DNA of 64,000 nucleotides from a bacterium (GTDB lineage Bacteria; RBG-13-61-14; DATKZS01): the NCBI GenBank assembly GCA_963674965.2, contig CAXXFL010000002.1, forward strand, positions 288,001 to 352,000. Direction: 5' to 3'. Numbering within the stretch: the stretch's first letter is position 1; each line of letters opens with the position of its first letter. Of the stretch, positions 1 to 64,000 are shown one piece after another. The notes under the pieces are model-generated. The model worked only from the letters and a program-made list of their open reading frames with translations, did not search any database and was not told where the DNA came from. The position numbers and the translations under genes are program-made.

Positions 1-1
1 C

Positions 2-1591
2 CAGGGCGTCGAGTATAAAAGCCCGAGTCTCCTTTCGGCCCCCGTGCCGGAGCTCGAGAAGGGCATGTACGACCTCAAGGTCGTCAACCCCGACGGGTCC
101 GAGGCCTTCCTGTACGACGGCTTCCAGGTGATCGACGACGCGGCTAAAACGCCGATCCAGGCCATGGAAGAGAAGGCCAAGGCCTACGGGGTCGAGGGTG
201 GCGGAGTGGACATGGCCGACAGCGGGGCCGCATTCGCCGACGTGAACCGGGACGGGTACATGGATCTTCTGGTTATCTCGCAGTCCAGCGATTATCTCTT
301 CCTTGGCTCCAAGAGCGGCTCCTTTAAAAGGCTGGAGGCGGAGTCGGGCCTTTTGCAGGGCAAACTGAGCTATGGCGGATACTTCGGGGATTACGACAAC
401 GACGGCCTGCCCGACCTTTTTATCACCGGCCAGCCCGGCCGCCTTTATCACAACGAGGGTGCAGGCAAGTTCAAGGAAGTAACCGAGGCCATGGGCTTCA
501 ACCCGCCCCCCAAGGTCTGGGCGGCGGCGTGGGCCGACTTCGACCGCGACGGCCGGCTGGACATTTTCCTGGGCCATACCAAGGGCGACGATATGCTGTA
601 TAAAAACAAGGGAGACTCCTTCGAGCTGTTCGCGCCCGAGACTTTCCAAAAGGACACGAGCTATGACAATCCTCAGCCGACGGTCTTCTCGGCGGCCTGG
701 GGCGACTACGACAAGGACGGGTTTATCGACCTTTTCGTGGGCATCAGGGGCCAGCCCTCCATCATTTTCAAGAACGAGGGCGGGTCGAGTTTCAAGAGCG
801 TGGCGACCGAGCTCGGCATCGACTTCGTCGTCCAGGAGAGCGCCGGGAACAAGACCTACAAGCCCGACTTCGGCGTGTCCTGGGCCGACTACGACAACGA
901 CGGCTGGCTTGACATATTTTCCGCCTCCGGCATAGGCGGCGCCGATCTTTACAAGAACAGGGAGGGCAAGGGCTTTATCAACGCCACGAGGGGAACTCGG
1001 GTTTCCTTCTCCCAAAGCACCATATCCGAGGGGTGGGGAGACTTTGACAACGACGGATTTCAGGACCTGGCCGTTTCGGACAACCTCACCAACGTCAGGG
1101 TTTACCGGAACGGGGGCGACGGTTCCTTTTTGGACGTCAGCCGGGAACTCGGCATAGCCGATACCAACACGGCGCCCTTCGCCTGCGTCTGGGCGGACGT
1201 GAACGACGATGGGGCGCTTGATCTTTACGTGACCGAGTTTCAGACCGCCAACCGCCTTTACGTGAACAAGGTATATCCGGGCCGTCATTACCTCAAGGTG
1301 AAACTGGAGGGCAAAAAGGACAACTCGACCGCCGTGGGCGCCATGGTGACGGTCCAGGCCGGCGGCCACACCATGACGAGGCAGGTAAGCGGCGGGGAAG
1401 GTTACTCGAGTCAGCCTCCCCCCTGGCTCCATTTCGGGCTGGGAGAGGCGGCCAAGGCCGACAAGGTCACGGTGCTTTGGCCATCGGGAGGAAAAACCAC
1501 GCTCGAGCAAGTCCCGGCCGACCAGACCCTGACCGTAATCCAGGAGGACGCGGACGAGACTTTGGAAGTTCCCCCGGAGAACGAGAAATAA
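2..1591 (+). CDS. FG-GAP repeat / ASPIC-UnbV (CRTAC1-like) protein, 5'-partial
   Basis: Repeated WGDYDNDGxxDLF motifs and a C-terminal GGEGYSSQ..LHFGLG..V.WPSG signature. The frame is open from the window edge. Confidence 0.85.
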   Translation, partial: QGVEYKSPSLLSAPVPELEKGMYDLKVVNPDGSEAFLYDGFQVIDDAAKTPIQAMEEKAKAYGVEGGGVDMADSGAAFADVNRDGYMDLLVISQSSDYLFLGSKSGSFKRLEAESGLLQGKLSYGGYFGDYDNDGLPDLFITGQPGRLYHNEGAGKFKEVTEAMGFNPPPKVWAAAWADFDRDGRLDIFLGHTKGDDMLYKNKGDSFELFAPETFQKDTSYDNPQPTVFSAAWGDYDKDGFIDLFVGIRGQPSIIFKNEGGSSFKSVATELGIDFVVQESAGNKTYKPDFGVSWADYDNDGWLDIFSASGIGGADLYKNREGKGFINATRGTRVSFSQSTISEGWGDFDNDGFQDLAVSDNLTNVRVYRNGGDGSFLDVSRELGIADTNTAPFACVWADVNDDGALDLYVTEFQTANRLYVNKVYPGRHYLKVKLEGKKDNSTAVGAMVTVQAGGHTMTRQVSGGEGYSSQPPPWLHFGLGEAAKADKVTVLWPSGGKTTLEQVPADQTLTVIQEDADETLEVPPENEK

Positions 1592-1657
1592 TCGACCATG
1601 AATAATACGCGCCAAACGCGGGACGAGTGAAATCGGACTTTTCAGGGAGATGACCGG

Positions 1658-1942
1658 ATGCATAAATGCGCCTTTTGCGGAACCGAGCTCGATATCGCCG
1701 ACAAGGTGATGAGGTCCGACGTCTGTCCCCAATGCGGGCGGGACCTTCGCGCCTGCGTCCAGTGCCGCTTTTACGACCCCGGCTATCACAACCAGTGCCG
1801 CGAGACGCGCTCGGAGACGGTGAGGGACAGGGACAAGGCCAATCTTTGCGGTTATTTCGAGATGAAAAAAGGCGGCAAAAAAGCGGGAGAAGACGCGGCG
1901 GAAAAGGCCCGGGCCGAGCTTGAAAAGTTATTCAAAAAGTAA
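1658..1942 (+). CDS. Small Cys-rich (zinc-ribbon) hypothetical protein
   Basis: CxxC motifs (CAFC, CPQC, CVQC) and GGGAG RBS. Confidence 0.75.
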   Translation: MHKCAFCGTELDIADKVMRSDVCPQCGRDLRACVQCRFYDPGYHNQCRETRSETVRDRDKANLCGYFEMKKGGKKAGEDAAEKARAELEKLFKK

Positions 1943-2096
1943 TAATTAGGGACCGGGTGCAAGGGCCGCCGACGCTTTCGCCGAGACCCTGGCGAAGCTC
2001 TCGGGTTCACTTGACAAGATTTTAGCCGGCGTGCTAAATTGACGAGACTCAGGCGAGAGACAATGTAGAAGTTCGGTACTTTCCAAGGAGGAGAAG

Positions 2097-3143
2097 ATGA
2101 AGGGAACGTGGAAACTTGCGGCGTTTATTTCGGCCGCGATTTTATCGGTCGGTATATCGTCCTGCATTACGGACAACAGCGACGACGCCTTCAGGCTGGC
2201 GGCCCGCACCGTGGAGTGGCTCGCCCGTCAGATCGACGCCCAGCTTGGCGAGGTGGTGGTGGACGACGCAACTCCGCTTTGCGACCCGGGCGGGGTAAAC
2301 GCGGGCGCGAACCTTGGCGATCACTGCAAGAACCAGTTGAAGGGCAGCCTTGGTCCAGGCACGGTAACCGACTACGTTAGGGTGGTTAACGAGGAAGTCC
2401 TTTTTGGCAACACTCCCTTTTTCGAGAAAGGCTTCGTGCCCCAGGGTAACCCCTGCACCATAGACGAAAACGGCAACGACCTTCTCGACTACGCCGAGTT
2501 TTCGGCCAACTGCGGCGCCGGCTCCTTGAGTTGTCAGACCCTGGACGACAACAAGTGGCGGCTCACCTATAATAACTGCGAGTGGGACGACGGGGGCGAA
2601 ACCTGGGAGTTGGACGGCGGGGTTGATATCACCGTCTACCTGACCAACGAGGACGAGCAGGTCGTTTCCATGGACTATAACGACTTCTCCGGCGTTATCG
2701 TTTCCTCCAACGACGAGTACTTCGTGGTCAACGGCGCGATGTCGAGCTACCTGGTCCTCAATCCCTTCACCGGCGAGGGCGCGGAGGGAACGACCGGCTG
2801 CGGCCTTGACGGAATGATGGTCGGCGACATATCCGTCCAGGTGGACTCCGACGGGCTCGGCGCGACGGTGGGCGAGGTAAGCTACGACCTGTTCATCGCC
2901 AAGGACAACGAGGACGGGTTCGTCTTCCTGTCCGGATCGAGCAACGCGACCTGGGTAAGCCAGATAATGGGCGACGACAACCCCGTGTTCTTCTACAAGG
3001 GGAAGCCCTATAACAACCTGATAGCCAGCGGATGCGACGTAACGCTCAACGTGGATATGGCCAACCGCCTGTACGACATGACCGTCAATACGCCCGGCAA
3101 CTGCCCGAGCAATATCGTTGACGGCGTGAACCTGTCCTGGTAA
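2097..3143 (+). CDS. Acidic hypothetical lipoprotein
   Basis: Signal peptide ending ISSC, AAGGAGG RBS, downstream hairpin. Confidence 0.75.
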   Translation: MKGTWKLAAFISAAILSVGISSCITDNSDDAFRLAARTVEWLARQIDAQLGEVVVDDATPLCDPGGVNAGANLGDHCKNQLKGSLGPGTVTDYVRVVNEEVLFGNTPFFEKGFVPQGNPCTIDENGNDLLDYAEFSANCGAGSLSCQTLDDNKWRLTYNNCEWDDGGETWELDGGVDITVYLTNEDEQVVSMDYNDFSGVIVSSNDEYFVVNGAMSSYLVLNPFTGEGAEGTTGCGLDGMMVGDISVQVDSDGLGATVGEVSYDLFIAKDNEDGFVFLSGSSNATWVSQIMGDDNPVFFYKGKPYNNLIASGCDVTLNVDMANRLYDMTVNTPGNCPSNIVDGVNLSW

Positions 3144-3166
3144 TTACAATCTCGCGACGGGATGAG

Positions 3167-3210
3167 CCGAGGGGAGAAGCGATTTTCGTTTCTCCCCTTG
3201 ACGCTTTTTA
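3167..3210 (+). terminator. Intrinsic terminator
   Basis: GAGGGGAGAAGCG..CGTTTCTCCCCTT stem followed by a T-rich tail. Confidence 0.55.
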
Positions 3211-3283
3211 GGGAAAAGGCGCCGATAAGGTTTCCTTATTAATTCGGATTGACCTTGCCCGCGACCGGAGTTATTATTTGACC

Positions 3284-3451
3284 ATGTCCAGGGAAGAGAT
3301 CAAATGCGAAAGGTGCGGCGGAGCGCTTGACGAGGAAACGGGCCTTTGCCCCGATTGCGACGAGCCCGCCCCCAGGTGGATGGTATACCTGGTTTACGCC
3401 CTGGCGGCCATGTTCGTCCTGGGTCTTTTATACCGTCTCATCTGGCCCTGA
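3284..3451 (+). CDS. 55-aa zinc-ribbon membrane protein (not in ORF track)
   Basis: Translates MSREEIKCERCGGALDEETGLCPDCDEPAPRWMVYLVYALAAMFVLGLLYRLIWP: two CxxC motifs and one TM helix. Confidence 0.65.
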   Translation: MSREEIKCERCGGALDEETGLCPDCDEPAPRWMVYLVYALAAMFVLGLLYRLIWP

Positions 3452-3507
3452 TCCGGCCGGCGGCTTCATGCTCCCAATGTTCGTATAAAAAGCCGAAGAG
3501 GTTATTA

Positions 3508-4125
3508 ATGGCCAACGTCGATTTATACCTTGACAAGGTGGACCTGGGAAAGTATTGCGACGAAAAGTGCCGCGAGTCCTGCGGCATTGAAAACCTCGAG
3601 GAACTGGCCGAGCGAATAAGGAAGGGAGAATTGGACAATGAGTCCTGCCTCCACTGGACCCCGCGAAGGCTCGAGGCCTTCAGGATTGCCGTCTCGGCGG
3701 AAGACATCGTGCCGCCCGTTCCCATGCTCGATATGCCAAGGCCGGTCGAGACGGGCATGCTCGAGATGAACGGCCCCGTCAAGGACTCTCCGGTGCTAAT
3801 AACGGGCAACTCCGAGTTCACCCAGTCGGTCATGCTGGTTATCGTCAGTTTGACCACGAGTCCCCTCCGGCTTCTCACCGTGGACTGCAAGGGCCACACC
3901 GTGGACATGGCCATTATCTTCAAGGAGTTCCGGCCCGACGTCATCGCCCGGGCCCTCGTGGAAAACGGCGCGTCGCCCAGTCCAAACACCCGCGTCATCC
4001 TGCCGGGACTGGCCGAGTCCATCGCCCCCGACCTGGAAAAGGAATACGGCGGACCCGTCGAGATAGGGCCGGTGTGCGCCGCCGAGCTTCCCCTTTACCT
4101 GGGCGACTACTGGGTCCCGGCTTGA
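3508..4125 (+). CDS. Fe-S domain plus corrinoid-binding (CdhD/AcsC C-terminal-like) protein
   Basis: N-terminal C..C..CG..C cluster motif. PVLITGN, VILPGLA and VEIGPVCAAELPLYL match the CFeSP/HgcA cobalamin-binding domain. Confidence 0.7.
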   Translation: MANVDLYLDKVDLGKYCDEKCRESCGIENLEELAERIRKGELDNESCLHWTPRRLEAFRIAVSAEDIVPPVPMLDMPRPVETGMLEMNGPVKDSPVLITGNSEFTQSVMLVIVSLTTSPLRLLTVDCKGHTVDMAIIFKEFRPDVIARALVENGASPSPNTRVILPGLAESIAPDLEKEYGGPVEIGPVCAAELPLYLGDYWVPA

Positions 4126-4143
4126 CGAATCCAAAACGTCCGG

Positions 4144-5823
4144 TTACTCCTCGCTTGCCGGGTCTTCTTTTACGCTTCCCTTGAAAATAAAACCGGCCGC
4201 CTCGGCCGCTATCCAGACGGACAGGACCATAAGTATGAAGCTTATGATTACCAGGAGCCATTCGCCGGCTTTATAGAAGTTGATCAGGTTAAGGACCGTG
4301 GCCCAAAAGGTGATAACGAACATAAGCAGCATGGGGACCGCCGTGTAGATAATGCTCTTTCCCTTTTTAGCCAGATAGACCGTTACCACCAGAAGGCCCA
4401 GGGCGGCCAGGAGTTGGTTGCTGGCGCCGAAGAGCTTCCATAAAATGAGCCCTCCCTTGCCTCCCTCCTGGGCCATGGCCAGGGCGGCGGCGGAAAGCAC
4501 CGCCAGCATGGTGGGCGGATGAACGCCCGTCAGTGGCTTTAGCTTCACGGCCCCGGCGAACTCCCCGATCACGTATCTTTGCAGCCTGGTGGCGGTGTCA
4601 AGGGTGGTGCCGGCGAATGAGGCGATGAAGACTCCCATGATGGGGACGCTGAACTTGGGGGGTATTCCCAGTGAGGCGAGCATGTTGGAGGAACCGGTCA
4701 CGAAGGCCCCCAATTTAGCGGCCAGCCCCGAGGCGGCCGACCAGTTGGAGTAATGGCTGGTCCAGGCCTGGGCGTCCCCGATGCCGGCGGACACGGCTAT
4801 TAGCACGAGCACGGCCAGGGCCCCCTCCAACAACATGCCGCCGTAGCCGATCGAGAGGGCGTGGCTCTCGCGGTCGAGCTGCTTGGACGTGGTGCCCGAT
4901 CCCACCAGGGAATGGAAGCCCGAGATGGCGCCGCAGGCTATGGTGATGAATAAAAAGGGAAGCATGGGAGGCGCGCCCTCCGGGGATGCGTTTAAAGCGG
5001 GGGCTGAAATGACCGGATGAAGCAGGACGGCCCCCAGCGCAAGCAGCGCCAGGATCACGTAAAGCTCGTGGCCGTTTATATAGTCGCGCGGCTGGAGAAG
5101 GCGCCACACCGGCAGCACCGAGGCCGCGTAGGCGTACGCGAGCAGGATGATTACCCATAAGGTGAGAGGCTGGAGACCCAGGACGGGCCCTAGCTCGACG
5201 GGAAAATAAACCCCCACCCCGATGAACAGATAAAGCAGCGCCAGGGCGACAAGACTCATGGGAAGAGGGGGAAGCCCTTTTTTGTATATGGCCCATCCCA
5301 GCGCCATGGCGATGGGTATCTCCGACCATATGGGGATCACCGACTGCGGATATAGGTTGAAGAGGATGGCGATGATCATGGCGAAGATGGCGATCACGAT
5401 GAGAAGCAAAAGAGCGATCACCGCCAGGAATATCAGCCTCACCCTCGGGTTGATCACCTCGCCCGCCAGGTCGCCGATGGACTGGCCCTTGTGGCGGGCC
5501 GATACGATGATGGCCCCCAAGTCGTGGACCGCCCCCATGAAGATGGCGCCCAGGAACACCCATAGAAACGCCGGGACCCAGCCCCAGATAATGCCGATGG
5601 CCGGACCCACGATCGGGCCGGTGCCGGCGATCGAGGTGTAGTGGTGGCCGAAAAGGACGGGCTTGTCCGCCGGCATGAAGTCAACGTCGTCCCGCCGCTC
5701 GTGGGCCGGGGTCTCCCGGGAGTCGTCCAGATTGAATACGCGACGGCTGAGGAAGCGGCCGTAAAAACGGTAGGCGAGAAGGTAACCTATAAAGGCCAGG
5801 GCCGCGAGAAAAAGTGAGTTCAT
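4144..5823 (-). CDS. cstA: Carbon starvation protein A (peptide/pyruvate transporter family)
   Basis: LFGHHYTSIAGTGPIVGP and FITIACGAISGFHSL motifs; many TM helices. Confidence 0.93.
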   Translation of the reverse strand: MNSLFLAALAFIGYLLAYRFYGRFLSRRVFNLDDSRETPAHERRDDVDFMPADKPVLFGHHYTSIAGTGPIVGPAIGIIWGWVPAFLWVFLGAIFMGAVHDLGAIIVSARHKGQSIGDLAGEVINPRVRLIFLAVIALLLLIVIAIFAMIIAILFNLYPQSVIPIWSEIPIAMALGWAIYKKGLPPLPMSLVALALLYLFIGVGVYFPVELGPVLGLQPLTLWVIILLAYAYAASVLPVWRLLQPRDYINGHELYVILALLALGAVLLHPVISAPALNASPEGAPPMLPFLFITIACGAISGFHSLVGSGTTSKQLDRESHALSIGYGGMLLEGALAVLVLIAVSAGIGDAQAWTSHYSNWSAASGLAAKLGAFVTGSSNMLASLGIPPKFSVPIMGVFIASFAGTTLDTATRLQRYVIGEFAGAVKLKPLTGVHPPTMLAVLSAAALAMAQEGGKGGLILWKLFGASNQLLAALGLLVVTVYLAKKGKSIIYTAVPMLLMFVITFWATVLNLINFYKAGEWLLVIISFILMVLSVWIAAEAAGFIFKGSVKEDPASEE

Positions 5824-6007
5824 ATTTCCCCCCCAAAATTCACAAGTCCAGTTTGCATCATCGCGGGCAAAATTTCTACCCCGCGAGATTTGCGATACCA
5901 CGCCGATCGGGGGGACGATGAAGGAAGCGCGGGAAATAACCCGTATTAACGTTGACATATGAAGGCGCGGCGTCTAGGATAATCTGGCCCGCCTCGGGCG
6001 TGGGGAC

Positions 6008-7753
6008 ATGCTGGGAGGAAAGATGACCAAACCTGAAATAGTCGAGGCCTTGAAGCCGCTTTTTTATCCCGGGTCGGTGGCCGTGATCGGGGCGACCAAC
6101 AACCTGACCAAGTGGGGCTTCTCCACTTTATCGAGCCTTCTTGGCAACTTCCAGGGAGACCTGTTCGCGGTCAACAACCGGGACCCCATGGTGCTCGAGC
6201 GAAAGGCGTATCCGAGCGTGAAGGATATTCCCGCTCCCGTGGACCTGGCCGTGATCGTCATCCCGGCCGAGCGCGTGTCCGGCGTGATGCGGGAATGCGC
6301 CGAGAAGGGGGTCAAGGCCGCGGTCGTCATCAGCGCCGGTTTCGTCGAGACGGGCCCGGCGGGCAAGGCCATGCAGGACGAGGTCATGGCCGTCGCCGAC
6401 GCGGCCGGGATCAAGGTGGTTGGTCCCAACTGCATGGGCATGTACAGCGCCCCCCACAACCTGACGGCCTTCATGTTTCCCCTTCCCATCATGGCCGGTC
6501 CCCTGGCTCTTATCTCGCAGGGTGGAAACGTGGGCGGGGCCCTGGTGATGGACGCCGTTACCAGGGGCGTGGGTTTCCAGCAATACGTTAGCTGCGGCGC
6601 GGCGGCGGGGGTCAAGATCGAGGACTACGTCGAGTACGTTGGTCACGACGACCTGGTGAAGGTGGTGATGGTTTACATCGAGGGGCTGGAGGACGGGCCC
6701 CGCTTCATCGAGAAGGTAAGGGAGGTCTCGCGAAAAAAGCCGGTGATCGTGCTCAAGCCGGGCAGGACCGAGGCGGCGGCCCGCGCCATCAGTTCTCACT
6801 CGGGGGCCCTTTCCGGTTCGGACTCGATCTACGACGCGGCCTTCAAGAAGGCGGGCGCCATCCGGGTGGAAACCAGCATCGAGATGCTCGACCTGGCCAT
6901 CGGCCTGCTCAGCCAGCCCCTTCCCAAGGGAAGGAGGGTCGTCATCACCACGCCGGGCGGAAGTTACGGGGTCATGTGCGCCGACGCCTGCGCCTCGCGG
7001 GGCCTCGAGGTCATCGATCTGCCCCGCCGGGCCATGGACGAGTTCAACCGCATGTTCCCGCCCAGGTGGAGCCATGGCAATCCCGTGGACCCGGCGGGCG
7101 ACCGCAACTTCGCTCCCTATTTGAGGGCCCCCGAGATTATCCTCGAGAGCGATGAGGTGGACTCCCTTATCTTCATGGGGTTCGGCTCCTTTTCAGGGAT
7201 AGGGGGCATGATCGCATCCTCGGGAGACGCGTTCTCCAAGGGCCTCGAGAAACTAAACCAGGGCCTTGCGGGCGTCTCGGCCATGGCCTCGTCCATGCTC
7301 GAGGTGCTCGAGTCGGGAGACAACGAAAAAATAAAGCAAATAATCAAGATGGCCCTCCGCATGACCTTTGGGTCGGTCATGGCCTCCGACGGGAACGAGA
7401 TCGAGCGGCTGTCCGATACCGTGGCCGAGGCCCTGACCACTGACGCCATGCTGGCCGGGTCGTTTTTCCAGGGACTCAAACGCCTTTTCGAGTCGGCGGC
7501 CTCGGGCAAACTGGACGCCTCCGGCTTTTCCTCCATCATGGGCATGATGGAGCCCATGCTCGACGCCCTTATCTACTACTGGATCGGCAAATACGAAAAG
7601 CCCGTAATTACGACGACCTTCACGGAGGAGACCTCGGTCGTCCGGGAAGGTGGGCATTTTCCCTACCCGAACGCGGAGAGGGCCGCCTCGGTCCTGGCCC
7701 GGCTGGTGGAATACCGGGAGTTCCTCGAGTCGGCCGAGGAGGAGGAAAAATGA
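6008..7753 (+). CDS. Acyl-CoA ligase (ADP-forming) alpha-type subunit, CoA-binding
   Basis: SVAVIGAT, VGPNCMG, SHSGALSG (phospho-His) and NPVD motifs; no ATP-grasp domain. Confidence 0.85.
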   Translation: MLGGKMTKPEIVEALKPLFYPGSVAVIGATNNLTKWGFSTLSSLLGNFQGDLFAVNNRDPMVLERKAYPSVKDIPAPVDLAVIVIPAERVSGVMRECAEKGVKAAVVISAGFVETGPAGKAMQDEVMAVADAAGIKVVGPNCMGMYSAPHNLTAFMFPLPIMAGPLALISQGGNVGGALVMDAVTRGVGFQQYVSCGAAAGVKIEDYVEYVGHDDLVKVVMVYIEGLEDGPRFIEKVREVSRKKPVIVLKPGRTEAAARAISSHSGALSGSDSIYDAAFKKAGAIRVETSIEMLDLAIGLLSQPLPKGRRVVITTPGGSYGVMCADACASRGLEVIDLPRRAMDEFNRMFPPRWSHGNPVDPAGDRNFAPYLRAPEIILESDEVDSLIFMGFGSFSGIGGMIASSGDAFSKGLEKLNQGLAGVSAMASSMLEVLESGDNEKIKQIIKMALRMTFGSVMASDGNEIERLSDTVAEALTTDAMLAGSFFQGLKRLFESAASGKLDASGFSSIMGMMEPMLDALIYYWIGKYEKPVITTTFTEETSVVREGGHFPYPNAERAASVLARLVEYREFLESAEEEEK

Positions 7754-7938
7754 CCGGACTTGTCATTTGGCAAATTTTATGCTGATAATAACCGATCAAT
7801 TATTTCCGGCGTGGGCCCGGACGCGCGGGGGGAAAAGACGCATCCCGAAAGGATACGATTAAGTTCCTAACAGGGTTTACAGGGACCGGGTCCGCCATGT
7901 ATCTTTTTTAATGAGGGAAACGATCTAGGAGGAGGAAA

Positions 7939-9009
7939 ATGAAGAAGGTATTTTTATTGGCTATTCTTTTCGCGGCTTTGGTGGGAACGGCCGCCCAGGC
8001 TCGCGAGAGGCACGACAGCATAGTGTTCGTGGTGGACATCTCCGGCACGGTCAGCGAGAACGGCCAGGTACCCGTGTCCCGAGACGTCATCCGTTCCATG
8101 AACGCGAAGTTCCCGGACTACGTCAAGGACGCCGCCATCATGACTTTTGGCGACCTCGAGTACCCCCAGATGGAGTACGTGCTTCCGGCCTCGGATTGGG
8201 ACCGGGAAGGGCTCGACAACAACATCGGATACATCAAGGAAGGCGAGGGCTCGACGCCCCTCGGCACCGCGGTGGACGGGTCCGACGAGGGAGTGACCAA
8301 GGCCGAGGGCAAGACGGCACTGGTAATCATCACGGACGGCAAAGACAACGGCGCTCCCGACCCGGTGACCAGGGTCGAGATGCTCAAGAAAAAGCATTGC
8401 GATAACGTCTGCGTTTTCACCATCCAGCACGGCGACGACCCCGAGGCCGCGGCCCTACTCGAGGCCATGGTCAAGGCGGGAAAGTGCGGCATTACCACCA
8501 TGGCCGCCGACCTTCGGGCCTCGGACCAGAACGTCCAGGACCTGGTGGACTACATCTTCCCGAGCGACGGACCGCCCCCCTACGTGTGCGTGGACGACGA
8601 CGAGGACGGCGTGTGCGCCGAGAACGACGAGTGTCCCAATACCCTGAAGGGGGCCAAGGTCGACAACCGGGGATGCTGGGTGCTTCAGAACGTTCACTTC
8701 GACGTGGACAAGTATGACGTCAAGCCCAAGTATTTCGACGAGCTCGACCAAGTGGTGACCGTGCTCAAGTCCAACCCCGGCGTCAAGGTCAGGATCGAGG
8801 GACATACCGACGCCGACGGGTCGGACGAATACAACCAGACCCTTTCCGACAACCGGGCCAACGCCATCTATGACTACTTTATCTCCAAGGGAGTCCAAAG
8901 GGACAGGCTCTCGGCCAAGGGCTACGGAGAGTCAAGGCCCATCGCCTCGAACGACACCGACTCGGGCAAGGCCCTCAACAGAAGGATCGAGCTTACCGTC
9001 CTCAAGTGA
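7939..9009 (+). CDS. Secreted VWA plus OmpA-family peptidoglycan-binding protein
   Basis: DISGT/TDG MIDAS-like motifs; IEGHTD..YNQTLS..RA and NRRIE OmpA motifs. Confidence 0.9.
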   Translation: MKKVFLLAILFAALVGTAAQARERHDSIVFVVDISGTVSENGQVPVSRDVIRSMNAKFPDYVKDAAIMTFGDLEYPQMEYVLPASDWDREGLDNNIGYIKEGEGSTPLGTAVDGSDEGVTKAEGKTALVIITDGKDNGAPDPVTRVEMLKKKHCDNVCVFTIQHGDDPEAAALLEAMVKAGKCGITTMAADLRASDQNVQDLVDYIFPSDGPPPYVCVDDDEDGVCAENDECPNTLKGAKVDNRGCWVLQNVHFDVDKYDVKPKYFDELDQVVTVLKSNPGVKVRIEGHTDADGSDEYNQTLSDNRANAIYDYFISKGVQRDRLSAKGYGESRPIASNDTDSGKALNRRIELTVLK

Positions 9010-9032
9010 TAAGACCGATCGATTGAAGATGA

Positions 9033-9071
9033 CGCCGCCGCTTTCCGTCATGGGAGGCGGCGGTTTCTTTT
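9033..9071 (+). terminator. Intrinsic terminator
   Basis: GCCGCCGCTTTCC..GGGAGGCGGCGGT stem followed by TTCTTTT. Confidence 0.6.
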
Positions 9072-9313
9072 GCCAAGCCAAGCGGGCCGACCAGGCGCGC
9101 GAAAGATGCAGGCGTCGCCCCGGCGGGGGGGAAGACGATCCGAATCGAGCGGGTTCTAGGCGACGCGGGGTCCGAAGAAAAGGCGGGAAGCGAGCGGCGC
9201 GAGCGAACCCGACGTGGAATATGGAAGCGGAAGAATATCACGCGTGAGAAAAATAAGCGGCACAATGAAACGGAATAGCCCCCTTTTGGACGGCGCCGGT
9301 TTTGAAAAATCGA

Positions 9314-10024
9314 TTACCTCGCGACCACCACGGAGGCGGGGCGCAGGAGGCGGTCCTTTTTTCTGAAGCCGGGACGGACCTCCTCGAGGATGGAACCCTC
9401 GGGAACGCCGGCCGCGGGAACGGCGGCTATGGCTTCATGGTATCGGGGATCGAAGGTCTCGCCCACGGTGGGTACGCGCTCGACGCCGTGTTTCTCGAGC
9501 ACCCCTAAAAGCTGCTTGTAAACCATCTCGACGCCCCCGACCACCCCGTCGTTGGCGCCCGAGTCCCTGGCCGCCTGCACCGCCTTTTCCATGTACTCGA
9601 CGATGGGGAAAACGTCGTCCAGCACGAACTCCTTGCCCAGGGCCGTGAGGCGCGCTCGCTCCGACTCGGCGTGGCGCTTATGATTCTCGAAGTCGGCCTG
9701 GAGCCGGATATACATGTCCTTCCAGTCCCGGCCGTCGGAATCGGACGCGCCCTGGTCGCCGGCCTCGGGACCGCCCCCGGCGCTCTCGGTTTTTTCCTCG
9801 GCGGTAAGGGCTTCAGTTTCCCGGTCCGCTTCGAGGCGCTCTTCCCTGTCTTCTTCCGGTTCGGTTTCCAGGTAGTGTTTTGCCCGATCCATAACGTCAC
9901 CTTCGTTCCTGTAGATTTGGCGGAAGGGGCCGCCGTATCCTCCGTACTCGCGCCCGTAGTAGGGCCGGGAGTATTCTTCGCGGTCCGTTCCGTTTTCGCT
10001 TATGACTCTTACGGGAATCCTCAT
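9314..10024 (-). CDS. grpE: Nucleotide exchange factor GrpE (alternative start at 9892)
   Basis: RLQADFEN, FDPRYHEA and RLLRPASVVV motifs. Confidence 0.92.
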   Translation of the reverse strand: MRIPVRVISENGTDREEYSRPYYGREYGGYGGPFRQIYRNEGDVMDRAKHYLETEPEEDREERLEADRETEALTAEEKTESAGGGPEAGDQGASDSDGRDWKDMYIRLQADFENHKRHAESERARLTALGKEFVLDDVFPIVEYMEKAVQAARDSGANDGVVGGVEMVYKQLLGVLEKHGVERVPTVGETFDPRYHEAIAAVPAAGVPEGSILEEVRPGFRKKDRLLRPASVVVAR

Positions 10025-10057
10025 TTATTATTCCTTTCCGCCTCGCGGCGGCCGTCG

Positions 10058-11260
10058 TCAGAACATGCCCTCTCTCGGGTCTTCCTCGCGGTCTTTAAGC
10101 TCGTTTAAAAGCTGCCTGGTTTTCTTGTCGGTTTTCTTCGGCACGGCCACCTTGAGATGGACGTACAAGTCGCCCTGGCCCCGGGACTTGGGGTGAGGCG
10201 CTCCCTTGCCCTTCATCCTGAGCACGGCCCCGCCCTGGGTACCCGCGGGTATCTTGAGGGAGGCTTTGCCCTCGAGGGTCGGGACCTCGACCTTGGCGCC
10301 GAGGGCCGCCTCGGTAAAGGTCACGGGCAGATCGATATGCAGGTCGTCTCCCTCCCGCCTGAAGTACTTGTGAGGCGACACGTTAATAATCAGGAAAAGG
10401 TCGCCCGCCCTTCCGTCCGGTCCTTCCTCGCCTTTGCCGGGCACGCGCAGCCGCCCGCCGTGCTTCACGCCCGGGGGTATCTTGACGGATATCGTCTCGG
10501 GCCCGCTCTTCTTGCCGCTTCCAGCGCAACCGGGGCAGGGCTCGAGGTATACCTGGCCGGTCCCCTGGCAGGCGGAACAGACCACGTTCACGTTGGCGCC
10601 CCCGTTGGCCACCTGGCGCCGGCCCGCGCCGTTACAAGCGCTGCAGGTCCTGGATTTGCCGCTCTTGTTTTTACCCGTGCCCGAGCAGGTGGGACAGCGG
10701 CCGTTCCGGTTGAGAGTGAAACCGTGGACCCCGCCCTTCATGGCGTCGTCAAAGGATATGGTAATATTGGCCTCCACGTCCCTGCCGGGTTGGGGCCCCA
10801 TGTCAAAGCCGCCGCCAAAGGGGCTGCCTCGAAAGTCGGCCCTTCTTCCGCCTCTCTTTCCGGCCCCGCCGAAGATTTCGCTAAATATATCGCCTATATC
10901 GGCCCCGCCCATGCCTTGGCCGCCGCCGAAGAGGTCCTCGACGTTGAAGTTCACGCCGCCGGGGCCGGCGCTCCAGGTATAAGACTGCCCGCCACCCGGA
11001 CCGGGCGCCCACCCGCCGCCCCCAGGAGGGGGCGCGCCCGGACCGACGTGGCCGAACATATCGTATTCTCTACGTTTTTCCTTGTCCGACAAGACCTGGT
11101 AAGCCTCGGATATCTCCTTGAACTTATCCTCGGCGCACTTGTCGCCCGCGTTGCAGTCGGGATGGTGCTCCTTGGCAAGCTTCCTGTAGGCCTTTTTGAT
11201 CTCCTCGGCCGAAGCTCCCCGCTTTACTCCCAGTACTTCGTAAAAATCCTTTTTCGCCAT
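10058..11260 (-). CDS. dnaJ: Chaperone DnaJ
   Basis: J domain with HPD, G/F-rich region, four CxxCxGxG motifs. Confidence 0.95.
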
Positions 11261-11295
11261 TTTTTCCACCTCTTGGAGCAACTTGCTCCGGTGAA

Positions 11296-11323
11296 ATTGT
11301 AATCATAAAGCCCCTGATGTCAA
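11296..11323 (-). promoter_or_regulatory. Sigma70-type promoter for dnaJ-grpE
   Basis: TTGACA-N16-TACAAT on the minus strand. Confidence 0.55.
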
Positions 11324-11698
11324 GTCCGACCTGAGCAATCCTTCCTTTATTGCTCTTTAAAATAGACATGTTGATCGGATGAAAATCATCCTCCTATTTT
11401 TTCAGGGAATTGACATATATTTCCTTTACGTGATAATATGTGGACTTCAAATTTAAAGTGGGACTCGACTTAAACTAATCAAATTATGATTACAACTGGA
11501 ATTTTAATGGAAAAAGGACGAAAAAATGTGAAAGTTGTACGTCCTATATCCAATTCTCAGTCGTAAAAGGATCCAGCAGCCCTCGGCTAATTTTTGCGAC
11601 AAGGGCGTGAGCCAGGTAACATCGCTTAATAAATACTAAAATATTTCGCTTATTAGATGCCCGGTCCGCTATCTACAACAGGAAGGAGGATTTCTTTT

Positions 11699-12898
11699 AT
11701 GCGCGCTCGTTCTTTATTCATGACTGTTATCGTTTGTTTTGCACTTTCCTGCGGTGGAGGAGGCGGAAGCGACGATGGGGGAGACGGCGGAGGCGGTGGA
11801 GGGGGAGGAATATCGGCGGTCTTCGAGAAAATAGGCTCGGACCTCCGCGTGACCTATTCCACCGGCTTCTCGAGGGGGCCTCACCTCTGCTGGGGCCCCG
11901 GTGAGTTCGGCATAGCCTGGGGGGACGACTCGGATTCAAACTGGCATCCGGAGATCGTCTCGTTTACACGAATTTCGGCGGTGGGGGCCCTTATCGCGCC
12001 GGAGATAAAGGTGACTCCTTCTTCCATCAGTTTTCTTTCCTTGTCCAGCCTGGTCTGGACGGGAACGGAGTACGGATTGGGTTGGGCTCAGGATTCTTCC
12101 GGTACGAATACTCTGGCCAGACTGACGTCGTCCGGTGACACGATCGGAGCCGTTCCAATCGCAACCCAATATAGCGATTTTGAGACCGGCTTGGAGTGGA
12201 CCGGAAGTGAATTTGGACTTGCCTTCAACTGGTTGGCGGGCGATATCTTTTTCGTCCGTACTTCAGCCTCGGGAGACACTATCGGCGTGGAATCCGTAGT
12301 TACTGGCGAGGGTCAAAATAAGACGGTAAGTTCTCTTGAGTGGGCCGGCGGCGAGTACGGAATTACATGGAGCGACAGTAGAAGCGGAGCTTATGAGACC
12401 TATTTCGCCAGGGTGTCGTCAACGGGCGCAAAAATAGGCGCCGACGTAAGAGTGACCTATTATAAAAGCGATTTTGATTTTACCGAATCTTCTGATCTGG
12501 CCTGGTCCTCAAGCGAGTATGGGCTGTGTTTTTCCGAAATGCGAGACGATGATATCGACGTTTTCTTTGTCAGACTGTCAGCATCGGGAGCGGTAATTGG
12601 ATCGGAAGTGAATTTGTCGTCCAACTCGGGAGACTCCCAACAATGCCGTATCTTATGGGACGGTGAAAACTACGTTGCAAGCTGGTGGCAGGAAGACGGG
12701 GGCTACGCCAACGTTTATATGGCAAAGGTTTCAGCGAACGGTGAGAAAAAAGGGGGGAGCTTCAACGTGACTTCAGAGTATAACTCGGGACCCTATTCTT
12801 TTTCGATCGCTTGGACGGGCAGTGAATACGGCGTCGCCTGGGAAGATGACAGGGACGGAAAGCCGCAGATTTATTTCGCGCGGGTGAAAAAGAAGTAG
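11699..12898 (+). CDS. Lipoprotein with repeated WTGSEYGxxW motifs (probable beta-propeller)
   Basis: ALSC lipobox, Gly linker, about 7 repeats. Confidence 0.75.
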   Translation: MRARSLFMTVIVCFALSCGGGGGSDDGGDGGGGGGGGISAVFEKIGSDLRVTYSTGFSRGPHLCWGPGEFGIAWGDDSDSNWHPEIVSFTRISAVGALIAPEIKVTPSSISFLSLSSLVWTGTEYGLGWAQDSSGTNTLARLTSSGDTIGAVPIATQYSDFETGLEWTGSEFGLAFNWLAGDIFFVRTSASGDTIGVESVVTGEGQNKTVSSLEWAGGEYGITWSDSRSGAYETYFARVSSTGAKIGADVRVTYYKSDFDFTESSDLAWSSSEYGLCFSEMRDDDIDVFFVRLSASGAVIGSEVNLSSNSGDSQQCRILWDGENYVASWWQEDGGYANVYMAKVSANGEKKGGSFNVTSEYNSGPYSFSIAWTGSEYGVAWEDDRDGKPQIYFARVKKK

Positions 12899-12986
12899 CG
12901 CGTCCTTTCAAGTGGACTTGGCTCAATACATATCGAGATCATTATGGTTTTGTGGGCCGTTTAGTAATTCATCAATGGAGGGAGTA

Positions 12987-13766
12987 ATGAAAAAGATTGG
13001 CATTCTAATTTTATCGATTGGGCTGTTGTTCGTCATCGCCATGGCGGCGGGGACGAGGGGAAAGAGCTCGGAGAAAACCAAGGTGTTGGTATTCGTGGGT
13101 GGAGAACCCAAGGCGTTTATAGTACCGAACATGCTTACTTTAACCGATGATCCCAGACCAAAAGAACCCAGTCTGGGCGCGGCCTACGTATTGGCCGGGA
13201 ATAAAATTTCCAAGGTCGTGAGTTCTGATGATCTTTTGAAAATGACGCGAGACAACATGGTGAAAGAACTGTCCTCCGGCTCCGATTTCGATCCGATACC
13301 GGTCTGTTTAAAAGGCGAGCCGGCGGGCGCGGGCGGATGCGTAAAGGTCAGTTCAAAGAAAGCCAAAGATTTCGAGGAGGAACACGCGGGCAAAAAGATA
13401 CTTCTCGTTACGCACTGGTATTACGGATTTTGGAACGGCAAGGTAACCACCTACAGCACCGCGTCGTTTATCAAGACCCCCCTGGAACTCGAATGGAGCT
13501 ACAGCCCCTGGTGGCCGGGAAGCGAGGCGTTTATTGAGGCCGAGAAAATCGAGCCGTCCCAGCGGATGGAGAACCCCGAGGCCCTGAAGGGGTCCTTTAA
13601 TACGCTAACGGCGGACCTGGCGAAAAACCTTTGCGCCTGCGCCGCGGGAAAAGCCGACCCTTCTCAAGTCTTCAAGCACGCCTCAAGTAATACGTCATTG
13701 GGCGGCAAGAAGGCCAACGCCAAACTACACGTGAACAACAACCTGAAGACGGTGTACGATAAATAA
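12987..13766 (+). CDS. Hypothetical exported protein
   Basis: GGAGGGAG RBS and N-terminal signal-like sequence. Confidence 0.65.
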   Translation: MKKIGILILSIGLLFVIAMAAGTRGKSSEKTKVLVFVGGEPKAFIVPNMLTLTDDPRPKEPSLGAAYVLAGNKISKVVSSDDLLKMTRDNMVKELSSGSDFDPIPVCLKGEPAGAGGCVKVSSKKAKDFEEEHAGKKILLVTHWYYGFWNGKVTTYSTASFIKTPLELEWSYSPWWPGSEAFIEAEKIEPSQRMENPEALKGSFNTLTADLAKNLCACAAGKADPSQVFKHASSNTSLGGKKANAKLHVNNNLKTVYDK

Positions 13767-13813
13767 TAACTGTTATAGCGCCACCGGGGACCGGGAAAAC
13801 GCGGAGGGTTATC

Positions 13814-14353
13814 CTAGCCGGTTCTCCGTCGCTCTTCCCATTCCCGGGCCAGGCGTTTTCCCTCGCGGTGGTTTTTGACGAGGACGGAGATGATCACCAC
13901 GCCAAGGGCCAGGAGGATGGCGACCCCCAGCACCAGGCTGACGATGATGAGACCGGTAAAGACCAGCTTGTCTTTAGCCTCACCGAGATTATAGGACTCC
14001 ACCGCCGTCTTTTCCATCTCGTTTTTATTGGGGTCGATACGGGTGGTTGCGTCTTTATCCGGCGCTTTCGGTTTCGCTTTGTTTCCACCGCCCGATTTCT
14101 CGGGCCAGTAAAAGGAGTCTTCCGCCGGCCGGAGGGGGACGACCTCTTTCACGTACTTCTTGTCGATCCAGATTTTACCCCCCAGCTTCTCGTATACTAT
14201 GTCGCCGCCCTCTTCCCAGCAGTCCTCCACGAGAATGACCGTTTTATCCTTCAGGACGACCTTGTATTGAAGATCGTTCATGGCCCCGGCCCTGGCGGGC
14301 AATAAAAGGGCCATCAAGAACAAGACTATAAACGCGGTCGCTACTTTCACCAT
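13814..14353 (-). CDS. Hypothetical membrane protein
   Basis: Signal peptide and C-terminal TM helix. Confidence 0.65.
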   Translation of the reverse strand: MVKVATAFIVLFLMALLLPARAGAMNDLQYKVVLKDKTVILVEDCWEEGGDIVYEKLGGKIWIDKKYVKEVVPLRPAEDSFYWPEKSGGGNKAKPKAPDKDATTRIDPNKNEMEKTAVESYNLGEAKDKLVFTGLIIVSLVLGVAILLALGVVIISVLVKNHREGKRLAREWEERRRTG

Positions 14354-14476
14354 TCTCCGTTCCCCGCCGGCCGATCGGAGGTTATAAAATTATCGGCCGG
14401 CGGTATGGATTATAGCACGCGTTGCCGCCGGGAAGAACGGCCGCGTTAAATTCGCGAGGCGAGACCAGGGGGCCTA

Positions 14477-15471
14477 GAGCACTTCACGTTTGTAATGTCG
14501 TATAACCGCACGAAAAAAAATAGCCCTTAGCATCGCTGGCCGTAATGGAAGATAATGCCTCGCTTATTGCCGCGATTAATCGAGGATGCGTTCGCGCCTT
14601 GGCGGAGCGTAAATGATTCTTCACCTTGCTCCACATCTTTTCGATCGGATTGAAATCGGGACTGTACGGAGGCAGGAACACCAAGCGGGCGCCGAGGGCC
14701 TCGATAATCTCCCGACTTTGGGCGTCCTTGTGCACCGAGAGATTATCGGCGACCACCACGTCGCCCGGCCGCAAGGTCGGGCCAAGGATGTGCCTGACGT
14801 AAGACCGAAAAACCTCACGGTTCGCGGAACCCTCGATCGCCATGCAACTCACCTGCCCGTCAAAACGAATCGAGCCGATCATCGTCGTGGTATGCCAATG
14901 ACCATGGGGGGCGTGATCACGGACTCTCTGGCCCCGGCGGCCCCGCCCGCGGTGGCGGGTCATGTTGGTCTTGGCGCCAGACTCGTCGATGAATACCAGC
15001 CGCCGAGCATCGCCGAGCATCGGACCCGCGCTCCACTCCAGGCGGGAATGGATCACGTCAGGCCGGTTTTGTTCGCTGGCCGAAAGCGTTTTTTTTTAGG
15101 CTGTACCCCAAGCGCGCAACGGCGCGCTGCACCGCCATGAGGGAACACGACTTGCCCGTGAGTTCGCGCAACTCATCAAGAGTCGCGTCCGGGTGGCGAG
15201 CAATAAGGCCGTCCAAACGCTTAAGGTCGGCGCCGCGATAAACGGCGGCGCGGTGGCCACGTTTACCCGGCTCGGTCGAGCCATGTTCCCGGTACTGCTT
15301 GAGCCAGCGTTGAAAGGTGCGCGTACTGACCCGAAAGATGGCGGCGACCTCCAATTGCGTGTAATCGCCGGTCTGATAGGCGGCAAGCGCCCGCTCGCGA
15401 ATCTCTGAAGATGATATTCCCATGACAAGAGAATACCACAATCAATACGTCATGTCAATCGTTAAGTGCTC
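14477..15471 (-). mobile_element. IS630-family insertion sequence
   Basis: Terminal inverted repeats GAGCACTT(C/A)ACG(T/A)TTG, flanking TA duplication (14475-76 and 15472-73), split transposase. Confidence 0.93.
14484..15441 (-). CDS. IS630 transposase, ORFA (15058-15441, HTH) plus ORFB (DDE), joined across an A9 run
   Basis: VFIDESG, DNLSVH and LPPYSPDFNPIE motifs; A9 run at 15089-15097. Confidence 0.9.
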
Positions 15472-16127
15472 TAGAGCGCCCGAAGTCCGGCCAGCCTCAC
15501 GGCTCCCCGGTGGTATCCGTCGGGGAAGAGCCTTTTGAGTTCCTCGAGATCGAGCAAAAGAGCCTCGCACGTTTCGTAAACGTTGGGGATTTCATGGGTA
15601 TCCGCGTAGGAATCGCGAAGGAAGTAAAGTACCTTCCAGTGCTCGTCGGTCAGCTTGCCCATATTTTTTTCGCCCATGGCGAAGGCCGCGGCGAACTCCT
15701 CGTCCCACTGGGAAGGATCGAGGAGAAATCCCCGGTCGTCGATATCGTATTTCTTATTGATATTTCCTTTCTCCATCAGTTCGGCCAGGGACCTGGACCA
15801 TAGATAGTTGACGCTTCCCGAGCGGTAGGTTATACCCGCCAGCTTGCAGGCCCCTCTTTGGTAGCCGGTTGGAAAGAGCGACTCGAGGTCCTCGATCCGC
15901 AGGCCGTTCTTCTCGCAGGTCTCGTAAATCAGGGGGCAGCGATGGTTTTTGTCAAAGTACTCCCGGATGGAATAGATCACCCGCCAGTGCCTTTTGGTCA
16001 GACCCGCCTCGATCTTGCAGGCCCTGGCCAGGGATTCGGCGAAATCCTCGTCCCACCTTTTATAATTGAACAGGTATCCCGCCGCGTCCACCTCATATTT
16101 TTTTCCTTTTAATTCTTTCGTCTGCAT
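15471..16127 (-). CDS. Tandem TusE/DsrC-like protein (two domains)
   Basis: Two repeats of D..G(Y/F)L....W(DE)..A...LT..HW.V....R..LFP.GY.RGA..LAG. Confidence 0.85.
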   Translation of the reverse strand: MQTKELKGKKYEVDAAGYLFNYKRWDEDFAESLARACKIEAGLTKRHWRVIYSIREYFDKNHRCPLIYETCEKNGLRIEDLESLFPTGYQRGACKLAGITYRSGSVNYLWSRSLAELMEKGNINKKYDIDDRGFLLDPSQWDEEFAAAFAMGEKNMGKLTDEHWKVLYFLRDSYADTHEIPNVYETCEALLLDLEELKRLFPDGYHRGAVRLAGLRAL

Positions 16128-16200
16128 GCCCGACTCCTTTCCCGGCCGCCCAGGTCCGATCTCCAAAAAACCTTTGCCAAATCTTCCTAAAGAGATAGGG

Positions 16201-16216
16201 AGCAACAACCATGCCG
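16201..16216 (-). promoter_or_regulatory. Sigma54 (-24/-12) promoter of the tandem dsrC-like gene
   Basis: CGGCATGGTTGTTGCT fits GG-N10-GC. Confidence 0.6.
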
Positions 16217-16421
16217 GTAGGGATAGGGCTTCATCCGTTTGATTTCATTGACTAATCCGTATTAGACGCCAAACAAGTCGGGCAGGGTTTCTTTACAGCT
16301 TATAAAAAATCTTTGCAATGGGTATGAGTTTGCAGAAAAACCAGGCGAGCGCCGTTTGGCGGCAAAGCCCTTATTCAAGGGCTTGCCGCTTTTTCCAACA
16401 AGGCCGCTTTCCAAGCCGGGA

Positions 16422-17153
16422 CTACTTGAAAATTTTATCCGAGTCCTTGATAAAATCTTGAGTGCTTAATTTAAACACGTTCGCGAGAGTCTGGAACCAA
16501 ACGGCCCTCGATTTATCTATTCGCTCGTTTAAGAACCATATGGTCGTGAGGAACCTGTCGGTAAGGGTGTAGCCGCCTCCAACACCGAACACGGTTTTAA
16601 CCCCGTATTTGCTCACGAAGTCCTGGGCGGCGATGATTTTTCTTCCCTTCGAGTCCATTCCGGAGGCCGCGTCCTCCACGTAGAAAGTCCCGGCCAGACT
16701 TCCCATGTGCTCGGCCACTATGTGCGGCTCCCCCCTGATCCATCCAAGCTTGAATCCCAACTGCTCGAGAAGGGCGCTCATCATGGGGATGGCGCTGACG
16801 AAATCGGCGGTCGCCAGGGGAATGCCAAGATGGCCCTGAGATTTGGTCCTGACCATCCAGTCCCGCTCCTTACCGGCGGTCCCCATCAGAGTCAGAATAA
16901 AGGTCTCGGGGGCCAAATCGAGGTTGGCCGTCTTGGCGAGATCGGAGGCGAAGGTTTGAATTTCCGCCGGCAGGTTTTGCTTTCTGAAAGTAACGAAAAG
17001 CCTTATAAGTACGATCGATTCTCGAAACTTTTCATAAAGCGTCTCCATCATGATCTGAGCGGCTTGCTCGATGCTGGAAGAGTTGGAGATTTTTTCCTCG
17101 ATTTGCGAGGACAAGCGGTCAACGTCGTTGAAGTCCATTTTGCTGATTAACAT
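16422..17153 (-). CDS. Hypothetical protein
   Basis: 243-aa ORF with RBS; no motif recognised. Confidence 0.65.
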   Translation of the reverse strand: MLISKMDFNDVDRLSSQIEEKISNSSSIEQAAQIMMETLYEKFRESIVLIRLFVTFRKQNLPAEIQTFASDLAKTANLDLAPETFILTLMGTAGKERDWMVRTKSQGHLGIPLATADFVSAIPMMSALLEQLGFKLGWIRGEPHIVAEHMGSLAGTFYVEDAASGMDSKGRKIIAAQDFVSKYGVKTVFGVGGGYTLTDRFLTTIWFLNERIDKSRAVWFQTLANVFKLSTQDFIKDSDKIFK

Positions 17154-17408
17154 ACCAAGTCCCCTTTCTATGCTGAATTGTCAATGTGGCTTTGGGGCCA
17201 GGACGTCGCTGTTTTCTTGAATGTAGCATAGTGGAAAAATATTTCAACAATAATTTGTCCATCTCCCGTCTTTATGTCCTTTGGGGCTTAAAGGGCACGG
17301 ATTTGCCCGGAATGAATAGAAAGGGTCACGGGCAAGGGAACAAAACACCGGAAAAAACCGGAGGAACGAATTCCCCCGGTTTGATAATCGTTTCTTCAGT
17401 AGCCATGG

Positions 17409-18506
17409 TCAGTAGATGAATACCTCGGTCCCGACCTCGGCCAGGTCGAACACGATCTTGATGTCTTCACGTTTCATTCTGATGCAGCCGTGGGACCTGT
17501 AGCCCTGATTGATCCTACCGCTTGAGGTGCCGTGGATGCCGAAACCGTCGGGTAGTAACAAGCGGCGCTTGCCCAACACGCCCCTGATGGCCGGCCTGTA
17601 CCTGGGGGCCTCGAGTCCTCTCTCGGTCCAGTGCCACGCGGGCGGATGCCAGATGGGATTGACTTCCTTCTCGATGACCTTCATGATCCCGCGGGGGGTC
17701 TCGAACCTTCTATGCCGCCCGCTTCCCGGAGGCAGGTAACCTTTTCCCGTCACCACGGGGAAGACGTAAAGCGTGCGATGTGACATCTTGACGTAGAGGT
17801 TGTTTTCCTGGAGGTTGATCTCGAGGTAAATCTTGTTCGAGTCGGTGGCCTCGCGGAGGGCCTTGTTGGCCACGCGAAGTATGTTATTCTCCCTTTCCAG
17901 TTCCTCGTTCCTGGCCAGCCAGGATTCCATTGTCTCCTGGTTATTCCATCCCGCCAGGGCGTGGGCCGATCCGGACTCGTCGACCAGGGCCAGACCGGCG
18001 AACCTTCCCGTCAAGAGCCTGCCAATGAAGCTGTCGGCCAGATGGTCGGGCAAGGCTTCTCCCCTCAGCATGGCCTCCCCGGTAAGGAAGCCCGCGTAAA
18101 GGGCGCCTTCATAGGGTTCGACCCGCTGTTGGTAATAATAGGAAGCCTTCTCCTGGAACCCGGATACTTGTTCGATCTGGCCCCCGATCCCGTGGTTGGG
18201 AGCAACGGCGCAGGAAAGAAACATGGCTATGAACAGCCCGAAAACCACGCGCGAGGCCATCCTGAAGCGGGGACTCCATCGCCTCGTCCTATTGCCGATC
18301 CACGAGGATAGCCCTTTTTTCGAGGGCCTTGTGGGACCGTTGTCATCGGCGGCAACTCCAGCCAGTGACAAGTCTCCTCGTTTTTGTTTCTCCAGAAGAA
18401 GACTCATCACCAGGTCCGGATGATGGATCGGCGAAAGAAAAAAATCGGCCATGCGGCTGCGGGAATGGTCGGACTCCAGCAATCTCTTGGCGACGCGGTA
18501 CTTCAT
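17409..18506 (-). CDS. L,D-transpeptidase (YkuD) family protein
   Basis: GIHGT..SHGCIRM catalytic motif and a TM segment. Confidence 0.88.
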   Translation of the reverse strand: MKYRVAKRLLESDHSRSRMADFFLSPIHHPDLVMSLLLEKQKRGDLSLAGVAADDNGPTRPSKKGLSSWIGNRTRRWSPRFRMASRVVFGLFIAMFLSCAVAPNHGIGGQIEQVSGFQEKASYYYQQRVEPYEGALYAGFLTGEAMLRGEALPDHLADSFIGRLLTGRFAGLALVDESGSAHALAGWNNQETMESWLARNEELERENNILRVANKALREATDSNKIYLEINLQENNLYVKMSHRTLYVFPVVTGKGYLPPGSGRHRRFETPRGIMKVIEKEVNPIWHPPAWHWTERGLEAPRYRPAIRGVLGKRRLLLPDGFGIHGTSSGRINQGYRSHGCIRMKREDIKIVFDLAEVGTEVFIY

Positions 18507-18620
18507 TTCATTAACCTCCACCCAGCGGCGGCAAAATTGGACGAGGCAAATGAACCGTTTCAGCTATAACTATGTAGAAACGCGGCGGCGGCGGCTTTCG
18601 AGCGTGGAATTATGAGCGAA

Positions 18621-20288
18621 TCACTTACTGCACAGTTCCATCAGCAACGGCGGGGATTCCGGCAAAGCGTATTCCCTGCCCCATTTCAACGTTTTCGCGA
18701 CCTTATCGGCGTCGAGGGTCCTCGTAAGTTCCCTCTCGAATTTATCTAGCACAAAATCTCTTGTTTTGTCAAGGGGATGCCCCGGACCTCCCCAGGGAAT
18801 CTCCTGAAGACGCTCCATTTTCCGCCCTCCCTTCAGGCTGAGGGTCACGCGTGAGGCAAAGGGCATCCTGAAACTCGTAAGATCGCACTCGCCCAGGTCG
18901 AAGCGGGACGAGCGTTTTTTTCCGGCCCGGCTTATGAGGTTTTCCAGGCCCTTAGCCGCCTCCTTCACGAGGGCCGAGCGGTACTCGGAGGACAATAGAA
19001 GTATCTCGCGAAGGTCGGACAGGGTAAGGCCCATCGAGCTCTGGTAATGTCCCTGCATCCTCGAGCGGAGTCCCGCCAGCCTCGCGGGCCCGAACTCTCG
19101 AATGAGTCTTCTCAGCTTCAAGGTATCGTCAATGGCGCCCAGGAACCTGAACGTCAAAGACCAATCGTGCTCGAGCCTTACCTTATTCGTGATACGCCGG
19201 ATATGGTCCGCATTTTCGGAAAGCGACTTCTTGCTGAGGTCCTCCGCGTCAAGGCGTCCCTCCAGGAGGACCAGCGCCACGTTGCCGGGAATGGAGAAGT
19301 TGACCGACACCGGGTTAAGAGGATCGAAAGCGCCGCCGGTCCTGCTCAGGGCGTCCATTTCAGTGGTAAGTATCGATGCCTCCACCAGGACTTCCTCCAC
19401 CTCCTCGGCCAAAAGGGGCCTTCCCGTCTCCTCCTCGAAGGTCCGCCGCAGCTCGAGAAGGGCGTCAACTGAGGTGTCGATATATGCGCAGCCAGGATAT
19501 ATCTTATAGGCCAGAGTGTCCGTGACCCACGACTTGCCCAGACCGGTGATGAAGAACGGGGCCGGGATATAGGACATGCGGGCCATGTATCCTTGCGGGT
19601 GCTCGATTATATCCAGGGCCCCGGTCGCGCCCTTCGCCGCCAGCATGGCCGACTGGACCCCGATCACCGCCGGCGAGGAGGCGGTCATGGCCTTCGAGTC
19701 CGGGCCCATGAAACCGGGCCAGAGAACGTAAGTGGGCTGGTACAGGGCGATGGCCATGGCGTGGGCGGTCTTCTCCGCGTCCAGGCCCATGACGCGAGCG
19801 GTGGCGGCCGCGGCCCCCGCCAGATGGATGTGAGACCAGCCCTGGCCGTTGTGCGGCCCCATGACCACGCTGGCGCCCAGCCGGCCCTCGATCTCGTTGG
19901 CGACGACCTGCGCCACCATGGCCTCCCGGGTCGAGGCCCCGAACTTCTCGGCCGCCGCCAGGGATACGGTCACGGCGCTGGCGCCCGTGTGCCCGAACAT
20001 GAGGTAATCGTCATAGTCCAGGGCCAGGCTGAGAGCCGCGTTCAGATGCACGGCGGAAAGCACGTCCATCTTCTTGCCGGAGGGAAGGCCGGTGCAGGGG
20101 CCGTCGCCCGCCCATTGGGCCACGCCCTCCTCGAGGGCTTGTCCGATCTCGTGGCGAGAGCCCGCGTGAATGGCGGCGATGACCGAGTAGACCTGGAGCG
20201 CGGCCTTGTTCAATACCCGGGGGGGCACGTCATCGTGCTTGAGGGAACTGGACCAGGAGGCAAGCCGGGTTATGATCGAGTCATTCAT
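18621..20288 (-). CDS. MmgE/PrpD family protein
   Basis: ALDYDD..GH and KIYPGC motifs. Confidence 0.85.
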   Translation of the reverse strand: MNDSIITRLASWSSSLKHDDVPPRVLNKAALQVYSVIAAIHAGSRHEIGQALEEGVAQWAGDGPCTGLPSGKKMDVLSAVHLNAALSLALDYDDYLMFGHTGASAVTVSLAAAEKFGASTREAMVAQVVANEIEGRLGASVVMGPHNGQGWSHIHLAGAAAATARVMGLDAEKTAHAMAIALYQPTYVLWPGFMGPDSKAMTASSPAVIGVQSAMLAAKGATGALDIIEHPQGYMARMSYIPAPFFITGLGKSWVTDTLAYKIYPGCAYIDTSVDALLELRRTFEEETGRPLLAEEVEEVLVEASILTTEMDALSRTGGAFDPLNPVSVNFSIPGNVALVLLEGRLDAEDLSKKSLSENADHIRRITNKVRLEHDWSLTFRFLGAIDDTLKLRRLIREFGPARLAGLRSRMQGHYQSSMGLTLSDLREILLLSSEYRSALVKEAAKGLENLISRAGKKRSSRFDLGECDLTSFRMPFASRVTLSLKGGRKMERLQEIPWGGPGHPLDKTRDFVLDKFERELTRTLDADKVAKTLKWGREYALPESPPLLMELCSK

Positions 20289-20295
20289 CGATCGT

Positions 20296-21066
20296 TTACT
20301 CGCCGGGACCGGCCGAGTCCGAGTCCGCCGGCTCGGGCCCGGGTCCTTCATCGAGGGGGGAAACGGACGCCGTGTTCCCCCCTTCAGTTCCCGGCGGCGC
20401 GGGTTCGATCTTTTCGGACCCTCCGGAGGTATCCCCGTCCTCCACCAGGGGAGGAGACTCGGGCTTAAGATCGGGAAATTGGGCCAGGCGCTGGGGCCCT
20501 TTTTGAATGATCACGTCGTCCACCAAAAGATATTCCGAGGTCTCGAGAAAGAGCTTTAAATCCCCGCTCTCGGCGAAGCGGTCAACCTCGGAGGGCTTGA
20601 CTCCCCACACGATCACGTCGGCTTTTTGTCCGATCTCCTCCGGGTGGGGAGCGGCTTTCTTCGGCTCCGGCTGCACCTGGACGATCCAGAAGTCAATGTC
20701 CTCTCGCAGGTCGGGAACTTCTCTTAGCGCCAGGAAGGCGTTGGCGATCATTTTAGCGGCCGACTCTTTCGAGTATTCGGGCGCGTAGGCCACCAGGTTT
20801 ACGGTGGGCGAAATTTCCCGGTACACGAAAATCTTGTTTTGTTCCAGGAGTCCGGGAAGCGCTTCCCTTACCGCCGCCGGCATGTCGTAAACCTCGGGCT
20901 TTATGTCCTTGTAAACGTGCCTGGGTCCGTTTTTTTCCTCTTTCCCGGGTTTTTCGGCGGGGGTGGCGCAGGCGATGGCCAATGAGGCGATAAGCGAAAG
21001 CGTCAGGGCCGCGAGGGCCGCGATCCGCGCTTTCGAGATTAGCGATAAGTCTTCATGCCGTTTCAT
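20296..21066 (-). CDS. Hypothetical lipoprotein
   Basis: AIAC lipobox; lies directly downstream of cheB on the same strand. Confidence 0.65.
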   Translation of the reverse strand: MKRHEDLSLISKARIAALAALTLSLIASLAIACATPAEKPGKEEKNGPRHVYKDIKPEVYDMPAAVREALPGLLEQNKIFVYREISPTVNLVAYAPEYSKESAAKMIANAFLALREVPDLREDIDFWIVQVQPEPKKAAPHPEEIGQKADVIVWGVKPSEVDRFAESGDLKLFLETSEYLLVDDVIIQKGPQRLAQFPDLKPESPPLVEDGDTSGGSEKIEPAPPGTEGGNTASVSPLDEGPGPEPADSDSAGPGE

Positions 21067-21083
21067 CGTGTTCCTTCTCCGTT

Positions 21084-22295
21084 CTATTTGGCGATGGCCC
21101 TGGCGATGGCCAAGGGCATGGAGGTGAGGGATACGACCTCATCGGCCGCCCCGATTTCCATGGCCGCCTTGGGCATGCCGAATATGGCCGAAGATTTCTG
21201 GTCCTGGACCAGGGTCTTTCCTCCCCTGTCCTTGATGGCCTTGAGCCCTTCCGCGCCGTCCCTTCCCATGCCGGTGAGCAAAACACCCACCGTCACGTCG
21301 CCGAAGTACTCGGCGGCGGAGAAGAAGAGCACGTCCACCGAGGGCCGGCAGGAATGTACCGGCTCGGAGTTGGTCAGCCGGATGAGGTTTTTTTCCACCA
21401 CCATGTGGACCTCGGTGGGGGCCACGTAGATGGTCCCTCCGTTCATCTGCATGCGGTCCTCGGCCAGCACCACCCGCATGGGCGACTCCCGGTTGAGCCA
21501 GCCCACCAGCCCGGGCGCGAAGCTGGGGGCGATATGCTGGACCGTGAGAACGGGCAGGCAAAAGCCGGCGGGAATGCGGCTGAAAATCCTGACCAGCGCC
21601 TTGGGCCCGCCGGTGCTGGAACCCACGGTTACCAGTTTTTTTCTGACCTTTTCACGGGCCGGGAGTTCCACCAGCCCGACGGCTTCCGGGCCCGGGACGG
21701 CGGACGGGACCTCCTGTTCGATGACCGGGGCAATGGCCTTGGCCTTCCTGGTAAGACGCGATATCATCGCCCTGGTTTTGGACCGGTCGACGGCCTCGGG
21801 GGCAGCCGCGCCCAGGGCCGAGTCCAGGCTGGATTTCCTCCTCCTCTTTTTGCCTCGCAAATGGGGAATCACGTGAATATTGGATATTAACCTTATCTTG
21901 TTGATGAAGTCCTCACGGATGCGGTCGAACTCGCCTCCCTCCGAGACCTTTGGCTTCTCCATGACGTCCAGGGCGCCCCGGTCGATGGCCTGGAAGGCGA
22001 CGTCGATTTCCTTGTCGTTCACGACCGAGCTGAACACCAGGATGGGAGTGGGAAAGTAGGCCATGATCTGCTCGACCGCCTCGAGGCCGTTCATCACCGG
22101 CATCATCACGTCCATGGTGATGATATCGGGCGAGAGCTTCTCCGCCAGCGTCACCGCGTCCTTGCCGTGGACCGCCTCGCCCACCACCTCGAGGTCGGGC
22201 TCGTCGGAAATCATATCCTTGAGAATCTCCCGAACCACGGGCGAGTCGTCCGCGATAAGGACCCTGATCTTGTCTTTTTGCAACTCAGTCTCCAA
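21084..22295 (-). CDS. cheB: Chemotaxis methylesterase CheB (REC plus esterase)
   Basis: GSSTGGP, QHI and LTGMGRDG catalytic triad motifs. Confidence 0.95.
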   Translation of the reverse strand: METELQKDKIRVLIADDSPVVREILKDMISDEPDLEVVGEAVHGKDAVTLAEKLSPDIITMDVMMPVMNGLEAVEQIMAYFPTPILVFSSVVNDKEIDVAFQAIDRGALDVMEKPKVSEGGEFDRIREDFINKIRLISNIHVIPHLRGKKRRRKSSLDSALGAAAPEAVDRSKTRAMISRLTRKAKAIAPVIEQEVPSAVPGPEAVGLVELPAREKVRKKLVTVGSSTGGPKALVRIFSRIPAGFCLPVLTVQHIAPSFAPGLVGWLNRESPMRVVLAEDRMQMNGGTIYVAPTEVHMVVEKNLIRLTNSEPVHSCRPSVDVLFFSAAEYFGDVTVGVLLTGMGRDGAEGLKAIKDRGGKTLVQDQKSSAIFGMPKAAMEIGAADEVVSLTSMPLAIARAIAK

Positions 22296-24600
22296 TCAGG
22301 CTCTTGACCGTGTCCAAAAGGACGTTCTGGTCAAAGGAACCCTTGACGATATATGCCTGCGCGCCCACCGCTATTCCCCTTCTTTTATCCTCGTCCGAGG
22401 CCCGCGACGTGAGAATTATAACCGGCTGCGCGGAAGTCTCGGGCCTCCCTTTGAGTTTTTCCGTAAGCTCGAAACCGTTCATTCCGGGCATGTCCACGTC
22501 CACCACGAAGAGGTCGAAATCCCGCGGTGCTCCCTTCAGCTTGTCGAGGGCGTCCTCCGCGCTCACCGCCGTGGTCACGTCGTAACCGGCCCGCTCGAGG
22601 ATGTTCATCTCGATCGTCCTGGTCGTGATCGAGTCGTCAATCACCAGTATGCGGGGGGCCCTGGTCTCGCCCTCGCTCTCGCTGACCATCTTCTTGATGC
22701 CCGCCGTCCTTATCCCCTTGGACTCGGAGAAAACGTCGAACACGTTGAGGATCAGGGCGGGCTCTCCCTTCCTCAGGATGGTGGCCCCGCTGATAAAGGG
22801 GGCCCTCGAGAGGTAGGCCCCCAGTCCCTTGACCAGTATCTCCTGGTCGCGCAGGGGGTTGTCGACCTCGAGGGCCAGGTTCTGGTTCCTGTACTTGAGT
22901 ACCACCACGTTGAGAGCGTCCTCCTCGGAGGAGTACTCGACCTCGTAGCCGGGCAGGGGCGGCAGGTCCAGAAGGTCTCCCAGCCGCGTCAGGGGAAGGA
23001 GCTTGCCCCGGACGGGGACCATTTCCTTGCCCCGGTCCATCACGATGTCCTCGACCTTCATCCGCAGAACCTCGTCCACCGCCGCCAGGGGAACGGCGTA
23101 CATCTCGCCGCCCTGCATTATCAGGAGGGCCTCGATGATGGAGACGGTAAGGGGAAGGCGAAGCTCGATGATGGTTCCCTTTCCCTTCTCGCTTTTAATG
23201 CCCAGGTCGCCCCGCAGGGACTCGACGTTGGTCTTGACCACGTCCATGCCCACGCCCCGGCCGGAAAGGTCGGTGATCAATGAACTGGTCGAGAAGCCGG
23301 GCCGCAGGGTCAGATAAAAGGCCTCCTCATCCGAGAGGTCAGCCGCCGCCCGGGCGTCCATGAGCTTGCGCGCAACCGCCACCTCCCGTATGCGGGCCGA
23401 GTCCATGCCCGCCCCGTCGTCGGAAACCTCGATGACGACCGAGCCGCCGTGATGATAGGCCCGCAGGCTGATCGAGCCGGCCCTTGCCTTGCCCGCGTTT
23501 TCCCGTATCTCGGGAGGCTCGATGCCGTGGTCGCAGGCGTTCCGGAGTATGTGGATAAGGGGACCGCGTATCTGCTCGAGCAGGCGCTTGTCCAGTTCCG
23601 TCTCGGCGCCCTGGACGGTGAGATGGATTTCCTTGCCCAGGTCGCGGGCAATGTCTCTCACCAGCCTGGGAAACTCGTCGAAGATGGTCGCCGCCGGGGT
23701 CATGCGAAGCTGGAGGGACCCCTCCTGTATTTCCTGGACGTTCACGTCCAACTCGATCACGTCCTCCACGAACTCCTGGACAAAGTCCTGGCACTGGTTC
23801 TTAAGGTCCTGGAGCCTGGCCTTGAAAGCCTCGCGCTTGCCGTCGCGAGAGGCCCGCTCGAACTCGGAGATAAGCTCGCCGGCCAACTCGAGGATGCTCT
23901 TGGCCGCGAAACCCTTGCTCTCGAACTTGATCTTGTTTATAAAAAGCTCGCCCGTCAGGTCGATGAGCTTGTCCAGTTTGGAGGCCTCGACCCGGAGCGT
24001 GTCGGATTTGCTTTTTTTGACCGGGGCATCCTGGCCGCCGTCTTTAACCGCGGGCGCCGGGGAGGGGGCCTCGGTCTTGGCCGGTTTCGTCTCCTCCGGC
24101 GCGGCCTTTTCGATCTTGGCCTTTTTCGGCTTCTGAGCCGGCTTCTTGGGCGGCGGTTTTTCGGCCGTCTTTTCCGGCGCGGCGGGCTTGTCCTTTCCTT
24201 CCCCTTCGCCGGAGGTCTCGCCGGCCAGCACTTTCTCGAGCCTCTCGACCGCGGGCTCGACCAGTTTTTTCTCAGGCGGGGCCTCGGGATCGAGCTGCGC
24301 GGCGATGACGTCGGCGCCCTCGAGCAGCCTGTCCACGGTCTCGGACGTGATGGGAAGCTGCTCCTCCTCGATGGCCTTGAGGATGTCCTCCATCTTGTGC
24401 GCCACCGCGCCGATCTCCTCGAGGCCGAGCATCCTCGAGCTGCCCTTCAGGGTATGGGCCGCCCTCAGCACCGAGTGGATAACCTCGGGGTCTCTTCCTC
24501 CCGCCTCGATGTCCAGAAGACCCTGGTTGATGGCGGACAGATGATCGTCCGCCTCGGCCCTGAAAATCTTCAGATACTTTTTCTTTTTAGCTTCATCCAT
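22285..24600 (-). CDS. cheA: Hybrid CheA (Hpt-HATPase-CheW-REC)
   Basis: RAAHTLKGSS, HILRNACDHG, SGRGVGMDVV and a C-terminal receiver domain. Confidence 0.95.
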   Translation of the reverse strand: MDEAKKKKYLKIFRAEADDHLSAINQGLLDIEAGGRDPEVIHSVLRAAHTLKGSSRMLGLEEIGAVAHKMEDILKAIEEEQLPITSETVDRLLEGADVIAAQLDPEAPPEKKLVEPAVERLEKVLAGETSGEGEGKDKPAAPEKTAEKPPPKKPAQKPKKAKIEKAAPEETKPAKTEAPSPAPAVKDGGQDAPVKKSKSDTLRVEASKLDKLIDLTGELFINKIKFESKGFAAKSILELAGELISEFERASRDGKREAFKARLQDLKNQCQDFVQEFVEDVIELDVNVQEIQEGSLQLRMTPAATIFDEFPRLVRDIARDLGKEIHLTVQGAETELDKRLLEQIRGPLIHILRNACDHGIEPPEIRENAGKARAGSISLRAYHHGGSVVIEVSDDGAGMDSARIREVAVARKLMDARAAADLSDEEAFYLTLRPGFSTSSLITDLSGRGVGMDVVKTNVESLRGDLGIKSEKGKGTIIELRLPLTVSIIEALLIMQGGEMYAVPLAAVDEVLRMKVEDIVMDRGKEMVPVRGKLLPLTRLGDLLDLPPLPGYEVEYSSEEDALNVVVLKYRNQNLALEVDNPLRDQEILVKGLGAYLSRAPFISGATILRKGEPALILNVFDVFSESKGIRTAGIKKMVSESEGETRAPRILVIDDSITTRTIEMNILERAGYDVTTAVSAEDALDKLKGAPRDFDLFVVDVDMPGMNGFELTEKLKGRPETSAQPVIILTSRASDEDKRRGIAVGAQAYIVKGSFDQNVLLDTVKSLIGD

Positions 24601-24636
24601 GTTCGCCGACCGTTTCTTTTCGCCTCGGGAGAGCGG

Positions 24637-25575
24637 TCACTGGATCGAGACGATCCCTTTGCGGATGAAATACCCCGCCATCCGGCAGATTTCGTAATCG
24701 GTCCAGGGAAGCTCATCCAACACGGCCGGAAAAGCTCCCTCTCTTTCCACCGCCGCCAGGAACTCGGCCTCCCTGGGGCTTAGCTCGCTCTCGCTCGGCT
24801 CGTTCTCCACGGCCAGGGTCTTGCCCTCGAGCGAGTATTCCTTAAGGACAACCGCCTGCTCGTCCATTTGCCTCATGCCCTCCATGAGCGCCTCGTCCAC
24901 CGACATGGGAAAGCCCGCGTCCTCCTCCTCCCCCATGAGGGGCTGGACGTCGAAGCGGGCGTTGGTCCAGGCCAGGAGGCGGTAAAGGGCCTTCTCGCCC
25001 CTGGCCCCTCCCGTCTCGGCCCGGATGATTTTTCCCTGACTGAGCGCGATGTATCCCGGCGGCAGTCCCATCTTGTTTACCCGGAGAAGTCCCGTCTTCT
25101 GGTTGATGCCGAAAAGCTGCAAAAGGTCCGGCAGGGCCATCTCGTCGGTCGATCCCGACAGTCCCTTGCTCTCGCGGATAAGCATGCCTTCCTGGGCCTT
25201 CAATATCCTCTGGAAAATGAGTTTGACCCTGGCGATAAGCTCCGCCATCTCGAAGGGCTTGGTCAGATAGTCGTCGGCCCCCAGTTGCAGTCCCCGAATC
25301 CTGTCGGGGGCCTCGGCGCGCGAGGTCAAAAAGATGAACGGAATAAAGGACGTGAAGGGGTGGGACCGTATCTGGGAACAAAGCTCCCAGCCGTCCATGC
25401 CCGGCATGGCGATGTCCGCGATGATGATGTCGGGGTTTTCCTCGAGAGCTATCTTGAGGGCCTCGCTGCCGTCCTGCGCCGTGAGCACTTTATAACCCTC
25501 ATCCTTGAAGGCGTCGCCGATCATCTCGGTGATCACGGGACTGTCGTCAACGGCCAATATTGAAAGTTTGAGCAT
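24637..25575 (-). CDS. Response regulator with DUF4388/PatA-N-like domain
   Basis: Receiver domain followed by LPDLLQL..KTGLL..ALYRLLAW..LMEGMRQMDE. Confidence 0.85.
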   Translation of the reverse strand: MLKLSILAVDDSPVITEMIGDAFKDEGYKVLTAQDGSEALKIALEENPDIIIADIAMPGMDGWELCSQIRSHPFTSFIPFIFLTSRAEAPDRIRGLQLGADDYLTKPFEMAELIARVKLIFQRILKAQEGMLIRESKGLSGSTDEMALPDLLQLFGINQKTGLLRVNKMGLPPGYIALSQGKIIRAETGGARGEKALYRLLAWTNARFDVQPLMGEEEDAGFPMSVDEALMEGMRQMDEQAVVLKEYSLEGKTLAVENEPSESELSPREAEFLAAVEREGAFPAVLDELPWTDYEICRMAGYFIRKGIVSIQ

Positions 25576-25589
25576 TTACTCCTTCTCCA

Positions 25590-26147
25590 TTATTGAAACG
25601 ATGAAAGCTCCTTGTCGTGGACAATCTTGTCCAGGTCAAGAAAGGTTACCCATTCGTCCTCTCCTTCAAGGGGGGCCACGTGGCCCCGCATAAGGTCGTC
25701 CTTCAGGCGAGACGACCTCGACTCGGGCTCCTTGATCCGGGACTCGTCGACCCACTCGATACCCCGCACCCGGTCGACCAGGAAGATAACGCGAACGTCA
25801 TCGCACTCGACCAGGACCAGGCGGGACTTATCGGTCGGGGCAATAGGGGCAAGCCCGAGAAGGCGGGCCGCGTCGAGCACCGTCACTATCTCGCCCCGCA
25901 GGTTGATAACTCCCAGCACGTAGTCGGGCACGCGAGGGACCCGCGTCAGCCTGCCCATCTTCAAGATGGTCTTGCAGTTCACGGCCCTCATGGCGAAGGG
26001 CTCTCCCACCATCTCCACCAGAAGAAGCTGGACCCGGTTTTGTTCCGTGTGGACCTCGGCCTCGGACACGCCCCTCCAGTATTCCTGGCGCATCTCCTCG
26101 ATAATCTTCGCCGGGTCTATCTCGTCGTGTTTTCTCGAGTTTCCCAT
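25590..26147 (-). CDS. cheW: CheW adaptor
   Basis: RVPRVPDYVLGVINLRGEIVTVLD motif. Confidence 0.92.
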   Translation of the reverse strand: MGNSRKHDEIDPAKIIEEMRQEYWRGVSEAEVHTEQNRVQLLLVEMVGEPFAMRAVNCKTILKMGRLTRVPRVPDYVLGVINLRGEIVTVLDAARLLGLAPIAPTDKSRLVLVECDDVRVIFLVDRVRGIEWVDESRIKEPESRSSRLKDDLMRGHVAPLEGEDEWVTFLDLDKIVHDKELSSFQ

Positions 26148-26203
26148 GTTTACTCTCCATGCCTGAAAAGCTCAGGCCCGGGGCCGCCTCGCCGGAAGGC
26201 CGT

Positions 26204-27931
26204 TCATTTGCCCCTTCCCCCCCGCGCCCGTTTCGGACCGAGCTGCTCTCTTTGCAGCTCGCAGAACTGGAGCAGGGCCTCCCTCGAGAGACCGCCGCTG
26301 AAATGGAGCGACCCGTTTTCCGGGTCCCGCTCGAGTATGGATATGACGTTGCCGAACTCCCGCCGGGCGTCCTTTTGTTTTCCCGTCCTGAGGAAAAGGT
26401 TCCCCAGGTTGAAGTGGGCCATGGCGAAGTCGGGATCGAGCATCACCACCCTCTGATAGTTTTTCAGGGCCAGGCCGAACTCGTCGTTCTTCTCGTCGAT
26501 CAGGGCGAGCAGGAAATAAAGCTCGGGCATGAGGTCGTCTCTTTTCATGGCGGCCTCGGCCCGCTCGAGGGCTTCATCCTCCCTCGCCTGGTTGGCCAGG
26601 ATGTATCCCATGCCCACGTTGCCCCGGGCCGAGCCCGGGTCCATCTCGAGTATCTCCTCGAAGGAAACCCGGGCGGGCGCGAACTCCTCCCTCGAGAAGG
26701 CCTCGAGGCCCTCCTTCCACAGCCTCTCCTCCAGCGCCTTGTCCACCGCGGCGGGCTTTTTTACTTCTTCTTTGTCCTCGACCTTTGCCTCGGGGGCCGG
26801 GACCGCCTCGCGCCTCGAGGCGTACTCGACCTCGAGTTCCCCCGCCTCGGCCAACTCGTTCAGTTCCCATAGGCGTTCCCTGGTCCTGGCGCCGTCTCCT
26901 CCCGGGCGGCGCAAGTCCACCACGTTGGAAAAAGCGTCCGGACCGACGGCAAGTTCCAGGTCTCCTCCCCCGACGAGGGGATGGGGCCTGCTGCCGAGGG
27001 CCCGGAGGAAATCCTCGCGCTCCCTGGCCTTTTGCCGCTCGCGCATCTCCGAAACGTGGACCTCGGGCGAGTCGGTCTTCTGGTAAAAAAAAGCCTCGGG
27101 CGTATGAATGCTCTGAAAGGCCTCGCTTAGACGGAAGAGGGTTTCCGAATAGCCCAGCATCAGGTAGCCCTCGGGAGCTATCAGGTCATACAGGTTGTCG
27201 ATCACGCTCCGTATGGTATCGAAGTTAAAATAGATCAGGACGTTGCGGCACAGGATCACGTCGAAGGGAAGGCCCCTGGACAAAAGATAATAATCGTCGT
27301 CGATCAGGTTGAAATGCACGAAATCCACGGCCTTTTTGATTTCATCCTTGACGCGCCAGTTGTTTTTCGCCTGCCTCGTAAAGTATCTTTCCCTCGTCAC
27401 GGGATCGACCAGCTTTATTTTCCTGGAGGAGTAAACTCCCACTCTGGCCGCCTCCAGAAATTCCCGGTTAATATCGCAGGCCTTCACGCTTATGTCCCAG
27501 TCGTCGAAATCGGGCAGGAGTTCCTTTAAAAGGATCACCAGCGAGTAGGGTTCCTCCCCCGTGGCGCAGCCGATGGACAACAGCCTCATCTCGAGGCTTT
27601 CCCCTCTTCGCCTTTGAACAAGCTCGGGAATGGCGTATTTCCTAAGGGCCGCGAACTGGTCGGGGGTACGGAAGAACTGGGTCTCGCCCACGGTCAGGGA
27701 AAGAACCAGATTATTCAATTCCTCCTTGCCCCGGCCCCGGGTGGTCAAATAGCGGTAGTAGTCGTCGAAGCAGGCAAGGCCGAGCTCGATCATCCTGACG
27801 GCGGCGGCCCTCTCAAGCTCCCGAAGCCGTCTTCCCTCGAAAACCAGGCCGCTCTTTTCCATCAGGAAAAGCTGGTACCTCTCCATTTGCTCCGGCGTCA
27901 TCCTGAGCCTTATGATCTTTCCGCTTTCCAT
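26204..27931 (-). CDS. cheR: CheR methyltransferase with C-terminal TPRs (WspC/FrzF type)
   Basis: GETQFFR, GCATGEEPYS and CRNVLIYF motifs, plus TPR repeats. Confidence 0.93.
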   Translation of the reverse strand: MESGKIIRLRMTPEQMERYQLFLMEKSGLVFEGRRLRELERAAAVRMIELGLACFDDYYRYLTTRGRGKEELNNLVLSLTVGETQFFRTPDQFAALRKYAIPELVQRRRGESLEMRLLSIGCATGEEPYSLVILLKELLPDFDDWDISVKACDINREFLEAARVGVYSSRKIKLVDPVTRERYFTRQAKNNWRVKDEIKKAVDFVHFNLIDDDYYLLSRGLPFDVILCRNVLIYFNFDTIRSVIDNLYDLIAPEGYLMLGYSETLFRLSEAFQSIHTPEAFFYQKTDSPEVHVSEMRERQKAREREDFLRALGSRPHPLVGGGDLELAVGPDAFSNVVDLRRPGGDGARTRERLWELNELAEAGELEVEYASRREAVPAPEAKVEDKEEVKKPAAVDKALEERLWKEGLEAFSREEFAPARVSFEEILEMDPGSARGNVGMGYILANQAREDEALERAEAAMKRDDLMPELYFLLALIDEKNDEFGLALKNYQRVVMLDPDFAMAHFNLGNLFLRTGKQKDARREFGNVISILERDPENGSLHFSGGLSREALLQFCELQREQLGPKRARGGRGK

Positions 27932-28033
27932 GCCTTTTTCTACGTGTATTAAACTATCGCAAGCAAAGGAATAACGCAACGCGGACGGCTGAGGGCCGGC
28001 GGAGGTTCGGGTCGTCCTGAAAAGAGCAGCGAA

Positions 28034-31000
28034 TTACCTGGAGAACATCCTCGAGATGGTGACGAACTGGTAGTCCCTTTGCCGGAGGTCGTCAATGGCT
28101 TTGGGCAATATCTCGTCGATAAAGTCCTTGCGGCGATCGGAGCCGAGGTGCATGAGGATTATGCCGCCGTTGGCCCTGCCCGCCACTCCTCCGTCGATGC
28201 TCATGAACCGCTTGTAGAGCTTGTCGCCGTTCAGATAGTAGCGGCTCCTCTCGTCGGCCACCCAGTCGAGCATGTCGTGATTCACCGGGGTCCGGGTCCA
28301 GTCCACGTGCTTGAAGCCGGCCTCCGCGGCCCAGGCCAGGATGGTGGGGTTATGCTCGCCGTAAGGGGCCCGCCACCAGTGGATCATCTCCGCTCCGGTG
28401 GCCGCCTCGAAAAGGTCCTTGGTTTTCAAAAGCTCCTCGCGGAGGTTCTCCCGAGTAACGCCGGAAGAGGTGTTGTGCCGCCTGTTCTTCTCGAAAGTCG
28501 TAAGATGGGGATGGGAGTAAGTGTGGTTTCCCACCTCGTGTCCCTCCGCCACTATCCTTCTGGCGACCTCGGGATACCTCTCGATGAACTGGCCCGTTAA
28601 GAAGAAGGTGGTGATGATGCCCTTTTCATGGAGCACGTCGAGGATTTCCTCGGCCCGCTTTTTGGAGGCCCCCGCGTCGATGGTCAGCGCCAGGTAGGGC
28701 AGGTCACGGGGGCCCCGCATGCGGTTGACGGCGCTCGAGTGCCTGACCCGGGCCATGCGCAGGCTCTCGCGCTCGATCATGCTCGCCATCGAGTTGGCCT
28801 CATTGCCCTGGCCGTCGGTGACCTTGACCTCGACGACGTTGACGCCGTAGGCCAAATGGACCTCATCGAAGCTGAAACCCTGGTCCACCACGTCGGTCGC
28901 CGCCACCTCCTCGTTATTCAGCATGAGATAAGCCACGTCGGCCCCGGGCGCGTAGCCGGTGATGTTCACCTTGCCGTCGCTAAGGGCCAGGCTCTCCGAG
29001 GCCACGTCCAGGGTCGGCGTCTGGAGGAGGGGCTCGATGGCGTCGTAAATAATGTTGGGCTGGTCGAGGGGAGAAAATGCCGAGCCGCCCGAAAGCATGG
29101 CGACCTCCTCGGTCTCGTCCTGCCTTCCGTCGGACCACCAGACCGCCGCCACAGTTCCCACGGCCGTGGCCACGAGGAAAGCCGGTATCATGATGAGCAT
29201 GAACCTGGCCCAGGTAAGGGACCCCTCGCGGGCGGACCGGGTTTGAGTCCTGCCCGGCGGGGGAGGGCGGTGGAGACGCTTTTGGGTTTCCTCCACCATC
29301 TTGAGCTTCTTCTTGACGCTCTCGAGATCGGCCAGGGGGGCCGAGGCGGTCTCGAACCTCTTCTCGGTGACGGCCTGTCCCTTTTCGACGGCCTCGAGCT
29401 TTGCTTTCAGGCCCTCGATTTCCACGTCAAAAGAGTCTTGACGGTTTTCCTTTTCCGCCTCGCGTCGCCATGATTCCAGATTGGCGATCTTGGTCTTGAG
29501 GCCCTCGAGGTCCGCCAGAGGATAGGCCGTCAGGTTCTCAAAGGCCTTCCTGATCTGCCGCTTCAGTTCCTTGTGCTCGTCCTCGACCGAGGCCAGGCGC
29601 TCGAAGGCCTTGACCAGGGCCTCCCTGGTTTTGGCCGAGTCCGGGTCACCTCCGCCGGCCTGGCCCGCCTCCAGCGTGGAGGCCAGCCTCGCCATCTCAT
29701 CCTCGATATGAACGAGTCTTTTCTCCAGATCGCTCGGGGCCGTTTCCGCCTCGATCTTATCCTCCATGCCCTCGAGGCGTCCCTCCAGCGCCAAGAGCCG
29801 GGTCGAGTAGTCGTCGAGACGGTCTCTGGCCTCCCGGGCCGAGTCGCTCGAGACCCTGTCGATCCGCTCCGCCATCTTCCGCCGCGAGCGCTCGTCCTTA
29901 TCGAGCCGGCCGGACATTTCCCCGACCAAGTCGGACAGCCTGGCCAGGTCATCGGAAGAGGCGGCCTTGTCCTGGACCTCGCCTATCCGTTTTTCGATCC
30001 TCTCAAGCTTTACCTCGGAGACCTCGCTTCGCTTGTCCTTCTCGACCTCGCCCAGCTTGCGCCTTTGTTCCTCTCTTTCCTCGAAGGCCTCGCTCAACTC
30101 CCCTATCAGGCCCCTTATCTCGATCAGCTCGAGGCGCGTTTTGTCCGCGTCCTCTTGGCGGGCAAAGGAGCCGGAAAGGTCCGCGAGCTTCTTCTCCAGG
30201 TCCGCCAGGCCAGCCAGGTCGCTTACCGTCTTGTCCAGGCGCCGCGAGAGTTTTTCCAGGGAATTTTTATCGGCCGCCTCGCCCCGGGCTTCCTCGATGA
30301 TCTCGGCCATGGCGTCAAGGTCGTCCATGGAAACGAAGCGGGACTGAATCTCGGAGAGCTTCTCGGAAAAGGCCTCGAGGGCCTCGGCGTCGGCGGACCG
30401 GTCCTCGCCGGGCTTGACGGGAACGTTCACCAACAGGTCCAGGCGCTCGACCTCGGAAGTCAGCTCGCCCAGCCTCTCCTCGATCTCGCTCACCTGGCGG
30501 CGAGTGGCCCCGTTTTTACCAAGCTCTTCCAGACGGCCGGACACGCGCTCGAGGTCTTCCCTCGCCGCCGATCCCTCGGCCAGGCGGGCGATGTCTTCCC
30601 TCAGCCTCTCCACCGCCTCGGCCCGGGCCGAGGACTTGTTCAGGCTCCCGACCTCCTCGGCCAGCGCCGCGAGGTCCTCGCTCGAGGCCTTGCTCCCCGC
30701 CAGGGCCTCGAGGCCCTCGATGGCGGCGGCGGTCTCCTCCGCCCGGGCCGCCTCGGCCTCGATCCGCTCGACCTTGTCGGAAAGCTCGGCCAGTTCCTCG
30801 GCGCCGGCCCTCGTCTTTTCCAGCTCACCGACCCTGGCCTCGACCTCGATCAAGTCCTTTTGGCGGGCCGCGTCGCCGGAGAGCTTCTTTAAGAGCGCCG
30901 AAAGCTCGGCCACTTCGTCCGAGTCCGCGTACCGCTCCTCGATCCTCTCGAGGCGCCCGACGGCCTTCTCGAGGTCGGTCCCCGCGGCGGCGGTCGAGGC

Positions 31001-32755
31001 GAGATCGCCCAACTTGCCAATTACTTCCTGTAGCTCGGAGTCGTCCGCCGCCTTTTCGGCCAGGGCCTCGAGGCTTTCCTCGAGTTCCTGGACCTTGATT
31101 TCCCTGGCGTAGGATGACTCGATCTTCTCGAGCCGGCCAACGGCCTCGGCCAGGCCGTCCTTTTCCGCGGCCACGTCGGCCAGGCGGGCCAGTTTCTCCG
31201 AGACCTTGTCCAGGGCCTCGGACCGGGCGTAAAGCTCCTCTACCGCCGCCAGCCGCGTCCGGGTCTCGGCCAGGTCGCCCGAGGTTGCGTAGCTCGAGTT
31301 TATCTCTTCAACGGCCTCGCTTAGTTTTTCCAGACCGGAGACCGAGGCGTAGTCGGACTCGATGGACCCCACCAGCTCGGCCAACTCCCGGAGCTTCCCG
31401 CGGGAGGCGTACTCCGCCTCGATGGCCTCGACCTTTTGCCCGAGTCCCTCGAGATCGCTCGCGAGGGCGGACCTGTCCGACAAGGTCTCGACGTCCTCGG
31501 CCAGCCTGGAAAGGTCCCGGGCCCGGGCGTAGCTCTCGGCTATGCCGGCGACCTCGGCGGCGACCTCCTCGAGGGCCGAGCGCTCGGCGTAGGCGTTCCT
31601 TATATACTCGACCTGGCCGGCCACGAACTCGAGGATTTCCCGGTCCGCGTAGGTCTCGGCGATCATAAGTACCCGGTCGAGGATATCCTCCACCTGGAGG
31701 CGGTTGGCGAACCTCGATCCCAAGGTCTCGACGTGGTCGTAAACCTTGTCCAAAAGCCCGCGGCCCGTGTATCTCGAACGCAGCTCCTCGATCCGCGCGG
31801 AAAGTTTTTCCACGGACTCGAGGTCGGCGTAGTCCGAGCCTATGGCCCGGACGCGATCGGCCAGCTCGGCCAGGGCCTCATTGGCGGCGGCCTCGGACTT
31901 GACCCTCTCCAGTTCCTCCTCGATCCTCGAGAGGGCCTCGGCGCCGGCCGAGGATTCGGCAAGACTCTCGACCCGCGCGGCCAACTCCTCCAACCTCGCG
32001 GCGGGGGCCGATCCCCGTTTTACGCTCTCGATCTCGCTTGCCAGTTCCTCGATCGCGCCGGGTCCGGCGGCCGTCTCGGACAGGGACTGGAGGGAGCGCT
32101 CGATATCCTGGACCTTGTCCTTGCCGACGTAGTCCTTCCTGATCTCCTCCACCGCCAGGGCGATCTCTTCCATGATCGAGCGCCGGGCGAAGGAAGACCG
32201 GTCCCGGTCCATTTCCAGGGCCAGCTTGTCCACCTTCTCGGCGGCCGCGAACTCATGGGACAGGGAATCGACGCGCCGGGTTATCTCCTCCACCAGTCGC
32301 TTCTCGGCCAGGCCGGCGGCGTCCTTTTCCCTTTTATGGCGGAGGCTTTCGAGGTCGTGTTTTATTTCAATCAGGCTTTGCTCGATGTATTTCTCGGCCT
32401 TCTCGACGTCTTCCACTTTGTCGCCCACCGTGGAGAGGCGCTCGGAAAAGGCGTGGATTTCATCGCGCAGGGTCTCGAGGAAACGGCTCCTCTTCCTCTC
32501 GCGAGGATCGGATTTGGTCTCCTCCTCGGTGAGGGCCAGGATCACCTCGGGCTCGTCCATGGCCACGAGGTCGATGAGGTTGGTGGAAAGGTCGTATAAA
32601 TCCGTCGGCGAGACGCGGATGGTATAATCGGGAAGCGTGAAGTTCTCTTCCTTTGGCGGCCGTGAACGCCTCCAGAAAAGATACCACTTTTTATTGGTCT
32701 CTTGGGGATGCCCTGGACGATTCTTTGTCATTTCCGCATAATTCCGCTCGAGCAA
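28034..32755 (-). CDS. Giant coiled-coil membrane protein with C-terminal NodB/CE4 polysaccharide deacetylase (start may be 32731)
   Basis: LTIDAG, GHEVGNHTYSH, RAPYG and ILMH motifs; one TM helix; 20-aa repeats. Confidence 0.88.
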   Translation of the reverse strand: MLERNYAEMTKNRPGHPQETNKKWYLFWRRSRPPKEENFTLPDYTIRVSPTDLYDLSTNLIDLVAMDEPEVILALTEEETKSDPRERKRSRFLETLRDEIHAFSERLSTVGDKVEDVEKAEKYIEQSLIEIKHDLESLRHKREKDAAGLAEKRLVEEITRRVDSLSHEFAAAEKVDKLALEMDRDRSSFARRSIMEEIALAVEEIRKDYVGKDKVQDIERSLQSLSETAAGPGAIEELASEIESVKRGSAPAARLEELAARVESLAESSAGAEALSRIEEELERVKSEAAANEALAELADRVRAIGSDYADLESVEKLSARIEELRSRYTGRGLLDKVYDHVETLGSRFANRLQVEDILDRVLMIAETYADREILEFVAGQVEYIRNAYAERSALEEVAAEVAGIAESYARARDLSRLAEDVETLSDRSALASDLEGLGQKVEAIEAEYASRGKLRELAELVGSIESDYASVSGLEKLSEAVEEINSSYATSGDLAETRTRLAAVEELYARSEALDKVSEKLARLADVAAEKDGLAEAVGRLEKIESSYAREIKVQELEESLEALAEKAADDSELQEVIGKLGDLASTAAAGTDLEKAVGRLERIEERYADSDEVAELSALLKKLSGDAARQKDLIEVEARVGELEKTRAGAEELAELSDKVERIEAEAARAEETAAAIEGLEALAGSKASSEDLAALAEEVGSLNKSSARAEAVERLREDIARLAEGSAAREDLERVSGRLEELGKNGATRRQVSEIEERLGELTSEVERLDLLVNVPVKPGEDRSADAEALEAFSEKLSEIQSRFVSMDDLDAMAEIIEEARGEAADKNSLEKLSRRLDKTVSDLAGLADLEKKLADLSGSFARQEDADKTRLELIEIRGLIGELSEAFEEREEQRRKLGEVEKDKRSEVSEVKLERIEKRIGEVQDKAASSDDLARLSDLVGEMSGRLDKDERSRRKMAERIDRVSSDSAREARDRLDDYSTRLLALEGRLEGMEDKIEAETAPSDLEKRLVHIEDEMARLASTLEAGQAGGGDPDSAKTREALVKAFERLASVEDEHKELKRQIRKAFENLTAYPLADLEGLKTKIANLESWRREAEKENRQDSFDVEIEGLKAKLEAVEKGQAVTEKRFETASAPLADLESVKKKLKMVEETQKRLHRPPPPGRTQTRSAREGSLTWARFMLIMIPAFLVATAVGTVAAVWWSDGRQDETEEVAMLSGGSAFSPLDQPNIIYDAIEPLLQTPTLDVASESLALSDGKVNITGYAPGADVAYLMLNNEEVAATDVVDQGFSFDEVHLAYGVNVVEVKVTDGQGNEANSMASMIERESLRMARVRHSSAVNRMRGPRDLPYLALTIDAGASKKRAEEILDVLHEKGIITTFFLTGQFIERYPEVARRIVAEGHEVGNHTYSHPHLTTFEKNRRHNTSSGVTRENLREELLKTKDLFEAATGAEMIHWWRAPYGEHNPTILAWAAEAGFKHVDWTRTPVNHDMLDWVADERSRYYLNGDKLYKRFMSIDGGVAGRANGGIILMHLGSDRRKDFIDEILPKAIDDLRQRDYQFVTISRMFSR

Positions 32756-33013
32756 AAGGAACCATCTTTATTCCGGCCCCAAAATCAATTCAAAATAATC
32801 AGTCCCAGCGGTCAGGCCAGACCCTTACCGGCGCAAAGCGCGCTTTTATTATTATATCCTTTTCTTTCGCCCGCGTAAACCCCCCCTTTTGCAAATTCTT
32901 TTTTTGAATTTGAGCCGGTTCGCGTTTCCTCGCGATCGTCCGCCCGCGTCTTCTCAAACGGCTTACCTGCTTCTTCTTGCCTTTATTAGGGAGCATAGCT
33001 AAAATTCGAGTGC

Positions 33014-33042
33014 TTGACTTTGCCGGAAAATGGCCTTAGTAT
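33014..33042 (+). promoter_or_regulatory. Sigma70 promoter of tRNA
   Basis: TTGACT-N17-TAGTAT. Confidence 0.7.
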
Positions 33043-33058
33043 GTTTTCTTACGCTTGA

Positions 33059-33135
<77 letters not shown>

Positions 33136-33144
33136 AAAAAAGTC

Positions 33145-33180
33145 AACGGGCGCGCCAACTTAAGGCGCGTCCGTTTTTTG
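33145..33180 (+). terminator. Intrinsic terminator after tRNA
   Basis: AACGGGCGCGCC..GGCGCGTCCGTT stem followed by a T run. Confidence 0.8.
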
Positions 33181-33415
33181 TGGGGGAAATTTTCCCCGCT
33201 GTTTCGGCCCGTGGTGCATTTTTGTCGTATTCGCTTCCCTTTCCGGGTTCCTTTATTTCACTTCGAGTACCTTCGAGACGTCATCGCCCGCATCGCCGAC
33301 CTCCTCCCAGATCAGTGGCGGGCCAAACAAGACCAAGCCCACCAAATATAAACATCAGCACACTCTCCCCGCCAGAAATTCATTTGCACCTAAATCGAGC
33401 GATTTTTTTATTTAT

Positions 33416-33601
33416 GAGCCTCTTGCAAAATTCCCGCTTTGGAGTGCGGCGGCTCGACGCCGCTTTTCTTCCGAGCGGCTTGACGCGAGGCAAGCCGGTG
33501 TATTAATAGGCCTTGTCAAGCCAAGGCCCTCGAAAGCGGTCTCAAGCGACCGCACTCCAAAGCGGCTATGCCGCAAAGAAAAGGACTTTTGCAAGAAGCT
33601 C
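33416..33601. mobile_element. 186-bp MITE with IS-like ends containing a REP doublet
   Basis: Ends GAGCCTCTTGCAAAA and TTTTGCAAGAAGCTC, TTAT on both sides, internal TTTGGAGTGCGG..CCGCACTCCAAA pair. Confidence 0.75.
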
Positions 33602-33628
33602 TTATGCTAATGCAAAACCCAAATGGCG

Positions 33629-33796
33629 GGGTCGCCCATGCATCCTGCATGGGCGGCGTAAGCCGCGGGCTGAGTTCCTCCCACTTTTCAGGCCTCATCC
33701 CTCTCCGTGCCGCGGCCGTGTGGAGAATAATCAACATGCGATCAACTTTTATACGCTCAGCCCGTTCGCCGCGCTCACCAACGCAAAACGCGTGGG
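33629..33796. repeat. REPIN-like element family B, copy 1 (right arm interrupted)
   Basis: Direct repeat of 33978-34150. Confidence 0.8.
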
Positions 33797-33920
33797 TGGC
33801 GCGGATAGCTCGCCTATCCACGCGGCGTAAGCCGTTGGATCGTTATGTACGCGCCCGGCGGCCCATCGCCCCCTTTCCCGCGCCTTCGGCGCCCAGATAG
33901 CGAAGCTATCCGGGCCACCC
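33794..33920. repeat. REPIN-like element family A (127 bp)
   Basis: GGGTGGCGCGGATAGCT..AGCTATCCGGGCCACCC ends; similar to 46939-47065 and 47379-47505. Confidence 0.85.
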
Positions 33921-33977
33921 GGTCTATCGCTTTTTGGGTCACCCGGGTTTTACCGTCGAGCGGGGATGGAATTGGCG

Positions 33978-34150
33978 GGGTCGCCCATGCATTCTGCGTG
34001 GGCGGCGTAGCCGCCGGCTGAGTTCCTCCCACTTTTCAGGCCTCATCCCTCTCCGTGTCGAGGCCACTAGGAGTATAATCAACATGCGATCAACCTTTAT
34101 ACGCTCAGCCCGTTCGCTTCGCTCACCCACGCAAAATGCGTGGGCGACCC
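33978..34150. repeat. REPIN-like element family B, copy 2
   Basis: 25-bp inverted ends GGGTCGCCCATGCATTCTGCGTGGG and CCCACGCAAAATGCGTGGGCGACCC. Confidence 0.8.
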
Positions 34151-34369
34151 TGATTTATGATACGGCCGGGTTTTACCGTCGAGCGGAGATGGAATTGAAG
34201 TCGTAAATTAGGGATGGACGATATTTTTTTCGGCACCGCTTACCCGCTGGAATAACTGAATTAACCATGATTGTATATCCACGCGGGCGTGATAATCCAC
34301 CGATTCGTCAACCGGCGCTCCACAAAAATGCACCCGTTTCGCCATATATAGAAGGGCATTTTTTGCGAG

Positions 34370-34546
34370 GGGTAGCCCGGATAGCTCCGCTATCTGGGCG
34401 CCGAAGGCGCGGGAAGGGAATACCAAAGGCTTGCGGGACATTTACATTTCCAAGCCTGCGGCTTACGCCGCGCGGATAGGCGAGCTATCCGCGCCACCCG
34501 GGAGGCGGCTTGGGCCGGGCGGATAGGCGAGCTATCGGCGCCACCC
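34370..34546. repeat. Family A element in inverted orientation (34370-34499) plus an extra single arm (34519-34546)
   Basis: Same GGATAGGCGAGCTATC arms with a partly different interior. Confidence 0.8.
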
Positions 34547-34567
34547 ATTTGGGGCGAGGAGGAGAAC

Positions 34568-35752
34568 ATGCTATGGTTCAAGCATGAGGTGGACGCGGGC
34601 CGGGACTGGGCCAAGAGCGAGGTGATGAAGAGGTGCGGGCTCGAGGGCTACGGGCTTTACTATTATCTTATCGAGATACTGGCCGAGCGGGCGGAGGGGG
34701 AGGAGAACCGCGCCCTGACCCTTCCCGCCGGGGCCTGGGCAAAGCGGTGCGGCCTGTCCACGGTGAAGTTCAAGCGGATCGCTCGCGTCCTGGCCCGCAA
34801 TTTCCTCATCAAACTATCCGAGACCCGGTCCGGCGAGATGACCATACAATGCCGCCGCTGGCTCTCGACTTGCCCCGAGTGCCCGGCGGTGAAAGCCGGG
34901 TTGAAGGAGCTTGACGAGTTCGACCATGGATTTTTCGGGACCCCGCCCGAGCCGGAGCACGTGGGCTATCAAATACAGACGTGGCTAAGGACCGCCAAAG
35001 TTCCCGACTATCTTGTGGACGTGCCGGACGAGGTCATCGCCGGCCTTGATGAAATGTTCGTTCCTCGCGAGCGCGCCTTCGACCTGGCCTTCAGCTTCGG
35101 CCCGACCCTTTTGATCGACGGTTTTTATTACGCCCGGGCCCACGCCGACGACGATTTCGAGGCTTTCCAGTTCCTGCTCCTGGTCTATCTTTTACGCGGC
35201 CCGGTTTACAGTCCTGTCAAAGGCAATCCATATCTGGCTGAAGTCGGAAGCGACGGCGGCCTGGCCGCAATGGCATCGATGATCGAAAAATCCGGCTGGC
35301 CGGTCTTTCGCGCTGACTTCCTCGAGTCCGACTGCGCCCGCCCCCGTGACGGTCCTTGTCTGGCCTTTGGCAAAGGACGATCGCCTTGGTGGGGCGCCCC
35401 GGCCGGTTTTGCCAAAAACCGCCCGGGGCCGGTGGAGCCGGATAGGTGTATGGGCAGGTGGGAAATACGCGGTAACGAGAAATACGCGGCCCCGTACCCA
35501 TCCCGCTTCGCGGGACCCGCGCGGTTTCTTACGAAACCGGACGGGTCACCCGGCGTCCCGCGGCTTTCACGCGATGACGGCATGGCGATCCAAGTCAGGC
35601 CCCGGCGGCGCGACCCGCCTTGCTCTTTGACAATCGAATACCGAGGGCGAGCCAGTACCCATCCGGCTCCGCCGGCCCCGGGCGGTTTCTTACGAAACCG
35701 GCCGGGCCACCGCTCTCTTTTCGCTCCTTTAAAGCCCCGGATGGGGCGATGA
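34568..35752 (+). CDS. DUF4373/Lin1244-like protein (phage replication-initiator N-terminus); C-terminus reads through repeats
   Basis: WFKH..GLEGYGLYYYLIEIL motif and GAGGAGGAG RBS; the distal part overlaps palindromic repeats. Confidence 0.55.
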   Translation: MLWFKHEVDAGRDWAKSEVMKRCGLEGYGLYYYLIEILAERAEGEENRALTLPAGAWAKRCGLSTVKFKRIARVLARNFLIKLSETRSGEMTIQCRRWLSTCPECPAVKAGLKELDEFDHGFFGTPPEPEHVGYQIQTWLRTAKVPDYLVDVPDEVIAGLDEMFVPRERAFDLAFSFGPTLLIDGFYYARAHADDDFEAFQFLLLVYLLRGPVYSPVKGNPYLAEVGSDGGLAAMASMIEKSGWPVFRADFLESDCARPRDGPCLAFGKGRSPWWGAPAGFAKNRPGPVEPDRCMGRWEIRGNEKYAAPYPSRFAGPARFLTKPDGSPGVPRLSRDDGMAIQVRPRRRDPPCSLTIEYRGRASTHPAPPAPGGFLRNRPGHRSLFAPLKPRMGR

Positions 35753-36195
35753 TCTACAGCCCAGGGTGGAGGACGCGCTCCGCGTCCGTAACCCTGGGTA
35801 TGAGATCAAGCAAGAACCCGAGCGCTGAAGGCGCGGCGCAAAATTTCCAGCCAGGAAGATGGCCGTATTTTACCGGGCCTTTCCTCATTTTCGCCGTCCC
35901 TTTGGGACTCATTTGTTTATCGTCATCTTCTCCCAGGGTTTCGGCCGCCAATCGCGGCCTTCACCCTGGGCTATAGACCGCCGTCCCTACGGGACTTATA
36001 GGGGAACCAACATTGCTAACGGCGGGATGGCCCGGCCGGTTTTGCAAAAACCGCCCGGGGACGGCGGAGCCGGATAGGTACATTGGCAAGACGTCGGAGA
36101 ACGATGGAAAGAAACGGTAACGAGAGATGAGCGGCTCCATAGCCATCCCGCTTCGCGGGACCCGCGCGGTTTCCGCGAAAACCGGACGGGCCACC
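35395..36195. repeat. Cluster of family C palindromes (about 5 arms) and a family D doublet (about 35732-35997)
   Basis: Recurrent CCGGCCGGTTTT..AAAACCGCCCGGGG..GGAGCCGGATAGGT and CATCCCGCTTCGCGGGACCCGCGCGGTTTC; paired CCCAGGGT..ACCCTGGG hairpins. Confidence 0.75.
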
Positions 36196-36336
36196 GCCGG
36201 GCCGCCCATAAAATGACGCCCTGAAAAAGGGCTTGCCAAATGACCATAAGTTACGATAAGATATAGATGGTGAATTTTACGGGTTGCGCTTTTGCCGATC
36301 GCGGTCAAGCGGAATAAGTGGAAGCAGAGGAAGGAC

Positions 36337-37815
36337 ATGAAGCAAAAACCTGGGTCGATTATTCTCGCCGCTTTTCTTCTCTCTTTATGGGCGCTGTGCG
36401 CGGCGCGTCCGGCGGATGGACCGCCATCGAGGGCCAATCAGGACGATCCTATTATAGCGGGAGCGGATGACGCCATCGCGGGAGTCATTTCCGGCAGGAA
36501 AGATTGCTCGGAGACGGACGGAGCCGATGAACCAGGGCCGGGAGATTCCGACCCCATCAAAAGCATCGGCGTTCTGTCCTCCCCCGAAAGCTCGCCCGAG
36601 CCCGCGTCGGAGCGGACGGACTGGATACCCCTTCCCGACCAGGCCCGGGTGCTGAGCGTCCGTTACTGGTCGAACAAGGACTACACCAGGGTCGTGATCG
36701 AGCTGGACCGGGAGGTACCTTACGAGGCGCCTCATCTGCTAAAGCCCGACTCGGAGCTTGGCACCTCCCACCGCCTTTACATCGACTTCAAAGGCGCGTC
36801 CATCGACCAGTCCATGCGCAAGGAGGTCACGCCCGAGGCCGGGTGCTTCACCCTGCCCATTGGAGACGGGCTCCTGAAAAAGGCCCGGGCCGGACAGTAT
36901 CTGCCGGACGTGTCCCGCGTGGTGCTGGACATCGAGAGGCTGGACCATTTCAAGGCCTTTCCCCTGCCGGGTTCTCCCTTCCGGTACGTGATCGACGTCT
37001 ACGGGGAGGCCGAGCCCATGAACCTGGCCAAGCTCCTCGAGAGGGGGGCCAAGATACCGGAGGTCCCCAAGGCCGCGGACCATCCGGCTTCTCCCTTAAA
37101 AGGCGCAAGCGGGAAATACATCATCGTGCTCGATCCGGGACACGGGGGCAAGGACCCCGGGGCCGTGGGACCGAGCGGGCTCAAGGAAAAGGACGTGGTC
37201 CTGGCCATCGCCAAGAGGACCAAGACGTCCATCGAGTCGCGACGGCCGGACGTGAAGGTGGTGCTGACCAGGAGCGACGACCGTTTCATTTCCCTGGTCG
37301 AGCGCACGGCCATGGCCAACACCATGAACGCGGACCTTTTCATCTCGATCCACTCGAACGCGGCGAAGAACTCTCAGGCCATGGGCGTGGAGACCTATTA
37401 TCTGGACAACACCACTGACCGGGCGTCCCTCCGGCTGGCGGCCAAGGAGAACTTCATTGACGAGGAGAAGATGATCAAGTCCAGCGACACGACCAACCTG
37501 ATCCTGGCCGACCTCATCACCAACAGCAAGGTCGAGGACTCGGTCCCCCTGGCGGAGTCGATCCAGCGGGAGCTGATAAGGGGGCTGAGGCGCAACTGGA
37601 GCGACGTGCCCGACAAGGGCGTGAAGAAGGCGCCCTTTTGGGTCCTGACCGGCGCGACCATGCCCTGCGCCCTGGTCGAGGTCAGCTTCATGTCCAACCG
37701 GACGGAGGAAAAACGACTGGCCTCGAGCGCTTACCAGTCCGCGGCGGCCGAGGCCATATCCTCGGGCGTGGTCGGCTACCTCGAGTCCTATCCGCTGCTC
37801 ACGAGAGCGGATTAG
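36337..37815 (+). CDS. N-acetylmuramoyl-L-alanine amidase (AMIN plus Amidase_3)
   Basis: LDPGHGGKDPGA, FISIHSNA and LVEVSFMSN motifs. Confidence 0.93.
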   Translation: MKQKPGSIILAAFLLSLWALCAARPADGPPSRANQDDPIIAGADDAIAGVISGRKDCSETDGADEPGPGDSDPIKSIGVLSSPESSPEPASERTDWIPLPDQARVLSVRYWSNKDYTRVVIELDREVPYEAPHLLKPDSELGTSHRLYIDFKGASIDQSMRKEVTPEAGCFTLPIGDGLLKKARAGQYLPDVSRVVLDIERLDHFKAFPLPGSPFRYVIDVYGEAEPMNLAKLLERGAKIPEVPKAADHPASPLKGASGKYIIVLDPGHGGKDPGAVGPSGLKEKDVVLAIAKRTKTSIESRRPDVKVVLTRSDDRFISLVERTAMANTMNADLFISIHSNAAKNSQAMGVETYYLDNTTDRASLRLAAKENFIDEEKMIKSSDTTNLILADLITNSKVEDSVPLAESIQRELIRGLRRNWSDVPDKGVKKAPFWVLTGATMPCALVEVSFMSNRTEEKRLASSAYQSAAAEAISSGVVGYLESYPLLTRAD

Positions 37816-37946
37816 CCGCGTGAAGCGCGCGGTTCAAGAAGCAGCGGGAAGACGTTGACAGGTCCAGGCGAGAATTCCCGGATATAAGCTATTTGACAAG
37901 ACCAGCCAGGCCACGCGCTGAAAGCCAGTCATTAGATTGGGCATGA

Positions 37947-38963
37947 TCAGTCGGCGGCGCAGCGGAACCCCAAGCTGCGGCTCCTGCTGATCGGATTATA
38001 ATAGTGCCGGAACGACACGCGGGTGTTTATCAAATTGCCGTACCAGTAGCCGCCGCGCACCACGCGGGCCGCTCCCGTCGAGGGGCCGGGAGGGTCGTTG
38101 ACGATATCGTTGTCAACGCAGTACTGGTAGTAAGCGTCCGAATACCACTCGGCCGTCCACTCGAAAACGTTTCCCGTCATGTCGTAAAGACCATAGCCGT
38201 TAGGCCGATAGCTCTCCACCCGGTGAGTGTCGTTTTCCAAACCGTTGAAATCCCAGCAATAGCCCGCTGAAGTCAATCTTCCGTAACAGGCATCGGAACA
38301 TATCAGCAGGTTTCCGTGAGGATACCTGTAGCCATCCAGTCCTCCCCTGCCGGCGTACTCCCATTCAGCCTCCGTGGGAAGCCTTTTTTCGGCCCAGGCG
38401 CAGTAAGCCGCGGCCTGGTACCAGTTCACGAAAAGAACGGGAAAATCATCATAGTCGGGATTGCCGTAATAGTCGGTCCGTGTCCAACTGCCCAACGAGT
38501 TGGGCAGAGTGCACTCGCCGTCATTTACACAAGCGGCGTACTCGGCGTTAGTCGCCTCGTGTTTATCCATATAAAAATCGTAGGTGATGCAAACGCTATG
38601 CACCGGCAGTTCATCCGCTATACCTTCATTGAAGTGGTCCCCCATGTCAAAACAGCCTGAAGGGACCAACGCCATGTTATCGAGAGCGCACTCTCTGGCC
38701 TCATCAATCTCCCCGTATCCATCGTCTCCGGGACATTGGTTGTCATGGCCGTCGCAAAGTTCCCTGGCCCCGGGGTATACCGCCGAGTCGCCGTCGTCAC
38801 AGTCCACCGAGGTTCCGCATCCCCGCAGGTTGTAAAAACCGTCACCGTCGGCGTCTGAACATTCCTTTCCACAATCGCATTTGCAATCATAAGGACCCGT
38901 TTCGCATCCAACGGCAAGGAGTAAGGATAAAAAAAGAATGGCGATGAATATTGTCTTTTTCAA
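37947..38963 (-). CDS. Lipoprotein with MopE-like repeat and FGE-sulfatase (CLec) domain
   Basis: AVGC lipobox; [32 protein letters not shown]. Confidence 0.88.
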   Translation of the reverse strand: MKKTIFIAILFLSLLLAVGCETGPYDCKCDCGKECSDADGDGFYNLRGCGTSVDCDDGDSAVYPGARELCDGHDNQCPGDDGYGEIDEARECALDNMALVPSGCFDMGDHFNEGIADELPVHSVCITYDFYMDKHEATNAEYAACVNDGECTLPNSLGSWTRTDYYGNPDYDDFPVLFVNWYQAAAYCAWAEKRLPTEAEWEYAGRGGLDGYRYPHGNLLICSDACYGRLTSAGYCWDFNGLENDTHRVESYRPNGYGLYDMTGNVFEWTAEWYSDAYYQYCVDNDIVNDPPGPSTGAARVVRGGYWYGNLINTRVSFRHYYNPISRSRSLGFRCAAD

Positions 38964-39226
38964 TTTCGCTCCTTCTGCTGACTATTGCATTTCGCAGTCG
39001 GGCTCTTTTTTTTTAACATTACCATCCATGGATGTCAATGAACCGCGAGATGAGCGGCGAAATTCTACTCGAGTTTTCAGCCCTTGAGGTGTTTTATTTC
39101 GCACTTCCCGACTTGTTCTGTTCGGTATTGACGCGGCGCCTCGCATTTGCCATAGTAAAGAGGTACTGGAAAGTCTCGACGGGCCTTGCCGGAGGCGGGC
39201 CGGTTTCGAAAGAGGAGGAAGATTAA

Positions 39227-39469
39227 ATGGAGACTCTCGCCATCGCGCTTCTTGCCGCCATTATCATTCTTGGCGGAGCGATCATCATGATATTTCTTCA
39301 GTTCCTATCCGTGTCCCGCGAGACCAGGGGCATGCACCGGGAGATCATGGAGAGCATGGGCCGGCTCCAGCGCAAGGTCGACGACCTGGCGGGAAAGACC
39401 GCGTCGTCCGCGGCCCGCTCGGGAAGCGGCTCAGGGACCGATGATAACGGGGACGAAGATGAGGATTGA
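39227..39469 (+). CDS. Small membrane protein
   Basis: GAGGAGG RBS and N-terminal TM helix. Confidence 0.6.
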   Translation: METLAIALLAAIIILGGAIIMIFLQFLSVSRETRGMHREIMESMGRLQRKVDDLAGKTASSAARSGSGSGTDDNGDEDED

Positions 39470-39779
39470 AAAGGCGTTGGCTAAGGCCCCTTATATCTGG
39501 GGCCTGGTTCTTATAAATATTTATCCTTTGGCGGTCCTGGCCCAGGAGGAAGCGGCCAAGCCCAAGGCCAGTGCCGGCGGGTATCTTTTCAGCGTTTTAA
39601 TCGTTCTATTATTGGCCGTGATCGCGACGCTGGTAACGGCCCGCTTTTTATATAAGAAGCGAGTGGAGGAAAAGGAGAAGAGCCTCTCGAGATTCTTGCT
39701 TAACGACCCCGCCACGAGAGACTTCGTGCTGAAACAAAAAACTTCCCAGGCCCCAAAAAACCATCCCGAAAATGAGTGA
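39459..39779 (+). CDS. Small membrane protein
   Basis: Two hydrophobic segments; overlaps neighbouring genes as in an operon. Confidence 0.6.
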   Translation: MRIEKALAKAPYIWGLVLINIYPLAVLAQEEAAKPKASAGGYLFSVLIVLLLAVIATLVTARFLYKKRVEEKEKSLSRFLLNDPATRDFVLKQKTSQAPKNHPENE

Positions 39780-40482
39780 GCGCGCCGGCGGGGGCCTCGC
39801 TCCCGAGCTTCTGGCCATCTACGAGAAACTTCGCGGCCGCTTTGGCCATTTGAACTGGTGGCCGGGCGAGAGCCCTTTCGAGGTGATGGTCGGCGCCATC
39901 CTTACACAGAACACGGCCTGGACCAACGTGGAGAAGGCCATCGCCGCCCTTAAAGCCGACGGGTCGCTGGACGCCGAGTCGATCGCCAAAATGGACGTCA
40001 GAAAGCTGAGGCGACTCATCCGGTCCTCGGGCTACTACAATCAGAAGGCCGACAGGCTGAAGATATTCTCGAGGTTCTTTCTTGCCGCTCCATATTACGG
40101 CTCCGCCGAGCGCATGGCCCAGGTGGAGATGGAGGAAATGAGACAAATCCTTCTTTCCATAAAAGGGATCGGACCGGAAACGGCGGACTCTATCCTGCTT
40201 TACGCTCTCGATAAACGGTCCTTCGTGGTGGACGCCTATACGAGGAGGATTTTCGCGAGGCTCGGCTATCTGCCCGACGGCGTAAGCTACGAGAACGCTC
40301 GAGAATTCTTCACCAGGAACCTGCCTCGGGACCTGGAACTGTATAACGACTTCCACGCCCAGATAGTCTACCTGGGCAAGGATTACTGCCGGCCAAAGCC
40401 CCGGTGCGAGGATTGCCCACTGGCTAAATGCAAGGGAAGCATAATCCTGGAGAAAGAGGAGCGACGCAAAAAAGGCAAATGA
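39772..40482 (+). CDS. Endonuclease III-related HhH-GPD DNA glycosylase
   Basis: GAILTQNT, KGIGPETAD, VVDAYT and C-terminal C..C..CP...C motifs. Confidence 0.9.
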   Translation: MSERAGGGLAPELLAIYEKLRGRFGHLNWWPGESPFEVMVGAILTQNTAWTNVEKAIAALKADGSLDAESIAKMDVRKLRRLIRSSGYYNQKADRLKIFSRFFLAAPYYGSAERMAQVEMEEMRQILLSIKGIGPETADSILLYALDKRSFVVDAYTRRIFARLGYLPDGVSYENAREFFTRNLPRDLELYNDFHAQIVYLGKDYCRPKPRCEDCPLAKCKGSIILEKEERRKKGK

Positions 40483-40547
40483 GCGCCGGGCTTGACAATG
40501 GGCCGAGGCGGCCACATGCTGTAGTGAAAGGGTCGAGGAGTACAATA

Positions 40548-40898
40548 ATGCATGAAATGGGCATCGCCATGCAGATCATGAACATCGTGAACCAGAGCCT
40601 TCCCCCCGGCGAGGACTTGAGGATCAAGTCCATCACCTTGAAGGTGGGCAAGCTGACGGCCATCGTTCCCGGGTCCCTTCGCTTCTGCATGGAGGTGGTG
40701 ACCAAGGACACCCCGGCCGAGGGGGCCGAGATTGTGTTTAACGAGGTCCCGGTCGAGGTCGAGTGCGACTCCTGCGGCCAAAAGTCCATCATCGAGGAAC
40801 CGCCCTTTTCCTGCCGGTCCTGCGGGGGCGACAAGATAGCGATACTCAGCGGCCGGGAAATGATAGTCGAGTCCATCGAGGTGGAGGGCTCGGGCTAG
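40548..40898 (+). CDS. hypA: Hydrogenase maturation nickel chaperone HypA
   Basis: MHE start and two CxxC motifs. Confidence 0.93.
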   Translation: MHEMGIAMQIMNIVNQSLPPGEDLRIKSITLKVGKLTAIVPGSLRFCMEVVTKDTPAEGAEIVFNEVPVEVECDSCGQKSIIEEPPFSCRSCGGDKIAILSGREMIVESIEVEGSG

Positions 40899-40954
40899 TC
40901 CAGGAATGACCGGGCGGCAGCCATATTTAGGGAAAAAAGATCGAGAGGATAAAG

Positions 40955-41677
40955 ATGCATAAAGACCATTCGCACAAGGACCACTCTCACGGCGAGGGGG
41001 CGAGACGCATCCAGGTGGCGCAGGACGTTCTCGGGCTGAACGACAGGCTGGCCCAGGCCAACCGCCGGGAATTCGCCGACCTCGGGCTTTTCGTGCTTAA
41101 CGTCATGAGCTCGCCCGGCTCGGGCAAGACGACCATCTTGACCGAGACCCTGAAGAAGCTCCATCACGAGATCAACATGGGCGTGGTGGTGGGAGACATA
41201 TGCACCACCAACGACGCCGACCGCCTGAGCCTGAACAACCACATCCCCGTGGTCCAGATTTGCACGGACAACTTCGGGGGCGACTGCCACCTGGCGGCGC
41301 ACGTGGTCAAGGACGCGGCCTCCGGTCTCGACCTCGCCTCCCTGGACGTCCTGATCGTGGAGAACATCGGCAACCTCGTGTGCCCGGCCGAGTTCGACGT
41401 GGGGGAGGACAAGAGGGTGGTGGTGCTTTCAGTCACCGAGGGCGAGGACAAGCCCGCCAAGTATCCGCTCATGTTCCGCGTGTGTGACGTGGCCATCCTC
41501 AATAAAATTGACCTCCTTCCCTACCTGGACTACGACAAGGACCTGGCCATAAAGTATATCAAGGATGTTCATTCCGACATGCCCATCTTCGAGACCTCCG
41601 CCAAAACGGGCGAGGGCATGGAAAAGTGGTACGAGTGGATACTGGACCAGGTAAAGGCGAAAAAGGCCGCCAAATAA
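40955..41677 (+). CDS. hypB: Nickel-incorporation GTPase HypB
   Basis: His-rich N-terminus; SSPGSGKT, CHL, ENIGNLVCPAEFD and NKID motifs. Confidence 0.95.
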   Translation: MHKDHSHKDHSHGEGARRIQVAQDVLGLNDRLAQANRREFADLGLFVLNVMSSPGSGKTTILTETLKKLHHEINMGVVVGDICTTNDADRLSLNNHIPVVQICTDNFGGDCHLAAHVVKDAASGLDLASLDVLIVENIGNLVCPAEFDVGEDKRVVVLSVTEGEDKPAKYPLMFRVCDVAILNKIDLLPYLDYDKDLAIKYIKDVHSDMPIFETSAKTGEGMEKWYEWILDQVKAKKAAK

Positions 41678-41710
41678 GAAGACGCGAAATTTTTGGGAAA
41701 GAGAAAGATC

Positions 41711-41734
41711 AAGGCCGGAGATTACTCCGGCCTT
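41711..41734. terminator. Hairpin between convergent hypB and micropeptide gene
   Basis: AAGGCCGGAG-ATTA-CTCCGGCCTT perfect 10-bp stem. Confidence 0.6.
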
Positions 41735-41768
41735 ATATCCTTGCGCCCTGGGCGCCGATTAAAATGTT

Positions 41769-41825
41769 TTAGCAGGAGCTTTTGCACTTGCAAAGACCGG
41801 TTTTCTTTTTCTCTACTTTCTTCAT
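41769..41825 (-). CDS. 18-aa Lys/Cys-rich micropeptide MKKVEKKKTGLCKCKSSC
   Basis: AAGGAGG 7 nt before ATG, consensus promoter upstream, hairpin downstream. Confidence 0.65.
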   Translation of the reverse strand: MKKVEKKKTGLCKCKSSC

Positions 41826-41876
41826 TTTTCGTCCTCCTTTAAGGTTTGTAATCTTTTATATTTCCCATTGATAGAG

Positions 41877-41904
41877 ATTATATCTTCGCCTGAAGAAATG
41901 TCAA
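41877..41904 (-). promoter_or_regulatory. Consensus sigma70 promoter of the micropeptide gene
   Basis: TTGACA-N16-TATAAT. Confidence 0.7.
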
Positions 41905-42154
41905 GCAAAAACAGCCACTTAGCACATATTAATTCAAAATAACACTCGCCATGAACGGCATTTTCGTGGCACTTTACGGCGCGTGATAAAGCGCTATTCT
42001 ATAAGCTGTTTTTTAACGGAAGGCCATAATGTTCAATTATTGTAAGTATTATCGTGTTATCGCGTTGATTCTTTGCGTCCATCAAGATATAATGACCGTT
42101 AGAAAGCGATCCGTCATTAAGGCAAAAACACTCGATATGAAGGGATGCATTATC

Positions 42155-43174
42155 ATGGGTACGGCGCGAACGACTTCCATTCTTTTGGCTCTTTTATTAA
42201 TCATGGCCTCTTGTCCGACCTACTCCCTCGCCGATGGACCCGAGGCCAAGCAGGAGATATTCCCCGGCCAAGCCGAGCCCATCTTGTCCGAGTTGATAAT
42301 GAAGGCTTTCAACCTGGCCTTGAAGCGCGATTACGACGGGGCCAAGGCGGCCTGCCTCGAGCTGGGCGAGGCCCTTCCCCAGGACCCGAGCGGTCCCACC
42401 GGCGAGATGGTCCTTTACCAGGTGATGATGCTCGAGAACGAGGACTACGAGCTGGACGCCGAGTTCAGGGACGCGGCCGGGCGGGCCGAGGAAAGGTCAA
42501 AGGTCTTCGTGAAAAAGGCGGAGAAAAACGACTGGTATTATACACTCCTGGGCGCGAGCTGGGGCATCCAGGGAATATACTACTTGAGGCAGGACGAGTA
42601 TTTCAGCGGCCTCTATTACGGGTTTAGGGGCCTGTCCTACATGCGGACCGCGGCCGAGATGAGCCCGGACAACTGGGAAGCCAAGATGGGGATAGGCGTG
42701 TTCCTGTATTACCGCTCGGCCCTGGCCTCGATTTTTCCCGCGCCCTGGCTCGACCAGCGCGAGCGGGGCATCGAGATGGTCAGGCGAGCGGGCGAGGAGC
42801 GCGAGTACCTGGACGAGGTCAGCCGCATAGCTCTCAGCTATATCTACTATAACGAAAAGGACTACGACAAGACGGCCTCCTACATGGACGACCTCATATC
42901 GGAGCGTCCCTATTTCCCCATTTTCTACCACTTGGCCGGGCGGGCCATGATGGCCAAGGGAGATTACCAGAGGGCCTACGATTATTACGACGCCATGAGG
43001 AAGACCGACCCCGGCCTGTACCTCCCCTACCTGCGCCTGGCCGACATCTCGGAGAAGATGGGCAACAACGGCGCGGCTCGCGAGTGGCTCGATTTGTTCT
43101 ACCAGACCCTGGGCAAAAGGAAAAGCTCCCACCTGGAGGAGGCCGCGGACCTCAAGAAAAAACTGGCCGAATAA
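42155..43174 (+). CDS. Exported TPR-repeat protein
   Basis: Signal-like N-terminus and TPR-like helical pattern. Confidence 0.75.
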   Translation: MGTARTTSILLALLLIMASCPTYSLADGPEAKQEIFPGQAEPILSELIMKAFNLALKRDYDGAKAACLELGEALPQDPSGPTGEMVLYQVMMLENEDYELDAEFRDAAGRAEERSKVFVKKAEKNDWYYTLLGASWGIQGIYYLRQDEYFSGLYYGFRGLSYMRTAAEMSPDNWEAKMGIGVFLYYRSALASIFPAPWLDQRERGIEMVRRAGEEREYLDEVSRIALSYIYYNEKDYDKTASYMDDLISERPYFPIFYHLAGRAMMAKGDYQRAYDYYDAMRKTDPGLYLPYLRLADISEKMGNNGAAREWLDLFYQTLGKRKSSHLEEAADLKKKLAE

Positions 43175-43379
43175 AAACGCGGGGGGGAGGGGGATTTTTC
43201 CAAGTGGAAGAATCTTCATCATGGAAAGGCTTATCAAATGTTCTTTTATAAGGCTTACATATGAAAAGAATTTAATGTTGACGATCTTCAGCTAAAATGC
43301 TAGCTTTAAATTGGTATTTTTCATCCAGAGTTGCATCAATGCTAGGCTAAACTTGAAGGCTAAGGGCAAGGAGAGAAAA

Positions 43380-45938
43380 ATGAAAAGTTCTAAAATTCTT
43401 CAATTCTCAGCAATCGCCTTGATGATGGCGCTTGTATCTATCATTTCAATCCCCACCGCTCAAGCTGCCACCTGCGGCGTAAGCGTTTGCGGCGACGGCA
43501 TCCTTGATCCAGGCGAGGAATGCGATGACGGCAACCTGTCGCTTGGAGACGGCTGCTCGGCTGACTGCACCGAAAGTTTCGACATGCAAGTTGGGAGCGC
43601 TCTGTTTTCCTATTCAGGCGAGCATCCGAGGGACATGGTCTCCGGTGACTTGAATAACGACGGGATAGTTGATTTCGTGGTCACAACATACCGCGGAGCC
43701 TCCATGTATACCTACCTAGTTAATCAAAACGGCTCCATCACCCAGGCGGGTCATTATTCATTGGGATCTAACACCTGCGCCATCGCGGGAGGAAACCTGA
43801 ATGGTGATCATTTCCTGGACGTGGCTACCGTCGATTGCGACACGGACCAACTATTTGTGTTTTTCGGGAACGGCGACGGGACCATGACCCTGGCGGACGT
43901 CTATATTCCCGGAGAGCGCCCCATGAACGCGAAGATAGGCGACGTCAATAACGACGGTTATGGAGACATCATAGCCGGGTGCCTGATAAGCCGCGGCTTC
44001 CGCGTTTATTATGGCGATGGCCATGGAGGCTTTCCCTCCAGTGAGTTTATTTCAACCAACGCCACAGGAAATCCCACCACGGAGGCGCGCGATCTGAATG
44101 GCGACGGATATAACGACCTTGTCCATGGAGCGCACGACAGAAACGGAGGAGAACCCTTTTTTGGTATCTTGATGGGCATAAACGACGGCTTCTCCATCAG
44201 CCAGACTTTCAACTCTCCCTTCAGGGCACAAAACGCGAACGCTCTGGATCTTAACAATGACGGGTATCCGGATTTGGCCGTTTACGCCTCTGTCGATGGG
44301 CCCTCATGGTCGGCGGCGACTATACTTCGCGCCATGATAAACCAGGGAGACGGCTCGTTCTCCATAGGCCAGGAGATAAACACCGGCGATCAAGGCCACC
44401 GAATGGCGAAAGGCGACCTCAACAACGACGGAGAAACGGACATTGTCATGACCTCAAGATATTCCTCTCAACCGGCCGCGAGAGTTTTTCGAGGGGATGG
44501 CGTCGGTTTCTTCAAATCCGAGATCAGATATAATATGAGCACTGACGTCCTTGGAGTCGCCGTAGTGGACATTAATAACGACGGCCTTCCAGACGTCCTT
44601 TCATCGATAGCCGATCACTATAAAGTCGTTCCCACCTTCAACCACAACTACTACCAGTTCCCCGTCTGCGGCGACTTCCGCATCGGGCGGGGCGAGAACT
44701 GCGACGACGGGAACACGGCGGACGGCGACGGGTGCTCGGCCATCTGCCGGCTCGAGGCCACGGGCGACACGGACAGGGACGGACTGACCGACGGCGAGGA
44801 GACGGGGATTTATTACACCGACCCGCTTAATCCCGACACGGACGGGGACTGCGTGTTCGACGGGGAGGAGGTCTGCTCGGGGGCCGACCCGCTCGACCCC
44901 TCCGACCAGGAAGGCTGCCGGCAAATAGTCACCCCCAGCGGCGAGTGGAAGATCAAGGCCACCCTGCTCGAGGCCTCGGCCGCCCTCTCCTCCGAGGTCT
45001 GGATTTCCGAGCCCATCGAGGAGCGCCTTATCAAAAACAGCTTGAAGCACGTGGGCAAGGTGGTGACCACCACCGTGCTCTCGGGCGAGACGGTGAACTT
45101 CTTCATCCGGGTCCACGCCGAGTCCTGGGGCCTTGGCGTTTACGACCACTACTCGGACTCGATGTACGCCCGCGTGTCGCGCCAGGACGCCTTTACCTAC
45201 ACCATCGGCTTCGAGGACCTTCCCGTGGGCCAGTCGGACTGGGACTTCGATGACCTGGTCCTCCTGGTCGAGTTCATCCCGGCCGAGGCGGCGCCCGGCG
45301 TTGCGCGGAACTCCATGGACGAATACGAGGTCTCGACGGCCAACCAGGCGGGGAGCCGCGCCCTGGATTCCTCCACCGTCTTCGCCGAGCTTAATTTCGA
45401 CGGGTACGCCTCGATCGAGATTTCCGGCGCGGCCATCTCCGGCGACGCGGCGGTGGTTCTCACGGCTGGCCTCGCCGAGAAGTACTCGGACCTTCCCTCC
45501 CCCACGCCGGGCTATTTCGGGGAGTTCAAAAAGGTCCTTCTCACGAACGGCCAGACCGACCTTGGCGGGGTCAACGGGACGATCGTCATCTCTTACAAGG
45601 ACGAGGACGACGACGGCGTTGTTGACGGCACGACGGCCGCCGAGGACAACCTGGTCGTTTACCGCTACGACGAGGACTCCCAGGACTGGGTCCAGCTCAT
45701 CACGAACAAGGACGGTGACGGCAACCTGGTGGCGGGCGTGACGGACAAGGCTTCCCTTTTCGCGGTCGGCTCGAGGTACTCCCCCGGCGGAAGCGTTAAC
45801 CTCAGTTGCATGATGAGCGACGCATCGAGCTGGAGCGCCAGGGACTTCTTCGGCAACGCGGCGGTGTTTTTCATCGTCATTCTGGCCCTGACGCTGGTGA
45901 GAAAAGGGGCCGCGAAGAAGGAGACCAAAGCGGGCTAG
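43380..45938 (+). CDS. Large surface protein with Cys-rich CGDG..EECDDGN repeats, FG-GAP repeats, DUF4114-like domain and C-terminal TM anchor
   Basis: GDLNNDG repeats, GFEDL...DWDFDDLV motif, hydrophobic tail followed by basic residues. Confidence 0.85.
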   Translation: MKSSKILQFSAIALMMALVSIISIPTAQAATCGVSVCGDGILDPGEECDDGNLSLGDGCSADCTESFDMQVGSALFSYSGEHPRDMVSGDLNNDGIVDFVVTTYRGASMYTYLVNQNGSITQAGHYSLGSNTCAIAGGNLNGDHFLDVATVDCDTDQLFVFFGNGDGTMTLADVYIPGERPMNAKIGDVNNDGYGDIIAGCLISRGFRVYYGDGHGGFPSSEFISTNATGNPTTEARDLNGDGYNDLVHGAHDRNGGEPFFGILMGINDGFSISQTFNSPFRAQNANALDLNNDGYPDLAVYASVDGPSWSAATILRAMINQGDGSFSIGQEINTGDQGHRMAKGDLNNDGETDIVMTSRYSSQPAARVFRGDGVGFFKSEIRYNMSTDVLGVAVVDINNDGLPDVLSSIADHYKVVPTFNHNYYQFPVCGDFRIGRGENCDDGNTADGDGCSAICRLEATGDTDRDGLTDGEETGIYYTDPLNPDTDGDCVFDGEEVCSGADPLDPSDQEGCRQIVTPSGEWKIKATLLEASAALSSEVWISEPIEERLIKNSLKHVGKVVTTTVLSGETVNFFIRVHAESWGLGVYDHYSDSMYARVSRQDAFTYTIGFEDLPVGQSDWDFDDLVLLVEFIPAEAAPGVARNSMDEYEVSTANQAGSRALDSSTVFAELNFDGYASIEISGAAISGDAAVVLTAGLAEKYSDLPSPTPGYFGEFKKVLLTNGQTDLGGVNGTIVISYKDEDDDGVVDGTTAAEDNLVVYRYDEDSQDWVQLITNKDGDGNLVAGVTDKASLFAVGSRYSPGGSVNLSCMMSDASSWSARDFFGNAAVFFIVILALTLVRKGAAKKETKAG

Positions 45939-46033
45939 GGACCAATGGGGGGGCTCGCGCCGTTCTTATTAAATAATCCCGGTCCCCATCCGACTGCTAA
46001 GGGGCGGATGGGGACGGGGCTGCTTGCAAGGTT

Positions 46034-46938
46034 TCAGCCGGACGTGATCATGGCCACCAGGCCGCCGCCGGGTCGCATGGCGGCCTCGATCTTTCCGTCC
46101 GAATCGAGCTCGATCTCTTGGCGCCTGAACGCCGCGGGGTTGTCCATTTCGTCGGACAGGACCACGGCGTGGCCGGGACCGTCCAGGAAGTCGGTCTCGA
46201 TGGTTATGTCCCGCCGTCCGCTTCCGTTCAGCACGCCAACGTACCACACGTCTCCCTTGCGCCGGGCAAAGGCCGCCAGTTCTCTTATCTGGCTCTGAGG
46301 GAGGACTATGGTCTCGTCCCAGGTGGCGGGAAGCTTTTTCATGATCTCGATGGCGGGAGCGGCCGGCGGGTTTTCAAGGTACATCTCCGGCTTGTCCGCG
46401 TAGTGGGTGACCGATGAGAAAAGCGCTATGGGCAGGGCCAGTTGATGGGCGTAGCTGGTCTTGCCGAGCTTTTTGGGATTGAAGGTCACGGGCGTGTAGT
46501 CGGCATGTCCGGCCAGGAGCCTGGTAAAGGGCAGTCCGCAGTTGTGCTCGGGGGTCAGGGGCGTGAGACTGAACTTGTTGTACTCGAGGCCCCTTATCCC
46601 CTCCCGGGTCATCTCGTTCGGATATGTCCTGGACTCGCCCGCCGGCTTGTTGGCGCCGTGGAAGTTGATCATCAGCTTGTGGCGAGCCCCGTCAATCAGC
46701 GCCTTCTCGTGGAACTCGAGTTTCTTGTGGCTCTCGCTGTCCATGAAGTCGATCTTAACCCCCACGGCCCCGGTTTGCTTGACGTTGGCGAAATAATAGT
46801 TTCGCCGCTCGTCGTCCAGGATCATCTGGTGGGCCTTCCACACCCACACGTCCACGCCCTTTGTCTTGGCGTAATCCACCAGTTCCGCCATCACGGCCCA
46901 CTTGTCCTTGCCCAGGCCGCCCCATCGCTCCCATCCGC
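46034..46938 (-). pseudogene. Glycoside hydrolase family 97, 3' fragment only
   Basis: GVKIDF, INFHG, RTYPNEMTREG and DYTP motifs; the N-terminal part is replaced by a family A element. Confidence 0.85.
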
Positions 46939-47065
46939 GGGTGGCGCGGATAGCTCGCCTATCCGCGCGGCGCAAGCCGTTGGATTGATCTGTACGCGCC
47001 CGGCGGGCCGCCGCTCCCTTTCCCACGCCTTCGGCGCCCAGATAGCGAAGCTATCCGGGCCACCC
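46939..47065. repeat. REPIN-like family A element
   Basis: 127 bp with 17-bp inverted ends; near-identical to 47379-47505. Confidence 0.9.
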
Positions 47066-47378
47066 CGCGCCCAAAGGCCCAGCCAAGCCCAAGTCCCTTT
47101 AAACTTCCTCGTTCTCATGGCGATCTCCTTTGCTCTTTAAAGTCAGTCCGCCGCGCGGCGCGTAGAACGCATAGCTCGCCTATGCGTGGCGCCCGTTTTG
47201 TCAATTTCCCAGCATAACGGCAGGAAAGCGGCTACCCCCATTCTTGGTACCACGCGACCTGCTCGCTATGCTCGCACACATAGGCGAGCTATGTGCGTAC
47301 ACCTTATCAGTCCGCCGCGCAGCGGATACCGAGGAGGCTTCCCCTGGTTTCCGGCGCGGAATTGTACCGCTTGGCCGC
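47066..47378 (-). pseudogene. Diverged duplicate of about 50375-50686: 3' tip of a CLec gene, spacer and 5' tip of a lipoprotein gene
   Basis: Encodes ..YNSAPETRGSLLGIRCAAD* and [17 protein letters not shown], each cut by a family A element. Confidence 0.88.
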
Positions 47379-47505
47379 GGGTGGCGCGGATCGCTCGCCT
47401 ATCCGCGCGGCGCAAGCCGTTGGATTGATCTGTACGCGCCCGGCGGGCCGTCGCCCCCTTTCCCACGCCTTCGGCGCCCAGATAGCGGAGCTATCCGGGC
47501 CACCC
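47379..47505. repeat. REPIN-like family A element
   Basis: Direct repeat of 46939-47065. Confidence 0.9.
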
Positions 47506-47576
47506 CGCGAAACTCATGGCAAAACCTCTTTACACAGATCATAAGCTTTCTGAACCGCGGGAAGTTCCTTCTTCAT
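47506..47576 (-). pseudogene. avd: N-terminal remnant of a DGR Avd-like gene
   Basis: Translates MKKELPAVQKAYDLCKEVLP*VSR and is then truncated by the repeat. Confidence 0.7.
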
Positions 47577-47591
47577 TTCAAAAATTTTTCC

Positions 47592-47613
47592 GATGGGGGC
47601 TTACGCCCCCATC
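47592..47613. promoter_or_regulatory. Perfect hairpin downstream of the CLec gene (candidate DGR target-recognition cruciform)
   Basis: GATGGGGGC-GTAA-GCCCCCATC with no U-tract directly after the stem on the gene strand. Confidence 0.6.
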
Positions 47614-47646
47614 AAAGGGTAAAAGGGATAAAGAATCAAAGTGTAA

Positions 47647-48987
47647 TCAGTCCCCAGCGCAACGAAATCCAAGGCTGTTGTACAGGAACGTCGGGAAGTA
47701 GGTGGTACGGTAAGCCACGCGCAAGTAGGCCGAAGGGTCGTACCAAAGGCCGCCGCGCAAGACGCGATACGTACCTGAAGCGGGACCGGGAGGGTCGTTG
47801 GTTGGACTTGAACTGTAATACGTTGATGAATACCAATCGTTCGTCCATTCATAGACGTTGCCCGTCATGTCGTAAAGACCGTAGCCGTTGGCCGCGTAAT
47901 ACTCAACCTCCGAGGTGTCGTTGTCCCAGGGATCGCCAGAGTTCCAGTAATTTGCATCAGTCCCGCTGATGCTGTCGCCCCAGGGATAGCGCTTTCCGGA
48001 AAGACCGCCGCGGGCAGCGTACTCCCACTCGGCCTCGGTGGGCAGTCTCTTGCCCGCCCAGGTGCAGTAAGCCGTGGCCTGGTTCCAGTCAACGTAGATA
48101 ACAGGGAAGTTGTCATAAGTGGGATTGCCGTAATAAGAGCCTCGGGAATAGCTTGAAGAATTACTCGGAGCCGTGCATCCCCCTCCGCTGACACAGGCCG
48201 CGTACTCAGCGTTGGTTACCTCGTGCACGTCCATGTAAAAGTCAGATGTAATGCAAACGTTATGCACCGGAAACTCATTGCTTTCTCCCTCACCGAACGC
48301 GTCGCCCATGTCGAAGCAACCGGAGGGAATCAGGGCCATGTTGGGGGGGGCGGGGCAGCTCTGGTAGTCGGCGAAGACCTGGAGATAGGCGGTGTAGTGG
48401 CCGGCGGCGACGCTGGTGAACACGAAACTCTGGGAGGCGACGCCGCCGGGTGGTATGCTTTCCTGCCAGGTGTTGGCGCAGCCCTCGGCCGAGCCCGCCG
48501 AGCTGGGGGAATCGTCGGTAATGCAGTAGCCCGAGTCGTTTATCGGCTGGGAGGTGTTGGGAGCGAGGATGAAGTCAACGCCCGGGTCGGTCCAGATATA
48601 GTCGGCCTCGGCCATGATCGCGTCGGGCCTGGTCGAGGAGTTGAACCGGGTGCGGACGTTGTACATGCACTCGTCCGAGTCGAGGTTGTGGAAAACGACC
48701 TCGCAGGTGGCCGCGTAGTTCCCCGCGTCCCACGAGCAGCCGGCCGGACCGTTCCGGACCTCGAGGGTGTGGCCGTTAAGGGCCCCCACCCAGGAGCGGC
48801 CCGGAGCGTCGCCGATCTCGAGCGTCTTGTGGTCGAGGTCAAGGCGAAGCTCGTACACCGCGGCCTCCACCTGGCCAACCGCCGTCTCCCCGGAAGGGTC
48901 GCCGCCCGGCGTCCCGCAACCGAAAGACAGCGCCATCGCCCAAAGGCCCAGCCAAGCCCAAGTCCCTTTAAACTTCTTCGTTCTCAT
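47647..48987 (-). CDS. Lipoprotein with C-terminal FGE-sulfatase (CLec) domain, candidate DGR target 1
   Basis: SFGC lipobox; [22 protein letters not shown] and GFRC motifs. Confidence 0.92.
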
Positions 48988-49084
48988 GGCGATCTCCTTT
49001 TCTCTTTAAAGTCAGTCCGCCGCGCGGAGTGTAGAAACCCTTTCATGGGAAATAGGGTAAAAGGGATAAAGAATCAAAGTGTAA

Positions 49085-64000: not shown

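Follow-up and report, generated by a model that had tools for sequence, protein, structure and literature searches.

A conserved 18-codon gene probably encodes the peptide precursor of a radical SAM/SPASM maturase

In the window, that is, the whole 64,000-nt stretch of bacterial DNA that was analysed, we confirmed on the minus strand a micro-gene of 18 codons, which by its sequence signals and conservation is real and probably a separately transcribed unit. Its product is probably the precursor, or substrate, of a radical SAM/SPASM maturase, which would turn it into a RiPP or into a cofactor derived from a peptide. The earlier note had suggested a RiPP-type precursor or a metal-binding peptide, and the first of these was supported: of 74 related loci with sufficient flank, 61 have a homologous micro-ORF directly beside a radical SAM-SPASM enzyme with a predicted RRE, and peptide and enzyme match each other in presence and absence.

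The features of the unit are listed in Table 1. The peptide has a Lys-rich N-terminal half and a C-terminal C-K-C-x-x-S-C, which is invariant in its family. The perfect TTGACA-N16-TATAAT promoter, the AAGGAGG box at 7-nt spacing, the 18-codon ORF below gene-caller size and the downstream 10-bp hairpin that had been described before were all present; the ORF is shorter than the 20-aa floor of the ORF listing, and the hairpin has one G-U pair in addition to its 10 Watson-Crick pairs.

Table 1 Features of the micro-gene unit in the window.
Feature	Position	Strand	Description
Upstream block	41905..41972	-	GTGNCACGAA ... AATGYGTGCTAA ... GTTTTTNC; kept within the family (5-locus alignment)
-35 hexamer	41904-41899	-	TTGACA; promoter scan, 12/12 match together with the -10 hexamer; invariant in 5/5 family loci
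-10 hexamer	41882-41877	-	TATAAT; 16-nt spacer; TATAAA, TATCTT or TATATT at equal spacing in orthologs
Predicted 5' UTR	41826..41870	-	about 45 nt, from the putative transcription start
Shine-Dalgarno motif	41839-41833	-	AAGGAGG; 7 nt (ACGAAAA), then ATG at 41825
Micro-ORF	41769..41825	-	18 codons (41825-41772) and TAA (41771-41769); product MKKVEKKKTGLCKCKSSC
Terminator region	41704..41755	-	small 5-bp hairpin (41755-41743) and main hairpin, then U-rich tail; separates the peptide gene from the convergent hypB

When the region was scanned for promoters at a loose threshold, the number of sites was not above chance (2, against 1.6 ± 1.3 in shuffles). The perfect form TTGACA-N16-18-TATAAT was found 21 times in the 6.5-Mb, 58.3% GC genome, against 0.5 expected from composition, and the micro-gene promoter is among these sites. 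Ahead of the -35 box, GTGCTAA (41925-41919) and a T-run were invariant in the 5 aligned orthologous loci, and the upstream block is possibly an operator or UP-like element. The motif of this block combined with TTGAC occurs a single time in the genome, at the micro-gene promoter, and the 37 genomic copies of the short core [CT]GTGCTAA[ACG] show no visible pattern; a regulon controlled through the block was rejected. At the other end of the unit, the core of the main hairpin (41735-41710) has 11 pairs, 7 of them G-C, and a loop of 4. The extended hairpin (41742-41704) folds with a dG of -33.4 kcal/mol (z -5.26), and none of 200 shuffles folded as well; the tail behind it, CUUUCUCUUUCCC, is U-rich with an interrupted U-tract. 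Hairpins followed by T-runs stand at the same position in the 4 orthologous loci, the hairpins themselves differing.

Conservation of the ORF in related genomes, on which the earlier note had let its reading depend, was borne out. Each of the 4 other family genomes keeps the micro-ORF, the -35 box and a terminator hairpin at this place, and the 5-locus alignment showed synonymous changes in the codons of CKCKSSC. A genome of the sister family (G011) carries a 20-aa form of the peptide. The family motif is M-K-I-K-K-V-x-K-x3-G-L-C-K-C-x-x-S-C-stop with a normal length of 20 aa, and its N-terminal part, M-K-I-K-K-V-x-K, is two residues shorter in the peptide of the window. A search of genome contigs with a degenerate DNA pattern for the C-terminus gave at least 117 matches, compared with about 9 expected by chance, the latter figure being hand arithmetic that assumes equal base frequencies. 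Most of the 117 matches listed were from Thermodesulfobacteriota; 108 were complete ORFs, and 101 of these were exactly 20 aa long.

Searches of other kinds recovered less. The peptide HMM matched the window's own genome at E 5.5e-8, and its match in G010 (E 0.58) was a chance match within a longer frame. In a DNA search of 41 relatives at E ≤ 0.01, 10 genomes were matched, and the ORF was found only in the own genome and the 4 of the same family. The other matches (G006, G008, G014, G035, G036 and a second one in G002) cover either the Shine-Dalgarno motif and a run of Lys codons only, or just a small part of the query. Six such loci that were inspected (L013, L014, L019-L021 and L023) hold unrelated genes, and those in G014, G035 and G036 (L016-L018) have no matching ORF. 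When 8 peptides were compared with Pfam and NCBIfam at E ≤ 10, no model fitted, metallothionein families included, and only a weak SbtA match appeared, such models rarely detecting peptides of 18-20 aa. Core strings such as CKCKSSC were absent from the literature searched, which on radical SAM/SPASM precursors in Desulfo-/Deltaproteobacteria/Desulfobacterota offered general surveys only; within that literature the family is not described. The peptides escape both gene callers and the curated family libraries searched.

An ORF so short, which gene callers do not report and whose relatives were missing from a collection of 15 billion proteins (0 of 10 exact 20-aa sequences looked up), might be a chance frame within a small RNA, or a leader peptide that serves attenuation only. 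Such a non-coding origin is highly improbable in view of the codon table of the family, in which 97 distinct DNA versions keep the amino acids and end in three different stop codons at one position (TAA 38, TGA 37, TAG 22). N-terminal residues outside the constraint of the search pattern are conserved as well, with synonymous codons varying, and all but one of the 108 complete relatives (107) have a Shine-Dalgarno-like motif 5' of the start. An Rfam scan of positions 40000-44000 at E ≤ 1 gave no match. Nor does the same strand hold a downstream target for attenuation, since hypB is convergent.

Linkage was scored for the 74 peptide genes whose loci exceed 2 kb, and a radical SAM ortholog was counted if the flank contained one in the same orientation with a score of at least 150 bits. 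The 61 linked loci comprised 33 with a separate Cys-rich protein and the radical SAM enzyme downstream, 21 with a downstream fused enzyme (about 505 aa) and 7 with the radical SAM gene directly upstream. A Cys-rich ORF alone was present in 6 of the 74 loci, in 5 of which the sequence stops less than 1 kb downstream, and 7 had neither. In the sister-family genome the enzyme also adjoins the peptide gene. Where a peptide copy has no adjacent enzyme, 4 of the 5 genomes concerned encode the enzyme elsewhere.

The two genes also occur together at the level of whole genomes. In the window's phylum (13 genomes), the peptide was found in G000-G004 and G011, and the radical SAM ortholog (E ≤ 1e-30) in exactly those six and none of the 7 others. 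In a 301-genome sample from the phylum of G041, 28 genomes carry the peptide, every one of them together with the enzyme, 34 carry the enzyme and 267 have neither, although such counts overstate the support because related genomes are not independent. Among the six genomes with the enzyme only, five carry divergent peptides beside it (ending in CKCHSSC, CKCASSC or TCKCKASC). In G189, which has the enzyme, no peptide was found within about 2 kb of it.

The earlier note had remarked that no modifying enzyme is adjacent. This holds at the locus itself but not for the genome, which encodes an orthologous enzyme pair outside the window (G000:C2:380334-381894), at a distance of about 51 kb; the precursor gene is therefore unlinked from its maturase and presumably transcribed on its own. 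Peptide and enzyme lie on different contigs in the 4 relatives of the family, and since they are unlinked in all five genomes, the local pairing draws on co-occurrence only. A generic test of RiPP systems, genetic linkage of precursor and maturase, thus gave a positive result for the family as a whole (61/74 loci and G011) and a negative one at the own locus.

The radical SAM protein of this pair has 386 aa and shares 44% identity (E 4e-110) with the fused enzyme of locus L063, while the overlapping upstream ORF, a 138-aa Cys-rich protein, resembles the N-terminus of the same L063 enzyme (28% identity, E 3e-13). The order at the locus is UPF0047, Cys-rich protein, radical SAM enzyme, small membrane protein and S15 peptidase. 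The enzyme has the CX3CX2C motif of radical SAM proteins as C-S-L-K-C-R-H-C and scored 71 bits with Pfam Radical_SAM (cut-off 29.5). It also has a CX2CX5CX3C motif, C-A-D-C-R-V-V-D-E-C-G-G-G-C; because Pfam SPASM gave 17.5 bits against a cut-off of 21.5, the SPASM assignment is based on this motif and the predicted fold and not on the Pfam threshold. The Cys-rich partner, about 120-140 aa in size, is an 8-Cys N-terminal domain or a separate protein, and no Pfam family matched it. The partner enzyme family contains at least 2085 sequence clusters, which bear generic names only, and it is encoded in the cultured Desulfarculus baarsii and Desulfoferula mesophila.

An AlphaFold model (pLDDT 87.4) was compared with known structures, and the best matches were RiPP maturases, namely SuiB (Z 25.6) and SkfB (Z 24.9), together with anSME and CteB (Z 22.8/22.4). 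The model aligned with radical SAM barrels at Z above 20, and the alignments with SuiB and anSME reached the C-terminus. Residues 127-502 of the model were aligned to residues 2-439 of the SuiB chain, including the N-terminal peptide-binding domain of SuiB. Pfam detected no PqqD/RRE domain in the enzyme. Residues 126-193 of the model form a beta-sheet with helices and fall inside the SuiB alignment, which starts at SuiB residue 2; the assignment of a putative RRE-like domain, which may bind the leader, is based on this predicted fold.

Taken in this way, the consensus sigma-70 promoter and the strong ribosome-binding site would supply an abundant peptide, whose Lys-rich N-terminal half the maturase would bind through its RRE-like domain. 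Modification of the C-terminal C-K-C-x-x-S-C would then fall to the radical SAM core and its auxiliary SPASM clusters. The likeliest changes would be intramolecular Cys thioether-type cross-links, or oxidation or heterocyclisation of Cys. In most carriers the peptide gene sits in one compact cluster with the maturase and the Cys-rich domain or protein, and in the window's own bacterial family the peptide gene would have moved away from the maturase pair.

The three Cys of the peptide, arranged as C-x-C-x3-C behind a polybasic N-terminus, would also suit an unmodified, stand-alone metal-binding micropeptide, such as a mini-metallothionein or a Ni/Zn accessory, whose thiolates bind the metal directly and which is independent of the radical SAM enzyme in this lineage. 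The gene is equipped with a promoter and a terminator of its own, no enzyme adjoins it, and a Nitrospinota MAG (G045, completeness not given) carries four peptide copies and no radical SAM ortholog at E ≤ 1e-30. The only pointers to a metal-binding role lie with neighbouring genes in other genomes: among 12 loci examined in other phyla, 7 have a small His-tailed cupin-like protein after the cluster, for which the Pfam Cupin_2 match was weak and below cut-off in four cases and absent in three, and 3 have an ArsR-family regulator and an ArsP-type permease nearby. The convergence with hypAB pointed out earlier is real for hypB in the window, yet the association is weak, with a convergent hypB in no more than 2 of the 5 genomes of the family (the window and G001) and a divergent TPR gene in 3 of 5. 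We read this synteny as inherited gene order and not as a functional link. The hyp-gene neighbourhood that had also been proposed for inspection gave nothing, with no hyp-family match among the 69 flanking ORFs scanned (loci L031-L070). An unmodified metal-binding peptide is thus unlikely, as hyp genes are no conserved neighbour, the His-tailed cupin was found in only 2 of the 6 genomes that carry the peptide in the window's phylum, and the strict co-occurrence with the enzyme, both in that phylum (the same 6 of 13 genomes) and in the 301-genome sample (28 of 28), speaks against an independent role. Metal binding after modification would fit the precursor reading, and so this alternative differs from it only in the unmodified form.

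A precursor of the same enzyme could also be cleaved and exported as a secreted antimicrobial or signalling RiPP. The gene architecture is that of sactipeptides and ranthipeptides, SkfB, CteB and SuiB are among the best structural matches, and in the window's family the enzyme gene is followed by genes for an S15 peptidase and a small membrane protein. Bacteriocin cores are typically variable, whereas the core of this peptide is nearly invariant across phyla, and most genomes have a single copy. The upstream neighbours of the cluster vary, no exporter or protease is conserved beyond the family level, and the His-tailed cupin is the only recurrent ORF family downstream of the enzyme in the 12 loci. 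Moreover, the "leader" comprises about 11 residues without a recognisable cleavage motif. A bacteriocin-like product is thus rather improbable. Because the core is near-invariant across phyla, the gene is usually single-copy and no exporter or protease is conserved, the product of the maturase is more likely of use within the producing cell, as a peptide or cofactor related to metals or redox processes.

The peptide-enzyme pair was compared with known systems. Sactipeptides (SkfA/SkfB, CteA/CteB) and ranthipeptides (SCIFF/PapB) likewise combine a short Cys-rich precursor with an adjacent enzyme composed of an N-terminal recognition domain (putative in the present enzyme), CX3CX2C and a SPASM/twitch domain. 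They differ in that the precursor here has only 18-20 aa and 3 Cys and ends in S-C-COOH, that an additional 8-Cys domain or protein is present, that the core is near-invariant and that the precursor is unlinked in the own genome. No curated enzyme family reached its cut-off, the StsB-type sactisynthase model giving about 60-80 bits of 625 and the PapB model (NF047865) about 42-60 of 340. The SCIFF precursor has six Cys in about 45 residues, and membership in the ranthipeptides/SCIFF was rejected on the 3 Cys in 18-20 aa and the PapB score below 340. The best overall structural match was to the streptide system SuiA/SuiB, with 346 residues aligned over recognition domain, barrel and SPASM. Identity to SuiB is 15%, however, and SuiB, from streptococci, makes a Lys-Trp cross-link, whereas the peptide here has no Trp.

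Mycofactocin (MftA/B/C) and PQQ (PqqA/D/E) resemble the pair in their very short, highly conserved precursor and, on the proposed reading, in its modification at the C-terminal end by an RRE-dependent radical SAM-SPASM enzyme, and by analogy a role of the housekeeping rather than the antibiotic kind may be shared. MftC (TIGR03962) was a frequent top NCBIfam match for the relatives (76-95 bits), its scores in relatives ranging over 53-95 bits (cut-off 265), and was not among the matches of the own enzyme at E ≤ 1e-20; PqqE appeared as a PDB sequence match (E 3.8e-7). In contrast to both systems, the peptide lacks a C-terminal Gly-Val-Tyr or Glu...Tyr, the putative RRE is fused to the enzyme and no dedicated tailoring genes are conserved downstream. 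The MftA precursor ends in Gly-Val-Tyr, and mycofactocin membership was rejected on the MftC score below 265 and the peptide end S-S-C.

The SbtA/SbtM thio(seleno)oxazole system (TIGR04081/TIGR04082) of Geobacter and relatives has the core motif GG(U/C)G, as given in PMC9204691. It is alike in its anaerobic hosts, formerly Deltaproteobacteria, and in the pairing of a short peptide with a radical SAM/SPASM enzyme which is about 500 aa long and acts, or in the present pair would act, on Cys. The SbtA model matched residues 1-14 of one member of the peptide family at E 0.099 (12.4 bits, cut-off 30.5), and the SbtM model, among the better radical SAM-core matches of the own enzyme, gave 79.6 bits against a cut-off of 350. 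The own genome contains no SbtA or SbtM above cut-off. Membership was rejected, since these scores are below the cut-offs and the core G-L-C-K-C-K-S-S-C has neither GGUG/GGCG nor a selenocysteine codon.

The family is widely distributed among sulfate reducers and syntrophs, which drive anaerobic carbon and sulfur cycling, and the pairing offers radical SAM enzymology a defined and tiny substrate of 18-20 aa. It would also mean that RiPP-type precursors can lie tens of kilobases from their maturase, beyond the reach of neighbourhood-based genome mining. It is a testable possibility that anaerobes have a new, conserved cofactor or metal ligand made from a peptide. As a tentative and rather doubtful extension, the peptide may be the precursor of a small, ribosomally made and radical SAM-matured metal-binding or redox cofactor with a housekeeping function in strict anaerobes (Thermodesulfobacteriota, the window's phylum, Nitrospinota and relatives). 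Such a cofactor would perhaps be the O2-independent counterpart of the O2-dependent, Cys-derived thiooxazole/thioamide metallophores, acting in concert with the 8-Cys domain and, in many genomes, a His-tailed cupin, and in the window's own family its gene would have become independent and very strongly expressed beside hypAB.

As an obligate partner of the cluster the His-tailed cupin was discarded for the window's phylum, since it was found there in only 2 of the 13 genomes. The copy in the own genome is on another contig, where it follows an 849-aa ORF that, from reading its sequence, we took for a glycyl-radical enzyme.

As listed in the table, the peptide gene occupies a short interval on the minus strand of the window. 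The promoter, the AAGGAGG site at 7 nt, the ORF and the hairpin described in the earlier note were all present. Folding of the hairpin gave -33.4 kcal/mol (z -5.26; 0 of 200 shuffles equally stable), and its U-tract is interrupted. The Rfam scan of the peptide-gene region returned zero families at E<=1, and a DNA-level search found the locus single-copy in its own genome (G000). Regarding the neighbouring hypA, its longest ORF encodes 156 aa with the HypA domain at residues 41-152 only and overlaps the preceding glycosylase gene; its real start codon probably lies further in.

Coordinates of the peptide gene, its surroundings and related genes (window positions unless a genome or locus is named)
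Feature	Location	Strand	Remarks
-35 box TTGACA	41904-41899	minus	consensus scan; with -10, 12 of 12 positions
-10 box TATAAT	41882-41877	minus	consensus scan; 16-nt spacer from -35
Block 5' of -35 box	41905-41972	minus	GTGNCACGAA ... AATGYGTGCTAA ... T-run; conserved in five family genomes
Shine-Dalgarno AAGGAGG	41839-41833	minus	7 nt 5' of ATG 41825
Peptide ORF	41825-41772 + TAA	minus	MKKVEKKKTGLCKCKSSC
Terminator-like hairpin, 3' of ORF	core 41735-41710	minus	11 pairs
hypB	40955-41677	plus	convergent with peptide gene
hypA (longest ORF)	40428-40898	plus	convergent with peptide gene
HhH-GPD glycosylase gene	39772-40482		precedes hypA
TPR protein gene	42029-43174		divergent from peptide gene
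FG-GAP/DUF4215 repeat protein	43311-45938	plus	875 aa; flanks peptide-gene region
Formylglycine-generating-enzyme-like protein	37947-38963	minus	N-terminal MopE-type putative metal-binding motif
Own enzyme pair	G000:C2:380334-381894		~51 kb from peptide gene, outside window
Own His-tailed cupin homolog	G000:C4:363704-364042	minus	45-53% identity; ends in four His
His-tailed cupin-like ORFs	L181:2450-2872, L183:2805-3197, L184:2431-2772, L191:2585-3283		
His-tailed cupin-like ORFs	L186:5605-5955, L192:5564-5914, L182:5248-5844	minus	

A DNA search of 41 genomes (relatives and G000) gave 10 that matched at E<=0.01. Besides its own genome, the peptide ORF was present only in four genomes of the same family, with the products MKKVKKTKKGLCKCKSSC (two genomes), MKKLMKTKKGLCKCKSSC and MRKVRKAKRGMCKCKSSC. 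The remaining matches were rejected as orthologues: their alignments are confined to the ribosome-binding and Lys-codon stretch or to a small part of the query. The ones inspected proved to be unrelated genes, and the others have no matching ORF. In the five-way family alignment, the -35 box, the block just 5' of it, the Shine-Dalgarno site and the ORF were conserved, the CKCKSSC codons varied only at synonymous third positions, and differing hairpins with T-runs occupied the same 3' place. ORF conservation in related genomes, the absence of which the earlier note listed as refuting, was found, and on sequence grounds the peptide ORF is a conserved gene. Its surroundings were kept in part, with hypB convergent in two of the five family genomes and the TPR gene divergent in three. 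Across the window's phylum, a peptide HMM was positive in 6 of 13 genomes, including the sister-family genome G011, which encodes a 20-aa form (MKIRKVKKTSKGLCKCKDSC); a seventh match was dismissed as chance.

A loose-threshold promoter scan of the 2.5-kb region found 2 sites versus 1.6 +/- 1.3 in shuffles, so that this count is uninformative alone. Perfect TTGACA-N16-18-TATAAT sites numbered 21 in G000 (6.5 Mb, 58.3% GC), the peptide promoter among them, versus 0.5 expected from base composition, an enrichment of about 40-fold. Several of the 21 sit 5' of RRM-type RNA-binding protein genes and similar, and one lies at C2:354782, just past the window's end. For six there is no nearby ORF preceded by a Shine-Dalgarno site, so these might drive small RNAs. 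The block upstream of the peptide promoter was better conserved among the five family genomes than the -10 box or the 5' UTR, is interrupted in the window by an extra hairpin-like insert (TGCCGTTCATGGCG) and, combined with TTGAC, had no second occurrence in its own genome. The block may serve some factor as an operator or UP element.

Scanning genome contigs with the degenerate pattern G-x-C-K-C-K-x-[ST]-C-stop gave at least 117 matches, against an estimate of about 9 by chance under equal base frequencies. Of the 117 matches listed, 108 were complete ORFs, 101 of these having a length of exactly 20 aa, and 7 resemble chance matches. The N-terminal part, left free by the pattern, kept the form M-[KT]-I-[KR]-K-[VI]-x-[KR] with synonymous codon variation, and all three stop codons were used at one same position, in 97 distinct DNA versions. 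The hosts among these matches were mostly Thermodesulfobacteriota (Desulfobacterales, Syntrophaceae, Desulfomonile, Desulfarculaceae, Geobacteraceae and Desulfobacca), plus one Nitrospinota MAG. The window-family peptide appears to be two residues shorter, its ATG aligning with the canonical Ile3. The peptides fit no Pfam or NCBIfam model, and the sole model match, SbtA, was weak and N-terminal (E 0.099; 12.4 vs cut-off 30.5 bits). None of 10 exact 20-aa sequences occurred in a 15-billion-protein collection, and no earlier description was found within the literature searched. Judged by these searches, the family is wide and unannotated. A short GC-rich hairpin also recurs in the 5' UTR of many relatives, where it immediately precedes the Shine-Dalgarno site or overlaps with it and has a conserved A-[U/C/G]-G-A-A loop (e.g. 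CCCCAUGAAGGGG, CUUUCAAGAAGAAAGGAGG; loci L033, L034, L036, L041, L044, L054, L069, L080, L087, L091, L112, L119, L135, L141 and L144, with variants at L043, L056, L064 and others). The window's own 5' UTR lacks this hairpin, which could act on translation or on stability.

ORFs flanking the peptide gene included radical SAM/SPASM-like proteins, none reaching any NCBIfam family cut-off. Linkage was scored by blastp with own-genome proteins as queries, over 74 peptide genes in loci >2 kb among the matches listed. A same-strand radical SAM ortholog was present in 61: 33 had a split Cys-rich protein and radical SAM protein downstream, 21 a fused enzyme of ~505 aa downstream, and 7 the radical SAM gene directly upstream, without the Cys-rich part. 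Six loci had the Cys-rich ORF alone, with the sequence ending <1 kb downstream in five of them, and seven had neither. The earlier note's statement that no modifying enzyme is adjacent held locally; the enzyme pair is nevertheless encoded in G000, unlinked from the peptide gene. The pair comprises a 138-aa protein with 8 Cys, which matches the N-terminal part of the fused enzyme (28% identity, E 3e-13), and a 386-aa radical SAM protein (44% identity, E 4e-110), the two ORFs overlapping. The gene order there is UPF0047, Cys-rich protein, radical SAM, 109-aa membrane protein and S15 peptidase; the first four were kept in all four family relatives and the peptidase, as far as the flanks reach, was seen in two. 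Beyond the family, the extra genes were not found.

In the window's phylum, the radical SAM ortholog (E<=1e-30) was present in all six peptide-positive genomes and absent from the other seven; the two genes lie ~0.7 kb apart in G011 and on different contigs in the four family relatives. A 301-genome sample from the phylum of G041 (peptide E<=1e-3, enzyme E<=1e-40) had the peptide in 28 and the enzyme in 34, all 28 within the 34, and neither in 267; the co-occurrence counts overstate the support because related genomes are not independent. Five of the six enzyme-only genomes have divergent peptides beside the enzyme (e.g. MKIKKVTKTKSKMCKCHSSC, MRIKKVLKRWATTCKCKASC), so that the invariant core is C-terminal C-K-C-x-x-S-C; in the sixth, G189, no peptide appeared beside the enzyme. 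Where peptide copies lacked an adjacent enzyme, it was encoded elsewhere in four of five genomes. The fifth, the Nitrospinota MAG G045 (L099; completeness not given), has four peptide-gene copies, two on one 2.6-kb contig, and no radical SAM ortholog at E<=1e-30; the explanation is either an incomplete MAG or a peptide that works independently of this enzyme.

The own enzyme showed readable CX3CX2C and CX2CX5CX3C motifs and Pfam scores of 71 bits for Radical_SAM, 26.9 for Fer4_12 and 17.5 for SPASM (under the 21.5 cut-off). Its best NCBIfam scores were 75-89 bits vs cut-offs of 350-650, with SbtM at 79.6 vs 350. In an AlphaFold model of the fused enzyme from L063 (pLDDT 87.4, pTM 0.85; 26-row alignment), a beta-sheet and helices occupy residues 126-193, ahead of the barrel. 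Foldseek and VIA-align ranked RiPP maturases at the top: SuiB (Z 25.6; model 127-502 on chain 2-439), SkfB (24.9), anSME (23.1), CteB (22.8), ChlB (22.4) and PqqE (20.3). The PDB sequence search matched SkfB (E 2.4e-9) and PqqE (E 3.8e-7) only. No Pfam family matches the 8-Cys N-terminal domain, and its sole resemblance in the ESM Atlas, no more than a lead, was to 'hypothetical protein' clusters of Nitrospirota and Thermodesulfobacteriota. The enzyme family comprises at least 2085 clusters at E<=1e-40, every name generic, including proteins of Desulfarculus baarsii and Desulfoferula mesophila. Linkage, co-occurrence and fold class support the RiPP-type precursor proposed earlier, and the 18-aa peptide is probably a substrate of the radical SAM/SPASM maturase. 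The modification may consist of thioether cross-links, of C-terminal processing, or of cysteine oxidation or heterocyclisation like that of anSME and SbtM (PMC9204691).

As to function, we consider a metal- or redox-related role inside the cell more likely than a bacteriocin, given a core that hardly varies, a gene mostly present in one copy, and the lack of any exporter or protease conserved with these loci across the relatives compared. The cupin, ArsR/ArsP and hypB neighbourhoods are at most circumstantial pointers to a metal-related function. When 12 further loci were taken with 6 kb beyond the enzyme, only one ORF family recurred downstream, on the same strand in 7 of the 12; its members (114-246 aa) had a conserved cupin-like C-terminal part and a terminal His-rich tail, e.g. 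...GGHxxGxEHHHHHH; Pfam Cupin_2 gave four weak matches under cut-off on the seven ORFs. The own-genome homolog lies on another contig, after an 849-aa ORF that, on a reading of its sequence, was taken for a glycyl-radical enzyme. This cupin was ruled out as an obligate partner, since only 2 of 13 genomes of the window's phylum have it. In 3 of the 12 loci (L182 in G058, L183 in G301 and L184 in G253; the Pfam basis is the L183 copies only), genes for an ArsR-family regulator and a PF03773 (ArsP_1) permease follow at 1-3 kb past the radical SAM gene, which may reflect gene order shared within a clade or a link to metal(loid)s.
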